In this document: positions 1-64,000 of the stretch, one piece after another
Layout of the letters: each line of letters opens with the position of its first letter
Numbering within the stretch: position 1 is the stretch's first letter
NCBI GenBank assembly: GCA_965197905.1
Contig: CBDAOB010000004.1
Coordinates: 1,184,001-1,248,000 of the forward strand
From: Candidatus Latescibacterota bacterium
GTDB lineage: Bacteria; Latescibacterota; UBA2968; UBA8231
Direction: 5' to 3'
Length of the DNA stretch: 64,000 bases
The notes under the pieces: model-generated
What the model was told of the DNA's origin: nothing
Seen by the model: the letters and a program-made list of their open reading frames with translations, nothing else
Database searches by the model: none
Program-made: the position numbers and the translations under genes

Positions 1-1
1 G

Positions 2-2701
2 GTTGAGAAAACTGGTATACCGCTTCAAGCTGTTCCGTTTCTCGGTCTCGTCCTGCAGGCGGTACGGCAGCGGACCAAACCCCTGCACGCCCGCCTGCAA
101 GCGGGTTCGCCGCATGAGGGGGAGCTCTGCCCGGACGATAGGTACCAGGCGATACTCGGAGTTGAGGTGTCGATCGAAGGTGCGGTCGGTCTCGCGCAGG
201 AGCAGGAACTTGAACTGGGGGGTCAGGGTCAATGGCCCAAAGAATCGTTTATACTCCACACTGCTGACCACGGTCCAGAGATTGAGCAATCGCTTGGGTT
301 CGGCGAAGCCCGAGGCAAAGTGATCGCCTCGCTGCCAATTCAGACGCAACCGCAACTGCTGCGCCACCTTTAGCGAATATCCCAGCCTCGCCTCGATCTC
401 CAGATACGACTCGTTGACGTAGCTGTTCTTGTACTTGAGCGGGTCCTGCCGCGCTTCGCTGATGTTGGTGCGTCTGCCGTAGCCCGAGAGCCTGCTGCGC
501 TGGGGCGGATCCACGACCGAGAGGTAGAGATCGGGCACGTCGTCGCGCACCCGCTGCGTGTTGTTCTCGAAATACAGCTTTCGCAGCACGCCGAGCCCGT
601 CCCGGCGGTAGCCCAGAATGGCGTAATTGGCCATGTTGCGCCGGTGCCCGGCAATCTGACGGGCGGCATAGCGACCTGCCGCCAGGGTCCAGTGTTTGGT
701 CAGCTCCAGCTGACCAAACAGATGATACCCTCCTTGATCGTAGTCATACGGATAGTCCTCCTTCCAGTCGTCTTCCCGCAGGTCCGGCTCGTCGTTGTGG
801 TTGCGATCCAGACCGTAGGTAAACTCGTTCGGCTCCACGTCGAACATGAGGAACGGCTCTTCGAAATCGGGTATGCCGTCGAAGTCCCGATCGACGTCCG
901 GAATCCCGTTCTGGTCCTGATCCTGATTCGGAAACACCCCATCCAGATCGTACCCCACCAGCAGTATGTCGGGCCAGATGTCCGCTTCATCGTTGTCTTC
1001 CACCAGCTTCCATTTCCACAGGCGATACTGGTAGGGAGTGGTTTGCAAGCTCGGGTCTTTGTACTGGCGCATCTCGGAAACGTATTCGGGATTGATTGCG
1101 AAGTACTCTCCCCCTATGAGTCCGCCATCGAACCAATGAGTGCCGTTGACGAAATAGGCGGCTCCGCGTTCGGCGAACCTGGGCGCTTTGTCGAACGCCG
1201 GCTCTCGATTCTCGTGCGTGGGGAAACGAAAGTGACGCGCGGTGCGGGCGTACTCGGCGTTGATTTCCAGGCCGGGAAGACGGAAGCTCACGTCGGCGCC
1301 GTAGGAGAAGTGCGCCGTCTGCTCCCCCACCTTGAACCGCACGGTCTGGATATTGGTACCATCGCGCACGTTGCCCCGGGCCCGCTTTGCATCGCGGAAA
1401 AAGGTGGCCCAGTAACGACTGGCGTAGGCGCGGGCCTTCGGGGCAACCTCGGAGATGGTGGTTACGGCGACGTGAAAATCATCCGCTACCAACGCTTCCA
1501 CCGCCGCCGTTTGGACGGAAGGTTCGCCCGCGACCTCATAGAGGTAAACGAGCCTCGAGTCGCCGTCAGCGTGCAGCACCTGGTCCGAGGGCTCGACGGT
1601 GAAGGTCCGCAGCAATCCCTTGAGGTTGGTGAAACCGCTCACGTCGATGCCGCGCTCGTGGTCGATACGATAGAGATAGTCGGCAAAGAGCGGCATTTCG
1701 TCCTCGCCGTAAAACTGCCCGCTGACCCGCGCGTACGGGGTAGGTCGAAAGCTGTTGTCGAACAGGACGCGGCCCACCTGGGTCGGATCCGTACCCCTGT
1801 GTCGGATCACGATCGGCTCGATGTCGGGACGCGGCTCGCCGTCCAGAAAGAGGGTTACCTTTTGGATGGTTGCGCCCCCGCGGCCGTCTTCTGGTGAATC
1901 GTCTTTGAACTGGACCACGATCCAGTCCACCAGCGGTTGGAAGGAACGCAGCCGTCCGTGGATGCCGTTGCCGGGCCGGGTGCTCTGGAACTGATGCAGG
2001 TTGATCCAGCTCAACCCTAGTTGCAGAACTCCGAGCTGGGTTTGCAGGCGGTTGGCCAACATGAACGTAGAATTCTCGACCGGTATTCCGTGCACATGCT
2101 CGGCCCTCGCCGCGTGGGCCGTGGCCTGTATCCGCGGTGAGGCGAAATCGAGGCGAAAGCCACGAGAGTAGGTCCGCGACAGGATGAGCGGCGTAAAACG
2201 CAGCGCCCCGGTAAGCCCGATAATACCACTGTACCCCCAGTCACCGGAGTAATCGCTGCCAGTCACCTGGCAAGTAGTGCAGGGCCAGTCGATGAGGCTG
2301 CCGCACTGCTCTCCACGACGGCCGTCGCAGGTTTGACCCGGCATGCGGATCTCGCGCCAGGAGTACCAGTGATAGCCGACGATCTGTTCGTGTCCTAGGG
2401 AGCCGTAAAATGTCCGCGGAGCGTCTTCGTACGGATGGGTGTGGTTCGGATAGTTCTCGTACGTGTCGAAGGCGTAGTTGCGATACCCCGGCTGCGTTCG
2501 TTTGAGGAAATAACTCTGGGGTTCGGTCTCGGTTAAAGTCAGAGTGGGCGCGGCGCCGGCCGCGCCTGCGGAAACCAGCAGGCACAGTGCCAGGAACCGC
2601 AGCGCTGAGTTAATCTGAAACCGCAGGGCCGGGAAATTCTTGAACCTGTTTCGGCCAGCATCGATCGTCCCCAGTATCGTCGTCGGCCAGGTATCACTCA
2701 T
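2..2701 (-). CDS. Large exported hypothetical protein (>900 aa, runs off the window) with Ca-binding DxDxDG-like repeats
   Basis: Not in the ORF track because it is open-ended. Hand translation from the ATG at 2701 (overlapping the upstream stop): MSDTW...LRFLALCLLVSAGAAGAA (signal-like), later DLDGVFPNQDQDQNGIPDVDRDFDGIPDFEEPFL...DRNHNDEPD; the frame is consistent to position 2. Confidence 0.8.
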   Translation of the reverse strand, partial: MSDTWPTTILGTIDAGRNRFKNFPALRFQINSALRFLALCLLVSAGAAGAAPTLTLTETEPQSYFLKRTQPGYRNYAFDTYENYPNHTHPYEDAPRTFYGSLGHEQIVGYHWYSWREIRMPGQTCDGRRGEQCGSLIDWPCTTCQVTGSDYSGDWGYSGIIGLTGALRFTPLILSRTYSRGFRLDFASPRIQATAHAARAEHVHGIPVENSTFMLANRLQTQLGVLQLGLSWINLHQFQSTRPGNGIHGRLRSFQPLVDWIVVQFKDDSPEDGRGGATIQKVTLFLDGEPRPDIEPIVIRHRGTDPTQVGRVLFDNSFRPTPYARVSGQFYGEDEMPLFADYLYRIDHERGIDVSGFTNLKGLLRTFTVEPSDQVLHADGDSRLVYLYEVAGEPSVQTAAVEALVADDFHVAVTTISEVAPKARAYASRYWATFFRDAKRARGNVRDGTNIQTVRFKVGEQTAHFSYGADVSFRLPGLEINAEYARTARHFRFPTHENREPAFDKAPRFAERGAAYFVNGTHWFDGGLIGGEYFAINPEYVSEMRQYKDPSLQTTPYQYRLWKWKLVEDNDEADIWPDILLVGYDLDGVFPNQDQDQNGIPDVDRDFDGIPDFEEPFLMFDVEPNEFTYGLDRNHNDEPDLREDDWKEDYPYDYDQGGYHLFGQLELTKHWTLAAGRYAARQIAGHRRNMANYAILGYRRDGLGVLRKLYFENNTQRVRDDVPDLYLSVVDPPQRSRLSGYGRRTNISEARQDPLKYKNSYVNESYLEIEARLGYSLKVAQQLRLRLNWQRGDHFASGFAEPKRLLNLWTVVSSVEYKRFFGPLTLTPQFKFLLLRETDRTFDRHLNSEYRLVPIVRAELPLMRRTRLQAGVQGFGPLPYRLQDETEKRNSLKRYTSFLN

Positions 2702-4644
2702 GGCGGCGGCCAACCATTTCGTGATCGTCGAACAGATCGTAGGCTACCGATCCTTGGCTCTGCGCCGGCGGCGAAACCTCAAAGATGTGGCAGAAGGTCG
2801 GCACCACATCGGTGGCATGGACATACCCCAACAAGCCCGTTGGCCGCTCGTACCCTTTCTTGAGACCCGGTCCGGCAAGCATCAACGTACCGAAACTGGA
2901 CGAGATCTCACTCTGGGTCGGTATGAATCCTCCGTGGTGTGCTCCAAACACTCGCGGCGCTCCCGCGGCGGCGCCGCCGACAATCCCTTTCCACTGGCCG
3001 TAATATCCGCTGACATACCCATGTTCCCAGGCAAAGATCACATCCCCGCACTGATCCCCCCATTGACCCAGGATGTAGGCGTCGCGTCGCGGCAGAGCAA
3101 TGGCAATCGGCGTGCGGCCGACCTCTTCATCGACCCAGGTGCGCAGGGCCAGCAGCAGGTCCCGCTCGATCCGCTCGAAATCCTCGCTTCCCGGCTGGGC
3201 GTTGATGAATATGTCGAAACCTTTGTCGTCCCTCAAGTAAGCTTTCGTTGTCTCCCAATCGATATCCTCTTCCAGAACCCGGTCCTCCTCCACGGCCGAC
3301 CCGCCGCCTTCTTTGACTACCGTGAATCCGCTATCGCAGAGAAACTTGCGGATGTTCGCCACGCGCACATCGGGGGAACATCCGTGATCGGCGAGGACGC
3401 CGACGCAGGTCTGGTCGTCCGCCGCTTTCCAGATGCGGCCCAATACGCGGTCCCCCACCTGGTAAGCCCGGCGGAAATAGTCGACGAAGGGCGCGGCGCA
3501 ATCCGCGTCGTAGGCCGGACAGACCGGGTCCACGTCCCCCAGGTGAACGTGGTTCAGATAGTCGTAGAGGTGCCAGTGGCAGATGAAAAATGCGCATCCC
3601 CTTTCGTGCAGCATGTAGTTCGCGACGTCGGCGAACCAGAGGCCCTGGTACTCACACTCCTCCAGGGCGGTGTCGAAGTCGGTCATGCCGTCGGTGTAGG
3701 GTGACATGGAGGCGTGCTCCTGGTAGGGTCCGAACCGTTCGAGGAGCTGGCCGGCTAGATCTTCGGGCAGGGTGTAACCATCGACATAGGTGACCTGCAA
3801 GCGGTATAGCTTGAGGTTCGCGCCGTCAGCTGTCAGTTCCATCAGTTTGAAACGTACCGAAGCACGTTGTTTGCCACCGTCGATCTGGAACTCTTCGACC
3901 GCCCACTCGCTCCATTCTCCGGCTTCAACGTAGGTCATGGCGGTACCGCCGTCTTGCCGGCGACAGATCAGCAACCGGTCGTACCCCCGGCCGGCGGTGT
4001 CCACAGCCAACAGATGGAAGGTGGTGACATCGTCGCCAATGCGGGCGTGTATTTGGATACTGCTGGTCAGCGGCGGTGAATGGCTGTCGGGCAATCCGCT
4101 CCAACCCTCGGCCGGGCAAAGGGGCGGGATCGACTCGACGGCGTACTGGGTCCCGGCGTACGGCCGTGCCGTCGTGATCCATTTCGATGGGGGTTTCCTG
4201 TGCTTCCGCGGTGGTGTAGGACTGACAGGCGGCGATTTCGTACTCCGTGCTGGCATAACCTGGATGGCCGTAGCCGTCTACCACAAACCCGGATTTGACG
4301 CCGGAGGGATCGGCTGCGGGATAATGCACCGCCACACTCTTGAGCCCTTCCCTTTCGAATGCGTTCCAAATCCGCTCGGCGCTGAGGGCACGGCCGTCGA
4401 AGCTGCTGATACGCTCCCCGGAGGTCAGCTGCACCCGCCATCGGGTTGCGCCGTGGGTGCCGGTGTGGGCCCCGGTGGAGAGGGTCGCCCAGTTTGTGGG
4501 TGTCCACACGGGAAGGGAAGGAAAGGTCTGGTTGACCGTGCCCTCCCGGATCATGCGCTCGAAATTGGGCAGGCATCCCTCGGCAGCAAACCTTTTTACC
4601 ATCGGAGTGATGAGTCCGTCCATACCGTAGGCACAGATCTTCAT
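2694..4644 (-). pseudogene. Alkaline-phosphatase superfamily (type I phosphodiesterase/nucleotide pyrophosphatase-like) protein, frameshifted near 4150
   Basis: N-half in ORF 3925..4644 (GMDG, PVWTPTNWATLSTGA) and C-half in ORF 2694..4256 (ADHG, GAHHGG, DVVPT) differ by one base of frame; may be a sequencing error. Confidence 0.75.
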
Positions 4645-4674
4645 GGAAATATTTCGTCCTTTTCTTGTTGCCTA

Positions 4675-5472
4675 TTATTCGTCCAGTAGAACCCGAAGCT
4701 CGGGCGTCAAGCTGGAACGAAGCGATTCGGGAAAGTGGTCACGGTAGCCGGTCCTGCGGATCAACTCCTTCAGACGCGCGGCGGATGGGTGATAGAATGA
4801 CGTGAAATAGACGTAGCGAGGTTGCTTCGTCTTGTTGGGAGAAGCCGAGTGATAACAGAGGGGATTGAAAACCATCAAATCCCCATCGTTGCCGCAGATT
4901 TCGACGCCATCGCCGTCTTCGATGTCGGTGACCGTAGCCGTGTTGCTTGCGATCGGCTTTCGTCCGACTTCACGCTCGGCGCAGTCGCTAAGTTCGAGAG
5001 ACCGCTCGTGCGAGCCCGGTACGATCAAAACAGCTGCACCTCCAGCATCGACGGTACTGCAGTAGTGCAGCATCTGGTAGTAGACCCGCCGCGGCTTTGC
5101 CTGGAAGTCCGCGCGACAGAAGGCGGCGTCGATGTGCCAACTTAGCGACTGATAAGGGGGCGGCGAGGGATCGGTGCGCACGAAAACCTGCTCGCGCATC
5201 CGCAGGTCCCGGGAACCGATCAAGGTCGAGGCCAGTTCGAGGGTTGTGCGGTTGCTCGCCAGGCGAGCCATGATCGCCCCCGGAATGGGATGCCGCAGGT
5301 CGTGTCTGACGGTGCGTCGATCGGAGGTCTCAACAGGGCCGTCGATGAGTGCGCGAATCGCGGCTGTGGTTTCGCGGTCGAGATAGTCGGAGAAAACGGT
5401 ATACCCCTGATTCTCTAGCTCCTTCAACCGGGCATCGAGATGCGGCAATTCGGATAGCAGGTTTTTCCCCAT
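4675..5472 (-). CDS. Phytanoyl-CoA dioxygenase (PhyH) family Fe/2OG oxygenase
   Basis: ENQGYTV, WHID, IVPGSH, GDLMVFN..YHSASPN..R motifs. Confidence 0.85.
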   Translation of the reverse strand: MGKNLLSELPHLDARLKELENQGYTVFSDYLDRETTAAIRALIDGPVETSDRRTVRHDLRHPIPGAIMARLASNRTTLELASTLIGSRDLRMREQVFVRTDPSPPPYQSLSWHIDAAFCRADFQAKPRRVYYQMLHYCSTVDAGGAAVLIVPGSHERSLELSDCAEREVGRKPIASNTATVTDIEDGDGVEICGNDGDLMVFNPLCYHSASPNKTKQPRYVYFTSFYHPSAARLKELIRRTGYRDHFPESLRSSLTPELRVLLDE

Positions 5473-5815
5473 GATCAATCCGGCGGCATGGTTGATGGGA
5501 TCTCGCCAAAGAGTATGACGAGACTGTGGGCTCAACGAAAGTGTTCCACGGGCGAGGTGTCATGGTGAAATCCGCCTTTCGGCCGGTTTCCGACCGTCGC
5601 GACTGCTCTTGCGAGCCAGGATAAACTGTTGAAGCTGAGAAACTAAGAGTTCGTCTGAGGGGTTTCTCTCTGCCGACGCTTCGCGCATATTCAGGGGTAT
5701 TTGATGCTCTTCGGGCTATTCATCAAATTCGAGCATGATTGTCGCGGCTAGCGGACCCGATCCGTCGCTACGACAAACATACTCGGCCGGCACAACAAAG
5801 AGGAGGGCGTAGTCG

Positions 5816-5971
5816 ATGTTTGCGAAAATACTGGGTGTTGCGGTGTTGGTGGTCGCAGCCCTTATCGCTCTGAGTATCGCCGGTTTCATTCTATCCATTA
5901 TCTGGAAAATTGGCATGATCGTGCTGGTCATTGGCGTCGGATATTTCGGATGGAAGCTGCTCAAGGATTGA
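5816..5971 (+). CDS. 51-aa small membrane protein
   Basis: AGGAGG RBS, then MFAKILGVAVLVVAALIALSIAGFILSIIWKIGMIVLVIGVGYFGWKLLKD*; two hydrophobic helices; below the ORF-track cutoff. Confidence 0.75.
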   Translation: MFAKILGVAVLVVAALIALSIAGFILSIIWKIGMIVLVIGVGYFGWKLLKD

Positions 5972-6011
5972 CCCAGAGGGCCCATCAAACAGCGAAAATG
6001 AGGATCGTGAC

Positions 6012-7283
6012 ATGACCAAGAGAAACGGAAAGAAACTGGCCCGCGGAGTGGCAGTGGTCGGCGCCGGCATGTCGGCGTTCGGCATGTTCAAAGACAAAGA
6101 CTCCAAGGATCTCTTTGCCGATGCCTATCGCGAGATGCTCGCCTCGGTGGACAAAGGGGTGGATCCGAACGAGATCGACGCTCTCTATCTGGGCAACTTC
6201 ACCAACGATTTTTTCGTGCACCAGGCCCATTGGGGACCGATCATCTCCGATCTTATCGGTTTGATTCCGAAGCCAGTAACCAGAATCGAAGGGGCCTGTG
6301 CCTCCAGCTCGCTCGCACTGCGCGAAGGTGTGCTCAGTATTGCCTCGGGTATCTACGACATGGTGCTTGTAGGCGGTCTCGAGGAGATGTCTAAGCTCTC
6401 CACCGAGCAGGTAGCGGAGGGTCTGGCACTCGCGGGCACCCCGTACGAGGGCGCCGCGGGATTTACCTTCCCCGGTATTTTTGGTGCCATCGCGACAGCG
6501 TACTTCGCCCAGTATGGAGCCAATCGCGAGCACTTGATGAACGTAACCATCAAAAGCCACGACAACGCCCGGAAGAATCCGAAAGCGCAGTTCAACCGAT
6601 CCATCACAGAAATGATGGAAGCGAAAGCGGAAAGAGCGAAACAGAGAGGAAAACCGATTCCTTCCTGGAGCGACGACAAGGAGTTTCTCCGCGATCCGGT
6701 GGCCAACCCGATGGTGGCGTGGCCCATACATCTTTTTGACTGCTGCCCCATTAGCGACGGGGCCAGTTGCATGCTGCTCGTCGCCGAAGATCTGGCAAAG
6801 CAGTTTACCGACACTCCGATCCACGTCGCCGGCATCGGTCAAGGCAGCGGCCGTGGACTCCACGCCGCCGAGACGCTCACCTCCTTCGGAGCGACTCAAC
6901 ACGCGGCACAGGAAGCCTACCACATGGCAGGCGTGACCGCCGACGACATCCAGTTTGCCGAGGTGCATGATTGTTTTTCCATGGCAGAGATTCTCCACAT
7001 GGAAGATCTCGGATTCTGTGGACCGGGCGAGGGGTACAAGGCGGTGGAAGACGGTTCGTCCAAGCTGGAAGGGCCGAAACCGATCAACACCTCAGGGGGG
7101 CTCAAATGCAAGGGACACCCCGTCGGTGCCACCGGAATCGCGCAGATGTTCGAGGTCTGGACGCAGTTGCGGGGCGAGGCGGGCGAGCGGCAGATCCCCA
7201 ATGACAACCTGCATCTGGGTCTCGCTCACAATCTTGGGGGCACCGGGGGCACGAGCTCGGTAACCGTGCTCGAAAGGAGATAA
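6012..7283 (+). CDS. Thiolase-domain protein (SCP-x/archaeal-type acetyl-CoA acetyltransferase family)
   Basis: EGACASS, CCPISDGA, EVHDCF, NTSGGL.CKGHPVGATG, HNLGG motifs. Confidence 0.9.
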   Translation: MTKRNGKKLARGVAVVGAGMSAFGMFKDKDSKDLFADAYREMLASVDKGVDPNEIDALYLGNFTNDFFVHQAHWGPIISDLIGLIPKPVTRIEGACASSSLALREGVLSIASGIYDMVLVGGLEEMSKLSTEQVAEGLALAGTPYEGAAGFTFPGIFGAIATAYFAQYGANREHLMNVTIKSHDNARKNPKAQFNRSITEMMEAKAERAKQRGKPIPSWSDDKEFLRDPVANPMVAWPIHLFDCCPISDGASCMLLVAEDLAKQFTDTPIHVAGIGQGSGRGLHAAETLTSFGATQHAAQEAYHMAGVTADDIQFAEVHDCFSMAEILHMEDLGFCGPGEGYKAVEDGSSKLEGPKPINTSGGLKCKGHPVGATGIAQMFEVWTQLRGEAGERQIPNDNLHLGLAHNLGGTGGTSSVTVLERR

Positions 7284-7292
7284 GCCGTCACC

Positions 7293-7712
7293 GTGGAAAC
7301 CCGGCCGTTCAGCGATATCTCCTACCGGAAGTTTCTAGAGGAAGAACGCCTGATGGGATCGAAGTGCGAATCGTGCGGCCGGGTCTACGCGCCGCCGCGG
7401 CCGATCTGCATCCACTGCCACAGCTCGCAGATGCAGTGGATCCCACTCAGCGGAAACGGCACCTTGGCCGCCTTTACCTGCATCGCCATCGGTCCACCCT
7501 CCATGGCGGCGTTGGGGTACGGCCGCGACAATCCGTACTGCTCCGGTGTGGTCGCTTTGGAGGAAGGCGGGCGGGTCGATGCCCGCATTGAAGGCGTCGA
7601 CGCGAGAAACCCGGAGTCCATTCTGGTGGGATTGCCTTTGAAGGTGAAGTTTCTGCGCAACGGTGAGAACGACGGTGTCATTCTAGCGTTCGAGCCGCGA
7701 GAGAACGGTTAA
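7293..7712 (+). CDS. DUF35 Zn-ribbon/OB-fold thiolase partner
   Basis: CESCG..PPRPICIHC zinc ribbon followed by an OB fold; directly after the thiolase. Confidence 0.9.
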   Translation: METRPFSDISYRKFLEEERLMGSKCESCGRVYAPPRPICIHCHSSQMQWIPLSGNGTLAAFTCIAIGPPSMAALGYGRDNPYCSGVVALEEGGRVDARIEGVDARNPESILVGLPLKVKFLRNGENDGVILAFEPRENG

Positions 7713-7754
7713 CGAACAACCCTTCGGTTTGTGCGGCGGACCCAACCCGCCGGT

Positions 7755-9101
7755 TCATCTGTCGTTTGAGCCAACAACCTCTTCCACAAGTTTGGCCACC
7801 GATTCCTTGATCTGGACCTCAATGCCCGGGCGGGGTGCAAGCCGGTTGCGGTAGACCAATCCCGCTGACTTGGCGGAGGCAAAGCTGGATGCTTCGTAAC
7901 CCCCCTTTGGCCCCATCTCCAGATCCCTGTCCGTCGGGATGTACGCCTCGCAGCCGTTGGTGTAGGCGCAGGACACGGTGTGTCGGAAGGGGGACTCTCG
8001 ATCGAACCACAAGCCGTATTCGCAGAAGAGCTCGTGGGGCGCAGTTAATAGACACCAGTCGTAGCCAAGAACGATCATATTGATTTCAAGAGGTATGCGG
8101 GGCGGCCGGTTTGCATCGATCATGACCTGAAGCTCGCGCAGACAATGGATGCGATCCTCGAGAATCCAGTGACGTTCCGGATCGCCGGCGGATTTCTGCT
8201 GCCTCGTCGTGGCACGTTCTAGAGCCTGACCGCACTCCGCTGCCGTTGGCAGATCCTCGCAGGCAAGCCAGACAGTGGTGGTGCCAAGCCTGCAGGTGGT
8301 TTCCTGCAGTGGAACGCTCTGCTCGAGAGCGTCCACAGTAGCCGCGCCCAGTCGATTGCCGGCTTCCTTCGCCGCCTCATGACCTGCCCGAAGTGGATGA
8401 CCGTTGATGTCGCCGCCACAACCCTGCACAAACACAGGCACGACATCAGCGCCGAGGGCTGCGCGAATACGAGCGACGGCCGCTCCTGGGAAATCCGCAC
8501 AGATAAGCGAGCTGGTGGCATGTACGATCACCGGGTGCGCGGCGTGACTGAAAAGAACGGCTACGGGACATTCGTTCTCGTCGTACGCTGCCAGGACGTC
8601 GACCCAGGGAATCTGTGGACCCTCGCGATTGGGAGCCATGATCACTCCCTCATCCGTATTCAGCCGACGGTTGACACCGACCTGCACCGGCGCACGCCCA
8701 ACCCGCAGCTGAACGGGGACCATCTTGTCCGCCGCTGCCTGAGATAGCTCGGGCAATGCCGCGCGCAGGTGATCCCGCCAACCGACCTCCTCGCTAAGGT
8801 GTTGTTGCCAGCCGCCAATACTCCACGGCATGGAAAAGGGCGCCGAGTGATTGTGGCTGCAGTTCAGCAGCACCGTTTCGATACCCGTAGCTCCCCGGAT
8901 CGCGCCGCGCAGCTCGTCGCTGAACTCGATGCTCAAACCCACCAGATCCATACCGACCACAACCCAGGGCTGACTGCCGTCGTCGGCCACCAGGGCGCGG
9001 GCGTAGAGAGGTTCATGAACGCCCGTGCTGGGGCCCATGCGGCCAAGAAGCCAACCGCCAACCGGAGGTGTTATGTCGGTCTCGCTCGCGCCTATCCGCA
9101 T
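7755..9101 (-). CDS. Neutral/alkaline ceramidase-like amidohydrolase
   Basis: DITPP, LYARALV, CSHNHSAP, HAAHP, ADFPG, QGCGGDIN, YTNG..YIPT, GGYE motifs. Confidence 0.8.
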   Translation of the reverse strand: MRIGASETDITPPVGGWLLGRMGPSTGVHEPLYARALVADDGSQPWVVVGMDLVGLSIEFSDELRGAIRGATGIETVLLNCSHNHSAPFSMPWSIGGWQQHLSEEVGWRDHLRAALPELSQAAADKMVPVQLRVGRAPVQVGVNRRLNTDEGVIMAPNREGPQIPWVDVLAAYDENECPVAVLFSHAAHPVIVHATSSLICADFPGAAVARIRAALGADVVPVFVQGCGGDINGHPLRAGHEAAKEAGNRLGAATVDALEQSVPLQETTCRLGTTTVWLACEDLPTAAECGQALERATTRQQKSAGDPERHWILEDRIHCLRELQVMIDANRPPRIPLEINMIVLGYDWCLLTAPHELFCEYGLWFDRESPFRHTVSCAYTNGCEAYIPTDRDLEMGPKGGYEASSFASAKSAGLVYRNRLAPRPGIEVQIKESVAKLVEEVVGSNDR

Positions 9102-9117
9102 GCCCGCCCTCGCGTAG

Positions 9118-9974
9118 TCAGCCGCCAATCAACTGCGATAGATATGCCCCTTCTTCGGCGATCTTCCGGTCGTCTTCTCCGGGACCAAACTCTTCCAGCG
9201 AAATGTACCCCGTGTATCCCACATCCTTGAGATCCTGGATGATCTGGGGATGTCGGCTATACCTTCTCGAACGTCGCAAAAGTTCCATGTCCACTGCATC
9301 TTGCCGGTTTCGTCACGCTCGGTTTGAGCCGGTATAGCGTTTCCGATATGGCAGTGGGCAAGGTAGGGGCCGAGGAGCTCGAGCCCCATTCGGGTGTCTT
9401 CGATGCCCACCTTAATCATGTTAGGAACATCGAAGATGGCGCCGATGTGAGCGGGGTTCAGGTCTCTCAACAGCTCCAGGGTACGAGAGCATGAGACGGC
9501 GATGGTGCCGGCGTGAATCTCGTAGATGATCTTGACCCCGTATTCGCGCGCCGTTTCGACGAGGCTGGCAAACCCTGCACGAGCGTTCAAGAATTGCGGT
9601 TGATACGACAAGGTGCGGTCGTGGCGCTGCGCCCCGACCCGGATCAGCGGCGGATGGTGCGGATCGATGGCCAACGCGCCTCTGAATATCTTCTCGACCG
9701 TTTCCATGTCTTGGTAGGTGAAGTTGGGTGCTAGCGCGGCGACCGCGATGCCGCTGCGCTGGGAGGCTTCGCGGATTTTCGGGGCTTTGTCGACGACATT
9801 GTCGGGGCTGACGTCGGTGAGGTGGCGACCCCATGGCGACGGATCCGCGTTGGGATCGTCGGGGTTGTAGCGACACCGGAGCTCGACGCCGTCGTAGCCG
9901 TGCTCTGCCAGTTTGTCGAAGGTTTGGTCCAGGTCCCAACGCGGGAGCATGACCGAAGTAACGGAGAGTTTCAT
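9118..9974 (-). CDS. Sugar-phosphate isomerase/epimerase (xylose-isomerase-like TIM barrel); apparent 1-nt deletion at 9246-9249
   Basis: GYDGVELR, YEIH, FDVPN, HCH motifs; adding one base to the G4 run restores DIPQIIQDLKDVGYTGYISLEEF...GG*. Confidence 0.8.
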
Positions 9975-10264
9975 GATTCTTCCTTGTGCGGACGTCGTTT
10001 GAATTGCACCTGCGAGATCTACTAACAAACAACGACTTCTCATCAATATCAAAGGCTGTGGCGTCGGATGCCGCTACGGCAAGCTCGCGACTCAGTCTTT
10101 CGCACAGGAATCGCCCGAGTGGCAGCGAGAGTACGGTTTCCCCACCTTTGAGGAAACACCGGTTGCCCTGCCCTAGGAGCCGGCGCCTCACCTCACAGCC
10201 TGAGCCGAAAACTCTTACCAGTGGTAAGCCCGTGAAACTGTCTGCGAGGAAGATTGCGGGAAAG

Positions 10265-11158
10265 ATGCGTTCGCTGGTGTGGGACCGCATCGAGAAGGCG
10301 CACGATCTACGCGTTTCCGCGGATATTTGCACGGATTCGCTTAAGACGGTCTGTCTCACTCTGGGACCCTACCGAAATCTCACCACCCTTACCGCCTCCG
10401 TGCTGTTCCTTCATCCGCGCTGTCAGGTTCTCAACTACGCGGGCGGGCGCGTATTCGGCGACGAGCGCATCGACTTCCTCGCCGAATATAGTGACGAGCG
10501 ATTTCAGACGTTTGTGCGCTACGCCCTGCATGCATGCACGACGGGCCGGCGCGGCAGCCACGGCGGATCGATCAAACACTCCCATGCAGTCGTCGAACGA
10601 TCCGATATGGCCGAGGCGGTCGCGGGAATGGCGCCCAAGGAGCAGGTGACGTGCCTGCTGTGGAAAGAGTCGTTGCGCACCAGCAACCACATCCGACATT
10701 GCGGCGTCGACCTTGCGGATGTGCTGGCGAAAAACGAGGCCCTGCGTTTCCTGATGCCTGTACGCCATCCCTTGGACTGCGCGGTGTCCAACATCCGCAA
10801 AGGCCACGTTCGTCATTTCGACGGCCTGACTGCCGGCGCCGACACGGAAACGACGGTGGCCGCCATCCTCGATGAGTTCGTGTGGTTTCGAAACCTGCAG
10901 AAACGGCATAGCGAACGCTTTTTCCACTACGTTGCACACGACGAACCGCGCCAGGTGCTCGCAAGGCTGGCAACTTTCCTGCAGTTGGAGGCGGAACAGG
11001 AGTGGCTCGAGGTCGGCACCGAGGCTTTCCAGGTGTCCTCCCAGTACGATCACTCGACAGATCTTGTAGGTCACTACCGCAGGTTAGTTGAGGAGAAGTT
11101 CGGTAGCGATCCTAAGTTTGCTCAGGATCTCCTGGGTTTCGTAACCGAGGAATCGTAG
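10265..11158 (+). CDS. Sulfotransferase-fold protein
   Basis: GPYRNLTTL..L..HP (5'PSB-like), VRHPLD.AVS (3'PB-like), EPRQVLARLATFL; start uncertain (alternative GTG at 10232). Confidence 0.65.
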   Translation: MRSLVWDRIEKAHDLRVSADICTDSLKTVCLTLGPYRNLTTLTASVLFLHPRCQVLNYAGGRVFGDERIDFLAEYSDERFQTFVRYALHACTTGRRGSHGGSIKHSHAVVERSDMAEAVAGMAPKEQVTCLLWKESLRTSNHIRHCGVDLADVLAKNEALRFLMPVRHPLDCAVSNIRKGHVRHFDGLTAGADTETTVAAILDEFVWFRNLQKRHSERFFHYVAHDEPRQVLARLATFLQLEAEQEWLEVGTEAFQVSSQYDHSTDLVGHYRRLVEEKFGSDPKFAQDLLGFVTEES

Positions 11159-11360
11159 ACGCGAAGCCACTCAATCACCGTAGCGACTCGCCTCGATGAG
11201 CCTGGTTGCCGTCTTGACCGAAGCCCATATCGCAATTAGGTTCGGCCGCTTCTCAGCATCTCAATCACGAGTACGGCTATCGATTCCGCGGCGTCCAGAA
11301 GGGCTGGAAAGGTTTGATGGAGTGCACCTGGGAGCCGCCGGGCGTAGAAGAGGTAAGATC

Positions 11361-12164
11361 ATGACCCATACCCTCGGTCTTCGTTACTCCGGCCTTTGTT
11401 CCGGAGGCCGGCTGCAACGGGGCGACACGGAGATTCGCAGTTTGCCTTTGGATGTGGTGGCGGCCACCGGCGTCACCGGTCTCGAGCTGGTTCTGCCACC
11501 GGAGGCTACCGCCGAGGAAGTACTGAATCTGATCGAACCTCACGGCCTGTCTGTAACCAGCCTCGAAACGAAGACCGAGCTCGACGACGACCGCATCGGT
11601 GACACCCTGAAGGTCGCGGCAACAAAAGCGGCCCTGGCCCGAGCGTTAGGAGCGAGCTACCTGTTTACCAGTGTCCACGGTGGCCAACTCCCAAGGCAAA
11701 CCGTCTACGATCGTTTGCGTCAAGTGGGCGACGTCGTCGGAACCCACGAGATCTACCTTGCCATGGAGACCCACCCCGATCTGTGCCAGAATGCGGCTAA
11801 CATGCTCGAAACCATCACTGGCGTCCGCCACCCGTATGTGGGCATCAACTTCGACACCGCCAATGTCTACTACTACAATCGGGAGATGAACGGTCTTGCT
11901 GATCTTGAGCAGGTGGTTCAGCACGTGCGCGGTGTCCATTTCAAAGAAACCAACGGGGGCCTCAAAGACGGCCATTTCCCCGTTTTCGGAACGGGCATCG
12001 TCGACTTCGCCGGAGCGGAAGCTGTCCTGGAAGAGGCTGGATATACGGGGCCGTATGTTATGGAGCTGGAAGGTTCGGTCTTCGACTACACCAAACACGA
12101 CCAGCTGGAAGCTCAGGTTCGGTCCTGCGTCGATCACATCCGCGCGGTGTGCACTATCGTCTAG
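11361..12164 (+). CDS. Sugar-phosphate isomerase/epimerase (TIM barrel)
   Basis: METHP, NFDTAN, VHFKE, GTGIVDF, GYTGPYVME motifs. Confidence 0.85.
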   Translation: MTHTLGLRYSGLCSGGRLQRGDTEIRSLPLDVVAATGVTGLELVLPPEATAEEVLNLIEPHGLSVTSLETKTELDDDRIGDTLKVAATKAALARALGASYLFTSVHGGQLPRQTVYDRLRQVGDVVGTHEIYLAMETHPDLCQNAANMLETITGVRHPYVGINFDTANVYYYNREMNGLADLEQVVQHVRGVHFKETNGGLKDGHFPVFGTGIVDFAGAEAVLEEAGYTGPYVMELEGSVFDYTKHDQLEAQVRSCVDHIRAVCTIV

Positions 12165-12174
12165 AGCCCCCTGT

Positions 12175-12918
12175 ATGGATCTCACGTTCGAAGAGATTGA
12201 ACGCTACCATGATGAAGGCTACCTGGTTTTCCCGGGCCTTTTTGGCGGCGAAAAACTGGCTTACTTCAAACAGGTCCTCGATCAACTGGTTGCCCGCGCC
12301 GGATCGATGGAAACATCGCAGGGCGGTTTCAATCTGCAGCCAGACGTGGAGGGCCAACCGATTCCCGGGCGTTTGTGCAAAATCCAGGGCGTTTGCGTGG
12401 TCGAGCCCCGGCTCCTGGATCTAGCGTGTGCTGGTGAGATCGTCGATCGCGTCGCCGGTCTCATCGGACCCCGCCTGCACATGTTCGGGTCGAAGTTCTT
12501 TCCGATGTTGCCTCTCGATGGAACATCGACAGGTTGGCATCAGGACAACCATTATTTCGGAACCAACTCCGACCAGATCGTAAGTTGTGGCATCTACCTC
12601 GAAGAGACCGACCGTGGCAACGGCTGTTTACAGCTCGTACCGGGCAGTCACCGAACCAGAGATCTCCTTGAGCACAACGCGGGACAGGCCACCTATGCGC
12701 ACGGCGCGTGGGCACAGGTGGACGAATCGACAGCGATTCACCTTGAATGTCCGGCCGGTACGGTCGTTCTGTTTTCGGCGAACACCCTGCACGGAGCTGC
12801 AACCAACAGCAGCAACCGATCCCGGTATAGCACGGCGTGGCACTATCTACCCGCCGACCTGAATCTCAAAAGATTTCCGTTTGGCGAGTACGAGGACCGA
12901 CATCTGATTCGACCCTAG
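12175..12918 (+). CDS. Phytanoyl-CoA dioxygenase (PhyH) family protein
   Basis: YHDEGYLV, WHQDNHYF, NGCLQLVPGSH, LHGA..N.S.R motifs. Confidence 0.9.
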   Translation: MDLTFEEIERYHDEGYLVFPGLFGGEKLAYFKQVLDQLVARAGSMETSQGGFNLQPDVEGQPIPGRLCKIQGVCVVEPRLLDLACAGEIVDRVAGLIGPRLHMFGSKFFPMLPLDGTSTGWHQDNHYFGTNSDQIVSCGIYLEETDRGNGCLQLVPGSHRTRDLLEHNAGQATYAHGAWAQVDESTAIHLECPAGTVVLFSANTLHGAATNSSNRSRYSTAWHYLPADLNLKRFPFGEYEDRHLIRP

Positions 12919-12992
12919 CGAAATTACCGTGTTGCCAGTGCGCGGCACGCGTTCAATTCTGGCCGCGAGATTCGCTGGACCATTGGAGGACT

Positions 12993-13658
12993 ATGCTCAC
13001 AGAAGAGAAACGCGAACAACTGTTGCAGCTATCGACGCCGCTCGCCGTCGATGCCATGGATCGACTCGGCTTGCCTGAAGCCGTCCTAGATCCCGCCATC
13101 CGCCCGGTCGAACCCAACACGCGAATGGCCGGAACGGCGATCACGGTACTGTTTGAGTCCCAGCCCGATCGGTCACGGGCCAATCTTGCGCGCTACTCCG
13201 AAGCGTTGGAGAACTCCTCCGGTCTCTTCTGCCCTATTATCACCCTGCAGGTGCCCCCGGAACATCACCATCGCGGGGTCTTCGGAGAGGGAGCGGCCAC
13301 CACAGCCCGGCAGAACGGGTTCGTCGGCGCCCTGGTGGATGGTGCGGTACGGGATACCCCTGACCTGCAGCGGATGCAGTACCCCGTATTCAGTCGGGCC
13401 GTGTCGCCCGGTTATATCGTGGGGAAGGTAGAGGCCGTCAGCCGGGATGAGCCGGTGCGTATCGGAGGCGTTCTGGTCGATCCCGGAGATGTCGTTTTCG
13501 GAGACAACGATGGTGTAGTGGTGATCCCATCGGACAAGCTGGATGATGTTCTCGACCGACCTCGGGCTATTCGAGCGTGGGAGGACGAGGTCCACCAATG
13601 GATGAAGCAGGGGTATTCAATCGATGATGCGATTGCGCGCACGGGCGAGATGCCCTGA
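12993..13658 (+). CDS. RraA/HMG-aldolase family protein
   Basis: GALVDGAVRD, PVFSR, PGDVVFGDNDGVVVIP motifs; GGAGG RBS. Confidence 0.85.
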   Translation: MLTEEKREQLLQLSTPLAVDAMDRLGLPEAVLDPAIRPVEPNTRMAGTAITVLFESQPDRSRANLARYSEALENSSGLFCPIITLQVPPEHHHRGVFGEGAATTARQNGFVGALVDGAVRDTPDLQRMQYPVFSRAVSPGYIVGKVEAVSRDEPVRIGGVLVDPGDVVFGDNDGVVVIPSDKLDDVLDRPRAIRAWEDEVHQWMKQGYSIDDAIARTGEMP

Positions 13659-13693
13659 TTCGACCGAGTCGAATTCTCAGCTGGAGAAGCTAA

Positions 13694-14806
13694 ATGACTG
13701 CGAATTACCGCGCCGGCGTGATCGGCAGAACAAATCGTGGCAACTACGGACATGCGCTGGACACCGTGTACGCAGCTTCACCTGATGTCGATTGCGTCAC
13801 CGTGGCAGATGATGACGATGTAGGATTGCAAGCAGCGGGGGAACGGCTCGGCGTAACGGCTTTGTACGCCGACTATCGCGAGATGCTTGAGAAACAAGAG
13901 CTCGACATCGTCAGCGTAGCGCCACGCTGGGTCGATTGTCACCACGAGATGGTAATCGCCTGCGCCGAGGCCGGCGTAAAGGCGATCTTCTGCGAAAAGC
14001 CTATGGCCAAAACCCTGGCGGAAGCGGACGCGATGCTGGAGGCGTGCCAGCGCAACAACGTCAAGGTGGCAGTGGCCCATCGCAGGGCCTGTGCGCACGA
14101 GCAATACGGCAAGGAGCTGGTGGAGCGCGGTGAGATCGGTCAGGTCCTATCGATCAAGTCACACGGCAAATGCGATCAGCGGGTCGGCGCGATGGACTTG
14201 GCGGTTCTGGGGACCCATATGCTGGACAGCATGCGTTTTTTCGCCGGCGCCGACGTCGACTGGGCGTACGGCCATGTAACCAGGGACGGCAAAGAGGTGA
14301 CGGCAGGAGATATCTACGAAGAGCAGGAAGGGATCGGCCATACCGCCGGCAACAGGGTGTGGGCGTATTACGCCTTCAAGAACGGTGTTACCGGAAGTTT
14401 CGAATCGTATGGGGGCGACAACCCGGGTGGGCGCTGGTTCGGATTCGAGGTCCACGGCAGGGAAGGCATCATCGCCCTCCGGAACTCGCCCAAGACGGAG
14501 ATGTACGTCTACCCCCACGCCTTCTGGGTCCCGGGAGAGGACGATCCGAAGTGGAAACGGATCAATCTTCGAGAATGGGACCAGTTAGAGAATCAAACCC
14601 ACCAGAGCAACCTGATGATTCTGGAAGAGCTGGTGCAGGCGATCGAAACGGATGGCGAGGTGACGAGATGCTGTAGCGGGTCCGACGCCCGCGCCGCGCT
14701 GGAGATGATCATGGCGGTGCACGAATCCCAACGGCTCAAGACGCGGGTAGATTTTCCGCTGGTCAACCGCGAAAATCCCTACGATCTGCTGATGGCTGCG
14801 GAGTGA
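13694..14806 (+). CDS. Gfo/Idh/MocA family oxidoreductase
   Basis: YADYREML, FCEKPMA, GTHMLD motifs. Confidence 0.9.
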   Translation: MTANYRAGVIGRTNRGNYGHALDTVYAASPDVDCVTVADDDDVGLQAAGERLGVTALYADYREMLEKQELDIVSVAPRWVDCHHEMVIACAEAGVKAIFCEKPMAKTLAEADAMLEACQRNNVKVAVAHRRACAHEQYGKELVERGEIGQVLSIKSHGKCDQRVGAMDLAVLGTHMLDSMRFFAGADVDWAYGHVTRDGKEVTAGDIYEEQEGIGHTAGNRVWAYYAFKNGVTGSFESYGGDNPGGRWFGFEVHGREGIIALRNSPKTEMYVYPHAFWVPGEDDPKWKRINLREWDQLENQTHQSNLMILEELVQAIETDGEVTRCCSGSDARAALEMIMAVHESQRLKTRVDFPLVNRENPYDLLMAAE

Positions 14807-14847
14807 GACTGGGGCGGGAAAGGCGTCCGCCTAATCCTCGCCTCCTC

Positions 14848-15276
14848 TCAGGTGACGAACTCCAGGCCGTCGTCCGCCAGGCGGCGATAATAACACCCCA
14901 CCCGCGCTTCGCCGTTGTTGTCTTTGGTATGACAGGCTCCGGCACGCCGCCGGCGCACCAGGTACAGCAGCGAGTTCTGCTCGCAGTTGACCCGGACCTC
15001 CTCCAGGTCGAGGAAGTCTCCAGATGTTGCCCCTTTGGTCCAAAGCTCGTTGCGGGAGGTACTCCAGAAGGTGGCCACGTTTTTTTGGACGGTGTACTCC
15101 AGCGCTTGCCGGTTGGCGTACGCCACCAGCAGCACCTCTTTGGTCGTCACGTCCTGAACAGCAACGGGCAGTAATTCCTGGCCGCAGGAAACCACCTGTT
15201 GCAATTTCTCGAAGTCGAGGAGAAGCTTCTCCCCTTCCTCAAGATCCTGGCTATCCACTGTCGATCGGTCGCTCAT
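14848..15276 (-). CDS. hisI: Phosphoribosyl-AMP cyclohydrolase
   Basis: LPVAVQD, FWSTSRNELWTKGATSG, ACHT...CYYR motifs; DCDxD is replaced by NCEQN. Confidence 0.85.
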   Translation of the reverse strand: MSDRSTVDSQDLEEGEKLLLDFEKLQQVVSCGQELLPVAVQDVTTKEVLLVAYANRQALEYTVQKNVATFWSTSRNELWTKGATSGDFLDLEEVRVNCEQNSLLYLVRRRRAGACHTKDNNGEARVGCYYRRLADDGLEFVT

Positions 15277-15279
15277 CCA

Positions 15280-16662
15280 CTATTCCTGAGTCGCCCATGC
15301 GGCCTCTTTGACTACCTCGGACAGGGTCGGGTGGGCGTGCACCGATCGGGCCAGGTCTTCGGCACTGGAAGCAAACTCGATCGCCACAGCTCCCTCGGCG
15401 ATCAGGTGCGATGCCTGAGGGCCGACGATATGCATGCCCAGCAGGCGATCGGTGCTGGCGTCACTGATAATCTTCACGTGACCCTCGATCATGTCCATAC
15501 AGTGGGCGCGGGCATTCGCCCGAAAAAGGTGCTTCCCCGACTTGTACTCTGTTCCAGTCGCCATGGCCGCTTCCTCGGTCAACCCGACGGAAGCGAGCTC
15601 TGGATGGGTATAGACGACACTCGGAATGGCATTGTAGTTCACGTGACCCGCTTTCCCCGCCATTCTTTCCACCGCCGCCACCGCTTCCTCCTCCGCCTTG
15701 TGGGCGAGCATGGGACCCGGGATCAGATCGCCGATGGCGAAGACCCCTTCGACGCTGGTCTGATAATCTTCATTCACCTGCACAAAACCTTTCTCGTCGG
15801 TTTCAACCCCCACTTCCTCCAATCCCAACCCAGCCGAGAACGGCCGTCGTCCCACAGCGACCAACACGCAGTCGCATTCCTCTGCGACTTCACCCTCCTC
15901 TCCAGCGACAGTCAGGCTCACCTTGCCGTCCTGCACCTCCGCGTGGTGAGCGCTGCTTTTTAGGCGGAATTCGAGACCCTGCCGTTTCAAAAGCCGTTGC
16001 AGCAATGTGCCCATCTCGCGGTCGGTACCGGGGAGAATGTGGTCCAAGAACTCCACCACCAATACCTGTGCCCCGAGCCGGCTCCACACTGAGCCCAGCT
16101 CGAGGCCGATGGCGCCCGCCCCTACCACGACCAAACGTTCGGGAACCGACGCGAAGGACAACGCCTCGGTAGAGCTTAACACATGCTCGCCGTCGAAGGG
16201 CAGGTCCGGCAGTTCGATCGGGATGCTGCCGGTGGCCAAGAGAATACGCGCGCAGGATAGCGTCCGCGTGCCTTGCTCCGTGGTCACCTCCACCTGGCCC
16301 ACCCCGGAAATGCGCGCCGAGCCGGAAACAAAATCCACGCCAGTCTGACCGAACAACCCACCGATCCCCTTGGTCATGGTCTCGACGATGGTTTCCTTGC
16401 GGCCCATCATCGCCCCCAGATCCAGATCGACGGCGCCGGCATGTATGCCGTGGTGATCAACCCCCGATTTCAGCTGGTGATACAGCTCGCTGGATTCTAG
16501 CAGCGCCTTGCTGGGAATGCATCCGACGTTCAAGCAGGTGCCGCCGAGGAATTCCTTGTCGACGCAAGCGACCCGCATACCCAGCTTCGCCCCGCGGGCC
16601 GCTGCCACGTAACCACCGGGCCCGGCTCCCACCACTACTATATCGTAGACGTCGGAAGCCAT
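15280..16662 (-). CDS. lpdA: Dihydrolipoyl dehydrogenase (E3)
   Basis: GAGPGGYVAA, GGTCLNVGCIPSK, HAHPTLSE motifs. Confidence 0.95.
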   Translation of the reverse strand: MASDVYDIVVVGAGPGGYVAAARGAKLGMRVACVDKEFLGGTCLNVGCIPSKALLESSELYHQLKSGVDHHGIHAGAVDLDLGAMMGRKETIVETMTKGIGGLFGQTGVDFVSGSARISGVGQVEVTTEQGTRTLSCARILLATGSIPIELPDLPFDGEHVLSSTEALSFASVPERLVVVGAGAIGLELGSVWSRLGAQVLVVEFLDHILPGTDREMGTLLQRLLKRQGLEFRLKSSAHHAEVQDGKVSLTVAGEEGEVAEECDCVLVAVGRRPFSAGLGLEEVGVETDEKGFVQVNEDYQTSVEGVFAIGDLIPGPMLAHKAEEEAVAAVERMAGKAGHVNYNAIPSVVYTHPELASVGLTEEAAMATGTEYKSGKHLFRANARAHCMDMIEGHVKIISDASTDRLLGMHIVGPQASHLIAEGAVAIEFASSAEDLARSVHAHPTLSEVVKEAAWATQE

Positions 16663-17975
16663 CAGATCTCCAGCATCATGCGGCTGGGATCCTCCAGGAG
16701 CTCCTTCAAGCGCACGAGGAAACTCACCGACTGCTGACCATCCACGAGCCGGTGATCGTAGGACAAGGCCACGTACATCATCGGCCGCACCTCGACCTGG
16801 CCATCTACCGCCACAGGTCGCTGTTGAATGGTGTGCATGCCCAGAATGCCGCACTGAGGTGCGTTGAGAATGGGGGTTGAAAGCAGCGATCCGAAGATGC
16901 CGCCGTTGGTGATCGTGAAGGTGCCGCCGCTGAGCTCGCTGATGCCCAGCTTGTTGTCTCGGGCGGCAGCTGCCAAACGTTTGATCTCGCTCTCGATGGA
17001 AGCCATCTGCAACTGGTCGGCGTTGCGCAGCACCGGAACCACCAGTCCCCGCTCGGTGCTCACCGCAATCCCCAGGTGAACGAAGTCGTGATAAACGATG
17101 TCAGTTTCTTCGATGCTGGCGTTCACTTCGGGAAACGCCTTCAAAGCCTGCACTGCCGCCCGCGAAAAGAACGACATGAGACCCAAATTTACGCCGTGCA
17201 CGGCAGCGAACCGCTCTTTGTGTCGGGCGCGAACGGCCATGACCTGCGTCATGTCCACCTCGTTGAAGGTGGTCAGCATAGCGGAGTTATGTTGCGCGGC
17301 AACCAAGTGCTCGGCGATCCGCTGGCGGATCTTGGTCATCGGCACGCGGCGGGTACCGTCGCCATCGACAACCGCTTGCGGAGACGGCGGCGCGGAAACC
17401 GCAGACGGGGGCGGTGTGGCCGCTGGTTTTTCGGCAACGTCTGCAGTTTTTAGGTAATTCAGCACGTCCTCTTTGGTCAGGCGACCGTCGCGGCCAGTTC
17501 CTTGGATGGCGAGCGGGTCGAGGTCGTTCTCTTCCACCATCCGTCGCACAGCAGGGCTCAGGTCGTCGATAGACGCCGCATCGCGGCCGGAGTCCGAGGC
17601 AGATTTCCCGTCATCGGCGACCGCGGCTGGAGCAGGAGTAGTATTGGCAGCTGCTGGGGCGGGTTGGGGTTCTGCCTTTGCGGTGGCGACCGGCGCGGCC
17701 GCGTTTGAATCCTTGTCCGTCGGAGCCGAAACAGGTTCAGCTCCTTCGTCTATACGGGCAACTATAGCGCCGACTTCAAGGGTGTCGTCAACCGCACTCA
17801 CCGGATGCAACACCCCCGCCACCGGCGACGGCAGGTCGACATTGGCTTTGTCCGTTTCCAACACACACAGCGCTTCGTCTCGCTGTACGTATTCCCCCTC
17901 GGATTTCAGCCACTCTAACAGAATCACCTCGCTGATCGATTCCCCCATCTCGGGAATCGCCACATCTACACTCAT
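16662..17975 (-). CDS. sucB: 2-oxoglutarate dehydrogenase E2 (dihydrolipoyl succinyltransferase)
   Basis: Lipoyl ETDKA, binding domain [21 protein letters not shown]. Confidence 0.95.
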
Positions 17976-17978
17976 GGT

Positions 17979-20792
17979 TTACTCCTTGCCCTGGGCCTGA
18001 CGCCAGCGCTCGCGTTTCACGTCTTCCAGAATCACTTCCTTGGATTCCAGCCGAAGAGCCTGTTCCACGATATCCGCTTGTTCCCGTTGATGCGCCGAGG
18101 ATACGCCGACGGCCGGACTGGCCGCCTCATCACGGCCCACATAAGAGAGCTTTACGCCGTTGGGGAGAATCTCCTCCAATAGCGTTCGCACAAAATACCA
18201 GGCACCCATGTTCTCGGCTTCCTCCTGTACCCACAGCAGCTCGCGCAGGTTGGGATAACTCTTTATTACCGAGCTCAGCTTTTCCTGGGGAAACGGATAC
18301 AATTGCTCAAGTCGTGTAACGGCTATTCTACTGTTCTGTTCTCCCTTGTGATCCTCGATGATGTCGTAATAAATCTTGCCGGTGCAGAGCACCAGGCGGT
18401 AGACGTTGTCGAGGTCAGTGACATTTGAGTCTTCGATCACACACTGAAAACCGCCCTCCAAGAACTCGCCGATGTCGGAGGTACAGAGCTTGTTCCTCAG
18501 CAGGCTCTTGGGTGTCATCAGGATGAGCGGCTTGCGAAAGTTCCGGTGCATTTGGCGTCGCAAGACGTGAAAGAGCTGCGCCGGTGAGGTTGGGTAGCAC
18601 ACTTGCATGTTGTTCTTGGCGCACAGCTGCAGGAATCGTTCCAACCTGGCGCTGGAGTGCTCCGGGCCCATGCCCTCGTACCCGTGAGGCAACAACAGAA
18701 CCAAGCCGTTCATCCGGTGCCATTTCGCTTCGGCTCCACTGACGTACTGATCGATGACCAGCTGGGCCCCGTTGACGAAATCGCCAAACTGGGCTTCCCA
18801 CATAATCAGCCGGCGCGGATCGGCTGAGCTGATCCCGTACTCGAATCCGACGACGGCCAATTCCGACAACATCGTATTCAGAACCTCGAAGCGACCCTGG
18901 GTCTCCGCCAGATGGGACAGCGGCACGTACTTTTTCCCGGTCTCGACGTCGTGCCAAACCGAGTGCCGGTGGGCGAAAGTGCCCCGTTGGCTGTCCTGGC
19001 CGGCAAGGCGCACTGGAATGCGCTCCATAAGCAAAGATCCTAGAGCCAGCATCTCGCCGCATCCCCAGTCGACTGGAATCTTTCCTTCAACCATCTCCCT
19101 CCGCGTCGCCATGATCCGTTTGAGGGTACGGTGAAGATTGAATCCCTCGGGAACTTCAGTTGCTCCTACCGCTATGTGCTCGGCTGTGGATCGACTTATC
19201 GCCGTCTCGATGTCCCAGTCTTCGCCAGCCCAACTCAAACCCTGCCACGCGCCGCCGAAGACGTTGGTCCGGGGTTTCACCTTGAGGCGTTGAGCTTTTT
19301 CCTGACAACGTTCCAGTGTGGTGCGCACTTCGTTGCGCATGGCATCGACGCCGTCCGGGGTGATCTTGCCTTCGTCCAGCAGCTGCTGGCTGTAGATTTG
19401 ACACACGGTCGGCTGTTTGGCCACCTGTTGGTACATCACCGGTTGGGTCAGGGTCGGATCGTCGGCTTCATTGTGGCCATAGCGCCGATAGCACCACAGG
19501 TCAATCAATACATCCTCTTTGAAACACTGGCGAAACTCCATCGCCAGACGTGCCACGTGCACTACCGCCTCGGGATCGTCGGCGTTGACGTGGAAAACCG
19601 GTGCCTGTATCTGCCGCGCAACGTCCGTGGGATAGCGGGTGAATCGGCTTTCGGCCGGAGTGGCGGTGTAACCGAGCTGGTTGTTGAAGATGACGTGGAT
19701 CGTTCCGCCGTTCGTATAACCTTCCAGTTGCGACAGGTTCAGGGTTTCGGCGACGATGCCCTGACCGGTAAAAGCAGCGTCACCGTGGATCTGGATTGGA
19801 ATTACCCGGCTGCGCTCTTCGTCGTGCAGATAGTCCTGCTTGGCCTGCACCATGCCTTCGATCAGCGGATTTACCAGCTCCAGGTGGCTCGGGTTGGGGC
19901 TGAGGGACAGGTGAACCCGGTGCCCGTTCTTGCTCACGTGGTCGTAGGAATACCCTTGATGGTATTTGACATCCCCCTCATCCTCGGCCCCTTCTCCATG
20001 CACCGCACCCTCAAACTCGCTCAGCATCACTTCGTACGGCTTGTGAAGAATGTGGGCGAGCACGTTCAAGCGGCCGCGGTGCGCCATGCCGAGAACCATC
20101 TCTTCGAGGCCGAGATCGGCCCCGGTCTCTATGAGCGTGTCGAGCAACGGCAGAAGCGCCTCGCCCCCTTCGACCGAAAATCGTTTTTGACCGATGTAGC
20201 GCGTGTGCAGAAACTGCTCGTACTCCTCGGTTTCGATGAGTTGCCAGAGCAGCCGGTGTGATTGGATTTCGCTAAATGAAGAGCGGTTCAGAATCGGCTC
20301 TATCCGCTGGCGTAGCCAGGTAAGATGATCGGTGTCTTCGACGGTCGTGAAATCGACGCCGATGCTTCCGCAATAAGTGGTGCGCAGTTTATCCAGCAGA
20401 TCGCGGAGGGTGCCATCGGTGTTGCCAAGGAAACCGGCGGAGCCAACCCCCTTGTCCAGATCTTCTTCGGTCAGGGTAAACGCCGATAGCTCCAGCAAGG
20501 CATGGTTCGTCTGGCTGTTACCCAACGGATCCAATCGCGAGATCAGATGTCCGTGCTGGCGATAGGCCTCTAGCAGAGCCAGTACCCCTTTGTCCGTTCG
20601 CGGCCGTGAGGATCTGCGTTCGCGCACGGCCTGTTCCGGATCACCCGCTTGATCTGAGCGAAAGTAGCCGAACTCAAACCCCTTAAAGAAAGCCAGCCAT
20701 TCGGCGTCGAGGGCACTAGGATCCTTCTGGAACTGCTCGTAGAGTTGTTCGAGGAGCTCGGTGTTGTTGATGTTGGCATCGACGGAAGGCAC
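17979..20792 (-). CDS. sucA: 2-oxoglutarate dehydrogenase E1
   Basis: GMAHRGRLN, GDVKYH, HGDAAFTGQG, WEAQFGDF, GPEHSSAR motifs; GTG start with GGGAGG RBS. Confidence 0.95.
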   Translation of the reverse strand: MPSVDANINNTELLEQLYEQFQKDPSALDAEWLAFFKGFEFGYFRSDQAGDPEQAVRERRSSRPRTDKGVLALLEAYRQHGHLISRLDPLGNSQTNHALLELSAFTLTEEDLDKGVGSAGFLGNTDGTLRDLLDKLRTTYCGSIGVDFTTVEDTDHLTWLRQRIEPILNRSSFSEIQSHRLLWQLIETEEYEQFLHTRYIGQKRFSVEGGEALLPLLDTLIETGADLGLEEMVLGMAHRGRLNVLAHILHKPYEVMLSEFEGAVHGEGAEDEGDVKYHQGYSYDHVSKNGHRVHLSLSPNPSHLELVNPLIEGMVQAKQDYLHDEERSRVIPIQIHGDAAFTGQGIVAETLNLSQLEGYTNGGTIHVIFNNQLGYTATPAESRFTRYPTDVARQIQAPVFHVNADDPEAVVHVARLAMEFRQCFKEDVLIDLWCYRRYGHNEADDPTLTQPVMYQQVAKQPTVCQIYSQQLLDEGKITPDGVDAMRNEVRTTLERCQEKAQRLKVKPRTNVFGGAWQGLSWAGEDWDIETAISRSTAEHIAVGATEVPEGFNLHRTLKRIMATRREMVEGKIPVDWGCGEMLALGSLLMERIPVRLAGQDSQRGTFAHRHSVWHDVETGKKYVPLSHLAETQGRFEVLNTMLSELAVVGFEYGISSADPRRLIMWEAQFGDFVNGAQLVIDQYVSGAEAKWHRMNGLVLLLPHGYEGMGPEHSSARLERFLQLCAKNNMQVCYPTSPAQLFHVLRRQMHRNFRKPLILMTPKSLLRNKLCTSDIGEFLEGGFQCVIEDSNVTDLDNVYRLVLCTGKIYYDIIEDHKGEQNSRIAVTRLEQLYPFPQEKLSSVIKSYPNLRELLWVQEEAENMGAWYFVRTLLEEILPNGVKLSYVGRDEAASPAVGVSSAHQREQADIVEQALRLESKEVILEDVKRERWRQAQGKE

Positions 20793-20969
20793 TTCGAAAC
20801 CTCCCCAGAGAAGGGTATAACCTTGTGCAGCACACCCAGTTAATTTTAGAGGTAAAGAAGATACGCACGCGGTAACCAGGGGCCAAATTTTTGCTTCTCT
20901 CGATCCTGTGCATGCGTCGGTTTGCCAGTGGCTTGAGAGCCCGGTTGCCAACCTCTACATTTTTGAGCA

Positions 20970-23900
20970 ATGCTCATCTACAACGGCCTTCCAGCCCTGT
21001 CCGAGTTTCGTCGCCGCACCTTGCTGGCAGCCTGCCGCGCGGAGAGTCCACAGATCCGCGACGTGAAGGCCTCTCACCTCGTCGTGGTTGAGCTGGAACG
21101 GGAGCTGACGGAGGCAGAGCACGGCTTATTGGAGCGCGTGCTTCAGGTCGAGGGCCCGGCGAGCGGGTTGAGTGACACAGATATCTTTATCTCGCCCCGG
21201 CCCGGTACGATCTCCTCCTGGTCGAGCAAAGCCACCGATATTCTCCACAACTGCGGTCTGAAGGCGGTGACCCGTGTCGAGCGGGGCACGACCTACCACT
21301 TCACCGTCGCATCAGAGGGTGCCAAATCCACCCTCGAACCGATCCTGCCTCTCCTGTTCGACCGCATGACCGAAGCCCGCGTTGAGGCGCCAAACCTGCT
21401 GTCGCAGCAGGTGGAACCAAGGCCACTGGCGACCATTCCCTTGATGCAACAAGGCGATGCGGCGCTCGTCCGGGCAAACGTGGAGATGGGGCTCGCGCTG
21501 ACGGAGGAGGAGATCGACTACTTCAGCGGTGCCTTCCGCGACATGGGACGAGACCCGACCGATGTCGAGCTCATGATGTTCTCAGTGGTGAATTCCGAAC
21601 ACTGCCGCCACAAGATCTTCAATGCCCGTTGGGTCATCGAAGGAACAGAGCTCGAGCCCACGCTGTTCGACATGATCCGCTACACCCACGCCCGCCATCC
21701 TCAGGGTTGTGTAAAGGCGTATTCGGACAACGCCGGCATCATCGAAGGATTTCCCGCGCCTGTTTTTCGACCTGATCCAGGAGATCGTTTCGCCTACGGC
21801 TATCGCAAACGCGACACCCACATCGTGCTCAAGGTGGAAACCCACAACCATCCGACGGCGATTTCGCCGTTTCCTGGCGCCTCTACCGGAGTTGGCGGAG
21901 AGATTCGGGATGAAGGCGCCACCGGTATCGGAGGTCAGTCGCAGGCGGGGCTCTGCGCGTTTTTCACCTCTCATCTGCGTCTCCCAGGGTTCGAGCAACC
22001 GTGGGAAGACACCGAAATCGAGCTCCCTGCTCAATTGGCTTCTCCCCTGGCGATCATGACCGAAGGTCCCATCGGCGGCGCCGCGTTTGGCAACGAGTTC
22101 GGCCGGCCCAACATCTGTGGCGTCTTTCGCACCTTTGAAGAGATGGTGGATCGCCGCTACCGCGGTTATCACAAGCCGATCATGGTAGCAGGAGGGGTTG
22201 GCCTCATCGATGCCGAACACGTAGAGAAGAAACCACTTGCCGCGGGCGATCTTGTCATCCAGATCGGCGGGCCGGCAATGCTCATCGGTTTGGGGGGCGG
22301 CGCGGCCTCCAGCATGGACACCGGAACCAATGTGGAAGACCTGGACTTCGCGTCGGTGCAGCGAGACAACCCGGAAATGGAGCGCAGGTGCCAGGAACTG
22401 TTGAATCGCTGCATCGCTCTCGGAGCGGAGAATCCGATTCTCAGCATCCACGATGTGGGTGCCGGCGGGCTCTCCAACGCCTGCCCCGAGCTCGTGGCGG
22501 ATACCGGCGCCCAGTTCCAGTTGAGAAAGATCCAGAATGCCGACCCGGGGATGAGCCCTATGGAGCTGTGGTGCAACGAAGCCCAGGAGCGCTATGTCCT
22601 GGTCATCGGTCGTGGTGACGGCGACCGCTTCGAGGAGCTGGCCGCGAGGGAGCGCTGCCCGTTTGCGGTAATCGGCGAGATCAGCGGCGACGGCAAACTC
22701 AACCTGGAAGATTCGCAGTTCGAAAGCCGGCCTATCGACGACCTCGAGCTCGATGTCATCCTGGGCAAACCGCCGCGCCTGGTGCGCGATGTCGCGCGCC
22801 GTCACCAAGAATTGATTCCGTTGAAGCGTCCCACCGGCAACCTGGTGGAGACCGTCGATCGTGTGCTTCGCTTTCCGGCGGTGGCTTCCAAATCCTTTCT
22901 CATAACCATCGCCGACCGCACCGTGACCGGACTCATCGCCCGGGATCAGATGGTCGGACGCCATCAGGTTCCCGTCGCCGATGTGGCCGTCACCGCCACC
23001 TCCTTCAAGACCTACACCGGTTCTGCCATGGCGATGGGAGAACGTACGCCGGTGGCCTTGATCGACGCTCCGGCATCCGGTCGTCTGGCGATCGCGGAAG
23101 CAATCACCAACATCGCCGCCGCGTGCATCGGGCCGCTCGGCAACATCAAGCTCTCAGCCAACTGGATGTGCGCTTGCGGCGAAGACGGTGAGGATGCGCT
23201 GCTATACGACACGGTGCGCGCCGTGGGATTGGAGTTCTGTCCCGATCTCGGTGTTGCCATTCCCGTCGGCAAGGACAGCCTATCCATGCGCACCGTTTGG
23301 CAGGACGGCCGCGGCCAAAACCACGAGATGTCTGCCCCTTTGAGCCTTGTCATCTCGGCGTTTGCGCCGGTTCAAGATATTCGCCAGACCCTGACACCGG
23401 CGCTGACGGCCGTGGACGATACCCGCCTGATAGGGGTGGATCTTGGCCACGGCCGGAATCGTCTGGGGGGCTCCGTGTATGCCCAGGTCCACAACCAGCT
23501 TGGCGACGAATGTCCCGACGTAGATCCGGCGGAGCTTAGGCGACTCTACGACGCCGTGCAGGAGCTGATGGCCGCGGATTGTCTGGTGGCGTATCACGAC
23601 CGGTCCGATGGGGGCATCTTCGTCACCCTCGCCGAGATGGCGTTCGCGGGTGGATGTGGGGTGGAGGTGGACCTTGCCGCGCTCGGATCAGACGGGGATG
23701 CGGCCTTATTCGCGGAGGAAGTCGGCGTCGTCCTGCAAGTTCACAGCCGCGATCTTCCGGCCGTGATGGCCGTATTCGAGCACCATGGCCTGGCCGCTGT
23801 GACCCATGATCTCGGGCGCCCCACTGCCGCAGCGAGGATTCGGATTAGCTGCGATGGAGAGCAGCTGGTGGACGCGCCGACGAGATCGCTGCAGCAAACC

Positions 23901-24830
23901 TGGTCGGAGCTCAGCTACCGGATGCAGTCGCTGCGGGACAACCCCGACTGCGCGCTTCAGGAGTTCGAATCCCTCGCCGACGTCGAGGATACAGGCATGA
24001 ACTTCGAGGTCGGATTCCAGATCAGCGACAACGTCGTGTCGGCTAGATCCGCTCGACCACGGATCGCCGTTCTGCGCGAACAGGGGGTCAACGGTCAGGT
24101 AGAAATGGCTGCAGCCTTCGACGCCGCCGGTTTCGAGGCGATAGACGTCACCATGACCGACCTGCTTACGGGTCGGACCGCACTCGAAAGCTTTCAGGGA
24201 TTGGTGGCCTGCGGTGGTTTCAGCTACGGCGACGTGCTAGGCGCGGGGGCCGGGTGGGCGCGCACCATTCTGTTCAACGACAACCTCCGGGCGCAGTTCG
24301 AAACCTTCTTCAGGAACCCGCACACCTTTGGTCTGGGGGTCTGCAACGGGTGCCAGATGCTGTCCCACCTGAAGGAGTTGATTCCGGGCTCCGACTCGTG
24401 GCCGCGTTTTCTGCGCAACCGCTCCGAGCAGTTTGAAGCACGCTACGTCACCGTGGAGGTCGTGGACAGCCCTTCGATATTGCTTGGAAACATGGCGGGC
24501 ACGCGACTGGGGATTCCCTGCGCCCACGGAGAGGGGCGAGCCGAGTTTGCCGATCCCGAGGCACGGCGGGGAACCGAAGCCGCCGGTTTGATCGCGCTGC
24601 GTTACGTCGACAACCGAGGTGCTCCTACCGAGCGCTACCCGTTTAATCCGAACGGGTCTCCACGGGGCGTTGCGGCGCTCAGCTCTACCGATGGTCGGGT
24701 GACGATCATGATGCCCCATCCGGAGCGAGTCTTCCGCAACGTGCAGCTTTCCTGGCGCCCCGCCGATTGGTCGGGTGAATTCAGCCCCTGGCTGCAACTG
24801 TTCCAAAATGCCCGCCGCTTTGTCACCTGA
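20970..24830 (+). CDS. purL: Phosphoribosylformylglycinamidine synthase (large single-chain type)
   Basis: [38 protein letters not shown] motifs. Confidence 0.97.
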
Positions 24831-24862
24831 TCGTCGGCCCCATCCCCGGACTGCGGCATAGA

Positions 24863-26206
24863 TCAGCCACCGCGGCAGAAGCGGCAGACAATGTCGTAGA
24901 TGATATGCGTCGCGAAGAGAAGGTTGTCCACCGAGGTTCGTTCATCGTGTCCGTGGACCAGTCTCATCTCCTCGAGCCCGGGTTGCTGTCGGTACGGCAT
25001 AAATCCGTAGACCTGCGTCTCCGGTCTGCGTGGGCAGATATGTTTGGCGTCGCTCCCACCCGCCATTAGGGACGGAACCACGGGCGCCGCGGGATCATGC
25101 TGGGCCATCACGTCCACCACGGCTTGGAACAGCTGCGACTTCGAACTTGCCTCCAGCGGCGGGCTGTACTGATCGATCTCGATCTCCACCTCGTCGCCGA
25201 TGTAGGGGCGCAACTCCGCCACAAAGCTCTCCATCGTCTGACCCGGTGCCAGGCGACCGTCCACCCATGCAGTGGCTGTTGCCGGAATGACATTGATCTT
25301 GCTCCCCGCCTGAAGCATGGTAACCGAAGCGGTATTGCGCAGCAGCGCGCTTAGCTCCGCTTTGAACTCGGTGGGCAGTGTCAGCTGGTCAAACGCGGCG
25401 GCGCTGCGTTGAGGATCGGCTAGATCGCGCAGATGGGTTGCCAAGGTTGCCTGTTGTCCTTCAGCGATCTCATCCAGGTAGTGGGTCATGGTAGGCGAAG
25501 GGTGAAGGGGTAGAACCACCTCCTGCAGCCGACCTATCGCCTTGCACAGATTTACCACAGCATTCTTGTTGTGCGGGATCGACCCATGCCCCGGCTCACC
25601 CCGCGCGTGCACTCGCATGCGACAGATCCCCTTCTGACCCGTCTGGCAGGTATAGAACCGGCGGCCGCCCAGGCGCAGGTCGCTGCCACCTCCCTCGGTC
25701 AAAATGAACCTGGCATCGATCAGCTTGGGACGGTTGTCCAGCAGCCAACCCGGTCCGTGCTCCCCCTTGCCCGCCTCTTCGTCAGCCGTGGCCGCATACA
25801 GAACGTCCCGATTTAGCGCGATCCCCTCGCGCTTGAGCAACAACATCACCATAAGCTCAGCAGCCACCATGTTCTTCATGTCCAGGGCCCCGCGTCCCCA
25901 GATGAATCCATCGTGAAGTTCCCCGCCGAACGGAGGAAACGTCCATTTGTCCGGTTCGCAGGCGACCACGTCCAGATGCCCCAACAACAGAAGCGGAGGT
26001 TCGTCACCGCCACGCAATCGCGTGGTTACATTGCCTCGGCCAGGTTGTGATTCGGTGATTTCCGTTTCGAATCCTTCCCGGGCCAGCACCCCAGACAGGT
26101 ACTGTGCCGCCTCGGTTTCGTTACCGGGGGGATTGGTCGTATCGATGCGCAGCAGCATCTGCAGGTGGTTCGTTACTTCCGCTCCAACTTCGGTCCAGTC
26201 GATCAT
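24863..26206 (-). CDS. M20/M25/M40 family metallopeptidase/amidohydrolase
   Basis: GHLDVV, GRGALDMK, ADEEAG, HGHDER motifs. Confidence 0.9.
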   Translation of the reverse strand: MIDWTEVGAEVTNHLQMLLRIDTTNPPGNETEAAQYLSGVLAREGFETEITESQPGRGNVTTRLRGGDEPPLLLLGHLDVVACEPDKWTFPPFGGELHDGFIWGRGALDMKNMVAAELMVMLLLKREGIALNRDVLYAATADEEAGKGEHGPGWLLDNRPKLIDARFILTEGGGSDLRLGGRRFYTCQTGQKGICRMRVHARGEPGHGSIPHNKNAVVNLCKAIGRLQEVVLPLHPSPTMTHYLDEIAEGQQATLATHLRDLADPQRSAAAFDQLTLPTEFKAELSALLRNTASVTMLQAGSKINVIPATATAWVDGRLAPGQTMESFVAELRPYIGDEVEIEIDQYSPPLEASSKSQLFQAVVDVMAQHDPAAPVVPSLMAGGSDAKHICPRRPETQVYGFMPYRQQPGLEEMRLVHGHDERTSVDNLLFATHIIYDIVCRFCRGG

Positions 26207-26877
26207 CGCAGGCCTGCCTCCAGTTTTCCGCCGGCGGCCTGGTGAGCAAGACGGGTAGGTTCGGGAAGTCGGTAGCCGCGGCCGCACGCCAGCAGGTATT
26301 CTACCGCTTCATCCAACGTCACCCGGTGACCGACGGAAACGTACACTGGCTTCACCTTCGTGCGCGTGCGCAACACCGCACCAATCGTTTCCGCCTTGTC
26401 TTTGAGAGGAACCTGGCTGCCTCGCTCCGTTCCCGGCTCATCGTGCTCGCCACAAAGACGCGATTTGGCGCAACCGACCGTAGGCAAATCCAGCAGCAGA
26501 CCCAGATGGGCGGCGATTCCGAGACGCCTTGGGTGAGCGACTCCCTGTCCATCTACCAGGACCAGGTCGGGTTTGCGGCGAACCATTTCGAAGGCACCCA
26601 GCAAACCCGGGCATTCGCGGAACGAGAGTAGACCGGGCACGTAGGGGAATTCGATGGCCCGTTCGTCGACGCGGACCTCGTGCAGTTCAAGCTCGGGATA
26701 GCTCAGGATTACGACCGCGGACATCGCTCTGCCGGCTTTCATGGAGGCATCTACCCCTGCGATCCATTTCACCGGCGATGTTAGCGGCGCCGTGGTCACC
26801 TTGTCCCGGAGCTGTTTCTGCAGCGCCACGGCCTCTTTGGGAGTGAGATTCCAGGGATGTAGGTTCTTTGTTTTCAT
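26203..26877 (-). CDS. nfi: Endonuclease V
   Basis: AGVD, FPYVPGLLSFRE, DGQGVAHPRRLGIA, GCAKS, YRLPEPTR motifs. Confidence 0.95.
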   Translation of the reverse strand: MKTKNLHPWNLTPKEAVALQKQLRDKVTTAPLTSPVKWIAGVDASMKAGRAMSAVVILSYPELELHEVRVDERAIEFPYVPGLLSFRECPGLLGAFEMVRRKPDLVLVDGQGVAHPRRLGIAAHLGLLLDLPTVGCAKSRLCGEHDEPGTERGSQVPLKDKAETIGAVLRTRTKVKPVYVSVGHRVTLDEAVEYLLACGRGYRLPEPTRLAHQAAGGKLEAGLR

Positions 26878-26899
26878 GGCGGCATGGAGGTGTCGTTCA

Positions 26900-27643
26900 T
26901 CAACCCCAAAGGCGAATTACGTAGAACGAGATGCCAAAATAGATCAACAACGACAACACGTCGTTCAGAGCTGTGATCAGTGGTCCGGATGCCACCGCCG
27001 GATCCACCCCGATGCGGCGAAAAACCAGCGGAATACTGGCCCCGAGTCCGGCGGCAACCACCACGGCGGCAACCATCGCCAAACCGACGGACTCTCCCAC
27101 CACCGGGCCCCCGATCCAGAAGCGGGCGACCACATAAACCAGCAAACCCAGTACCAGACCCATGGTCAGGGCGATCTGCAATTCCCTCAGCATCCCTTGA
27201 GCTGTCCGAGCGCCAGGCTGCGAACCGTGACCGTGGATGTCTGGATGCCGGAGTTGCCCCCCATGGCCATCACCGCGGGAATGAATAGAATGAGTGCCGT
27301 CCAGTTGGCGAGCGTCTCTTCGAAGGAATCGATGACGGCGGCCGAACCGAGGGCCACCACCAGGCAAACCAGCAACCAGGGGAGCCGCCGGTACACCAGG
27401 GGAAACAGGGAACGTTCTTCCACGGCGGCCGGTCGGATCGCCGCCATCTCGTTGGCGCCACTCTTCCTCATCCAGATGGCGGAAGAGATCGGCCAGATCA
27501 GCCGGGCGCTGACTGTTGAGTATCAGCGCCAGCGTCGAGGTATCATGCGCAGCCAGAAGCTGGTTCACCGTGTTCAGCAGGGCTTGGCGATGGCCTTCCA
27601 GCTGTCCGCCGCCCAGCGCCTCTCGTTCGGAGCGTTCGTTCAC
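26900..27643 (-). pseudogene. mgtE: MgtE Mg2+ transporter remnant (CBS region deleted, two frame changes)
   Basis: N-terminal PADLADL, then RRLPWL...GGNSGIQT..VTVR in another frame, then IGVDPAVASGPLITALND; about 740 nt versus about 1350 nt for an intact mgtE. Confidence 0.85.
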
Positions 27644-27731
27644 ATCAAACCGCCTTCGCTGTGGGAGTACCTGCCTCAACATGCGCCCGGAGCAGGATTC
27701 CATCCAGTGGAATATTGCTTGTAAAGATCAC

Positions 27732-30700
27732 ATGGAACCGCTATCCTTCGGCCACCCCTTCCGAGCCAGGACATTCCGCCGTTTGGTGCACCAGGAATCA
27801 CCCAGCACCCCATCCGTTCCCGATTATCTGAGCTTTCTGAAACGGCGCGTCCTTGGAGACACGCTGGTTCACGAGCAGACCATTCCGCCGCGTGAAGGCC
27901 GTCTGGTCGAAGGTTCAGATCGGCTTCCCGCCGCGGTGAATCGCATCGTCGATGCGGCGGGCGTGCGCTCACTCTACTGCCACCAAGTCGAAGGCATAGA
28001 AAAGGTTCTGGCCGGCGAAAACGTGGTCATCTCCACGCCTACGGCCAGCGGTAAGACCCTGGTCTACAACGCACCCATCGTCGCTTCCTTGCTCGAAGAT
28101 CCGACCCGGCGGGCGCTCTACATCTTCCCGCTGAAAGCGTTGGTGCAGGACCAATTCGACGAGCTGAAGTCCCTTCTGCGACGACTCGACAGTAAGCTAC
28201 GGGTAGACATCTTCGACGGCGATACCCCCGCCCACGCGCGGCGCAAGATCAAATCTGACCCGCCTCACCTGCTCATCACCACCCCCGATATGCTACACGC
28301 AGGCATGCTCGCTTTTCACGAGCAGTGGGCGGATTTCTTCGAGGCCCTGCGATTCGCGGTCATCGATGAACTGCACACGTATAGCGGCATCTTCGGCTCC
28401 CACATCCTGCATCTGTTCCGGCGGTTCAACCGGGTGTGTCACTCATACGGCAGTCGTCCACTGGTCATCACCAGCTCGGCCACCATCGGAAACCCGACTG
28501 AGCTCGCCTCCAGCCTCTTCAACCGGAGGTTTCACGCCGTGGTGGAGAATGGCGCCCCCAGCGCGCGCCGGCATTTCCTTTTTCTCAACCCCACCGAAAG
28601 CGCAAACACCCTCGCAGCCAGCCTGTTGCGATTGAGCGTCACCCGCGACCTGCGAACCATCGTGTTCACCCGCGCTCGGGTCATCACCGAGCTCATCTAC
28701 CGCTGGGTCACTCAGTCCCGTAATGATCTTCGCGACGTGATAAGCTCCTATCGCGCAGGTTATCTGCCGGAGGAGCGTCGGCAGATCGAAGCCGCGCTTT
28801 TGGACGGCCGCCTCAAGGGTGTCGTCTCCACCTCGGCGCTGGAACTGGGCATCGATATCGGGGGTTTGGATGTGTGCATTCTCGTGGGCTACCCCGGATC
28901 GATCGTCAATAGCTGGCAGCGCGCGGGACGCGTTGGTCGCGCCAGCAACGAATCGTTGATCGTGCTCATCGCGAGTCGAGATGCGCTGGATCAGTTCTTC
29001 ATGCGGCACCCGGAACATTTCTTCGGGCGCTCCTTCGAAGACGCGGTGGTAGACCCCTCCAACAAATATGTCCTGAAGGGCCACCTTGCCTGCGCTGCAC
29101 GCGAGTTGCCGCTAAGCCTCGATGAGGCGGAGTATCAAATACCTGGATGGCGCGGGGCCATCGAGGAAATGGTGGAAGAAGGCGACCTTCTGGAAGGAGC
29201 CGAAGGAAACACCTGGTACGCCGCCCGCAAGCAGCCGCATCGGCTGGTCAACATGCGCGCAGTCGGCGAATCGTGGACCATCTACAAGGCGGGCACCCGG
29301 AGCATTATCGGCACCGTCAGTGGCGGGCAGATCTACTCCGAATGTTACGAAGGGGCCGTCTACCTCCATCGTGGCCGACAGTATCAAATCGGCGACCGCG
29401 ATGCGAAGAAAAGACAGATATACGCCAAGGAGGTGGATGTTCCGTACTACACCCGGGCGCGCTCCAATAAGGAGACGGAGATCCTCCAGGAGCTGAAATC
29501 GAAACCGATGTTTGGTTATCTGGCGAAGATGGGACGTCTCAAGGTCAGCGCGCAGGTGGTCGGGTTCGAGAAGGTGAGAGTGGGCGACCAAGTGATTATC
29601 AGCAGACACGAGCTCGAAGCGCCGGTGGAGCATTTCGAAACCATCGGCTTCTGGATCGAGCTGGATGCGCGCTTCAAGAAGGAGCTGAAGCGCCATGGGT
29701 ACCACCACATGGGCTCCATGCACGCGATCGAACATGCCATGAAGTCGCTGTTTCCGTTCTTCGCGCTAAGTGAACGCACCGACGTGGGGGGGATCTGCTA
29801 TCCGCTGCATCCGCAGCTGCGCCTGGGCGCCATTTTCATCTACGATTTCTATCCCGGCGGTATCGGCTTGGCCGAAAAGGGATTTGCCAAGCTGGACGAG
29901 TTGCTCGAGATGACCCTCGATCTCGTTTCGAGCTGCGACTGCGAGCTCGGATGCCCATCCTGCATCCACTTCCCGTCATGTGGCGCTGGCAACGTTCCGT
30001 TGGACAAAGCGGGAAGCGTGTTTCTGTTGGAGATTCTCTGCGGACGCCGCACCCTCGAGTCGCCCCCATTCCCGGGGGAAGAGCTCGACGAGGGTCCTCC
30101 TATCTTCGCCTCCTGGGATCAGGAAGAAGACGACCTGCCGGCGGTCGAGGATACGGGGCCACACCTGGTTGTCTTCGACCTGGAAACCCAACTGAGCGCC
30201 GCCGAAGTCGGGGGTTGGAACAAAACGTATCTAATGCGCATGTCGGTTGGCATCGTCTGGGACAGTCGTCTGGACGATTTTGTGATCTACCATGAAAAGG
30301 ATGTCGATCGCCTTATCGAACATTTGCAGCGCGCCGATCTGATTGTGGGATTCAACATCGTCGGGTTCGATTACAGCGTATTGCGAGGATACACCAACTT
30401 CGATTTTCGCGAGCTCAACACCCTAGACATTATCAAAGACGTGCATGCCTACCTCAGGTATCGCGTGAGTCTCGACGCCCTGGCGACCGCAACGTTGAAC
30501 AGCCCCAAAAGCGCCGACGGGTTGCAGGCATTGCAATGGTTCAAAGAGGGGCGGATGGATCTCATCGAGAAGTACTGTCGGCAGGACGTGCAGGTGACCC
30601 ACGATCTGTTTCGGTACGGCATCGAACACGGCCACCTCCTTTTCGACCGCAAGGAAGAGGGGCGGATGCGTATCCAGGTCAATTGGAACCTGGAGGAGCT

Positions 30701-30767
30701 GGTAGCAGGTCGGAAGACGCCGGTGAAACCGGCGATGGTGTGGAAAGCCGCCCAGCGAGCAACCTGA
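27732..30767 (+). CDS. YprA/MrfA-like DEAD/H helicase (DUF1998) fused to a C-terminal YprB/MrfB-like RNase-H-like exonuclease
   Basis: TPTASGKT, DELH, SAT, STSALELGIDIG, QRAGRVGR, CDCELGCPSC; then VFDLET, GFNIVGFDY, YCRQDV. Confidence 0.9.
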   Translation: MEPLSFGHPFRARTFRRLVHQESPSTPSVPDYLSFLKRRVLGDTLVHEQTIPPREGRLVEGSDRLPAAVNRIVDAAGVRSLYCHQVEGIEKVLAGENVVISTPTASGKTLVYNAPIVASLLEDPTRRALYIFPLKALVQDQFDELKSLLRRLDSKLRVDIFDGDTPAHARRKIKSDPPHLLITTPDMLHAGMLAFHEQWADFFEALRFAVIDELHTYSGIFGSHILHLFRRFNRVCHSYGSRPLVITSSATIGNPTELASSLFNRRFHAVVENGAPSARRHFLFLNPTESANTLAASLLRLSVTRDLRTIVFTRARVITELIYRWVTQSRNDLRDVISSYRAGYLPEERRQIEAALLDGRLKGVVSTSALELGIDIGGLDVCILVGYPGSIVNSWQRAGRVGRASNESLIVLIASRDALDQFFMRHPEHFFGRSFEDAVVDPSNKYVLKGHLACAARELPLSLDEAEYQIPGWRGAIEEMVEEGDLLEGAEGNTWYAARKQPHRLVNMRAVGESWTIYKAGTRSIIGTVSGGQIYSECYEGAVYLHRGRQYQIGDRDAKKRQIYAKEVDVPYYTRARSNKETEILQELKSKPMFGYLAKMGRLKVSAQVVGFEKVRVGDQVIISRHELEAPVEHFETIGFWIELDARFKKELKRHGYHHMGSMHAIEHAMKSLFPFFALSERTDVGGICYPLHPQLRLGAIFIYDFYPGGIGLAEKGFAKLDELLEMTLDLVSSCDCELGCPSCIHFPSCGAGNVPLDKAGSVFLLEILCGRRTLESPPFPGEELDEGPPIFASWDQEEDDLPAVEDTGPHLVVFDLETQLSAAEVGGWNKTYLMRMSVGIVWDSRLDDFVIYHEKDVDRLIEHLQRADLIVGFNIVGFDYSVLRGYTNFDFRELNTLDIIKDVHAYLRYRVSLDALATATLNSPKSADGLQALQWFKEGRMDLIEKYCRQDVQVTHDLFRYGIEHGHLLFDRKEEGRMRIQVNWNLEELVAGRKTPVKPAMVWKAAQRAT

Positions 30768-30780
30768 GCGAATTTTATGT

Positions 30781-30892
30781 GGTGGAGAATCCGTCTGCCC
30801 GATGGGCGGACGATCCAGGGTGTCCCCGAGCGGATTCGAAACGTCCTGTCCGCATGACAGCGGACAGGAGGGGATATCCTGGACCGGCCACC
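30781..30892. repeat. Nested-palindrome element (REP/MITE-like or structured RNA)
   Basis: Stems 30792-30800/30804-30812, 30814-30827/30870-30883, 30844-30853/30860-30869, and outer GGTGG/CCACC. Confidence 0.6.
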
Positions 30893-30903
30893 TCTAGACG
30901 CTC

Positions 30904-31593
30904 ATGACCATCAAGCTAGTATTCTTCGATATGGAAGGCACCCTGTTCCGCAAAGCGGTGCACGACGTACGCGGCAACGTCGCGCCCAGCGCCTGGGGTA
31001 TGCTGGCACAACAGCTGGGTCCTGAAGGGGCACGAGAAGAGTCGGCATCCGTCGACAAGTGGAACGCCGGTCGGTACTCGGGATACGTCGAGTGGATGGA
31101 GGACACCATTCGCATCCACCAGAAGTACGGCGTCACCCGAAAGCTCTTCGATTCGGTGATGGCCGGCATCGACTACCACCCCGGCGTCGATGAGGTGTTC
31201 CAGCAACTTCGGGCTCGCGGAATTCGCACCGCCCTGGTCTCCGGCGGATTCAAGGCGCAAGCGGACCGCGCCCTCATCGATCTCAGGATCGACCACGCCT
31301 TCGCAGCGTGCGAATACTTCTGGGACGAAAATGGAGAGCTTCTGCATTGGAACCTCCTGCCCTGCGACTACGAAGGTAAACTCGATTTCATGCAGTTGAT
31401 CATGAAGGAACACGGTCTGACGGCAAACGATTGCGCTTTTGTAGGCGATGGAAGCAACGATATTCATTTTGCCAAAGCCGTAGATGTCAGTATCGCGTTC
31501 AACGGGGCCGAGGAGCTGCAGGCGGTCTCGTCTCATTCCATCAATCAAAAGCCGGGTGAAGAGGATTTCAGAGCCGTATTGGAGTTCCTTTGA
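30904..31593 (+). CDS. HAD-IB phosphatase (SerB/ThrH-like)
   Basis: FFDMEGT, VSGG, VGDGSND motifs. Confidence 0.85.
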   Translation: MTIKLVFFDMEGTLFRKAVHDVRGNVAPSAWGMLAQQLGPEGAREESASVDKWNAGRYSGYVEWMEDTIRIHQKYGVTRKLFDSVMAGIDYHPGVDEVFQQLRARGIRTALVSGGFKAQADRALIDLRIDHAFAACEYFWDENGELLHWNLLPCDYEGKLDFMQLIMKEHGLTANDCAFVGDGSNDIHFAKAVDVSIAFNGAEELQAVSSHSINQKPGEEDFRAVLEFL

Positions 31594-31635
31594 ACCGTCG
31601 AGGTCGCAGACAACCAACCGAGAAAGGAAACTCCC

Positions 31636-32763
31636 TTGCTCACCGAAACATCTCGATACGCCGACTTTCCCTCCCTTCGCGAACAGTCGTATCTGAATAC
31701 CGCAGCGGAGGGGATCCCACCCAAGGCCGTCGTCGAGGCACTTGCCCAGTACGGCAAGGACAAGATGCTGGGGATGGACGGCCGTCCACTGCACGAGGAA
31801 CAGCGACGGCAGGCGCGGGAGCAGACCGCCACGGCGTTCGGCTTGAGCCCTGAGGAGATTGGCATCTGCTCTTGCACCTCCGAGGCGTTCAACCTGGCGA
31901 ATCTGGCGTTGGGACTGCAAAACGGAGACGAGGTCGTCATCTCCGATCTCGACTTTCCCGCCACAGCGACGCCCTGGCTGCAGCCGAGCTGCCCAGCCAC
32001 GGCCAGGGTATGGCGCGCCCGCGACGGTGCGTTACTGCTTGAGGACCTGGACCAGCTGATAGGACCTCAGACCCGCCTGGTAACGGTATCGCTGGTCAGT
32101 TTCTTCAACGGATTCCGCGTCTCCGTTCCCCAGATCGCCGAACACGTGCACACCCGGTCGGCCGCGCTGCTCGCCGTCGATGTCACCCAAGCCCTGGGAC
32201 GAATCCCCCTGCGATTGGAAGGAGCCGACTTGATCGTCAGCTCGACCCACAAATGGATCCTCTCAACCCACGGTGGCGGACTGGTGGGCGTGCCAAAAGC
32301 ACGCACAAAGGAGTGGACGGTGCCGGCGGGAGGTTGGTTTAATCTGGACGATCCGTTTCTGCGCGAAGACCGACTCGACCGGGCGGTCAGCCTCCCCGGC
32401 GCCGACAGCTTTTCGGTGGGCATGCCCAACTATGGGGCCATATACGCAGCCAACGCCGCGCTGGGTTACATCCAATCCGTGGGCAGCGAGGCGATCGATG
32501 CCTATTGCAAACCGCTGGTCGAGGCTTGTCTGCAAGGGATCGCCAAACTTCCGGTGGAGCTACTGACACCGCTTCAGCCCGAAGCGGTGGCCGGCATTCT
32601 AGCGTTTCGCCACCCCGATGCGGAGAAAATCAACGGAGCTCTGCACGACCAGAACATCCATATCATGAGCCACGCAGGCCGTCTTCGGGTGGCCATCCAC
32701 GGATACAACACCATGGACGATATAGATGTCTTGCTCGGAGCGTTACGCAGGGTGATAGGTTAA
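31636..32763 (+). CDS. Aminotransferase class V-fold PLP enzyme
   Basis: YLNTAA, VDVTQALG, SSTHKW, LRVAIHGYN motifs. Confidence 0.85.
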   Translation: MLTETSRYADFPSLREQSYLNTAAEGIPPKAVVEALAQYGKDKMLGMDGRPLHEEQRRQAREQTATAFGLSPEEIGICSCTSEAFNLANLALGLQNGDEVVISDLDFPATATPWLQPSCPATARVWRARDGALLLEDLDQLIGPQTRLVTVSLVSFFNGFRVSVPQIAEHVHTRSAALLAVDVTQALGRIPLRLEGADLIVSSTHKWILSTHGGGLVGVPKARTKEWTVPAGGWFNLDDPFLREDRLDRAVSLPGADSFSVGMPNYGAIYAANAALGYIQSVGSEAIDAYCKPLVEACLQGIAKLPVELLTPLQPEAVAGILAFRHPDAEKINGALHDQNIHIMSHAGRLRVAIHGYNTMDDIDVLLGALRRVIG

Positions 32764-32767
32764 GTCT

Positions 32768-33079
32768 CTAGCTCGCCATCCCCAGAAGTGCGTCCAGCTT
32801 TCCCGCCCGATCCAGATCGAACAGGGTGTCGTCGTCGCCGACATGCTCGCCGTTGACGAAGATCTGTGGGACTTCGTATTCACCTTGGGTCCGGCGGTGC
32901 ATTTCGCGAAAGTTTCGCGTGGGAGGTTTCCATCCCAGTATCATCCATACATGGGTCTGCTGGTAGGGAATCCCCTTGCGGTTCAGCAACCACTTCACTT
33001 TCCAACACCACACACACATGGGAGACCAGTAGATCTGCACGTGGGCCGCGTTCGCTGTCTGTTCACGTGGAGTGGTCAA
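32768..33079 (-). CDS. Glutaredoxin (Grx3-like)
   Basis: CVWC, VPQIFVNGEHVG..D.L..LD..GKLD motifs; TTG start inferred. Confidence 0.85.
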   Translation of the reverse strand: MTTPREQTANAAHVQIYWSPMCVWCWKVKWLLNRKGIPYQQTHVWMILGWKPPTRNFREMHRRTQGEYEVPQIFVNGEHVGDDDTLFDLDRAGKLDALLGMAS

Positions 33080-33090
33080 AAAACAGCGCC

Positions 33091-34269
33091 TCAGCGCCCG
33101 TAGATGATGTTTTCCCGGCGAAACAGTCGAGCCGTCACCGCGACGCACACAAACCCGATCACGAGTGAGGAAAATCCCGCCAGGATAAAAAATCCGAAGC
33201 TTGCCGTTTCCCCTTGGAGGACCTTGGTCATCAGGGCTTGTTGGCCGAGCACGGGTATGGGATACATCCAGCTCTCGACGCTAGCCGCTTTTACGAGGAA
33301 CGCAATAACCGGAATCATCGGCACCAGCATCATTAGCGATAGGTAGGTCTGGGCTTCCTTGAAAGAGCGTGCGAAGCTGGAGATGAGAATTTGGAGCCCG
33401 GTTGCCAGCAACGCCATCGGTAGCGTGGCCGCCAGTACCCCGACGACTTCGAACGTTCCGAGGTTGAAACGCAGCCCCAATTCGGGAAGCGGCACGAACC
33501 GCAACGCGACGACCATGCCCGCAAACGTCAAGGCGATGCCGGATACCGAGAACGCGACGGCGGCCAGCCATTTGCCTAGCACGATAGCCAGGCGCGGCAC
33601 GGGGTTCACCAGCAGGCTCTCCAGGGATTCCCGCTCCCGCTCCCCTGCGGTGGTGTCGATGGCGACGTTCATACCAGCCATGAAGGCGGCCATCAATACG
33701 TACATGGGGATAAACAGCAGGATCCGCGCCGAGAGTTTCTGGGCGCTGGCGATTTCAACCTTGTTCAGTGCGATGGGTCGCACGATCTGCGGGCTTACGC
33801 CGCGCGCGATGAGCCGGAGTGTAGCTATGGTCTTCTCGTACGCTGTAATAGCTTCGCGAAGCTTTCGTTTCTCCGGGTCGCCTTCATCGTGTGAGCTGTC
33901 GACGATCATCTCCAATTCGACAGTGCGGCCCCGGGCGAATTTCTCGGCGAAATCCTCCGGGATAACCAGCACGTGGTCCACCTCGCGCTCACGCACAGCG
34001 AGATACGGATCGGCGGGACCTTGCACGGCGTGAATGTCTCTTTGCTGCAGCCAATCAATCAGCGCCGGCGCGTATTGGGCTCCCACTACGGGCACCTCCA
34101 CGCGGCCGGGTTCGCGCGTCTTGTCGGCCATCAAGTCGAACATGAAGATGATCATGGCCGGGATCAGCAGCGGGAACATGAGTGTGGAGAAGACCGAGCG
34201 TCGATCGCGCAGGCCGTCGATCAGCTCCTTGCGCAAGACCACGAGAACGAAGGAGGTGAGGGAGCTCAT
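33091..34269 (-). CDS. ABC-2 permease (NatB-like)
   Basis: KEL.D.LRDRR, AGERER.SLESLL..P, ARSFKEAQ motifs. Confidence 0.9.
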   Translation of the reverse strand: MSSLTSFVLVVLRKELIDGLRDRRSVFSTLMFPLLIPAMIIFMFDLMADKTREPGRVEVPVVGAQYAPALIDWLQQRDIHAVQGPADPYLAVREREVDHVLVIPEDFAEKFARGRTVELEMIVDSSHDEGDPEKRKLREAITAYEKTIATLRLIARGVSPQIVRPIALNKVEIASAQKLSARILLFIPMYVLMAAFMAGMNVAIDTTAGERERESLESLLVNPVPRLAIVLGKWLAAVAFSVSGIALTFAGMVVALRFVPLPELGLRFNLGTFEVVGVLAATLPMALLATGLQILISSFARSFKEAQTYLSLMMLVPMIPVIAFLVKAASVESWMYPIPVLGQQALMTKVLQGETASFGFFILAGFSSLVIGFVCVAVTARLFRRENIIYGR

Positions 34270-34997
34270 TCCACCGCCTCGTCGATTCCGGTGAGTACCA
34301 CGAAGGCGTCCTCGAGGTTGCGGTGTCCGGTCTGTTCTAGCAGTTCTTCCGGGGCTCCTTGGGCGGCGATAGTGCCGCCGGCCATGATCACGATGTGGTC
34401 GCAGAGGGTCGAGACTTCCTGCATGACGTGGCTGGAGAACAGCACGCAATGGCCCGCGTCCCGCAACGTGCGGATCAATCGCCGCACGGCACGGGTGCTC
34501 TGTACATCGAGACCATTGGTGGGCTCGTCCAGCATCAGGTTGTTCGGCCCGTGCACCAACGCCCGGGCGAGAAAAACCTTCATGCGTTCCCCGTGGGAGA
34601 ACCCCTGTGCCCTACGGTCGGCGATTTCGTTCATCTCCAGAAGCTGGATCAGTTCCTCTATTCTCTCTTCCAGGTCGGCGCCGGCCAATCCGTGCAGCTG
34701 ACCGAAATAGCGTATGTGCTCGCGGGCCGTCAGCCGTTGGTACAACCCCTGAGCGTCCGGCAAAACCCCGATGCGAGACTGTGCCGACAACGGTTCGAGA
34801 CCAACATCGATGCCGTCGATACGCATCTGACCTGCGTCCGGTTCGATGAGGCCGTAGAGCATGCGCAAAGTCGTGGTCTTGCCGGCGCCGTTAGGTCCCA
34901 GGAGCCCGGTGACAGATCCGTTCGCAGCGGTAAAGCTGGCGCCATCCACCGCGACGATCTCGCCGAAACGTTTTCGCAGCTGCTCGACTTCGATCAT
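34266..34997 (-). CDS. ABC ATP-binding protein (NatA-like)
   Basis: GPNGAGKTT, FSHGE, LDEPTNGLD, SSH motifs. Confidence 0.92.
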   Translation of the reverse strand: MIEVEQLRKRFGEIVAVDGASFTAANGSVTGLLGPNGAGKTTTLRMLYGLIEPDAGQMRIDGIDVGLEPLSAQSRIGVLPDAQGLYQRLTAREHIRYFGQLHGLAGADLEERIEELIQLLEMNEIADRRAQGFSHGERMKVFLARALVHGPNNLMLDEPTNGLDVQSTRAVRRLIRTLRDAGHCVLFSSHVMQEVSTLCDHIVIMAGGTIAAQGAPEELLEQTGHRNLEDAFVVLTGIDEAVE

Positions 34998-36475
34998 TTG
35001 TTCTCGGACACCACAGGGCCCGTAGGGCTGTTGAAGAACGGCATTCGGTGCAGGTCTTCGACGCAGCTGGTATCGAGACTGTCGGCACTCGCCGCGTTTA
35101 CGAACTCGAGAATGAGCTCGGGGACACACCCTTTAGCCAGGGTTCCATGGGCAACCCCTGGTACGATAACGTGGCGCGCGTTTGACAGGTGTCCGGCTAC
35201 CTGCTCGCCCCATCGGGGTGGCGTAACCGGATCGACATCGCCGGAAAGCACCAGGGCAGGAATCTCCGAACCGATCGGCTCGTGATAACCTTGTGGCAGC
35301 TCTCCCCGCGGCCAGTTTCCGCAGGACTCGCGGAAGCGCTCGACAAGCGCACCCTTCAGAAAGCTTTCGGGGTGCGTCTCCACCGCGACCCGGGGGAAGT
35401 CCTCGGAGCACAATACCGAAAGGAGCATTCCGGTACTGAACTTTTGTTCGATGCCGTCAAAAGCGGAGGACATGGTAATCAGAGGTTGAAAGTCTCCGGC
35501 GTAAGCACGGTCGATCAGAAGGGGCAGCAGGGAAGTCAATTCCGCGTTGTAAAGGACGGCGCGGACGAGGGTGGCGACAATCTCCCGCTGCATGACGGTG
35601 GTGGTTTCCTCGCCAGAAAAAGGATCAGCCAGGGAAACCTTCTCGGGATCCTGCTCCAGTCTATCTAGAAGGTCGTAAAACTTGGCTTCGAGATCGGGGA
35701 AGGTTTTGTTGCAGTTGGGGTCGCGCTGGCAATCAGCAAGCATCTTGTCCAGGGCACGTTGGCTGTCCTCGCCGAAATGTTCGGGAATAGCCATGTCGGT
35801 CGGGGCTACACCATCTAGGACTGCCGAACGCACCTGCTCTCCGTGACGGCGCATATACTCCAGCCCTGCCCGCGTCCCGTAAGATCCCCCGTACAGGTTT
35901 ATCTTTTCATAGCCCAGCGCCACCCTCACCTCGTCCAGATCGTCCATCGCAATGGGTGTGGTGTAGAGCTTCAGATTTGCATTGGCAGCGAGGCTGTCGG
36001 CACAAGCCTGTAGAAATCCGAGGTCGGGCTGGACCTCGAAGCGAGCCGCAAAATCGAGATCGTACTCGCAGTTCAAGGGATTGGAGGATCCGGTACCCCG
36101 TTGATCCACCAGAACGATGTCGCGCTCGCGATTCAGCTTCTTAAAAACCTTGCGGATCCCCTTGACCAAGTCGGTTGCTCCCATTCCTGGTCCGCCGGCG
36201 AGGAAGAAGAAGGGATCCGGCTTAGAATTGCTTTTTAGTGCGGGTAGAACAACTACGTTCAGCGAGATGGTGCGACCGCTGCGGCTCTCGCGGTCCTCGA
36301 ACACCTCTACCTGGCCGCATTGAGCTATGGATACACCCATTTCTCGAGCGCAATCGGTCAGCTCAACAGTGGGTGTTGGTTTCGAGACGGAGGGAGCGGT
36401 GCAACCAACAACGGCCATCACCACCGCTGCTCCCAGTGGGATCATCATCGACATGGTCGGACGCAGTGCAGTCAA
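34994..36475 (-). CDS. TAP-like alpha/beta hydrolase lipoprotein
   Basis: VVGC lipobox-like, AGGPG, DQRGTG, GGSYG, DPVTP, H triad. Confidence 0.88.
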   Translation of the reverse strand: MTALRPTMSMMIPLGAAVVMAVVGCTAPSVSKPTPTVELTDCAREMGVSIAQCGQVEVFEDRESRSGRTISLNVVVLPALKSNSKPDPFFFLAGGPGMGATDLVKGIRKVFKKLNRERDIVLVDQRGTGSSNPLNCEYDLDFAARFEVQPDLGFLQACADSLAANANLKLYTTPIAMDDLDEVRVALGYEKINLYGGSYGTRAGLEYMRRHGEQVRSAVLDGVAPTDMAIPEHFGEDSQRALDKMLADCQRDPNCNKTFPDLEAKFYDLLDRLEQDPEKVSLADPFSGEETTTVMQREIVATLVRAVLYNAELTSLLPLLIDRAYAGDFQPLITMSSAFDGIEQKFSTGMLLSVLCSEDFPRVAVETHPESFLKGALVERFRESCGNWPRGELPQGYHEPIGSEIPALVLSGDVDPVTPPRWGEQVAGHLSNARHVIVPGVAHGTLAKGCVPELILEFVNAASADSLDTSCVEDLHRMPFFNSPTGPVVSENK

Positions 36476-36479
36476 TCCG

Positions 36480-36626
36480 TTACTCGGTCCAGAAAGCGAA
36501 GAGGTCAGCGTTGCGAAGCTGGAACCGCAGTCGCACGGTCTGACCGATCTGCGCGTAGGTCGTGTGGTTCAAGTACCCGATGGCCCGGGCGACAATCACC
36601 GATAAGATGTATCTGCTCCTTCTCAT
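36480..36626 (-). pseudogene. Collapsed remnant of a secreted protein (leader joined to a C-terminal stub)
   Basis: MRRSRYILSVIVARAIGYLNHTTYAQI followed by GQTVRLRFQLRNADLFAFWTE*, a C-terminal motif I associate with long secreted beta-propeller-type proteins. Confidence 0.5.
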
Positions 36627-36732
36627 TCCATTCTCATTGGAGATGGCTGTCTGGGTCCTGGCAAACGTGCCCGTGCCTTCGACGCTTGTGCCCCAGGGGC
36701 ACTCGATAGCTCTATAGAGCAATGTGAGGATT

Positions 36733-37143
36733 TCAGTTCGAATCGCGAGATTTCTCGTCGAAATCAAGTGACGCGGAATTCATGCAGTAACGTTGACCGG
36801 TAGGCTGGGGACCATCCGGAAAGAGATGCCCGAGATGGGCGTCGCATTTGCTGCAAAGCACCTCCGTGCGTGTCATGCCATGGCTGCGGTCGGTTTTCTC
36901 CGCCACGCAATCGTCGGCGATCGGCTTCCAGAAGCTTGGCCACCCGGTGCCAGACTCGAACTTGGCGTCGGAGGCGAACAGGGACTGGCCGCAGCAGACA
37001 CAGGTGTAGGTGCCGGCCTGTTTGGAGTCGTGGTATTTCCCCGTAAACGGCCGCTCGGTCCCCTTTTGGCGGGTGACATGGTATTGCTCATCCGTCAGCT
37101 GCTGGCGCCATTCTGCTTCACTCTTCTCGATTTTATCACTCAC
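36733..37143 (-). CDS. msrB: Peptide-methionine (R)-S-oxide reductase
   Basis: [33 protein letters not shown] motifs (Cys form). Confidence 0.97.
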
Positions 37144-37159
37144 AGTATCATGGATTCCT

Positions 37160-38488
37160 TCAGCTCACGAGCCGGCGGAATACGTCCTGCTTGGTGTCGC
37201 ACTCCAAAAGGCGGTCCAGATCGCCGCTGTCGAGACCGGACTTGATCACTTCCATCGACTCTTTGGCCGCTACCACGGTTTCCTGGATGTCTTCGTCGGT
37301 GTGCGCCAGGGTGGAGATGAAACTCAAGCCGAAACAGCCGCGCTTGCACATCTCCTGCATGAACAGAGTCGATACCTTGGGTGCGAGAGACGGATCGGGA
37401 GGATCGAAGGTGATCGCCGGGTGCAGACCTGCGCACCGACCCTTCAAGCCCGACGCCTCGATCGCGCCGTTCAACGCATCGGTCACCTTCTTGTTGAGCT
37501 CAGCGAAGCGCTCTGTGGAGTTTCGCCGTTTGAGCTCGCGAATGGTGGTGACGGACGCGGCCAGGCCAACATTGTCGCTCCAGTAGGAGCTGGACAGGAA
37601 CATGCGTGCGGCCGGCTCCATCGCTTCGCGTGAACCGACGATCGCTCCCATCGGATAGCCGTTCGATATCGCTTTCGCCAACACCGTCATGTCGGGAGTG
37701 ACCCCAACGACCTCCTGAACGCCACCCAGCGAGATCCGCCAGCCGCAGGACACCTCGTCGAAGATCAGTATGACATCGTGCTCGCGCGCAAGTGCTTGAA
37801 CAGCTTCGAGGTATCCGGGCTCGGGCAGTTTGGAGCGCGCCGGCTCCATCATGATGGCAGCCACCTCGCCATGGTTCTCTTTCAGCAGATTCTCCAGCAT
37901 CTCCAGGTCACCGTAGACAAACGGAATCGCCGTGCCGGCCAGCACCCGCGGAACACCGATGGGCTCGATGCCTGAGAAAGGGAACTCTCCGCTGTCGGGA
38001 TCCACCAGATAATTGGCCGATTGGTACCAGTCATGCCAGCCATGATACCCACAGAAGAGAATCTTGTCTCGATTCTTGGTGCCGCGGGCGATGCGCACGG
38101 CGACGGCGCACGCTTCACCGCCGCTCCGCGTGTAGCGACACATCTCCGCACTCGGGATGGTCTCCACCAGCAGTCGCGCCAGTTCCACCTCAAGGGGATT
38201 GTTCACCGAAAAAAGGCTGCCGCGGTCGATCTGTTCTTTTACCGCGGCATTCACGACCTCATCGGCATGGCCGAGAATGACGGCGGTAAAACAGCTGAGC
38301 CAGTCGATATATTCGTTGCCGTCCACGTCGACAAAGCGCGATCCTTTGGCACGTTCGGCGTAATTCGGGCTGACACCGCTGGCATACATGTAGGCTCGGC
38401 GCCCAATGAGCTGGGTGTGGCCCGGTATGAGCTCTCCGGCCTCCTTGTAGATCTCGGTGGAACGTGCTATCCCTTTGTACCCAGACAA
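37160..38488 (-). CDS. Class III aminotransferase (GSA-aminomutase-like), paralog 2
   Basis: [29 protein letters not shown] motifs. Confidence 0.9.
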
Positions 38489-38519
38489 TGCTGACTCCTT
38501 GATTTTAGGGTTTCGCTTG

Positions 38520-39857
38520 TTACGTGACTTGCCGGCGAAACGGATCCTCTTTCGTGTCGCAGACCAACAGACTCGCCACGTCGCCTTTGTCGAGCCCCGC
38601 TTTGATTACCTGCAGCGCCTCCGTGGCCGCGCGGGCGGTTATCTGCAGGTCCTCGTCGGTGTGGGCCATGTTTGCCTTGAACCCCATGTGGCAGTGAATT
38701 CCACGGCGCGCCATCTCCTGCACAAAGAGGGTCGAAATGGTCGGCTGCAAACTCGGATCAGGCAGTTCGAGCGAGATATTGACGTTGACGTGCAGGCCGG
38801 TGCAGTTCCCCGACAGGCCGGCGTTGGCGATCGCTTCATTCATCGCCGCACGCACCTTCTCTCCGTACTCCTGGAAGAACTGTTCGGAGTTTCTCCGCTT
38901 CAGTTCGCGGATCGTGGTGATAGCCGCCGTGAGACCTACATTGTCGCTCCAGTACGAGCTGGAGATGAACATGCGCGCGGCCGGCTCCATAACCTCCCTG
39001 CTGCCAACCACAGCCCCCATGGCGTAACCGTTTCCCATTGCCTTGGCCAGCGCCGTCATATCGGGGGTCACGCCGACAGCTTCTTGAATGCCGGCGATTC
39101 TGTAGCGCCACCCGCACGAAACCTCGTCGAAGATCAAAAAGGCATCGTTCTTGTGAGTTATCTCTTTCACCGCCTCCAGGTAGCCAGGCTTGGGGAGCTC
39201 GGAACGCGCCGGCTCCATCATAACCGCCGCCACTTCGCCTTTGTTCTCCTCGAACAAACGCTCCAACATCTCCAGGTTGCCATCACTGAACGGAATGGCC
39301 GTTCCCGCCAGCACCTTCGGTACTCCCGTCGGCTCGATTCCGGCAAAGGGGTACTCACCGCTCTCCGGATCGACCAGATAGTTGGCCGATTGGTACCAGT
39401 CGTGCCAACCGTGGTATCCGCAGAACAGAATCTTGTCTTTGTTGGCGGTGCCGCGGGCGATGCGCGCAGCCACCGCGCACGAGTCACCGCCGCCTTTGGT
39501 ATAACGGACCATCTCGGCGCTGGGAATCGTGGCGATCAGCTCTTCTGCCAGCTCCACCTCCAACGGATGGTTGACGGTGTAGAGGCTACCGCGATCGATC
39601 TGCTCTTTGACGGCCGTGTCCACAACTTCGTCCGCGTGCCCCAGGATGACGGCACCGACGCAGTTTATCCAGTCGATGAATTCGTTGCCGTCCACATCCA
39701 CGAATCGGGACCCCTTCGCACTCTGGGCGTAGACCGGATTGACGCCGTTGGCAAACTGGCTGGCGCGCCGGCTGATGAGCTGGGTCCAACCGGGTATGAT
39801 CTCGCCGGCCCTCTTGTAGAGCGCCATGGATTTCGATACATCGGGAAAATCGGACAT
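38520..39857 (-). CDS. Class III aminotransferase (GSA-aminomutase-like), paralog 1
   Basis: Same motifs as its neighbour, with AKAMGNG; the two share long identical peptide stretches. Confidence 0.9.
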   Translation of the reverse strand: MSDFPDVSKSMALYKRAGEIIPGWTQLISRRASQFANGVNPVYAQSAKGSRFVDVDGNEFIDWINCVGAVILGHADEVVDTAVKEQIDRGSLYTVNHPLEVELAEELIATIPSAEMVRYTKGGGDSCAVAARIARGTANKDKILFCGYHGWHDWYQSANYLVDPESGEYPFAGIEPTGVPKVLAGTAIPFSDGNLEMLERLFEENKGEVAAVMMEPARSELPKPGYLEAVKEITHKNDAFLIFDEVSCGWRYRIAGIQEAVGVTPDMTALAKAMGNGYAMGAVVGSREVMEPAARMFISSSYWSDNVGLTAAITTIRELKRRNSEQFFQEYGEKVRAAMNEAIANAGLSGNCTGLHVNVNISLELPDPSLQPTISTLFVQEMARRGIHCHMGFKANMAHTDEDLQITARAATEALQVIKAGLDKGDVASLLVCDTKEDPFRRQVT

Positions 39858-40039
39858 CGCAGGACTCCTTTCAGTTCAGTATCTCGCTGTAAATGGCAAC
39901 GGCATTCTCGGTTTCGAGCTCCACCGGATTCTGGCTCAGCAGGCGGTCGACACTCATGCCGATCTCCACCATCCGCGGAATGTCCTCCTTGCCCAAACCG
40001 GAAGATTCCAGCGACCCGAAGGGGGTGTGCTTGCGTCTG

Positions 40040-40663
40040 AGGTCTCTCTTGGAGGTTTCCACCATCCAGCTCCCCGCCAGGACGCGGAAGTCATTCGCGT
40101 TCCCAGTTCCGATCTTGGCTGCGCGCCGCAACCATTTGTACCACGCCCGTTGGGCGTGGTTGCCGAAGTCGCCTCAGCCTCACGAGGGCGGCGTGTTCGC
40201 AACCGGCTCGGCCGCACCAGTCGACGCCACGATCCGTCGGCGGCGCGACGTCCGCGTACATACGGCTCCGCCGCCAGTACCAGGTGAAACCGAGCAGGTC
40301 GAAGGTCCCAGGGCCTTTGCCCCTCACTTGCGTCCTCGATGGACGCTGGAAGGAGACCAGCCGGGTTTTGTTCGGCTGCAGCCTCAGGCCGAAGCGGTCC
40401 TGCCGAGCACTCTCACCCGCTCAGCGTCTTCGCGTAGCTCGAAACCAGTCATCTCGCGCCCCGGGGCCGAATCAGATCCTCGAACCACGTCATTTACCCA
40501 GCAGCGGGGAAAGCCCCGAGCCGCGTCCGGAGTCACAAACCCCATGTCTTCGCGACGAGCCGGTTGATCCTCGCAGATTGCAGTCCCGAAACAGGGGCTC
40601 GTACACTGCCTCCAACACCTCTCGTAGCGCCCCCTGCACAAGCTTGTCCTCGAAGCAGGAGAT
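40040..40663 (-). mobile_element. Degraded group II intron (RT/maturase fragments plus the 5' half of domain V)
   Basis: ISCFEDKLVQGALREVLEAVYEPLFRDC; WFEDLIRPR; GLRLQPNKTRL..F.RP..GPGTFDLLGFTWYW; AWYKWLRR; DV-like GAGCTGGATGGTGGAAACCTCC at 40072-40051. Confidence 0.85.
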
Positions 40664-41062
40664 GCGCCTCCGGCAGATTGTGCCTCATGACGCCGGGAAG
40701 CAACAGGGCCACTGCAGCGCCGTGGGGAACAGGACGCCCCTTCTCCTTGGAAACATTCTCGATGCCGTACCCCAGGGCATGTCCTGCGCCAGTGTTTATG
40801 TGACTCAGAAGGAATCCGGCAAGCATGCTGCAGAGCGCCATCTGGTGTCGCGCTTCGGGGTCATCGGCGCCGCGCTCGACAGCGCGCTCGAAACACGGAC
40901 ATCCAACCTTCAGCGCCTCCCGCGCCACCGCATCCCCAAGCGGGTTGCTCTTCTTGGAAGCGGTGCATTCCAACGCGTGACCGATGGCATCCAGACCGGT
41001 CACCGCCGTCAGTAGGGGCGGCATAGAAGCGGACAGTTGAGGATCGACGATGGCAACCCGGG

Positions 41063-41100
41063 GCCACTGCTTCTCGCTCATGCCACTGCTTCTCGCTCAT
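41063..41100. repeat. Perfect 19-bp tandem duplication
   Basis: GCCACTGCTTCTCGCTCAT occurs twice; it shifts the frame of the dehydrogenase. Confidence 0.95.
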
Positions 41101-41837
41101 GACCCCCTTCTTGCCATCCTTGCCGACGAATACAGCGCCGCGACTAACTTCGGCGCCGGTTCCCGCCGTGGTGGGAATCCCGATCAATGGCCATCGCGCC
41201 GGCGCGGGAAAGAGCTCGAATCCGAAATAGTCGGTGACCGAGCCGCCGACGGTCGCCACGCACAGTCCAGTCTTGGCGGTGTCCATGGTGCTGCCGCCGC
41301 CCAGGGCGACGAAGGCGTCGCACTCGATGCCGTTGGCGTACGCGGCAAAGCGGTCAACGCTTTCGATGGTGGGGTTCGGCACGATGTCGGTGTAGACATC
41401 CACCAGCTCGATGCCCGCCCCCTTGAGAACTTCAGCCACCGCTGCTTCCAGCGGTTTGATATCGGCGTCGCGGACCAGCACCACTCGACTCGCATTGAGC
41501 CTGGCGCACTCGGCACCGAGCTCCGACAGGGCCCCACCTCCGAAGAGAACCCGGCGGGTGTCGAACTGGAAGAAATCGGCAAGCTCGGCCAATCGCTGCT
41601 CATTGGAGAAATACTCCATGCCAGCGAAGATCTCCTGGTTTACCTGGAGTTTCGATTTTTTCAAAGTGCGCGTTTTCCTTTGGCGGATGCGGGTAGACAA
41701 GGTACTCATAATGAAAAAGACAGCCAATACGTTGAACTGAAGTGCGCCGGGAAGCAGATACAGATTGTCGACGGCGGGATTATGGGATAGTTTCGTGCGC
41801 GCGTTCGCCCGTAGACAGATCATAGAGGAGCGTGTTC

Positions 41838-42521
41838 ATGGCCCAGTTCGATCGACTGACCGTACTCAACGCGATGGTCGACACCGGTCTCATCCCGGTG
41901 TTTTATCACCGAGATGCTCAGACCACCATCGCCATCGCCGAGGCGTGTGTCGCCGGCGGCGTTCGCGCGGTGGAGTTCACCAACCGCGGCGACCTCGCCC
42001 ACAAGGTGTTCGCAGCGACCGTTGAGCATTTCCTGGGGAGTGACTCCGAGGTGATGTTGGGGGTGGGTTCAGTAGTTGATGCGCCCACGGCCGCCCTCTA
42101 TATCGCCAACGGCGCCAACTTTGTCGTCGGCCCGTTGCTCAACCCGGATGTTGCCCGATTGTGCAACCGCCGCAAAGTGGCCTACTCGCCCGGCTGCGGC
42201 AGCATGAGCGAAATCGCACAGGCGGAAGAGCTGGGAGTGGAGATCGTCAAACTCTTTCCAGGAGCCGAAGTGGGTGGCCCGGCCTTTGTGAAGGCGGCGC
42301 AAGGTCCCTGTCCTTGGACCCGAATCATGCCCACCGGCGGCGTCGACGCCACCAGAGAAAGCATGGAAGCCTGGTTTAGTGCGGGCGTCTCCTGCGTCGG
42401 CGTTGGCTCGAAGCTTATCACGAAGGAGATCGTCGAAACCGGTGATTACAAGTCGCTGACCGAGAATGTCAGGCAGCTGATAGGATGGATCCGTGAGATT
42501 CGCGAGGGAATAGAGCAGTAA
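41838..42521 (+). CDS. eda: KDPG/KHG aldolase family protein
   Basis: EFTNR, GVGSV, PGC...EI..A...G..IVKLFP, MPTGGV motifs. Confidence 0.88.
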   Translation: MAQFDRLTVLNAMVDTGLIPVFYHRDAQTTIAIAEACVAGGVRAVEFTNRGDLAHKVFAATVEHFLGSDSEVMLGVGSVVDAPTAALYIANGANFVVGPLLNPDVARLCNRRKVAYSPGCGSMSEIAQAEELGVEIVKLFPGAEVGGPAFVKAAQGPCPWTRIMPTGGVDATRESMEAWFSAGVSCVGVGSKLITKEIVETGDYKSLTENVRQLIGWIREIREGIEQ

Positions 42522-42537
42522 GGGTCGCAAAATGGAA

Positions 42538-42566
42538 AGCCCGCCACCGGAATACGGCAGCGGGCT
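42538..42566. terminator. Hairpin between convergent eda and ahcY
   Basis: AGCCCGC...GCGGGCT with an inner CCG/CGG stem. Confidence 0.55.
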
Positions 42567-42595
42567 CTGCTTCCTGACCTCGATCGTAGGCGTCG

Positions 42596-43942
42596 CTAGT
42601 ACTTGTAATGTTCCGGCTTGAACGGCCCTTTCGTCGAAACCCCCAGGTAGCTCGCCTGGTCCTTGCCTAGTTTTTCGAGCTTGATCCCGAGTTTCTTCAG
42701 ATGTATCCGCGCCACCTGCTCGTCCAGCTGCTTCGGCAACCGGTGTACTCCGAGGTCGTATTTCTTGTTGAACAGCTCGGTCTGCGCCAAAACCTGATTG
42801 GCGAACGACATGGACATCACAAACGAGGGATGTCCGGTGGCGCAGCCAAGGTTCACCAGGCGGCCCTCGGCCAGGAGGATCAGGCATCGACCGTCGGAGA
42901 AGGTGTATTTGTCCACCTGCGGTTTGATTTCTGACTTTTTCACTCCCTTCACATTTCCCAGAGCCTCCACCTGAATCTCCACGTCGAAGTGGCCGATGTT
43001 ACAGACGATGGCACCGTCTTTCATTTTCTGCATGTGATCGACGGTGATGACATCCTTACAGCCGGTGGTGGTGACGAAGATATCGCCTTCGCGCACCGCC
43101 TGATTCATCGGCATGACCTCGATGCCTTCCATCGCCGCCTGCAACGCACAGATCGGATCCACCTCGGTCACAATCACGCGTGCTCCGAACCCCTTCATCG
43201 ATTGGACGCACCCCTTTCCCACATCTCCATAACCGGCCACCACCGCGACCTTGCCAGCGGTCATGATGTCGGTTGCCCGCTTGATACCGTCCAGCAGCGA
43301 TTCTCGACAGCCGTAGAGGTTGTCGAACTTCGATTTGGTGACGCTGTCATTGACGTTTATGGCGGGGATCTTCAAGGCGCCGTCATCAAGCATGCGATAC
43401 AGATTATGGACTCCGGTGGTGGTTTCCTCCGATACACCGCGAATCCCGGAAAGCAGATCGGGGCGTTTCTCGTGGACCCAAGCGGTTAGATCGCCGCCGT
43501 CGTCGAGGATCATGTTGGGTCCCTCACCTTTGGGCCACAGCAGCGTTTGGTCGGTGCACCACCAGTACTCTTTTTCCGACTCGCCCTTCCAGGCGAAAAC
43601 GGGCACTCCGGCTTTGGCGATCGCCGCCGCAGCGTGGTCCTGGGTAGAGAAGATGTTGCAGGAAGCCCAGCGCACCTTCGCCCCGAGGGCGATCAAGGTC
43701 TCGATCAGCACCGCTGTCTGGATGGTCATATGCAGTGACCCGGCGATCCGCGCGCCCTTGAGCGGCTGCTTCTTACCGTAGTCTCGACGCAGGGCCATGA
43801 GACCGGGCATCTCCTTTTCCGCCAGCAGGATCTCCTCGCGGCCCCAATGGGCTTGGGAAATATCCGCTACCTTGTAGTCGGCTTTACCATTTCTCCCTGC
43901 CCGGGTTTTATTAGAAACGGAAGGGGCTGTTTTTGTCGCCAT
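42596..43942 (-). CDS. ahcY: Adenosylhomocysteinase
   Basis: [42 protein letters not shown] motifs. Confidence 0.98.
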
Positions 43943-44865
43943 CGTTTTTGTCCTTTGAAGGTTATGAGTTTGAGCGCAGCCGCCTCTCCGACGACCTCGC
44001 TTTCGGCAATGGTGAATCGCAGTCGCTTGAGCCAGCCTGAGACCTCCTCCGGATGGAACCCCAGCCAGAGATCTGCCAGCTGCTCCCGCAAGCTTTCATC
44101 GGTATGTTGGTGAAGATCGACAATGGTGATCCAGCCGCCTGGCTTGAGCACCCGGTGGGCCTCGGCGAGGGCGGCGGCAGGTCGAGACAAATGGTGCAGC
44201 ACCATGCACAGGACCACCGCGTCGACCTCCGCGTCCGCCACCGGCAGCTGTTCCAGATCTCCCAGGCGGAAATCGCACCGTTCCCGTTGCCCACCGAGGG
44301 TTTCGCGAGCCAGCTCGAGCATGGTTGGGGAAGCGTCCACGGCGATCACCTGCCGCGCTCGCTGAACCAGCGCGGGCAGTAAAAGGCCGGACCCGGCGCC
44401 CATGTCTAAAATCGCGTCGCTCCGTTCCGGCAGCAGGGAAAGCGCGACGCGACGGTAATATTGGCCGTTCAGGCTGCGATGTTCGAGATCGGTCGGCTCG
44501 CTGATGTTGTCGAAAAACTGTCGCGTCTGCTCTTTTCGGCGTTCGATAGCCCCCTCGAGACGCTGGAGGTCCGCTTCGAAGTCGGGCACCGTGCGTTCGT
44601 GGCGTTTGAGATGGACGAGGGTATCGCCGACGAGGCCGGCCGTGTCCTGGTCGTTCCATTGATAATAGATCCAGGTCCCTTCTCTCCGGTTATTGATGAG
44701 CTCAGCGTCAGCGAGAATCTTCAGATGCCTGGAAACCCTGCTTTGCCCCATCTGGAGAATATCCTGGAGTTCGTTTACGTTGAGCGCGGCGCGTGACAAT
44801 AACCGCATGAGGCGCAGCCGGGAATTATCGGCGAGCGCTTTATAAAGCCGAAGAGAATCGGTCAT
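43867..44865 (-). CDS. sahR: ArsR-HTH + SAM-methyltransferase regulator (SahR-like)
   Basis: [37 protein letters not shown]; located directly upstream of ahcY. Confidence 0.8.
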
Positions 44866-44873
44866 AGGTCGAT

Positions 44874-44921
44874 AAAATAAATAATGAATTGACAAATGTC
44901 AATATCAAGATATATTGATAT
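44874..44921. promoter_or_regulatory. Back-to-back sigma-70 promoters and a SahR-like operator palindrome
   Basis: TTGACA(44889-94)AA TGTCAA(44897-902); minus-strand -10 TATTTT 17 nt away; plus-strand TATATT at 44911-16; palindrome ATATCAA-GATATA-TTGATAT at 44902-44921. Confidence 0.75.
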
Positions 44922-45034
44922 ATCGTCCGTTTTGGGAAGTTCGCCCCGAGGAATCTGCCCATGTTCGCCGTCTCGACTCGCCGTCGCAGAAGGGAACCCA
45001 GGATTGGGAGCTTGCACGCCTACAGGAGGGGATC

Positions 45035-46033
45035 GTGAAACCGTTGTCGGAACGAATGGAGGATTCTCAGCCGCTGGTATATGACGGGGGATTTGGGGCC
45101 GGGCTTTTCGATCGGGGGGTTGAATTGACCAACAGCTCGTTGGCAAATCAACTACATCCAAAAACCGTGGTTGACATCCATCGCGACTACATCGAGGCCG
45201 GGGCCGAGGCCATAGGCACAAATACCTTCGTCGCCTCGGCATTACATCTCGAGATGGCGGGGAAGAACGAAAATGACGTGGAGCCCATCGTGTGCACGGC
45301 CATCGAGCACGCGCGGCTGGCCGTCGAGCAGAGCAAGAAGCAGGTCTACGTCGCCGGCTCCATCGGACCCTCCCCAGGAGCCATCGAAACAGACGCTGGG
45401 GACACCGTATTCGGCATTGCCAATGACAAAGCCCGTGCGGCGCACGAGAAGGTGGCAGCGGTCATGGCGGACAGCGGCGTCGATTTTTTTTGCGTTGAAA
45501 CCCAGTTCTCGGCCAACGAAGCCGCCCTCATTGTCGACGTTTTGCGGCAGTTCGAGCTGCCCATTGCGGTCAATCTGACCTATAAACACACCAAGAATCG
45601 TAAGACGGGAGAGATTGTCTACAAGACGGATTGGGGTCACGGGCCCGCCGATCTGGTCGAGATTCTAGGCCAGGGCGAGTGTGCCGGGGGGGTCGATCTG
45701 CTGGAATACGTCGACATACTGGGGACCAACTGCGGGGCCGAATCGACCCTGGTCGAGCACACCGGAATGCCGTACGCAGTCCTGGCAACGGTTCAGTTGC
45801 GGGAAGCGCTGGAGGGCCGCAGCATCGCCGGCAAGAGAATCATGGCGTACCCGAATGCCGGGGTGGCTCGCCTGGACAAGGTGACGCGGCGCACCTATTA
45901 CGCGCAAAGCCCCGAAGAGATGGCGAGGCACATTCCGGCGCTAGTGGATGAAGGCGCGTTTGTTGTGGGGGGATGTTGCGGCACCGGTCCGGAGCATATC
46001 AGCGCGTTCTGCGGTGCTTTGACCACCTCCTAG
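45035..46033 (+). CDS. Homocysteine S-methyltransferase domain protein (stand-alone MetH N-module-like)
   Basis: DGGFG, H..YIEAGA...TNTF, AGSIGP, GTNCG, YPNAG, GGCCGT.PEHI motifs; GTG start after AGGAGG. Confidence 0.88.
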   Translation: MKPLSERMEDSQPLVYDGGFGAGLFDRGVELTNSSLANQLHPKTVVDIHRDYIEAGAEAIGTNTFVASALHLEMAGKNENDVEPIVCTAIEHARLAVEQSKKQVYVAGSIGPSPGAIETDAGDTVFGIANDKARAAHEKVAAVMADSGVDFFCVETQFSANEAALIVDVLRQFELPIAVNLTYKHTKNRKTGEIVYKTDWGHGPADLVEILGQGECAGGVDLLEYVDILGTNCGAESTLVEHTGMPYAVLATVQLREALEGRSIAGKRIMAYPNAGVARLDKVTRRTYYAQSPEEMARHIPALVDEGAFVVGGCCGTGPEHISAFCGALTTS

Positions 46034-46053
46034 GGTGGGATCTGGCGTCCCCG

Positions 46054-47217
46054 TCAACCGTTTTCCGTTATGCGTGCCAATGTCTGCCGCAGCTGCTGCA
46101 AGGTGATCGGCTTGCCCATGATCACATCGATCGCTGCTTGGGGTCCGTCGTCGGCGGTCATGGCGTCTTTGAATCCGGTCAGTAAGACCACCGGTTTTTC
46201 CGGGACGATCCTCTTGATCGACAGGGCCAGCTGCGTGCCGCTCATTTGCGGCATCGCCTGATCCAGCATCACGACGTCGAAGTGACCCGAAAGAAACTTT
46301 TGCAACCCCTCGCGTCCGTCGTTGGCGAGCTCGACCCGGTGTCCGTCAGCGACCAGAAATCCGTGTATTAGGTTGCAGAATTTGGGTTCGTCGTCCACCA
46401 CCAGCAGGCTCAGAGGTTTAATCGGTACCGCGGTATCGCTGACTTCCTCGACAGTGGCGTCATCGCTGGGTTTCGCCGCCGGCACCGTGACCGTGACCGT
46501 GGTGCCGGCGCCGATCTCCGAGGCGATGTCAATGCTGCCTTCGTGCCGGCGTACAATGCCGTAAACGAGTCCCAGTCCCAGTCCCGTGCCCTGATCACCC
46601 TTGGTGGTGTAGAATGGTTCCATACACCGCCGTCGGGTTTCTTCGCCCATCCCGACTCCAGTGTCTGCAACGGCGAGCTTCACCGTGTCATTCGCCGCAA
46701 AGGTAGACACCGTGATGGTGCCGCTATTCTCCATGGCGTCTACAGCATTGAAAATCAGGTTGGTCAGCACCTCGCGGAGCTCGACTTGGTTCCCTTCTAC
46801 GACGGATTCGTCCGTCAGTTCCGTTTTCAACTCAATGGTCAGTCCGTTGGCCCGCGCCTGTTCCGCCCATCTGGGACGGGTTAGGGACACTACCTGATTT
46901 ACCACGTCGCTCAGTGCTACCGCACTGAACTCTTCACCACTGTCGCGGAAACGGTAGAAGGAGCGCAGCCGGCGCACGATCTCGGCGGCGTCCTGGGCGG
47001 CGGTCTTCATTAGCTCGAGGTATTCAGTGGTCAGGGTCCGGTTGTCGAGCGTGCCTGCATCCATAAGGAGCAGGTCGCTGTAACCCAGGACCATGGACAG
47101 CTGATTGTTGAAATCGTGGGCTATGCCGCTGGCCATTTGGCCGAGCGCACTCAAGCGTTCCGTGCGAATGAGTTCGGAGTCGGAACCAGCCGTGCCCCTT
47201 GAGCTGCCGGGCATCAA
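46054..47217 (-). CDS. Hybrid histidine kinase (HisKA-HATPase-REC) without a sensor domain, probably 5'-truncated
   Basis: ERLSALGQMASGIAHDFNN about 20 aa from the start; NLIFNAVDAM; GTGLGL; VVDDE..D.AMP..KP. Confidence 0.75.
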   Translation of the reverse strand: MMPGSSRGTAGSDSELIRTERLSALGQMASGIAHDFNNQLSMVLGYSDLLLMDAGTLDNRTLTTEYLELMKTAAQDAAEIVRRLRSFYRFRDSGEEFSAVALSDVVNQVVSLTRPRWAEQARANGLTIELKTELTDESVVEGNQVELREVLTNLIFNAVDAMENSGTITVSTFAANDTVKLAVADTGVGMGEETRRRCMEPFYTTKGDQGTGLGLGLVYGIVRRHEGSIDIASEIGAGTTVTVTVPAAKPSDDATVEEVSDTAVPIKPLSLLVVDDEPKFCNLIHGFLVADGHRVELANDGREGLQKFLSGHFDVVMLDQAMPQMSGTQLALSIKRIVPEKPVVLLTGFKDAMTADDGPQAAIDVIMGKPITLQQLRQTLARITENG

Positions 47218-47236
47218 GTACCTCGATTCGGTTGAA

Positions 47237-48625
47237 TCAGGATTCCTTCAACGCCGCCACCAAATCCATGATTGCCTCCTTGCCACTGCCGAAGAACATC
47301 AAGGTGTTGTCGGCTGCAAAGAGTGGATTCGGTACGCCGGCAAATCCGGGACTCAAGCTGCGTTTTATCACCACAACGGTGCGCGCTTTGTCTACGTCGA
47401 GAATGGGCATGCCGGCGATCGGACCACCATCGTTTTCCCGCGCCACCGGGTTCACCACGTCGTTGGCGCCGATCACCAGCGCCAGGTCGGTTTGTGTGAA
47501 GGTGGAGTTGACCTCCCGCATCTCTTTCAGCTTCTCGTAGGGCACCTCAGCTTCAGCAAGGAGAACGTTCATATGTCCAGGCATGCGGCCGGCGACGGGA
47601 TGGATGGCGAAGTCCACTTCGGTGCCGCGGCTCTCCAGCAGATTGGCGAGGTCGCGGACGGCGTGCTGCGCCTGGGCAACCGCCATGCCGTATCCGGGGA
47701 CGACCACCACGCGGCGTGCCGTTTCGAACAACATGGCGACCTCCTCAGCAGAGGTCGATTTCACCTTGCCGGCGTAGATATCCCCTCCCGGCTCTCCACT
47801 CCCAACAGCACCCACGGCGGCAAAGAACACATTGCCGATGGAACGGTTCATCGCCCAGCACATGATTTGGGTCAGAATCAAACCCGACGCCCCGACCAGC
47901 GAACCAGCGATGATCAACACGTTGTTGTCGAGCACGAAACCGGTTGATGCAGCTGCCAGACCCGAACAAGAATTCAACAGGGCGATGACCACCGGCATGT
48001 CGGCTCCGCCAATGGGTGTTACAAGCAGAATTCCCAGGGCCGACGCGACGGCTGCCATGATCCAGAACCAGTCACTGTTTGCAGGTTCCAGGACCAGGAG
48101 CACCGCCGTTGCGATGCTGGCCACGGCGAGCAGTAGGTTCAAGACGTGGCGCCCGGGGAACACGTGAGGGTTTCCCGATATCAACTCCTGGAGCTTGGTA
48201 AAAGCGACCAAGCTACCCCAAAAGGTGATGGCGCCTATGATGCCCGACGCAGCGGTGGCTATAGAAACCTGGGTGGTGATCGTGGTGGCCGTAGAGTTAC
48301 TCTCCACCAAAGCGGCACCCGCAACCAGAACCGAAGCCACACCACCAAATCCGTTGAACAGTGCCACCAGTTGCGGCATCGCCGTCATTTGAATCTTGAG
48401 AGCGAACAGGGCACCGATAGCACCGCCGACGACCAGCCCAACAAGGATCAGCTCGAACTCGAGGATCCTCGAATCGACAACCGTGGCAACAACCGCCAGA
48501 AGCATTGCCAAGGCGCCGAGCAGATTCCCGCGCACCGCGGTCCGTGGATGGGTGAGTCCCTTGAGACCGAAGATGAAGAGTGCGGACGCCACCAGATACG
48601 CGGCGTTGATAAGTGTCGAGCTCAT
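47237..48625 (-). CDS. pntB: NAD(P) transhydrogenase beta subunit
   Basis: MPQLVALFNGFGG, GGADMPVVI, VPGYGMAVAQAQH, HPVAGRMPGHMNVLLAEA motifs. Confidence 0.97.
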   Translation of the reverse strand: MSSTLINAAYLVASALFIFGLKGLTHPRTAVRGNLLGALAMLLAVVATVVDSRILEFELILVGLVVGGAIGALFALKIQMTAMPQLVALFNGFGGVASVLVAGAALVESNSTATTITTQVSIATAASGIIGAITFWGSLVAFTKLQELISGNPHVFPGRHVLNLLLAVASIATAVLLVLEPANSDWFWIMAAVASALGILLVTPIGGADMPVVIALLNSCSGLAAASTGFVLDNNVLIIAGSLVGASGLILTQIMCWAMNRSIGNVFFAAVGAVGSGEPGGDIYAGKVKSTSAEEVAMLFETARRVVVVPGYGMAVAQAQHAVRDLANLLESRGTEVDFAIHPVAGRMPGHMNVLLAEAEVPYEKLKEMREVNSTFTQTDLALVIGANDVVNPVARENDGGPIAGMPILDVDKARTVVVIKRSLSPGFAGVPNPLFAADNTLMFFGSGKEAIMDLVAALKES

Positions 48626-48630
48626 GCCGT

Positions 48631-48915
48631 TTAGTTTCGCCTCTTGAACATGCCCAGCATTCGATGGGTGACCAGAAACCCGCCAACCACGTTCACGGTC
48701 GCGAATATGACAGCGGCGAGACCGAGCCAGGTGGTGAGCTCGGGCCGGTCGACCCCGGCGGCCAGGAGCGCACCTATCAGTGTGATACCGGAGATGGCAT
48801 TGGAGCCGGACATGAGGGGCGTGTGCAGGGTGGGCGGAATCTTGGTTATCACCTCGAAGCCCACGAATACGGCGAGGATGAAAATCGTCAATGTCGTCAC
48901 GAAGGTTTCCATCAT
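48631..48915 (-). CDS. pntA: NAD(P) transhydrogenase alpha subunit, part 2 (membrane)
   Basis: LHTPLMSGSNAISG, NVVGGFLVT.RML.MF motifs. Confidence 0.95.
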   Translation of the reverse strand: MMETFVTTLTIFILAVFVGFEVITKIPPTLHTPLMSGSNAISGITLIGALLAAGVDRPELTTWLGLAAVIFATVNVVGGFLVTHRMLGMFKRRN

Positions 48916-48925
48916 TCCTCCTCTG

Positions 48926-50065
48926 CTAACTGTGTATCAGTGGATGGACGATCTTGCCACCGCGCGCAACAAGAGTTCCTGATGTTATCTCATCCTCCTC
49001 ATCGAGGGTCAGCTCTCCCTCCCTCAATAGATGCTGCACGAACGTGGATAGATTGTGGGCAAACATCTGGCTCGCGTGCTTGGGAATGGTAGAAGGCAGA
49101 TTGGTGGGACCCAGGACGATGACACCGTCGTGTTGAATCCGTTCATCAGGTCGGGTCGATTCGCAATTCCCCCCGCGCTCGGCTGCCAGGTCAACGACGA
49201 CCGATCCGGGAGCCATGCGGCTCACGGTTTCGGCCGTGATTAACAGCGGCGCCGGCGTGCCCGGAACAGCGGCGGTGGTAATCACCACATCGCTCTCTGC
49301 CACTACCTCACCCAGGGCTGCCCGTTGGCGCTGGTAAAACCCCTCGTCTTGCGCCACGGCGTATCCCCCGGCGTCCTCGCTGTCGGCGGCGTCGAGGCCG
49401 AGGTCCACGAAGCGAGCACCGAGACTCTCCACCTGTTCCCTCACTGCGGGCCGTAGATCGTAGGCTTGGACAACCGCGCCGAGACGGCGAGAGGTGGCGA
49501 TCGCCTGAAGTCCGGCAACACCCGCCCCCACCACTAGGACCTTGGCGGGGGTCAGCGTGCCCGCGGCCGTCATCATCAACGGGAAGATGCGCGGCAATTC
49601 CGTGGCAGCCATAAGCACCGCCTTGTACCCGGCCAGAGTTGCCATGGCCGATAGCACATCCATGCTCTGTGCCCGGGTGATGCGCGGCATGAGTTCCAAT
49701 GCCAGAAGGGTGACTCCGGTTTCCGCGAGCTCCCGAATCTCCCTCACGGCGGAGAGCGGTTCGCACATGCCGATCACCACCTGTTCGGCGCGCATGTGTT
49801 GCAGATCCTGGCGTCCGGCATCCGGATTGGCGCCGTAGGTCCGCACCTGCAGAATCATATCAGCTTGCGCGAAGAGTTCCGTTCGGGAAGCGGCCAGCGA
49901 CGCACCCTTTTGCTGGTACGCTTCGTTTGGAAACCCGGCCCGCAGACCGGCATCTGCCTCCACCATAGCATCTATCCCGGCCTCGGATAGGGAAGGCAGT
50001 GAGTCGGGTATGAGAGCTACTCGGAGTTCTCCGGAATAGGTCTCGGCGGGAATACCTGCGATCAT
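48926..50065 (-). CDS. pntA: NAD(P) transhydrogenase alpha subunit, part 1 (domain I)
   Basis: PRITRAQSMDVLS, GAGVAGLQAIAT, DLAAERGGNC motifs. Confidence 0.95.
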   Translation of the reverse strand: MIAGIPAETYSGELRVALIPDSLPSLSEAGIDAMVEADAGLRAGFPNEAYQQKGASLAASRTELFAQADMILQVRTYGANPDAGRQDLQHMRAEQVVIGMCEPLSAVREIRELAETGVTLLALELMPRITRAQSMDVLSAMATLAGYKAVLMAATELPRIFPLMMTAAGTLTPAKVLVVGAGVAGLQAIATSRRLGAVVQAYDLRPAVREQVESLGARFVDLGLDAADSEDAGGYAVAQDEGFYQRQRAALGEVVAESDVVITTAAVPGTPAPLLITAETVSRMAPGSVVVDLAAERGGNCESTRPDERIQHDGVIVLGPTNLPSTIPKHASQMFAHNLSTFVQHLLREGELTLDEEDEITSGTLVARGGKIVHPLIHS

Positions 50066-50231
50066 CTAATTTTGGTCTTGTAGGAGTACGGTTAGGCGGA
50101 AACAACCAAGCTGGATAAGATAGGTAATGGTTTGCGAGTGACCACCCCGTAACGTGGCAGAGGTGAAACTGCCGGTGCACAAAAAAACCGCCACATCGCT
50201 GAGCGGTCGAAAGGAATAAACATTGAGGCAC

Positions 50232-50276
50232 AAAAAAACGGCTGTGACGGGAACGCTCTAGAATCCGTCACAGCCG
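50232..50276 (-). terminator. Intrinsic terminator
   Basis: Perfect 12-bp stem CGGCTGTGACGG/CCGTCACAGCCG followed by T7 on the minus strand; a weaker hairpin plus T7 follows at 50181-50207. Confidence 0.9.
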
Positions 50277-50519
50277 CAGGCAGTTGTCCGGCGGCATTGT
50301 TCCCTCCTCTTTGGGGTGCCTGTAACGGTCTATCAACCCACGTCCGCGGCCCTGTGTTACTCGGTAACAACCATTGCCTGCGCCATTCACCTCGTGCGGG
50401 ATGTGCATCCCAGGTCAGGTGAACTGCCTGACATCTACTTACGGGTCCAATGTCACGCAGGCTACGGTTGAACGGACCCTTTCGGACGGCGACCGTTCGC
50501 GTGATAGCTTTGCGGCTAC
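50232..50519 (-). ncRNA. Unassigned ~290-nt structured RNA (riboswitch/attenuator or independent ncRNA)
   Basis: Bounded by a promoter and a terminator; at least 7 complementary stem pairs found by eye; no credible long ORF. Confidence 0.7.
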
Positions 50520-50525
50520 ATGTTT

Positions 50526-50554
50526 ATTCTAGCGGGTTGACCGGCAAGAGTCAA
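50526..50554 (-). promoter_or_regulatory. Sigma-70 promoter
   Basis: TTGACT (50554-50549), 17-nt spacer, TAGAAT (50531-50526), with an A/T tract upstream. Confidence 0.8.
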
Positions 50555-50636
50555 GAAAATAATCATCGATTTTCGGAAAACGAGTGAGCCGCTTCGCCCT
50601 TGATCGTCGGGATTGTGCACAGCGGTGCTGATCTAC

Positions 50637-51488
50637 TCATCCGGCGATCTCGAGGTTCGCCATTTCGTCGCAGCGGGCAGGATCCCTGAGCTTGCTGAGC
50701 GCCCGCTCTTTGAGCTGGCGCACGCGCTCGCGAGTGAGGTCTAGCGAAACGCCGATCTGCTCGAGCGTCATCGGCTCCTCTCCGTTCAGACCGTAGTAGG
50801 AGCTGATGATGTAACGCTCGCGATTGTCCAGACAAAACAGCGTGGATTCTATCTGTGTGCGGACCTCTACGGTCGCAACACCGGCGTCGGGAGCTGCTTG
50901 CGTCTCATCTACGAGCACGTCCATCAGGCTGCGATCGTCGTCCGCTTCGAAGATTTCGTCGAGCGAACAAACATCCCGACCCCGGTGAATCGTATCCATC
51001 ACATCCGCGGCCGACATATTCAGTTCCGCCGCAACCGCTTCGATATCGGGCGCGCCTTCTTGCCCCTGTCCCAATCGGTTGGACACCTTGGCGATCTCGT
51101 TGAGCAGGGATATCCGATTGGTCGGCAAACGTACTGTGCGCGACTGTTCGGCCAGGGTCTGGAGTATGGACTGGCGAATCCACCAAACGGCGTAGGAGAT
51201 GAATTTGAACCCCCTCGTCCCGTCGAACCGATCGGCGGCGGTCAGGAGACCGAGGTTGCCGGCACTTATGAGTTCGGGAAAGCTGAGACCTCTGCCCTGA
51301 TACCCTTTTGCCACGTCGACGACAAAACGCAGATTGGCGTTGACCAGCTCATCGCGCGCCGCGCCATCCCCCCTTTGGATTTTGGCGGAGAGCTCTACCT
51401 CGCGCTCCCGCGTAAGCGGTTTGGAATCGACGATATCATCGAAATATAGCCTGAGGGAATCCGCGTCGTTCTTTGAATGCTCTACCAA
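50637..51488 (-). CDS. RNA polymerase sigma-70 factor (RpoD/RpoS-like, no region 1.1)
   Basis: ANLRFVV.VAK.Y, FKFISYAVWWIRQSI, TLEQIG..L.LTRERVRQ motifs. Confidence 0.92.
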   Translation of the reverse strand: MVEHSKNDADSLRLYFDDIVDSKPLTREREVELSAKIQRGDGAARDELVNANLRFVVDVAKGYQGRGLSFPELISAGNLGLLTAADRFDGTRGFKFISYAVWWIRQSILQTLAEQSRTVRLPTNRISLLNEIAKVSNRLGQGQEGAPDIEAVAAELNMSAADVMDTIHRGRDVCSLDEIFEADDDRSLMDVLVDETQAAPDAGVATVEVRTQIESTLFCLDNRERYIISSYYGLNGEEPMTLEQIGVSLDLTRERVRQLKERALSKLRDPARCDEMANLEIAG

Positions 51489-51586
51489 AGAGACCGTCCT
51501 GTGGAATGATGGTGGCGCCTACGTCGGCCGTGGGACCGACGAGTTTAATATTCACAACGTCCAACGGGCGATAATGGTTCCGCAGG

Positions 51587-51928
51587 TCATTCTCGAGGAT
51601 TCTCCTCTGAGGGGGTTGGGTCGATCGCGTCTCCCGCCCAGCAGAAAGCGGCCACGGTAGAAGGCAGACCCAGGGTTCCGGCAGCGAGAGCCACGACCTG
51701 TTCAACCTCCTCAGCGCTTATGCCCAGTCCCAACGCCTTGCGCACGCTGGAGTGTACCGCCCCTTCGCGCATGGCGCCGATGGCAATACCCAGCTTCACC
51801 AGGCGGCACGTGCGATCGTCGAGAGGACCGTCGTGGCCGGCGGCGGCAATGGAGTTCCACGCTTCCCCGAGTTTTGGATAGCGGGCGACGAATTCGTTAT
51901 ACGCTTTGGGCGGTTTGGGTGCAGTCAT
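51587..51928 (-). CDS. Carboxymuconolactone decarboxylase (CMD/AhpD-like) family protein
   Basis: GPLDDRTCRLVKLGIAIG..EGAVHS..RKA..G.S.EE, G.P motifs; no CxxC. Confidence 0.85.
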   Translation of the reverse strand: MTAPKPPKAYNEFVARYPKLGEAWNSIAAAGHDGPLDDRTCRLVKLGIAIGAMREGAVHSSVRKALGLGISAEEVEQVVALAAGTLGLPSTVAAFCWAGDAIDPTPSEENPRE

Positions 51929-52024
51929 GGGGTAAGACTCCTGTAGCGTTGTGGTTAACGTCTTGCGGTGGCTCGGATCGGCCCGTCCTCCCTGCAAAAA
52001 CTGTCGACGCGATCAGAACCCGGT

Positions 52025-54895
52025 TCACTTCTCGATCAAGCTGTGGATGCTGGCCACCGTGGCAGGCGACCATCCGGAGTGAACTTCGGCAATCCGGCCG
52101 TTCCGATCGATTATGTACGACACCGGAATGAATATTTCGTCGCCGGAGAACAGGTATGCGAAAATGCTCCGGTCGGTAGTGAAGATGGGATAGGTAATCT
52201 TCATTCGTTTTAGGAAACCGGGAATCCGCTCTCGTTGTTCGTCCATGTCGAGGCTGACTCCGAGCAGTTCGACGCCGGAGTCCCCAAGCAACGGTGCCAG
52301 CTTTTGCAGCTGGGGCATCTCCTCGCGGCATGGGGCGCAGTAGGTCGCCCAGAGATTGACCAGATATCTGCGATCTGCGCGCCGAAAACTGTGGAAATCG
52401 GTGTCGCTTCCCGTTGCGTCGACCAGGGGAATATTGGGGAAAATCTCGCCCGGCCCGAACCTCAGTGCCCGTAGAATCGGATCTTCCGCCGCCATGGGAT
52501 CGGGGAGCGTAAACCGGTGCTCTTCCCGGGCAAGGTAGCCCGCTTCGCCTTCCACCAGCAGGATGGAAGATTGCGCCGCGATATTGGTCAGGCGTCGTCG
52601 TTTGCCAGAGGGCCACTTTACCTCGATCCACTCCGCCTCCACGTCCGCGCCCAACCCGAACAGCAGGCGCGGATCGCTCTGTGAAACGAAACCACTACCC
52701 CCTGCTTTGATCTTGGTGAGCACCCCCTGCGAAGTCTTGACCCGCACCTCGGTACCGTAGGCATCGCGCCCGCTCTCCCTCCCGTCCAGGGAGACACGTA
52801 GAAACGCTGCATCCTGACCCACGTTGTTTCTGAAGAGGTGGTGTATCTGCCCCTGCAACGTGGTGAGGAAGATGTCGTAATCCCCGTCATTGTCGAAGTC
52901 GGCATAAGCGGCGCCCCGTCCATCCGTAACCGAATCCAGACCGGAAAGTCCGGAGATATCCACAAAACGCTTTCCCGAATCGTTGAGATAGAGCTTGTCG
53001 CGTTCGAATCCGCTGAACGAAAACCCCTCCTGAAAGATCTTGCCCATATGATCGTTCTGGTAGAGGTCGTTGCCTGCGGCCTCCATGCCTACCGTAGACG
53101 CCAGCACGTGGCGCCAAAAGAGGCTTCAGGTGTCCCTTAGGGATTTGCCGGAGATAAATCCGTTGGGGGCATGGAGATCCTCCCAACCGTCGTTGTCCAC
53201 GTCGATGAAACCACCCCCGAAAGCCCAGCCGGCACCCAATCCCCCGACCTCCTGGCTCACGTCGGCGAACCGCCCCCCTCCAAGGTTCCTGAAGAGGGTG
53301 TTGCCGGCGGCCAGCTTGAAAAGCACCCGGGTATCGGTCAACTGATCTGGCTGCTGGGGAAACAACCTCTTGAGGATCCGTCGACCGGCCGTGGAGGACA
53401 TGTTGGTGACGTGCAGATCGAGGCGACCGTCGTTGTCAAAATCTCCCATGGAAACGCCCATCCCATTTCCCGGATCGAGCAACTTGCGTTCAGAAGCGGC
53501 ATCGAGGAATCGGTTTCCCTGGTTGAGGAACAATCCGTTTTCACCGAAATCATTGGCGACGTAGAGATCCATTCGACCGTCATCGTTCAGGTCGCCGAAT
53601 TGAGCGGCGTAACTCCAGCGCCCGTCGGCGACGCCCCAGGCAGCGCCGCGTTCTTGAAATCTGCCGTCGCCCTGATTCACAAATAGTAGGTTGGGGGTAC
53701 CGTTCGTCGCGCGCGCCCAGGAATCGGGCATGATGACGCCGTAACGATTGTAGGAGGCGACATAGATATCCGGCAGACCATCGTTGTTGACGTCGCTGGA
53801 GACCGCGCTGAACCCCTGGGCGGCATGGTCGACTCCCGCTTCCACAGAGATGTCGATGAACTCCAGGTTGCCGTCCGGGACCAACCGATTCTCGAACAGC
53901 ATCTGAAAACCGGTGGCGGCCAGGAACAGATCGCTGTCTCCATCGTTGTCGAAGTCGAGAAAAAGCGGCGCCGTTGCCGTGGGTGTAATCTCCACGGCGG
54001 TTTCAGCGGCCACTTCCCGGAAGATGCCGTCCCCGCTGTTGATGTAAAGAAAATTGCGCCCGACGCCGGTAGTGAAAACGTCCAACAACCCGTCCCGGTC
54101 CACGTCGACGACGGCAACCCCGTGGGCGACGAACTCTTGGTTGCCGGGCTGGCCGAAACGGGGGACCGAATGGTACACGCCGGCGGAAGAGCTGACCTCA
54201 CTGAAGAGATCGACGCTCGCCGAGCTCAGATGCAGCTCCTTTATCTCGAATAGATCGATACGCCAAACCCCGTTGTCATCGACGGTGGCCTCGATCTTGG
54301 CTTTGGCCTGCAACCAGACCCTGAGTCCTTCCTCGCTGCGACCGACCACGAAGAAGAATATCCGTGCAAAGGCGCGCTCGTTTTCTCCACCCGCATCCGC
54401 CTCAAAATGGGCCTGTTTGACCTTGAACCGAACATCCTCGATGGAGCTGAAGCGGTCTAGAAAGCTCGACCACTCCTGCACAAACGCCGCCTTGTCCAAT
54501 CCTGTCCGGAGCGGAAGCGCGGGCTCGTCGCGGATCCATTTGATCGCGCCGACGGGGGCTGCGGTTTCGGGTATGCTCGTGGCGCGAAGATTCTCGGAAA
54601 AATGCGTGGCCAAGCTGTCCACCTCGCGTGAGAGTAGGAATGTGGACAGACGATGCAGCTGGTTGGCCAGGGATTCGGAAAGATCCTCGATCCGCTCCAT
54701 CCGCGGGCGATCGACCGTCGTCGCCGCGTCCGAGCGATCAACCCCCACGCAGGCGAGGGTCAGCACGGTCAAAAAAAACGCCGCGATCACTAGTTTTCCA
54801 AGAGCTTTCGGGCTACCGGCTTGAAATCGGCCCGTTGGGCGGTGTTCGACGGCAGGGTACGGGAAGGGTTGGGAATTCGTGCCATGGTTGGTCAA
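52025..54895 (-). CDS. Putative selenocysteine-containing lipoprotein: FG-GAP/VCBS repeats + ASPIC/UnbV + TlpA-like thioredoxin (in-frame UGA at 53128-53126)
   Basis: Two ORFs in the same frame joined by DT-UGA-SLFWRHV; DxDxDG repeats on both sides; SGFVSQS..LFGLG..V.WPSG; WATYCAPC; LTLAC lipobox. Confidence 0.7.
53078..53125 (-). promoter_or_regulatory. Candidate bacterial SECIS element
   Basis: After UGA: AGCCUCUUUU-GGCGCCA-CGUGC-UGGCGUC (7-bp stem; loop begins 18 nt after UGA, GU at loop positions 2-3); lower pairing GCCU(C)/(G)AGGC is possible. Confidence 0.6.
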
Positions 54896-54955
54896 AGTAG
54901 GAGTGATGACACTGGAAATCTACGCGGTTTGCTGACCGTCTACAATTCAGCGGCG

Positions 54956-56035
54956 CTACCTGTCACTCGGCAGACACGGATTCGCGTTCTGCGTCAGGAA
55001 AACCAGCAGGAGGGCCCCAACAAAAATTGCGATTGCAGTTCCCTGGTGGAGAGAGGCTATCGCGGGAGGAACGTGATGAACCACCACGGCAATGCCGAGA
55101 GCCGCTTGCACCGCCATGAGCAGCAGAACGACAGCGCTGGAGAGGCGCAGGATTTGGGCCGGCTCCGGGCCGCGAAGTCGCATCCACAGAACCACCGCCA
55201 GAACCAACGGCACCAAGGCGAACCAGCGATGCTGGAAATGCAGGGTAACGGGATTCTCGAACAGGTTCAGCCAACCCGGCGTCGATGTTCCCAGGCCAGA
55301 TGGAATCCATTGTCCGAACATCTTCGGATAGGTTGCCGAGATGAAGCCGGCCTTCAGACCCGCAACCAGGCCACCGGCGGCGATCTGAACGCTGACCGCG
55401 ATCCACAGTCCGAAAGCAACCCCTCGCGCGGCCGAGCCGGCGATGTCGATTCGTCGTGGCAGCGAGTTTTCGAACGCCAACCACAATACCGCCGCAAGGA
55501 GCGCCAGCGCGCATCCCAGGTGCACTACGAGGCGGTAATGACTCACCTGCGGCCGGTCTTCCAGTCCGCTCTTGACCATCAACCAGCCAACCAAACCCTG
55601 GACGGCAAACAACAGTCCGATGCCGAGATAAGCCCATATTCGGCCCCTGGGTATCGCCCTCCGAAGGAGCAGAAGTACCAACGGCGCCACGTATGCCAGT
55701 CCGGTGACGCGGCCAAGCAGCCGGTGAGTGAACTCCCGGTAGTAGATCTCCTTGAACGCCGGCAGAGAAATTCCCCGGTTAACTTTTTTGTATTCGGGAG
55801 TTTTTCGGTATTTGGTGAACTCCTCCTGCCATTCCGCGTCACCTAGCGGCGGCAACACACCCGTTACCACGTTCCACTCTACGATCGACAATCCCGATCG
55901 CGTCAACCGAACCCAGCCACCGTAGACAATCAGGAGGATGATCAGCAGGCTCACCGCATAAAGCCAAAGTGCTATCCGTGGAATAACTGCAGCGGGCGGT
56001 GGGATTGCGACCCGGGTTTGATCTACAGCCGGCAT
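54956..56035 (-). CDS. ctaA: Heme A synthase (COX15/CtaA, type 2)
   Basis: GG.VRLTRSGLSIVEW, EFTHRLLGR, GWLMVKSGL, SHYRL..H, HFQHR, HQ motifs. Confidence 0.92.
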   Translation of the reverse strand: MPAVDQTRVAIPPPAAVIPRIALWLYAVSLLIILLIVYGGWVRLTRSGLSIVEWNVVTGVLPPLGDAEWQEEFTKYRKTPEYKKVNRGISLPAFKEIYYREFTHRLLGRVTGLAYVAPLVLLLLRRAIPRGRIWAYLGIGLLFAVQGLVGWLMVKSGLEDRPQVSHYRLVVHLGCALALLAAVLWLAFENSLPRRIDIAGSAARGVAFGLWIAVSVQIAAGGLVAGLKAGFISATYPKMFGQWIPSGLGTSTPGWLNLFENPVTLHFQHRWFALVPLVLAVVLWMRLRGPEPAQILRLSSAVVLLLMAVQAALGIAVVVHHVPPAIASLHQGTAIAIFVGALLLVFLTQNANPCLPSDR

Positions 56036-56047
56036 GTCACCCGAAGC

Positions 56048-56896
56048 TCAAGCCGGGAATTCGGACAACCGCAGCTTCATCCAGAATTTGAAGGGGTCCC
56101 CCATGCCGCTGCCGCCGGGCCGTGCACTGCGGTCTCCACCCCCTGGCCCACGGCCACCGAAACCGCCACCGCGTCCTCCACCGAGACGGCCACCCCTACC
56201 GAACCCACCACCACCGAAACCACCCCTTTCCCGTCCACGCGCCCGGTCGAATTCTACCGTCTCAAAACCCAACCCAACCTCGTCTCCGGGATAGACACCC
56301 AGGGCGTACGGCGCCTTGGGGCCGTGGATAAGCGGTATGCGCAGCTCGTAGACCAGCCGTCCGGCGGAGTAGCTGGCACGCAAGAGAAGATCACCAGCGG
56401 CAGCTCTCGGCATGCGGCGGCCGTACTCCTCACCGCGGCTGTAGATTTCCATCTCCCCCGTCTCCAGGGTCTCTTGAATCATCGCTGCCATGCGCTCCGC
56501 ATCGGGCGCACCAGCTTCTGAACCTCGCCGACCCCTTTCGCCTCCCCGGTTCACGTCACCAACAGGGAAACGTACCCCCAACTCCTTGTGCTTCTTGCCT
56601 GCGGGATCGAACCAGACGGTGAAACCCATGCGGATCATCTGCATCTGAAGGGTCCGGTCATTCGATCCCAGAACGAGATACAGATAGTTCTCATCGTTGA
56701 AGATTCCGAAGTCGACGTGCGCCCGTTCGATATTCAGCTTGGCGCCCTGCCAATCGGCATCCGCGCCGTCGATGACGATTTCCCGATCGAGCCATTTGCT
56801 GTCGACCCTGGCGGTACAGCCGCTAGTAGCGACGAGCAACAAGGAAGCAGCGAGCCGAATCCCGGCGAGGCGTTTTCGGTGTGTCAGTGCATGCAC
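56048..56896 (-). CDS. Hypothetical lipoprotein with a Gly/Arg-rich C-terminal tract
   Basis: LLLVATSGC lipobox; IDG...DW; YELRIPL; GGFGG/RGG repeats. Confidence 0.75.
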   Translation of the reverse strand: MHALTHRKRLAGIRLAASLLLVATSGCTARVDSKWLDREIVIDGADADWQGAKLNIERAHVDFGIFNDENYLYLVLGSNDRTLQMQMIRMGFTVWFDPAGKKHKELGVRFPVGDVNRGGERGRRGSEAGAPDAERMAAMIQETLETGEMEIYSRGEEYGRRMPRAAAGDLLLRASYSAGRLVYELRIPLIHGPKAPYALGVYPGDEVGLGFETVEFDRARGRERGGFGGGGFGRGGRLGGGRGGGFGGRGPGGGDRSARPGGSGMGDPFKFWMKLRLSEFPA

Positions 56897-56906
56897 GGCG
56901 GTCTCC

Positions 56907-59489
56907 TCAGCGCAACAACATCAGCTTGGAGCTACTCTGCCGTCCGCGACTACGCAAAACCGCTACGTAGATGCCGCTGGCCACGTCGTCGCCGTGGTCG
57001 TCGGTACCATCCCAGGTGACCGCATAACTTCCGGCTGCTCGGAGATCGTTTTCCAGAGCACGTACTTGCTGTCCCATGGCGTTGAACACCTGCAATCTCA
57101 CCTCGACGGGAGCCGCCTGCGACGGGTCGACGGTGTAGCGAATGAGCGTCTGGGCGTTAAACGGGTTCGAATAGCTCGGCAGCAGGGTAAACGCCGACGG
57201 TAAAACCGTACTGACTTCACCAATAGCGGTCGCAACGGGTGGATTGACGATGGCGATGGCGATGCCGCGCGGGGTGCCCGCTGCCGAATACACCTCCAGA
57301 ACGTCATCGCTTTGCGCGTCCAGTACGAAGATCTCGTTCGACGCGGCATTGGTCACAAAGATGCGGTCGCCCCTTGGCGAGATCGTGATGTCGCGCGGGT
57401 TGGATCCGATCTGGATCGTTTTTGCCACCTCGTTTCGCCGCGCGTCCAGGACGATCAGAATCCCCTCCTCGTTGGCCGTGAGGTAGACCTTGCGTCCGTC
57501 CGGACTGGGTTCGACGGCAAACACCGCCGCCACCGGCAGGGTCACCGTGGCGACGATCTCGTTTTCCGGAATGCCTATGATGGTCAGTTCACCGACACTC
57601 AGGCTGGTGACGTACAGCCGCGTGCCGTCGGGGCTGACGGCCAGCGAACGCGGTACATCGGGAACGTCGATGCGCTGCAGCTCGCGACCGGTGCCGTCGA
57701 CGACAACGACTTGGGCACGTCCGATATCGGTGACGTAGACGTTCGAGCCGGTGCCCGCCGCGGCGATTCCGTAAGGTCCCCGCCCTATCTGATTGAGGGA
57801 CAGACCTCGGGCGGCGTGGGTGGCAACATCAATAGCGGTAATCGAAGCGGCCCCGGAGTTGGAGACATAGATGGTACGACCGTCGCCGGAAAGCGACATG
57901 TCCAGCGGTTGCAAAGCCACGTCGATGCGATCCAACAGGCGAAAGGTGTTGGTCTCCAACACCGCGATTTCGTTGGAACCGAGGGTCGATACGAACAGCT
58001 TCAGTCCATCGCGGCTCAGCAACACCTGGATCGGCTCGTCTCCCACCTCAACGCGGGCAAGTTGGCGCTGGTTACCGGTATCGATTATTTCGATCCGATC
58101 GTCATCTCGCAGGGCAACAAAAGCCAACGGACTGCCGCTCAAAGCCACCACCTCGAAATCGATAAACCCTGCTCCTTGGGGGAAGAAGGTGGTATTGCCC
58201 GCGTCATCAGCCGCGCTAATCTGGTAAGAAATCTCGGTACCGGTGGGTTGACCGGGAATGGCCGATTCGTAGACCCCTTGACCGATGGGCTGCATCGCGA
58301 TTTCCCGCAAGGCGCCGCCGCCTGCTCGGTACTTCATCAGAACCTCGCCGGCATCCTCCACCTCAACCCGTACGACGTACGGCCCCTGGGTATCCGGGGT
58401 GTTGGAAGGATGGATCACCGATGCCAGAAAGGGAAATCCGGGGCGCCGGAAACCGGTTATGAATTCGACCTTGGTGCGTCGCCGGCCGGGCGTGACCACA
58501 ATCGGCTGAGAAAGATCCTTGTTGTCCACGTTGCCGAAATATTCGGTCGGAAACCCGGTACTGAAGTTTCGAAATACGCCCCCGAAATTGGATTCGTTGA
58601 TCGAACCTTCGATCGGTTCGATGCGCACCACGTACTCACCGGGCGCGAGTCCGAAGATGGTAAACTCTCCCCTACCCGTTCCCGGAATTGCGCCGGTAAC
58701 GCTTCCAATGCGATCCCCGTTGGTAATGTTCTCCGCCACCACGTGCACCCCAAATTGGGGAGCGCCCTCGATATCCGTCACCTCGCCGGAAATGCTGCCG
58801 AAATCGAGCTGGGATGACCTGTCGGGATACAGGAATCCGGCTCCAGCGCGGTCATCTGCCTCGAGAGTGGCACCCGCTCCACGCACGGGACTGTAGAACG
58901 GAATCATGGTCGGGGTCGAGGCCGGCAGGTCGTTGAGCGGCGTGTGATCGAGGCCCAGAAGGTGGCCGATTTCGTGGATGGCGACATCCCCCAGGTCGAC
59001 GGTGTTGCTGGAGCCAGCCGTCGTGCCGAAGCGGAAATCGCGCCCGTTGAATACGATGTCAACGTCGGTTATTTCTCCGCTACGCGGCTTCGTCTCCACG
59101 AAAGCGGCGGCGATGATCCCGGAACCCCGAGGCGCTTGTAGCCAGCGGTTTGATTCGTCGAAGATGACCAGATTGTTACCGTCGGTCTCCGACGGGACCA
59201 GAACAGAGGTCAGACCCTGGTCGACGAAGCTGATATCGGCGATCGGTACTTCCTCCCACACCCGAAAGCTATCCCGCAAGATGCGGAACGCGGTTTCAGG
59301 AGGCAGATCGTCCGACCCGGCTTCGTGGATGACAAACGGGATGGCGCGGCCCGAATCCCAGACCTGCTGCACCGGTCCCCTGGGGCCGTTCACCGTTTGC
59401 ACGAGAAAAGCGTGAGCCAGCTCTACTCGCGCGAATGCCGCGACGCAGATCATCGCCGTGAGTGCAACGGACGATCTACGGGACATCAT
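56907..59489 (-). CDS. Secreted matrixin (M10-like) metalloprotease with a YVTN beta-propeller and FlgD-Ig/CTD tail
   Basis: Signal peptide; HEIGHLLGLDH plus Met-turn TMIP; repeated SPDG..LYVT; NPFN..T.IRY...WDG.D..G..VASGIY. Confidence 0.88.
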   Translation of the reverse strand: MMSRRSSVALTAMICVAAFARVELAHAFLVQTVNGPRGPVQQVWDSGRAIPFVIHEAGSDDLPPETAFRILRDSFRVWEEVPIADISFVDQGLTSVLVPSETDGNNLVIFDESNRWLQAPRGSGIIAAAFVETKPRSGEITDVDIVFNGRDFRFGTTAGSSNTVDLGDVAIHEIGHLLGLDHTPLNDLPASTPTMIPFYSPVRGAGATLEADDRAGAGFLYPDRSSQLDFGSISGEVTDIEGAPQFGVHVVAENITNGDRIGSVTGAIPGTGRGEFTIFGLAPGEYVVRIEPIEGSINESNFGGVFRNFSTGFPTEYFGNVDNKDLSQPIVVTPGRRRTKVEFITGFRRPGFPFLASVIHPSNTPDTQGPYVVRVEVEDAGEVLMKYRAGGGALREIAMQPIGQGVYESAIPGQPTGTEISYQISAADDAGNTTFFPQGAGFIDFEVVALSGSPLAFVALRDDDRIEIIDTGNQRQLARVEVGDEPIQVLLSRDGLKLFVSTLGSNEIAVLETNTFRLLDRIDVALQPLDMSLSGDGRTIYVSNSGAASITAIDVATHAARGLSLNQIGRGPYGIAAAGTGSNVYVTDIGRAQVVVVDGTGRELQRIDVPDVPRSLAVSPDGTRLYVTSLSVGELTIIGIPENEIVATVTLPVAAVFAVEPSPDGRKVYLTANEEGILIVLDARRNEVAKTIQIGSNPRDITISPRGDRIFVTNAASNEIFVLDAQSDDVLEVYSAAGTPRGIAIAIVNPPVATAIGEVSTVLPSAFTLLPSYSNPFNAQTLIRYTVDPSQAAPVEVRLQVFNAMGQQVRALENDLRAAGSYAVTWDGTDDHGDDVASGIYVAVLRSRGRQSSSKLMLLR

Positions 59490-60042
59490 GCGTCCCCGTT
59501 TCGCCCAGAATCGATCGTACCTGACGCAGAAATCCGTCGAGGCTCCGGTCGGCCAACGGTCCTTCAATCGAGGTTTTCTTGGCGACACCTCCGCCGGGAA
59601 ACGAGATTCCGCTCAGATCCTGGAAAACCTGTGCCTGCTTTGAAAGACCATGGCGTTCGACACGAAATTTTCCCTGCGCCAGACCCAATGGCCAGGCACC
59701 GTAGCTGGGGTCTTCCTCGGTGAGGAACAACACCACCTCTTCACCGGGCACGAACGTGGGCATGCCCGCGACGTATAGCCGGCGACCGTTTGCCTCTCCG
59801 CCCGGCAGCCGCAAGACGACCTCTTCGGTCTCGACGCCTTTCACCACCTCTTCAACCGCGACTACAACGCGGGTGAAGAGGCCTCCCCGTACCACCTCGG
59901 TGGCACTGGCGGTACACCGACCGACCAATATGCGTTCGGATTGCAGCGCGAGTGATTCCAGATCATAGCGCCACACCGTCGTTCCAGAGACGACGCTGGC
60001 AGTCGTCAACAGGGCTACCAGGAAAGGAAGGAACATGCGCAT
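59476..60042 (-). CDS. Secreted hypothetical protein, probable partner of the matrixin
   Basis: Signal peptide; L..L...S..I..G.C, V.EVVKG, LPGG....VAGMP.F..GEEVVLFL, GLAQGKF; overlaps the protease start. Confidence 0.75.
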   Translation of the reverse strand: MRMFLPFLVALLTTASVVSGTTVWRYDLESLALQSERILVGRCTASATEVVRGGLFTRVVVAVEEVVKGVETEEVVLRLPGGEANGRRLYVAGMPTFVPGEEVVLFLTEEDPSYGAWPLGLAQGKFRVERHGLSKQAQVFQDLSGISFPGGGVAKKTSIEGPLADRSLDGFLRQVRSILGETGTHDVP

Positions 60043-60359
60043 GTTAGCTGTCTCGATCGGGGCTGCGGAAGCGGTGCAATTTGGCGCTCCATTAGATGCC
60101 AACGGGTGCAAAGACGTTTAAGACTGAATAGAGTTTCCACTGACTCGACTGCAACAGTGATGAGGCATGAGGCATGCTGGGTTAACCCCGCGGTTGCCCC
60201 CCAACCTGTTTGGAATCAGATTCAATATACCATTTGCAGGTACCCGTGATAGCTTGGACTCTACCCTGGAGCGCCACGTAGCCGGCGCCAGGCAAGCGAA
60301 AAAGCGACAGACTCCAGCAGACGAAAACCGGTGAAATCCGGATAGAAAGGTAAGAGACC

Positions 60360-61280
60360 ATGAGAAGGCGAATTCGCGAGATCCTCAGCTGGTACGGCAG
60401 CGACAATCCCGGCACCCTGACCAATCTGACTCGCATTCTGAATCACGGGAAGCTGGGAGGGAGCGGCCGTGTGGTCATTTTGCCCGTCGATCAGGGCGTG
60501 GAACATGGTCCGGGTCGCAGCTTTGCCCCGAATCCTCCCGCCTACGACCCGCGGTACCACTTCGAATTCGCCATCGAAGCCGGGTTGAACGCCTACGCGG
60601 CACCCCTTGGCTTTCTGGAGGCGGGGGCCAGGGATTACGCCGGCGAACTGCCGCTGATCCTGAAACTCAACAACCGGGAGAATCTGTTCGGTGAGAAGGA
60701 CCCCAACATGTCAGTCACCGGCTCCATCGAGGCGGCGCTGCGTTTGGGCTGCGTCGGCATTGGTTACACGGTCTATCCGGGGTCTGCCTTTCGCACCGAG
60801 ATGTATGAGAAATTGCAGGAGCTGGCCGAAGAGGCGAAATACAATGGGCTAGTCGTCGTGGTTTGGTCCTACCCGCGCGGCTCCGATCTAAGTAAAGAAG
60901 GTGAAACCGCGCTGGATGTTTCCGCTTACGCGGCCCAGATCGCCGCGCAGATGGGAGCCCATGTAATCAAGGTCAAGCCGCCCGGCGCGAACATCGAGCA
61001 GGAGGACGCCCGCAAGGTCTACGAGAAAGCCGGCGTGCCGTCCGAAACCCTGGCACAGCGGGTGGAACACGTAGTCCAGTCCGCTTTCAATGGGCGACGG
61101 GTCGTGATTTTCTCAGGAGGAGCCGCCAAAGGCGAAACGGAGATCTATGACGAGATCCGCGGCATTCGCGACGGTGGTGGATTTGGCTCGATCATCGGGC
61201 GCAATGCGTTTCAACGGGAACGAGCGGAAGCGCTGGAACTGCTGAAGAACGTCATTCAGATCTACGCCGGTAAGCAGTAG
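60360..61280 (+). CDS. fbaB: Class I fructose-bisphosphate aldolase (DhnA type)
   Basis: ILPVDQGVEHGP, WSYPRG, IKVK, FSGG, GSIIGRN.FQR motifs. Confidence 0.92.
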   Translation: MRRRIREILSWYGSDNPGTLTNLTRILNHGKLGGSGRVVILPVDQGVEHGPGRSFAPNPPAYDPRYHFEFAIEAGLNAYAAPLGFLEAGARDYAGELPLILKLNNRENLFGEKDPNMSVTGSIEAALRLGCVGIGYTVYPGSAFRTEMYEKLQELAEEAKYNGLVVVVWSYPRGSDLSKEGETALDVSAYAAQIAAQMGAHVIKVKPPGANIEQEDARKVYEKAGVPSETLAQRVEHVVQSAFNGRRVVIFSGGAAKGETEIYDEIRGIRDGGGFGSIIGRNAFQRERAEALELLKNVIQIYAGKQ

Positions 61281-61305
61281 CGTGCCAGCGCTACGGTGAA
61301 GCCCG

Positions 61306-61447
61306 CTAACCGGTGCGCGCCAAATACGGAAATATGATGCCGTAGCTGAGCAGTGTAATGAGCGCGATGCTCGGCAGTTGCAAAGGCCAAAAGCGGCCCC
61401 AACGGCAGACCCGCCCACTGTATGGAAGTACGGTTCAAGTCTGACAA
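61306..61447 (-). pseudogene. Possible collapsed membrane-transporter remnant (DASS/SLC13-like ends)
   Basis: SDLNRTSIQWAGLPLGPLLAF joined out of frame to PSIALITLLSYGIIFPYLARTG*. Confidence 0.35.
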
Positions 61448-61701
61448 GGTTAGAGGGATCTGGTCCAGCTGTCAGCCGGAATTGACCTTGGCGAAAAATG
61501 CTGTTACACCTCAAACCCTCAAGCTAGACGGACCCACCACGAACCGCAAGGCGTCTGTGAAGCCGATCGAAACGGGAGCATCCGCTTCGGGCGGCCTGCC
61601 CCAATGTGAATCCAGTCGGTTCGAGGTTGTCTCATGGGGATCTATTCGGTATTAGTACTGCGTGCAGGAACGGTTCTGAGGCGCTAGCCGGAGGATTGAA
61701 G

Positions 61702-64000
61702 ATGGTTGACGAATTGGCGGCCGCGCAGGCGCGCAATCTCTGCGATCCGGATAGCCTGGGGTTCGAAAACACGGGCGAGCTGGAACCACGGGAAGGAATC
61801 ATTGGACAATCTAGAGCGCTGCAGGCGTTGCAGTTCGGTCTGGAGATGCCAGGTAGCGGTTACAACATCTATGTCGCCGGCGTCGCCGGCACTGGTCGCA
61901 CCACCGCTGTGAAAGCCTACCTGGAGGACCGCGCCCTCCATCAAGAGGTCCCGTCGGACTGGTGTTACGTGAACAACTTCGCCGATCCGTACCGTCCCAA
62001 ATCGCTGCGTCTGCCCGCTGGCCGAGGGGCGGAGCTCCAACGCGACGTAAAAGCGTTTGTCGAGCGAGCGCACACCGACATTCACCAGGCCTTCGAGAGT
62101 GACGAGTACCGCGATCGCAAGGAGGCTGTCCAGGTAGAGTTGGAGCGGGAGCAGCAGGCGTTGTTCAAACCGATGAAAGAACGGTCAGAGGAGGCAGGCT
62201 TCTTATTGGAGATCACCCAGATGGGCATGGCCTTCGTGCCCCTCGAGGATGGCAAGCCGATCGACCAAAAGGCCTTCCTGGCCCTGGATGCCGAAGCTCG
62301 GAAGGAGATGGAGCGCCGGCGCGACGAGCTACAGGAGGAGATGAAGGACACCCTCACGGAGATGCGCTCCATTGCCAAGAATCTGGTGGAGCGGGTACAG
62401 GAGCTGGACCGCGGCGTCGCCCTCTATGTCGTCGAGCTACTTATGGAGGATCTGGTTGCCAGCTACAGCAAGCTCCCAGAGGTTTCCGCCTACCTCCAAA
62501 GCCTGCAGGATGACATTCTGGAAAACATCGACGCCTTCCGCTCGAATGGCGACGAAGGCGAGGGCGCGCCGAAACCCCCCTGGCTCGCGGAAGCTCCGTT
62601 GCGCAAGTACGAGGTCAACGTGGTTGTGGATAACAGCGCTTTGAAGGGAGCGCCGGTGGTCATGGAGTTGAATCCGACCTATAGCGATCTCTTCGGACGC
62701 ATTGAAAAGGAGTCTCAGTTCGGTGCGCTGCACACCGATTTCACCCTCGTGCGGGGTGGTTCGATCCACCGCGCCAACGGGGGATACCTGGTGCTGCCGG
62801 TTGAGGAGCTCCTGCGCAACATCTTCGTATGGGACGGCCTCAAGCGCTCCCTGCGTAACAACAAGATCGAAATCGAGGAACTGGGCGAACGGCTGGGATA
62901 CATCACGACTCGCGGACTTAGACCGGAGCCGATTCCGCTGCAGGTCAAGGTAGTCCTCATCGGCAACCCGATGCTCTACCATCTGCTGCACCAATGGGAC
63001 AGTGATTTCACCGAACTCTTCAAGATCAAGGCGGATTTCGACACCCGCATGAAGCGAACCGATGCCAACATCCAGGTCTATTTGGCGTCCATCTCGCGCA
63101 TGTGTAAAGCAGAGGATCACCGCTGCCTCGACAACACCGCGGCGGCGAAGTTGATCGAGCACAGCTCGCGATTGGCCGACGACCAGGAAAGGTTGTCGAC
63201 CCATTTCGGAGACATGGCCGACTTGATCCGCGAGTCCGATTTCTGGGCCGCCAGCGAAGGGGCTGATTTCATCAGCGCATCCCATGTGAGCAAAGCGATC
63301 GACAAGAAGATCTACCGCTCCAACATGATTCAGGAGCGCGTGCAGGAGATGATCGAGCGCGGCACCCTGCTCATCGACACTCAGGGCTCGGTGGTGGGCC
63401 GGCTCAACGGGCTGGCGGTAATATCCCTGGGGGATTACGCCTTCGGACGGCCGAACAGGATCACCGCCAGCATCGGCCTAGGTCGCGGCGGCATCGTCGA
63501 CATTGAGCGGGAAGCGAAATTGGGCGGTCCACTGCATACCAAGGGGGTGCTGATTCTCAGCGGTTATCTGGTTCAGAAATATGCCCAGGACAAGGCCCTG
63601 CCCCTTTCAGCTCGATTGGTGTTCGAGCAGAGCTACGAGGGGGTCGAAGGCGACAGCGCCTCCAGCGCCGAACTCTACGCCTTGCTCTCCGCCCTTTCGG
63701 GATTGCCCATAAGACAGAGTATCGCGGTCACCGGGTCGGTTAACCAACAGGGGGACGTGCAGGCCATCGGTGGCGTCAACGAAAAGGTAGAGGGGTTCTT
63801 CGAGGTGTGCAGAGCGCTTGGAGACCTCAGCGGTGAGCAGGGCGTCATGATTCCCTTCAGCAACGTTCAGAACCTCATGCTCAAGGAGGAGGTGGTGCAG
63901 GCGATCGCCGAGGGACAGTTCCATGTCTGGCCGGTCAGGACCATTGACGAGGGGATCGAGTGCCTAACCGGCGTCGCAGCCGGCGAGCGCGATGCCGCCG
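61702..64000 (+). CDS. Lon-like (LonC/AAA_32-type) protease, runs off the window
   Basis: Not in the ORF track because it is open-ended. GGAGG-ATG; IIGQSRA, G..GTGRTT, ANGGYL, LFKIKADFD, FEQSY.GVEGDSAS, GGVNEK.EGF motifs. Confidence 0.92.
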   Translation, partial: MVDELAAAQARNLCDPDSLGFENTGELEPREGIIGQSRALQALQFGLEMPGSGYNIYVAGVAGTGRTTAVKAYLEDRALHQEVPSDWCYVNNFADPYRPKSLRLPAGRGAELQRDVKAFVERAHTDIHQAFESDEYRDRKEAVQVELEREQQALFKPMKERSEEAGFLLEITQMGMAFVPLEDGKPIDQKAFLALDAEARKEMERRRDELQEEMKDTLTEMRSIAKNLVERVQELDRGVALYVVELLMEDLVASYSKLPEVSAYLQSLQDDILENIDAFRSNGDEGEGAPKPPWLAEAPLRKYEVNVVVDNSALKGAPVVMELNPTYSDLFGRIEKESQFGALHTDFTLVRGGSIHRANGGYLVLPVEELLRNIFVWDGLKRSLRNNKIEIEELGERLGYITTRGLRPEPIPLQVKVVLIGNPMLYHLLHQWDSDFTELFKIKADFDTRMKRTDANIQVYLASISRMCKAEDHRCLDNTAAAKLIEHSSRLADDQERLSTHFGDMADLIRESDFWAASEGADFISASHVSKAIDKKIYRSNMIQERVQEMIERGTLLIDTQGSVVGRLNGLAVISLGDYAFGRPNRITASIGLGRGGIVDIEREAKLGGPLHTKGVLILSGYLVQKYAQDKALPLSARLVFEQSYEGVEGDSASSAELYALLSALSGLPIRQSIAVTGSVNQQGDVQAIGGVNEKVEGFFEVCRALGDLSGEQGVMIPFSNVQNLMLKEEVVQAIAEGQFHVWPVRTIDEGIECLTGVAAGERDAA

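Follow-up and report, generated by a model that had tools for sequence, protein, structure and literature searches.

The locus analyzed in this work lies in a window (the whole stretch of 64,000 nucleotides under study) of a Candidatus Latescibacterota genome. It raises the question of whether a transcription unit found on the minus strand (50554-50232), between a sigma-70-family gene and the transhydrogenase genes pntA1/pntA2/pntB, serves the latter or acts on its own. The initial annotation had described an uncatalogued structured RNA, complete with promoter and terminator, and had read it as a transhydrogenase riboswitch or, as a fallback, a stand-alone noncoding RNA. The description and the fallback reading are supported by the data reported below: the RNA family is uncatalogued and conserved, and the copy of the window is a real folded RNA possessing its own promoter and terminator. 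Its best-kept part, a Shine-Dalgarno (SD) site followed by a start codon and two proline codons, had been overlooked.

The RNA of the window and its transcription

The features of the unit and of its neighbours, in the order of transcription, are as follows (P1a, P1b and P1c are the three segments of the closing stem).

50637..51488, minus strand: sigma-70-family factor gene, a neighbour outside the unit; best profile RpoS, under its cut-off
50549..50554, minus strand: sigma-70-type -35 hexamer TTGACT, a sequence match
50526..50531, minus strand: -10 hexamer TAGAAT, after a 17-nt spacer; transcript start expected at about 50520
50504..50519, minus strand: 5' hairpin; in the alignment, none seen beyond this genus
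50474..50497, minus strand: closing stem, 5' strand (P1a 50497-91, 2-nt loop, P1b 50488-83, AAAG bulge 50482-79, P1c 50478-74)
50356..50470, minus strand: variable inner domain (interrupted stem 50470-56/50382-68, terminal hairpins 50455-29 and 50423-50386)
50368-56, minus strand: small hairpin of the inner domain
50352-41, minus strand: closing stem, 3' strand, first part (P1c 50352-48, single purine, P1b 50346-41)
50340-24, minus strand: closing stem, 3' strand, second part (conserved loop strand UGGGUUGAUA 50340-31, P1a 50330-24)
50303..50309, minus strand: Shine-Dalgarno site GAGGAGG
50268..50297, minus strand: mini-ORF MPPDNCLRL-stop, 9 codons, whose last codons and stop form the terminator's 5' arm
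50232..50277, minus strand: intrinsic terminator (13-pair hairpin 50277-65/50250-38, then U7; -25.0 kcal/mol)
50181..50207, minus strand: second terminator-like hairpin, between the RNA and pntA (GCGA loop, U7; -10.2 kcal/mol)
48926..50065, minus strand: pntA, alpha subunit part 1, a neighbour outside the unit
48631-48915: pntA part 2, downstream of part 1
47237-48625: pntB, downstream of pntA part 2

The TTGACT-17-TAGAAT promoter (50554-50526) was confirmed, and a TTG-led promoter match lies 230-280 nt ahead of the start codon in most full-length relatives. The stems first proposed (the 5' hairpin, P1, CGUCCG/CGGACG, 50470-56/50382-68 and the inner hairpins) are likewise all in place, to which a third closing helix that had been missed, GGUCC 50478-74/GGGCC 50352-48, has to be added. 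The terminator is present too, but with 13 pairs rather than 12; a simple terminator scan with a loop limit of 8 did not list it, its hairpin loop being of 14 nt. As a whole, the 294-nt fold is more stable than expected (z = -2.97), only one of 200 shuffled sequences being equally stable.

Two further pairings that had been proposed fared less well. The pseudoknot involving GACCCG is to be discarded as a family trait, its strand occurring in just two of the 22 full-length relatives; since the same count (2/22) holds for the CGUAA segment, neither of them is a feature of the family. As for the antiterminator, a 9-bp pairing does exist in this copy (p 0.03 against shuffles), but a conserved switch is not borne out: the pairing beats shuffles (p <0.05) in just six of the 28 copies. 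Forcing it in the window's copy costs 4.4 kcal/mol (-108.4 versus -112.8 for the closed stem plus terminator).

The RNA is apparently expressed. Ten sequencing runs match the stretch, four of which are recorded as RNA (sponge metatranscriptomes, each holding 22-23% of its words); these runs were found by matching with this very stretch and all come from one study. In each of the three RNA runs examined out of these four, one isolated contig without differences covers the unit (50265-50512, 50264-50511 and 50279-50510, at depths of 54, 36 and 52, respectively); together they span 50264-50512 and include the mini-ORF, being unstranded and giving neither true ends nor levels. They fit a discrete RNA that includes the mini-ORF. 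No RNA contig from the three runs covers the 5' part of pntA, an absence that says nothing on its expression, and the sigma gene is matched only by pieces 88-92% alike, from other sigma genes. A run of unrecorded type covers the whole stretch in one piece at a depth of 10 and may be the one from which this DNA derives.

Distribution and conserved structure of the family

Searches with covariance models retrieved 46 related loci, distributed over 42 genomes that all belong to a single class; from the depositors' labels, this class is probably part of Latescibacterota. The number of loci is a lower bound, since 106 of the 132 class genomes were model-searched and 36 of the 76 home-family genomes under a strict filter only. 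The loci comprise 27 full-length copies, eight whose 5' domain is decayed, diverged or missing, four consisting of the module alone, and seven short forms with another 3' part. In its own genome, the element is in single copy (nhmmer and BLAST).

The way in which these loci were collected deserves some detail. BLAST against 41 genomes matched six, mainly over the last 80-100 bases. With strict filters, 13 strong members emerged from the 76 family genomes through the models R1 and R2. One further member, in another family, came from a 5'-core pattern; 30 of the 42 matches of this pattern were checked, yielding seven members, one 5'-half copy (L007) and 22 that were dropped. R2, applied to 40 other genomes, gave matches in 16 of the 30 belonging to the same class and in none of the ten outside it. 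A third model, R3, added the short forms in the home family and seven loci in family f2; in other classes of the phylum it gave three weak matches in two of 26 genomes, all within long frames and lacking an SD site. In 40 further home-family genomes, 35 of which "matched", mostly as 12-20-bit noise, 14 loci were inspected and six new ones kept (besides G011 and G024, already counted); no full-length copy was found in these 40 genomes, nor in six of genus g22. The weak matches L154, L255 and L200-L205 were left out of the count. An exact pattern, which is blind to diverged forms, gave 27 matches over all GTDB species genomes, 12 of which are members by R2 and 15 not; the depositors label the 12 as Latescibacterota (five), Gemmatimonadota-type (six) and Planctomycetota (one). 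The three matches of a viral pattern scan were rejected, their spacers measuring 16-17 nt and not 12, and no member was recognised among the matches listed in a metagenome scan, which were mostly one unrelated coding sequence. The element is thus patchy across the class, and it is decayed in several genomes (G001, G014 and G094).

Some variants merit a mention on their own. The short form (L256, L259, L260, L262, L155, L153 and L266; genera g12, g10 and g4) consists of a promoter, a leader of about 50 nt and the SD-MPP-hairpin module, followed by a different conserved structure with a CAGAGUC...GACUCU hairpin and then a terminator. Two or three SD-ATG-hairpin modules stand in tandem in several relatives, and a tandem module was also noted in G024. 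L007 (1142-1660, in G002) is a second RNA copy, limited to the 5' half and provided with its own promoter, that is fused with a cold-shock (CSD) gene leader; this leader matches Rfam cspA at 42.8 bits, under the cut-off, and such a copy is absent from the window's genome. In nine loci, from two families (L143, L146, L006, L141, L147, L148, L149, L151 and L293), the RNA is immediately preceded by a ferritin gene (assigned by Pfam for L148 and by visible likeness for the others), hinting at an old stress-gene neighbourhood.

The comparison of the 22 full-length copies revealed that the three-segment closing stem covaries strongly. In an unfitted MAFFT alignment, 97.7% of the P1b cells, 97.3% of the P1c cells and 68% of the P1a cells are paired, the last figure reflecting in part a misalignment by one-base indels, versus 31-51% when the partners are slid, a control that a structure read off one member tends to beat. 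Cells changed on both sides number 38 against 13.7 in shuffles, none of the 500 shuffles reaching 38, although related sequences can beat shuffles; by a safer measure, the pairs with double changes are ten against 6.8 (2/500 shuffles), and further pair types give a weaker signal (27/500). The third helix, P1c, is among the two best covarying ones. RNAalifold on ten copies found P1b, P1c and the apical hairpin unaided, and the apical GGA/UCC hairpin of the inner domain recurs in relatives. Single-sequence folds are mostly a rod with two end hairpins (z from -3.8 to +0.9). Two internal loops retain unpaired bases: an AAAN run facing one purine, and the strand that in the window reads UGGGUUGAUA and whose family consensus is UGAGUUG, for which no common base-pairing partner was found in the 22 full-length copies.

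No Rfam family accounts for this structure. The Rfam search gave no match at the gathering score in the whole window, and the E-value mode (E up to 10) on 541 nt gave only two chance matches, eukaryotic or archaeal; among six relative loci, only the cspA leader of L007 was recognised. The likeness to the raiA motif that had been suggested does not hold, since the RF03072 model, even at E 10, finds nothing at the locus and the CCGUAAG segment lacks conservation; in the window's own genome the model gives two matches elsewhere, of 11-12 bits against a cut-off of 101 bits. Neither PK1/PK2 nor the PK1-P6 linker is recognisable as a conserved feature of the 22 full-length copies, two of which have the linker-like CGUAA, and no comFC or raiA neighbours occur among the 44 neighbour proteins scanned. 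A stand-in for RNase P, SRP or tmRNA was rejected, all three being encoded elsewhere in the genome. The raiA motif RNA (ModT) nevertheless shares with the new RNA a stand-alone nature, a length of about 200 nt, a three-segment P1 and a GAAA run near P1, according to the accessible parts of the two sources (PMC10861870, PMC12968392), where it is also described as acting in trans with its function open, two respects in which we liken the new RNA to it. The two differ in their bulges, and no conserved pseudoknot pair was found in the new RNA; moreover, the same accessible parts place raiA in Bacillota and Actinomycetota and mention no SD-led mini-ORF (PMC10861870, PMC12968392). In the mainly non-subscription literature searched, we found neither a paper on Latescibacterota noncoding RNAs nor such a family among the listed works dealing with uORFs, attenuation through EF-P or small RNAs that sequester ribosomes. 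The main text of a preprint on intergenic RNAs by a genomic language model does not contain any of six key terms of the family, which its supplements may list.

A putative ribosome-engaging module at the 3' end

The RNA is made up of two parts: the rod domain closed by the three-segment stem, and a putative ribosome-engaging module embedding the strong SD site, the start codon, Pro-Pro, usually Asp or Gly, and a stable hairpin. An SD-like run lies 3-7 nt 5' of the start in all 39 loci compared. Over the 46 loci, the start codon is ATG in 43, GTG in two and TTG in one, and Pro-Pro occurs in 44 (the exceptions being MSP in G001 and MPL in G044), counts that are inflated because the starts were located with a pattern biased towards Pro-Pro and the models were seeded on the motif, the relatives not being independent either. 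Given this bias, a fairer test is offered by the seven later-found loci, outside the training set, in which SD, start and Pro-Pro are present in seven out of seven, with ATG in four, GTG in two and TTG in one, that is, the three usual bacterial start codons. The proline pair is followed by D, G or N (PPD, PPG or PPN) in 30 of the 44 Pro-Pro loci. Among the 39 loci that begin with ATG, codons 2 and 3 hardly change at their first two bases and vary at the third (A22/G17 at codon 2, where the locating pattern admitted only A or G and favoured Pro-Pro; G31/A5/T2/C1 at codon 3). As a term of comparison, MPP opens just two of the 476 long frames with a strong SD in this genome.

The distance between start and hairpin is also kept. 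In the window, the terminator hairpin begins at +21 from the A of the ATG and shows compensatory changes in relatives; the hairpin arm motif lies at +22 in 35 of the 39 loci and at +21 in the remaining four. An automatic fold rule recovered a hairpin at +21/+22 in 29 of the 39 loci and four of the seven held-out ones, versus 34 of 400 background starts; it misses the other ten and three, respectively, mostly via an extra outer helix. L293 bears a hairpin of unrelated sequence at the same +21 position.

What follows codon 4 is not conserved as a peptide: the mini-ORF spans from six to 40 codons across the class, and the frame past codon 7 is shifted by one base in four of the 39 loci. This speaks against an mRNA for a bioactive micropeptide with a structured leader, which we regard as very improbable, despite the strong SD, the true start codons and, in family f1, a length of nine codons in all 13 copies with TGA/TAG exchange. 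A selenocysteine (UGA-SECIS) sensor was also rejected, the UGA not being kept (TAG in G086 and G087) and the stop position varying across the class.

The genome encodes EF-P. According to the accessible parts of the respective sources, PPD, PPG and PPN rank with the strongest EF-P pause motifs, and EF-P is required for fMPPG in vitro (PMC13602936); stem-loops inhibit the ribosome when placed 11-12 nt from the first base of the P site but no longer do so at 13 nt (PMC7282821); and, without EF-P, stalling on polyproline before a terminator promotes termination, the readthrough at the pyrL terminator being cut 26-fold (PMC5021804). In the light of these data, the spacing between Pro-Pro and hairpin is the layout to be expected of a device telling a stalled ribosome from a passing one. 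A ribosome loaded on the SD would synthesize fMet-Pro-Pro and pause unless helped by EF-P. With the second proline codon in the P site (+7), the hairpin would be 14-15 nt away and shut; we propose that, the hairpin being shut during the pause, the transcript would end there with the ribosome held beside the folded domain. Once codon 4 had entered the P site (+10), the hairpin, then 11-12 nt off and at the mRNA entry, would be unwound. The RNA would in this way read the ability of the cell to clear Pro-Pro.

Which role for the RNA?

Concerning the transhydrogenase, pntA follows the RNA in three of the 46 loci, all of genus g1, and the tabulation of the downstream genes revealed that the homologs are mostly unlinked to pnt. 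Of the 27 full-length copies, 11, spread over five genera, face a convergent neighbour (G086, G087, G088, G044, G045, G072, G073, G027, G030, G064 and G063; in G030 the gene ends 650 nt off), and the other downstream genes are unrelated to each other (epimerase, DegT aminotransferase, FAD oxidoreductase, sigma factor, 2-hydroxyacid dehydrogenase). Where pntA is present (the window, G001 and G002), a second terminator parts it from the RNA, G001 carrying a different hairpin with a U-run in the place equivalent to 50207-50181. The rarity of pnt, the convergent genes and the non-conserved antiterminator imply that the idea of an NAD(P) riboswitch fails. A metabolite riboswitch toggling P1 against the antiterminator, possibly through a pyridine nucleotide, would draw on the conserved unpaired bases of the two internal loops, on the pairing found in this copy and on the NAD- or FAD-using enzymes encoded downstream of several copies; such enzymes are, however, common neighbours in any genome and the inner domain varies widely, so that we assign to this reading a minimal probability.

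Attenuation of the next gene by a leader peptide is unlikely at this locus, though less so than the former. Here a ribosome clearing Pro-Pro would cover the terminator arm and allow readthrough (into pntAB, in this case), and a stalled one would let termination occur. The overlap between the frame and the 5' arm of the terminator and the pyrL precedent argue for it. So does a Pfam-confirmed CBS-domain gene that, in six f2 loci (G069, G067, G066, the second loci of G072 and G064, and G071; loci L236, L238, L245, L254, L287 and L294), lies so close behind the hairpin that a further promoter would hardly fit; a homologous CBS-type gene, apparently frameshifted, occurs in G070. The convergent or unrelated downstream genes found elsewhere and the second terminator ahead of pntA argue against it, as does the first hairpin lacking a U-run in several f4 and g19 copies. 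In the CBS loci of f2, the best candidates judging from this arrangement, the module may represent a true EF-P-dependent attenuator, a role that is plausible there and unlikely at the locus of the window. Attenuators of the pyrL/pyrBI type have in common with the new RNA a short SD-led proline frame running into a terminator and a hairpin decided by the position of the ribosome; mgtL and mgtP of Salmonella are likewise proline-codon leaders with ribosome-coupled attenuation. Unlike pyrL/pyrBI leaders, which belong to a fixed gene, the new RNA carries a promoter and a terminator of its own, lies beside genes that change between loci or are convergent, and displays a covarying domain of 160-200 nt in front, Pro-Pro right after the start and no conserved antiterminator. 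In the dnaX and HIV gag-pol frameshift sites, too, a stable stem-loop lies at constant spacing from the codons being decoded, as described in the accessible part of PMC7282821; the new RNA differs in having neither a slippery sequence nor a downstream frame, in a hairpin that doubles as terminator and in Pro-Pro as the pause motif.

Two other readings concern proteins that might bind the RNA. 6S RNA is characterized by a large central bubble. The rod of 160-200 nt, mostly in single copy, the discrete RNA contigs and the absence of an RF00013 match at E 1 in six out of six class genomes (G000, G002, G025, G042, G061 and G069) would suit a diverged 6S/Ms1-like partner of RNA polymerase in which the mini-ORF would be an accessory; the new RNA resembles 6S/Ms1 in being a rod-like discrete RNA. 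Yet RF00013 has no match on this stretch at E 10, the largest internal loop of the rod, near its base, is of about 2-3 by 10 nt with no central bubble, and, in contrast to 6S/Ms1, a translation-initiation module is conserved. Some loci that have lost the rod, or carry another structure in its stead, still retain this module, which a 6S role would leave unaccounted for, and we consider this reading clearly improbable. Even less can be said for a decoy that would lure a repressor of SD sites (CsrA, for example) and in which the start codon would belong to the mimicked target; this appears scarcely credible: CsrA is encoded in the genome and the tandem modules of some relatives would fit, but this copy has a single GGAGG site, and the GTG/TTG starts, the silent third-position changes and the hairpin fixed at +21 point to decoding rather than to protein binding.

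The unit being often without a gene to control, we are inclined, with a confidence only slightly above an even balance, towards a stand-alone RNA of about 290 nt acting on ribosomes or tuned by them, whose Pro-Pro frame, probably dependent on EF-P, would stall a ribosome ahead of the hairpin, so as to sense or park ribosomes; that this frame is translated, that ribosomes stall on it and that the folded domain plays any part is what we infer from the sequence. Such an RNA would most likely act on translation in trans, parking ribosomes or tuning its own 3' end and lifetime, and not on pntAB. A more specific and rather doubtful version of the stand-alone RNA is that of an abundant ribosome-parking molecule, in which a 70S ribosome would be loaded on the strong SD and held as a fMet-Pro-Pro complex, braced by the hairpin near the mRNA entry, touched by the folded domain at the mRNA exit and released by EF-P; if true, this would represent an RNA-based, EF-P-reversible storage or rationing of ribosomes in slow-growing bacteria.

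To our knowledge, only a few large bacterial RNAs are both stand-alone and of unknown function. If the stand-alone reading is right, the family would embed a natural EF-P sensor or a ribosome-holding RNA, neither of which was found in the literature searched. Differently from raiA, which in the accessible parts of its sources gives no direct mechanistic handle (PMC10861870, PMC12968392), the fixed start-Pro-Pro-hairpin geometry of the new RNA predicts a specific toeprint, a dependence on EF-P and a read-out at the level of termination, which could all be measured in E. coli cell-free assays with no need for a culture of the host.

Some minor observations concern the surrounding genes. No 9-of-12 match to a separate pntA promoter was found and an own promoter of pntA could not be fixed; upstream of pntA there is a conserved GGGTGGTC block together with a TATCTT run. 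In the pntA leader (50060-50150, minus strand), the GGGTGGTC and GCTTGGTT blocks are kept between G000 and G001 and are a possible promoter or operator candidate; the ATG of pntA has no clear SD in front. The sigma genes lying beside the element in G042 and G071 are just 46-50% identical to that of the window, less than many of its own paralogues, so that no link with the sigma gene is claimed; the genome harbors about a dozen further RpoD/RpoS-like sigma factor loci, sharing 42-68% identity with the 50637-51488 gene. Lastly, the region 42596-46033 of the window, whose genes were named by reading the translations, contains an ArsR-methyltransferase gene ahead of an adenosylhomocysteinase-like gene and a divergent homocysteine methyltransferase-like gene.

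Follow-up and report, generated by a model that had tools for sequence, protein, structure and literature searches.

Results

Organization of the locus

The window, by which we mean the complete stretch of 64,000 nucleotides analysed here, carries on its reverse strand a reading frame that is interrupted by a single internal stop codon (Table 1). Translation of this region yields 589 residues, one TGA, a further 366 residues and a terminal TGA. The internal codon, located in the context NGFISGKSLRDT*SLFWRHV, is in frame with both flanking open reading frames, and this bears out the proposal of the initial annotation that the 589-residue frame and the downstream frame are separated only by this TGA. 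The length of 956 residues proposed at the same time is right in so far as the frame is open from TTG 54895, but GTG 54790 is the more likely start, resulting in a protein of 921 residues with the putative selenocysteine at position 555. We prefer this start because the window shares it with the two orthologs nearest to it, and because the alignment upstream of it is poor. Residue numbers nevertheless follow the 956-residue form throughout. The nearest named relative of the gene, with 94% identity, is recorded as Candidatus Latescibacterota. A search of the genome for a second copy of the site returned only one chance-looking match. As had been suggested, coverage of the TGA was inspected in contigs assembled from public runs. 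Contigs X1 (2034 nt, 5 differences) and X4 (2741 nt, 26 differences) both span the site, and no change at the TGA is among the differences listed; the two represent one sample, which is perhaps the source of the window. No RNA run was among the public runs listed as containing the sequence, a result without bearing on expression.

Table 1. Coordinates of the gene, its predicted domains and the hairpin in the window
Feature	Position	Strand	Remarks
Whole gene, read through the in-frame UGA	52025..54895	-	956 aa from TTG 54895; 921 aa from probable start GTG 54790
In-frame TGA, predicted selenocysteine codon (residue 590)	53126..53128	-	Motif D-x-U-[ST]-x-F-W-R; start of predicted helix
Predicted signal peptide or membrane anchor (residues 36-57)	54725..54790	-	Hydrophobic N-terminal segment; lipobox not conserved
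NTF2/SnoaL-like N-terminal domain (residues 58-227)	54215..54724	-	AlphaFold pLDDT 95.3; 3ef8 Z 14.7
FG-GAP (DxDxDG) beta-propeller, CRTAC1-like (about residues 228-695)	52811..54214	-	Pfam FG-GAP_3; model; 9etn match
ASPIC/UnbV domain (residues 712-777)	52565..52762	-	PF07593 E 3.6e-17
TlpA/ResA-like thioredoxin domain (residues 816-950)	52046..52450	-	Pfam Redoxin and AhpC-TSA over cut-off; TlpA and ResA structures
Bacterial SECIS-type hairpin (candidate)	53097..53115	-	Stem +11..+17 / +23..+29, loop CGUGC, G+19, U+20

Architecture and predicted export of the protein

All 29 close orthologs share the hydrophobic N-terminal segment, and export by a signal peptide is predicted. The initial annotation had described the protein as a lipoprotein, a view that the data do not uphold. 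The canonical lipobox pattern is [LVI][ASTVIG][GAS]C, which the T-L-A-C of the window does not fit; the 94%-identical ortholog has Trp in place of that Cys, and only one of the 29 close orthologs displays the pattern.

When residues 58-956 were modelled by AlphaFold with Cys in place of selenocysteine, a single well-formed fold was obtained (pLDDT 95.2, pTM 0.92). The best structural match of the N-terminal domain, 3ef8, superimposes with an rmsd of 2.4 over 135 residues and NTF2-like folds dominate the list of matches; Pfam SnoaL_4 scored over its cut-off in the homolog P0044, while this domain of the window's copy had no Pfam match. The propeller together with the ASPIC part matches murine CRTAC1 (9etn) with Z 43.6 and an rmsd of 2.3 over 450 residues. 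Within the propeller, Pfam detects FG-GAP repeats on both sides of the TGA, as had been noted earlier, and the model contains two helical inserts, of which the second holds the selenocysteine site: residue 590 opens a helix inserted in a late propeller blade. The ASPIC/UnbV and TlpA domains named in the initial annotation are confirmed by their Pfam matches, which come after the propeller. The motif WATYCAPC of the latter domain provides the pair C853/C856 (C853-A-P-C856 encoded at 52339-52328). With the NCBIfam models for ResA, TlpA and the WAxxUGC selenoprotein family, this TlpA-like domain remains far from reaching the cut-offs, and in an NCBIfam search of the whole protein no family scored over its cut-off.

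Long homologs carry additional TPR repeats. Dozens of other FG-GAP repeat genes are present in the window's own genome, G000, all of them without the motif of the selenocysteine site. The gene is flanked by a CMD/AhpD-like gene (51587-51928, reverse strand) and by ctaA, encoding heme A synthase (54956-56035, reverse strand). Together with a sigma factor gene and pntA, these genes recur beside it in the two closest relatives only, and the neighbourhood therefore offers no clue to an operon.

Conservation of the TGA codon

After placement on a profile and deduplication, 109 distinct homologs keep TGA at the column of the site and 20 have a sense codon. Excluded from the counts of residues, hairpins and CxxC motifs were matches below 120 bits (distant Bacteroidota-type paralogs and the frameshifted copy of G013), rows gapped at the column and duplicates; rows with N were excluded from the residue and hairpin counts, though not from the CxxC counts. 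The TGA homologs stem from Latescibacterota, Acidobacteriota and Planctomycetota and reach down to ∼32% identity. A motif D-x-U-[ST]-x-F-W-R surrounds the site, in which the D of position -2 and the W of position +4 are each found in 108 of the 109 TGA genes.

The same picture emerged from the genome samples. One TGA was located inside 20 of the 21 matches in 61 relatives. The window's phylum, sampled with 140 genomes, gave 53 matches, 45 of which contained a TGA. In 301 genomes of the phylum of G097, which is Planctomycetota by the title of its locus L081, 138 of the 150 listed matches, out of 185 in all, did so, one listed match having three TGAs; as 10 candidates per genome were scored in this sample its counts are lower bounds, and the TGA was assigned to the exact column for fetched loci only. 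No TAA or TAG inside a match was reported from any of these three samples, even though these two codons close about half of the long open frames in the window's genome. The TGA being kept in all three samples and in 109 distinct homologs, neither a recent nonsense mutation nor an error of assembly can account for it. Broken copies do occur elsewhere in the family, namely in G013 and G128, but we regard this explanation as the least probable of all those considered here. The G013 copy (L033) has a frameshift near the site, and the G128 copy (L133/L194) looks broken through additional TGAs at two places, 21 and 25 codons past the site.

Forms that read through the site carry S, R, E, C, A, D, M and other residues at the column. 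Cys occupies it in 4 of the 20 non-TGA loci and in 3 of the 29 database hits whose alignment covers the site, the Cys forms being P0002, P0009, P0014, L156, L157, L161 and L193, and E, D or N is present in 8 of the 20 non-TGA loci. Catalogued selenoproteins mostly have Cys orthologs, and the minority-Cys pattern of the propeller family counts against the selenocysteine reading. The alignment across the junction that had been proposed as a check has shown a TGA conserved at its column with Cys in some homologs.

The replacements speak against a changed genetic code in which TGA would be read as Trp or Gly. Although the nearest hits to the four candidates listed in PMC4807772 Table S9 have Gly as their aligned residue, Trp was found in no read-through homolog and Gly in one poorly aligned distant hit only. 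Moreover, TGA is the commonest stop of long open frames in the window's genome, terminating 1141 of 2255 while about half use TAA or TAG, and tRNA-Sec is the only tRNA with a TCA anticodon. We consider a changed code highly improbable.

Alternatively, the translation of two genes might be coupled, or a programmed stop might give rise to a short and a long form without selenocysteine. The upstream half is indeed present in databases as a protein, as 90 of the best 120 database proteins stop exactly at the TGA site. Selenocysteine insertion is often partial, so that a truncated product may exist. However, TAA and TAG were never seen at this stop, and no conserved Met follows the TGA in the 109 TGA genes, 36 of which lack any Met in the next 60 codons. 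The cut would also fall inside a propeller blade and leave the second half of the protein without a signal peptide. Coupled genes or a programmed stop are very unlikely for these reasons, and for two more that come from the hairpin and from the selenocysteine genes.

A SECIS-like hairpin follows the TGA

Directly downstream of the TGA, a 7-bp stem (GGCGCCA/UGGCGUC) encloses the loop CGUGC, with a folding energy of -9.7 kcal/mol. The stem and GU-containing loop described in the initial annotation are thus present, but it is the loop and not the stem that begins 18 nt downstream. A published rule for bacterial SECIS elements asks for a loop of 3-9 nt, a stem of 4-16 bp, G in loop position 1-2, a spacing of 16-37 nt and an energy of at most -7.5 kcal/mol (PMC13188914 Fig 2), and the window's hairpin agrees with it in loop, stem length, spacing and energy. 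In our own simple implementation of this rule, which is not bSECISearch, it was satisfied by 95 of the 109 TGA genes versus 2 of the 20 non-TGA homologs, and by 921 of 33,831 TGA sites tested genome-wide. An Rfam search of 52900-53300 gave no match at E up to 10. Folded alone, the hairpin was no better than shuffled sequences (z -0.39 to -1.06), and its significance accordingly derives from the comparison of homologs rather than from single-sequence folding.

All six core pairs were found in 71 of the 109 TGA genes as compared to 1 of the 20 non-TGA genes, these and the above rule counts being numbers of sequences and not of independent events. In synonymous-codon shuffles, the six pairs were retained in 1.9% (maximum 7.3%). 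The pair +15:+25 connects the silent position of an Arg codon with the opening base of a codon further on, and occurs as C-G in 34, T-A in 18, A-T in 16 and G-T in 10 cases; in the ortholog L025, both bases have changed, from C-G to T-A. Covariation thus goes beyond the constraint imposed by the protein, as judged from the synonymous-codon shuffles, slid controls and the four pair types at +15:+25. In the loop, G+19 is kept in 106 and T+20 in 107 of the 109 TGA genes. The remaining 38 TGA genes have no full stem in the window's register, some of them apparently having it in a shifted one. The covariation check suggested earlier has thereby yielded compensatory pairs and a core stem that is tied to the TGA, and we conclude from these alignments that the hairpin is selected as RNA. 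That a SECIS-like hairpin is lost along with the TGA is the first additional argument against a stop without selenocysteine.

Some genomes hold 8-10 copies of the gene, with tandem arrays in G312 and G354. The TGA paralogs in these arrays (4 copies at G354:C204 and 5 copies at G312:C253) appear to have a shifted hairpin register and a shorter loop.

Selenocysteine genes and their co-occurrence with the family

A search of the window's genome (6.7 Mb, 91% complete), which the initial annotation had recommended, identified selA, selB, selC and selD, with a TCA anticodon in tRNA-Sec. The selD gene itself has an in-frame TGA, followed by a hairpin with its stem at +11..+17 and the loop GGUC at +18, so that G+19 and U+20 are found at offsets equal to those in the window. 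The 39 genomes behind named TGA loci all hold selB (35), selA (3) or tRNA-Sec (1). In the 301-genome sample, selB was detected in 77 of 82 family-positive versus 146 of 219 family-negative genomes, for which Fisher's test gives p 3e-7, a value that is overstated because related genomes are not independent. Two of the five family-positive genomes without selB have selA. In G215 and G338, where selA, selB and tRNA-Sec were not found, the family is represented by TGC copies only (3 copies), and such Cys copies in genomes where selenocysteine genes were not found are the second additional argument against coupled genes or a programmed stop. The fifth, G281, has a TGA copy (L198), yet selA, selB and tRNA-Sec were not found in this genome, which may be incomplete. 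As many non-TGA copies sit in selB-positive genomes, loss of the codon cannot result solely from loss of the machinery.

Elsewhere in G000, outside the window, three further in-frame TGAs were observed in UxxC contexts, namely W*GYC (C4:453304, reverse strand), G*DFC (C3:436095, forward strand) and A*HFC (C5:758974, reverse strand). They are followed by SECIS-like loops at +17/+18, and judging from these contexts the three genes look like peroxiredoxin- or thioredoxin-like selenoproteins.

Together, the conserved TGA, the presence of Cys in some homologs, the covarying hairpin and the complete set of selA, selB, selC and selD argue for the selenocysteine reading put forward in the initial annotation. 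We are highly confident, from these sequence comparisons, that selenocysteine would be inserted at residue 590.

The selenocysteine site and the CxxC motif

A CxxC motif is present in 94 of the 107 assessable TGA genes versus 1 of the 18 non-TGA genes, leaving 13 TGA genes without it. Among the forms with Cys at the site, 6 of 7 have no CxxC, and P0005 combines Val at the site with an intact CxxC. Six forms with D, E or A at the site (L182-L186, L188) retain the thioredoxin-like domain minus its CxxC; these paralogs are possible non-redox binders. In a FastTree tree, unrooted and with long-branch warnings, non-TGA forms appear at dispersed positions between TGA clades, with 11 changes. A tree-corrected sign test on selenocysteine and CxxC provided 8 independent pairs, of which 5.4 agreed and none disagreed (median p 0.0625). 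The co-occurrence of the two sites suggests an internal redox relay, a link that is not significant after tree correction. Recycling of the selenocysteine by the protein's own CxxC, as initially proposed, thus has the co-occurrence in its favour but not the corrected test.

The main alternative is that selenocysteine is inserted as a ligand of a metal or cofactor, or as a structural residue, while the thioredoxin domain serves other proteins. This would be compatible with the E, D and N residues at the site of non-TGA loci, with the TGA genes that have no CxxC, and with the TPR repeats of the long forms, which suit protein clients. On the other hand, the E, D and A forms are precisely those in which the thioredoxin domain has lost its cysteines, and a Cys no more than 15 residues away from the site is commoner in TGA genes without CxxC (5 of 13) than in those with it (8 of 94). 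We regard the ligand or structural role as a tentative alternative, less probable than a redox role but one to be taken seriously.

Six TGA forms (L037, L038, L198, L043; L147, L153) were observed to have a Cys either two residues past the site, as U-x-C, or else at positions +5 and +13. A thioredoxin domain is missing from five of these forms, and L043 ends at a contig edge.

Discussion

A predicted selenium-dependent oxidoreductase

Our analyses very probably describe one gene instead of two, in which UGA is read as selenocysteine and which encodes a predicted exported, selenium-dependent oxidoreductase of ∼920 residues that would be recycled by its own thioredoxin-like domain. In the mechanism that we envisage, SelB bound to the downstream hairpin would direct the decoding of UGA as selenocysteine, and the signal peptide would lead to export of the ∼920-residue protein. 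The helix of Sec590 would sit in a late blade, past its second strand and ahead of its third, and by general propeller topology this place would be the ligand-binding face. Sec590 may then attack a bound substrate or oxidant at the propeller face, upon which C853/C856 would return the oxidised selenium to its reduced state, and a DsbD-type protein could in turn recharge this pair from the membrane. A DsbD_TM gene is present in the window's genome. A complex prediction for the thioredoxin domain and the rest of the natural Cys homolog P0002 gave a score of 0.00, which we count neither for nor against the relay. Taken jointly, attack from the ligand-binding face, reduction by C853/C856 and recharging by a DsbD-type protein are somewhat more probable than not. 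Candidate substrate-binding sites are offered by the NTF2-like pocket as well as by the propeller face.

Whether the protein represents one of the larger overlooked bacterial selenoprotein families, that is an exported Sec/CxxC propeller enzyme able to recycle itself, being the ancestral form of a subfamily that spans several phyla and expanded to 8-10 paralogs or tandem arrays in some genomes of the planctomycete phylum, we judge to be evenly balanced. If selenocysteine is indeed inserted, a widespread protein is wrongly represented in public annotation as two separate genes, as in the 90 database proteins mentioned above, and a beta-propeller family present in 43 of 140 genomes of the window's phylum and in at least 82 of 301 genomes of the phylum of G097 would be added to the bacterial selenoproteome. 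An active-site hypothesis would then be available for the CRTAC1/ASPIC-UnbV scaffold, for which no enzymatic role is described in the literature searched. Should the reading as a self-recycling enzyme be true, this scaffold would carry a catalytic redox site, and paralogs that lost both selenocysteine and CxxC would have become non-redox binders.

Previous records of the family

ASPIC/UnbV proteins are not known as a characterised selenoprotein family, as the initial annotation noted. We found no description of such a family, but four split gene pairs labelled 'ASPIC UnbV; FG-Gap' were tabulated as selenoprotein candidates in 2016, three of them with a predicted bSECIS (PMC4807772 Table S9). 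Compared by the table entry alone, as no sequences are given there, these candidates probably belong to the window's family. ASPIC and FG-GAP terms are absent from the main text and supplementary files 13 and 14 of that paper, the accessible parts of which differ from our analysis in holding a table entry only, with no family conservation, covariation or CxxC link described. Table 1 of PMC13188914 (2026), which covers 119 families, has no FG-GAP, ASPIC, CRTAC1 or propeller entry, and term searches were blank for PMC12013277 (main text and 4 supplements) and for the main texts of PMC9312934 and bioRxiv 2022.07.06.499078. No NCBIfam or Pfam selenoprotein model scored over its cut-off for the window protein, and no main-text description of a propeller selenoprotein family was found in the searchable non-subscription literature. 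The family has thus probably been tabulated once, in 2016, without being described as a family in the searchable literature. In another context, a CRTAC1-family gene is located beside hydrazine-synthase homologs, according to the accessible part of PMC12758564.

Comparison with known systems

In its decoding, the gene resembles bacterial SelB/bSECIS genes, of which the E. coli formate dehydrogenases are the archetype, by virtue of the in-frame UGA, the hairpin inside the open reading frame with its small G-U loop, and the presence of selA, selB, selC and selD. In contrast to those genes, the predicted selenocysteine is located in an insert of a beta-propeller and not in a UxxC or CxxU thioredoxin site, and the CxxC lies 263 residues further downstream in a separate domain. 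Like CRTAC1 and other ASPIC-UnbV proteins (murine CRTAC1, PDB 9etn), the protein consists of an FG-GAP propeller followed by an UnbV_ASPIC domain; unlike CRTAC1, it is extended by an NTF2-like domain at the N-terminus and by a TlpA domain, and the selenocysteine-bearing stretch did not align with the CRTAC1 sequence. With the TlpA, ResA and CcmG reductases it shares a WAxxCxxC thioredoxin fold, reductase activity being only predicted for the window protein, whereas its domain differs from these reductases in being fused at the C-terminus and in having two ordinary Cys residues. The decoding of this gene is therefore of the standard SelB/SECIS type, while the propeller scaffold is new for selenoproteins.
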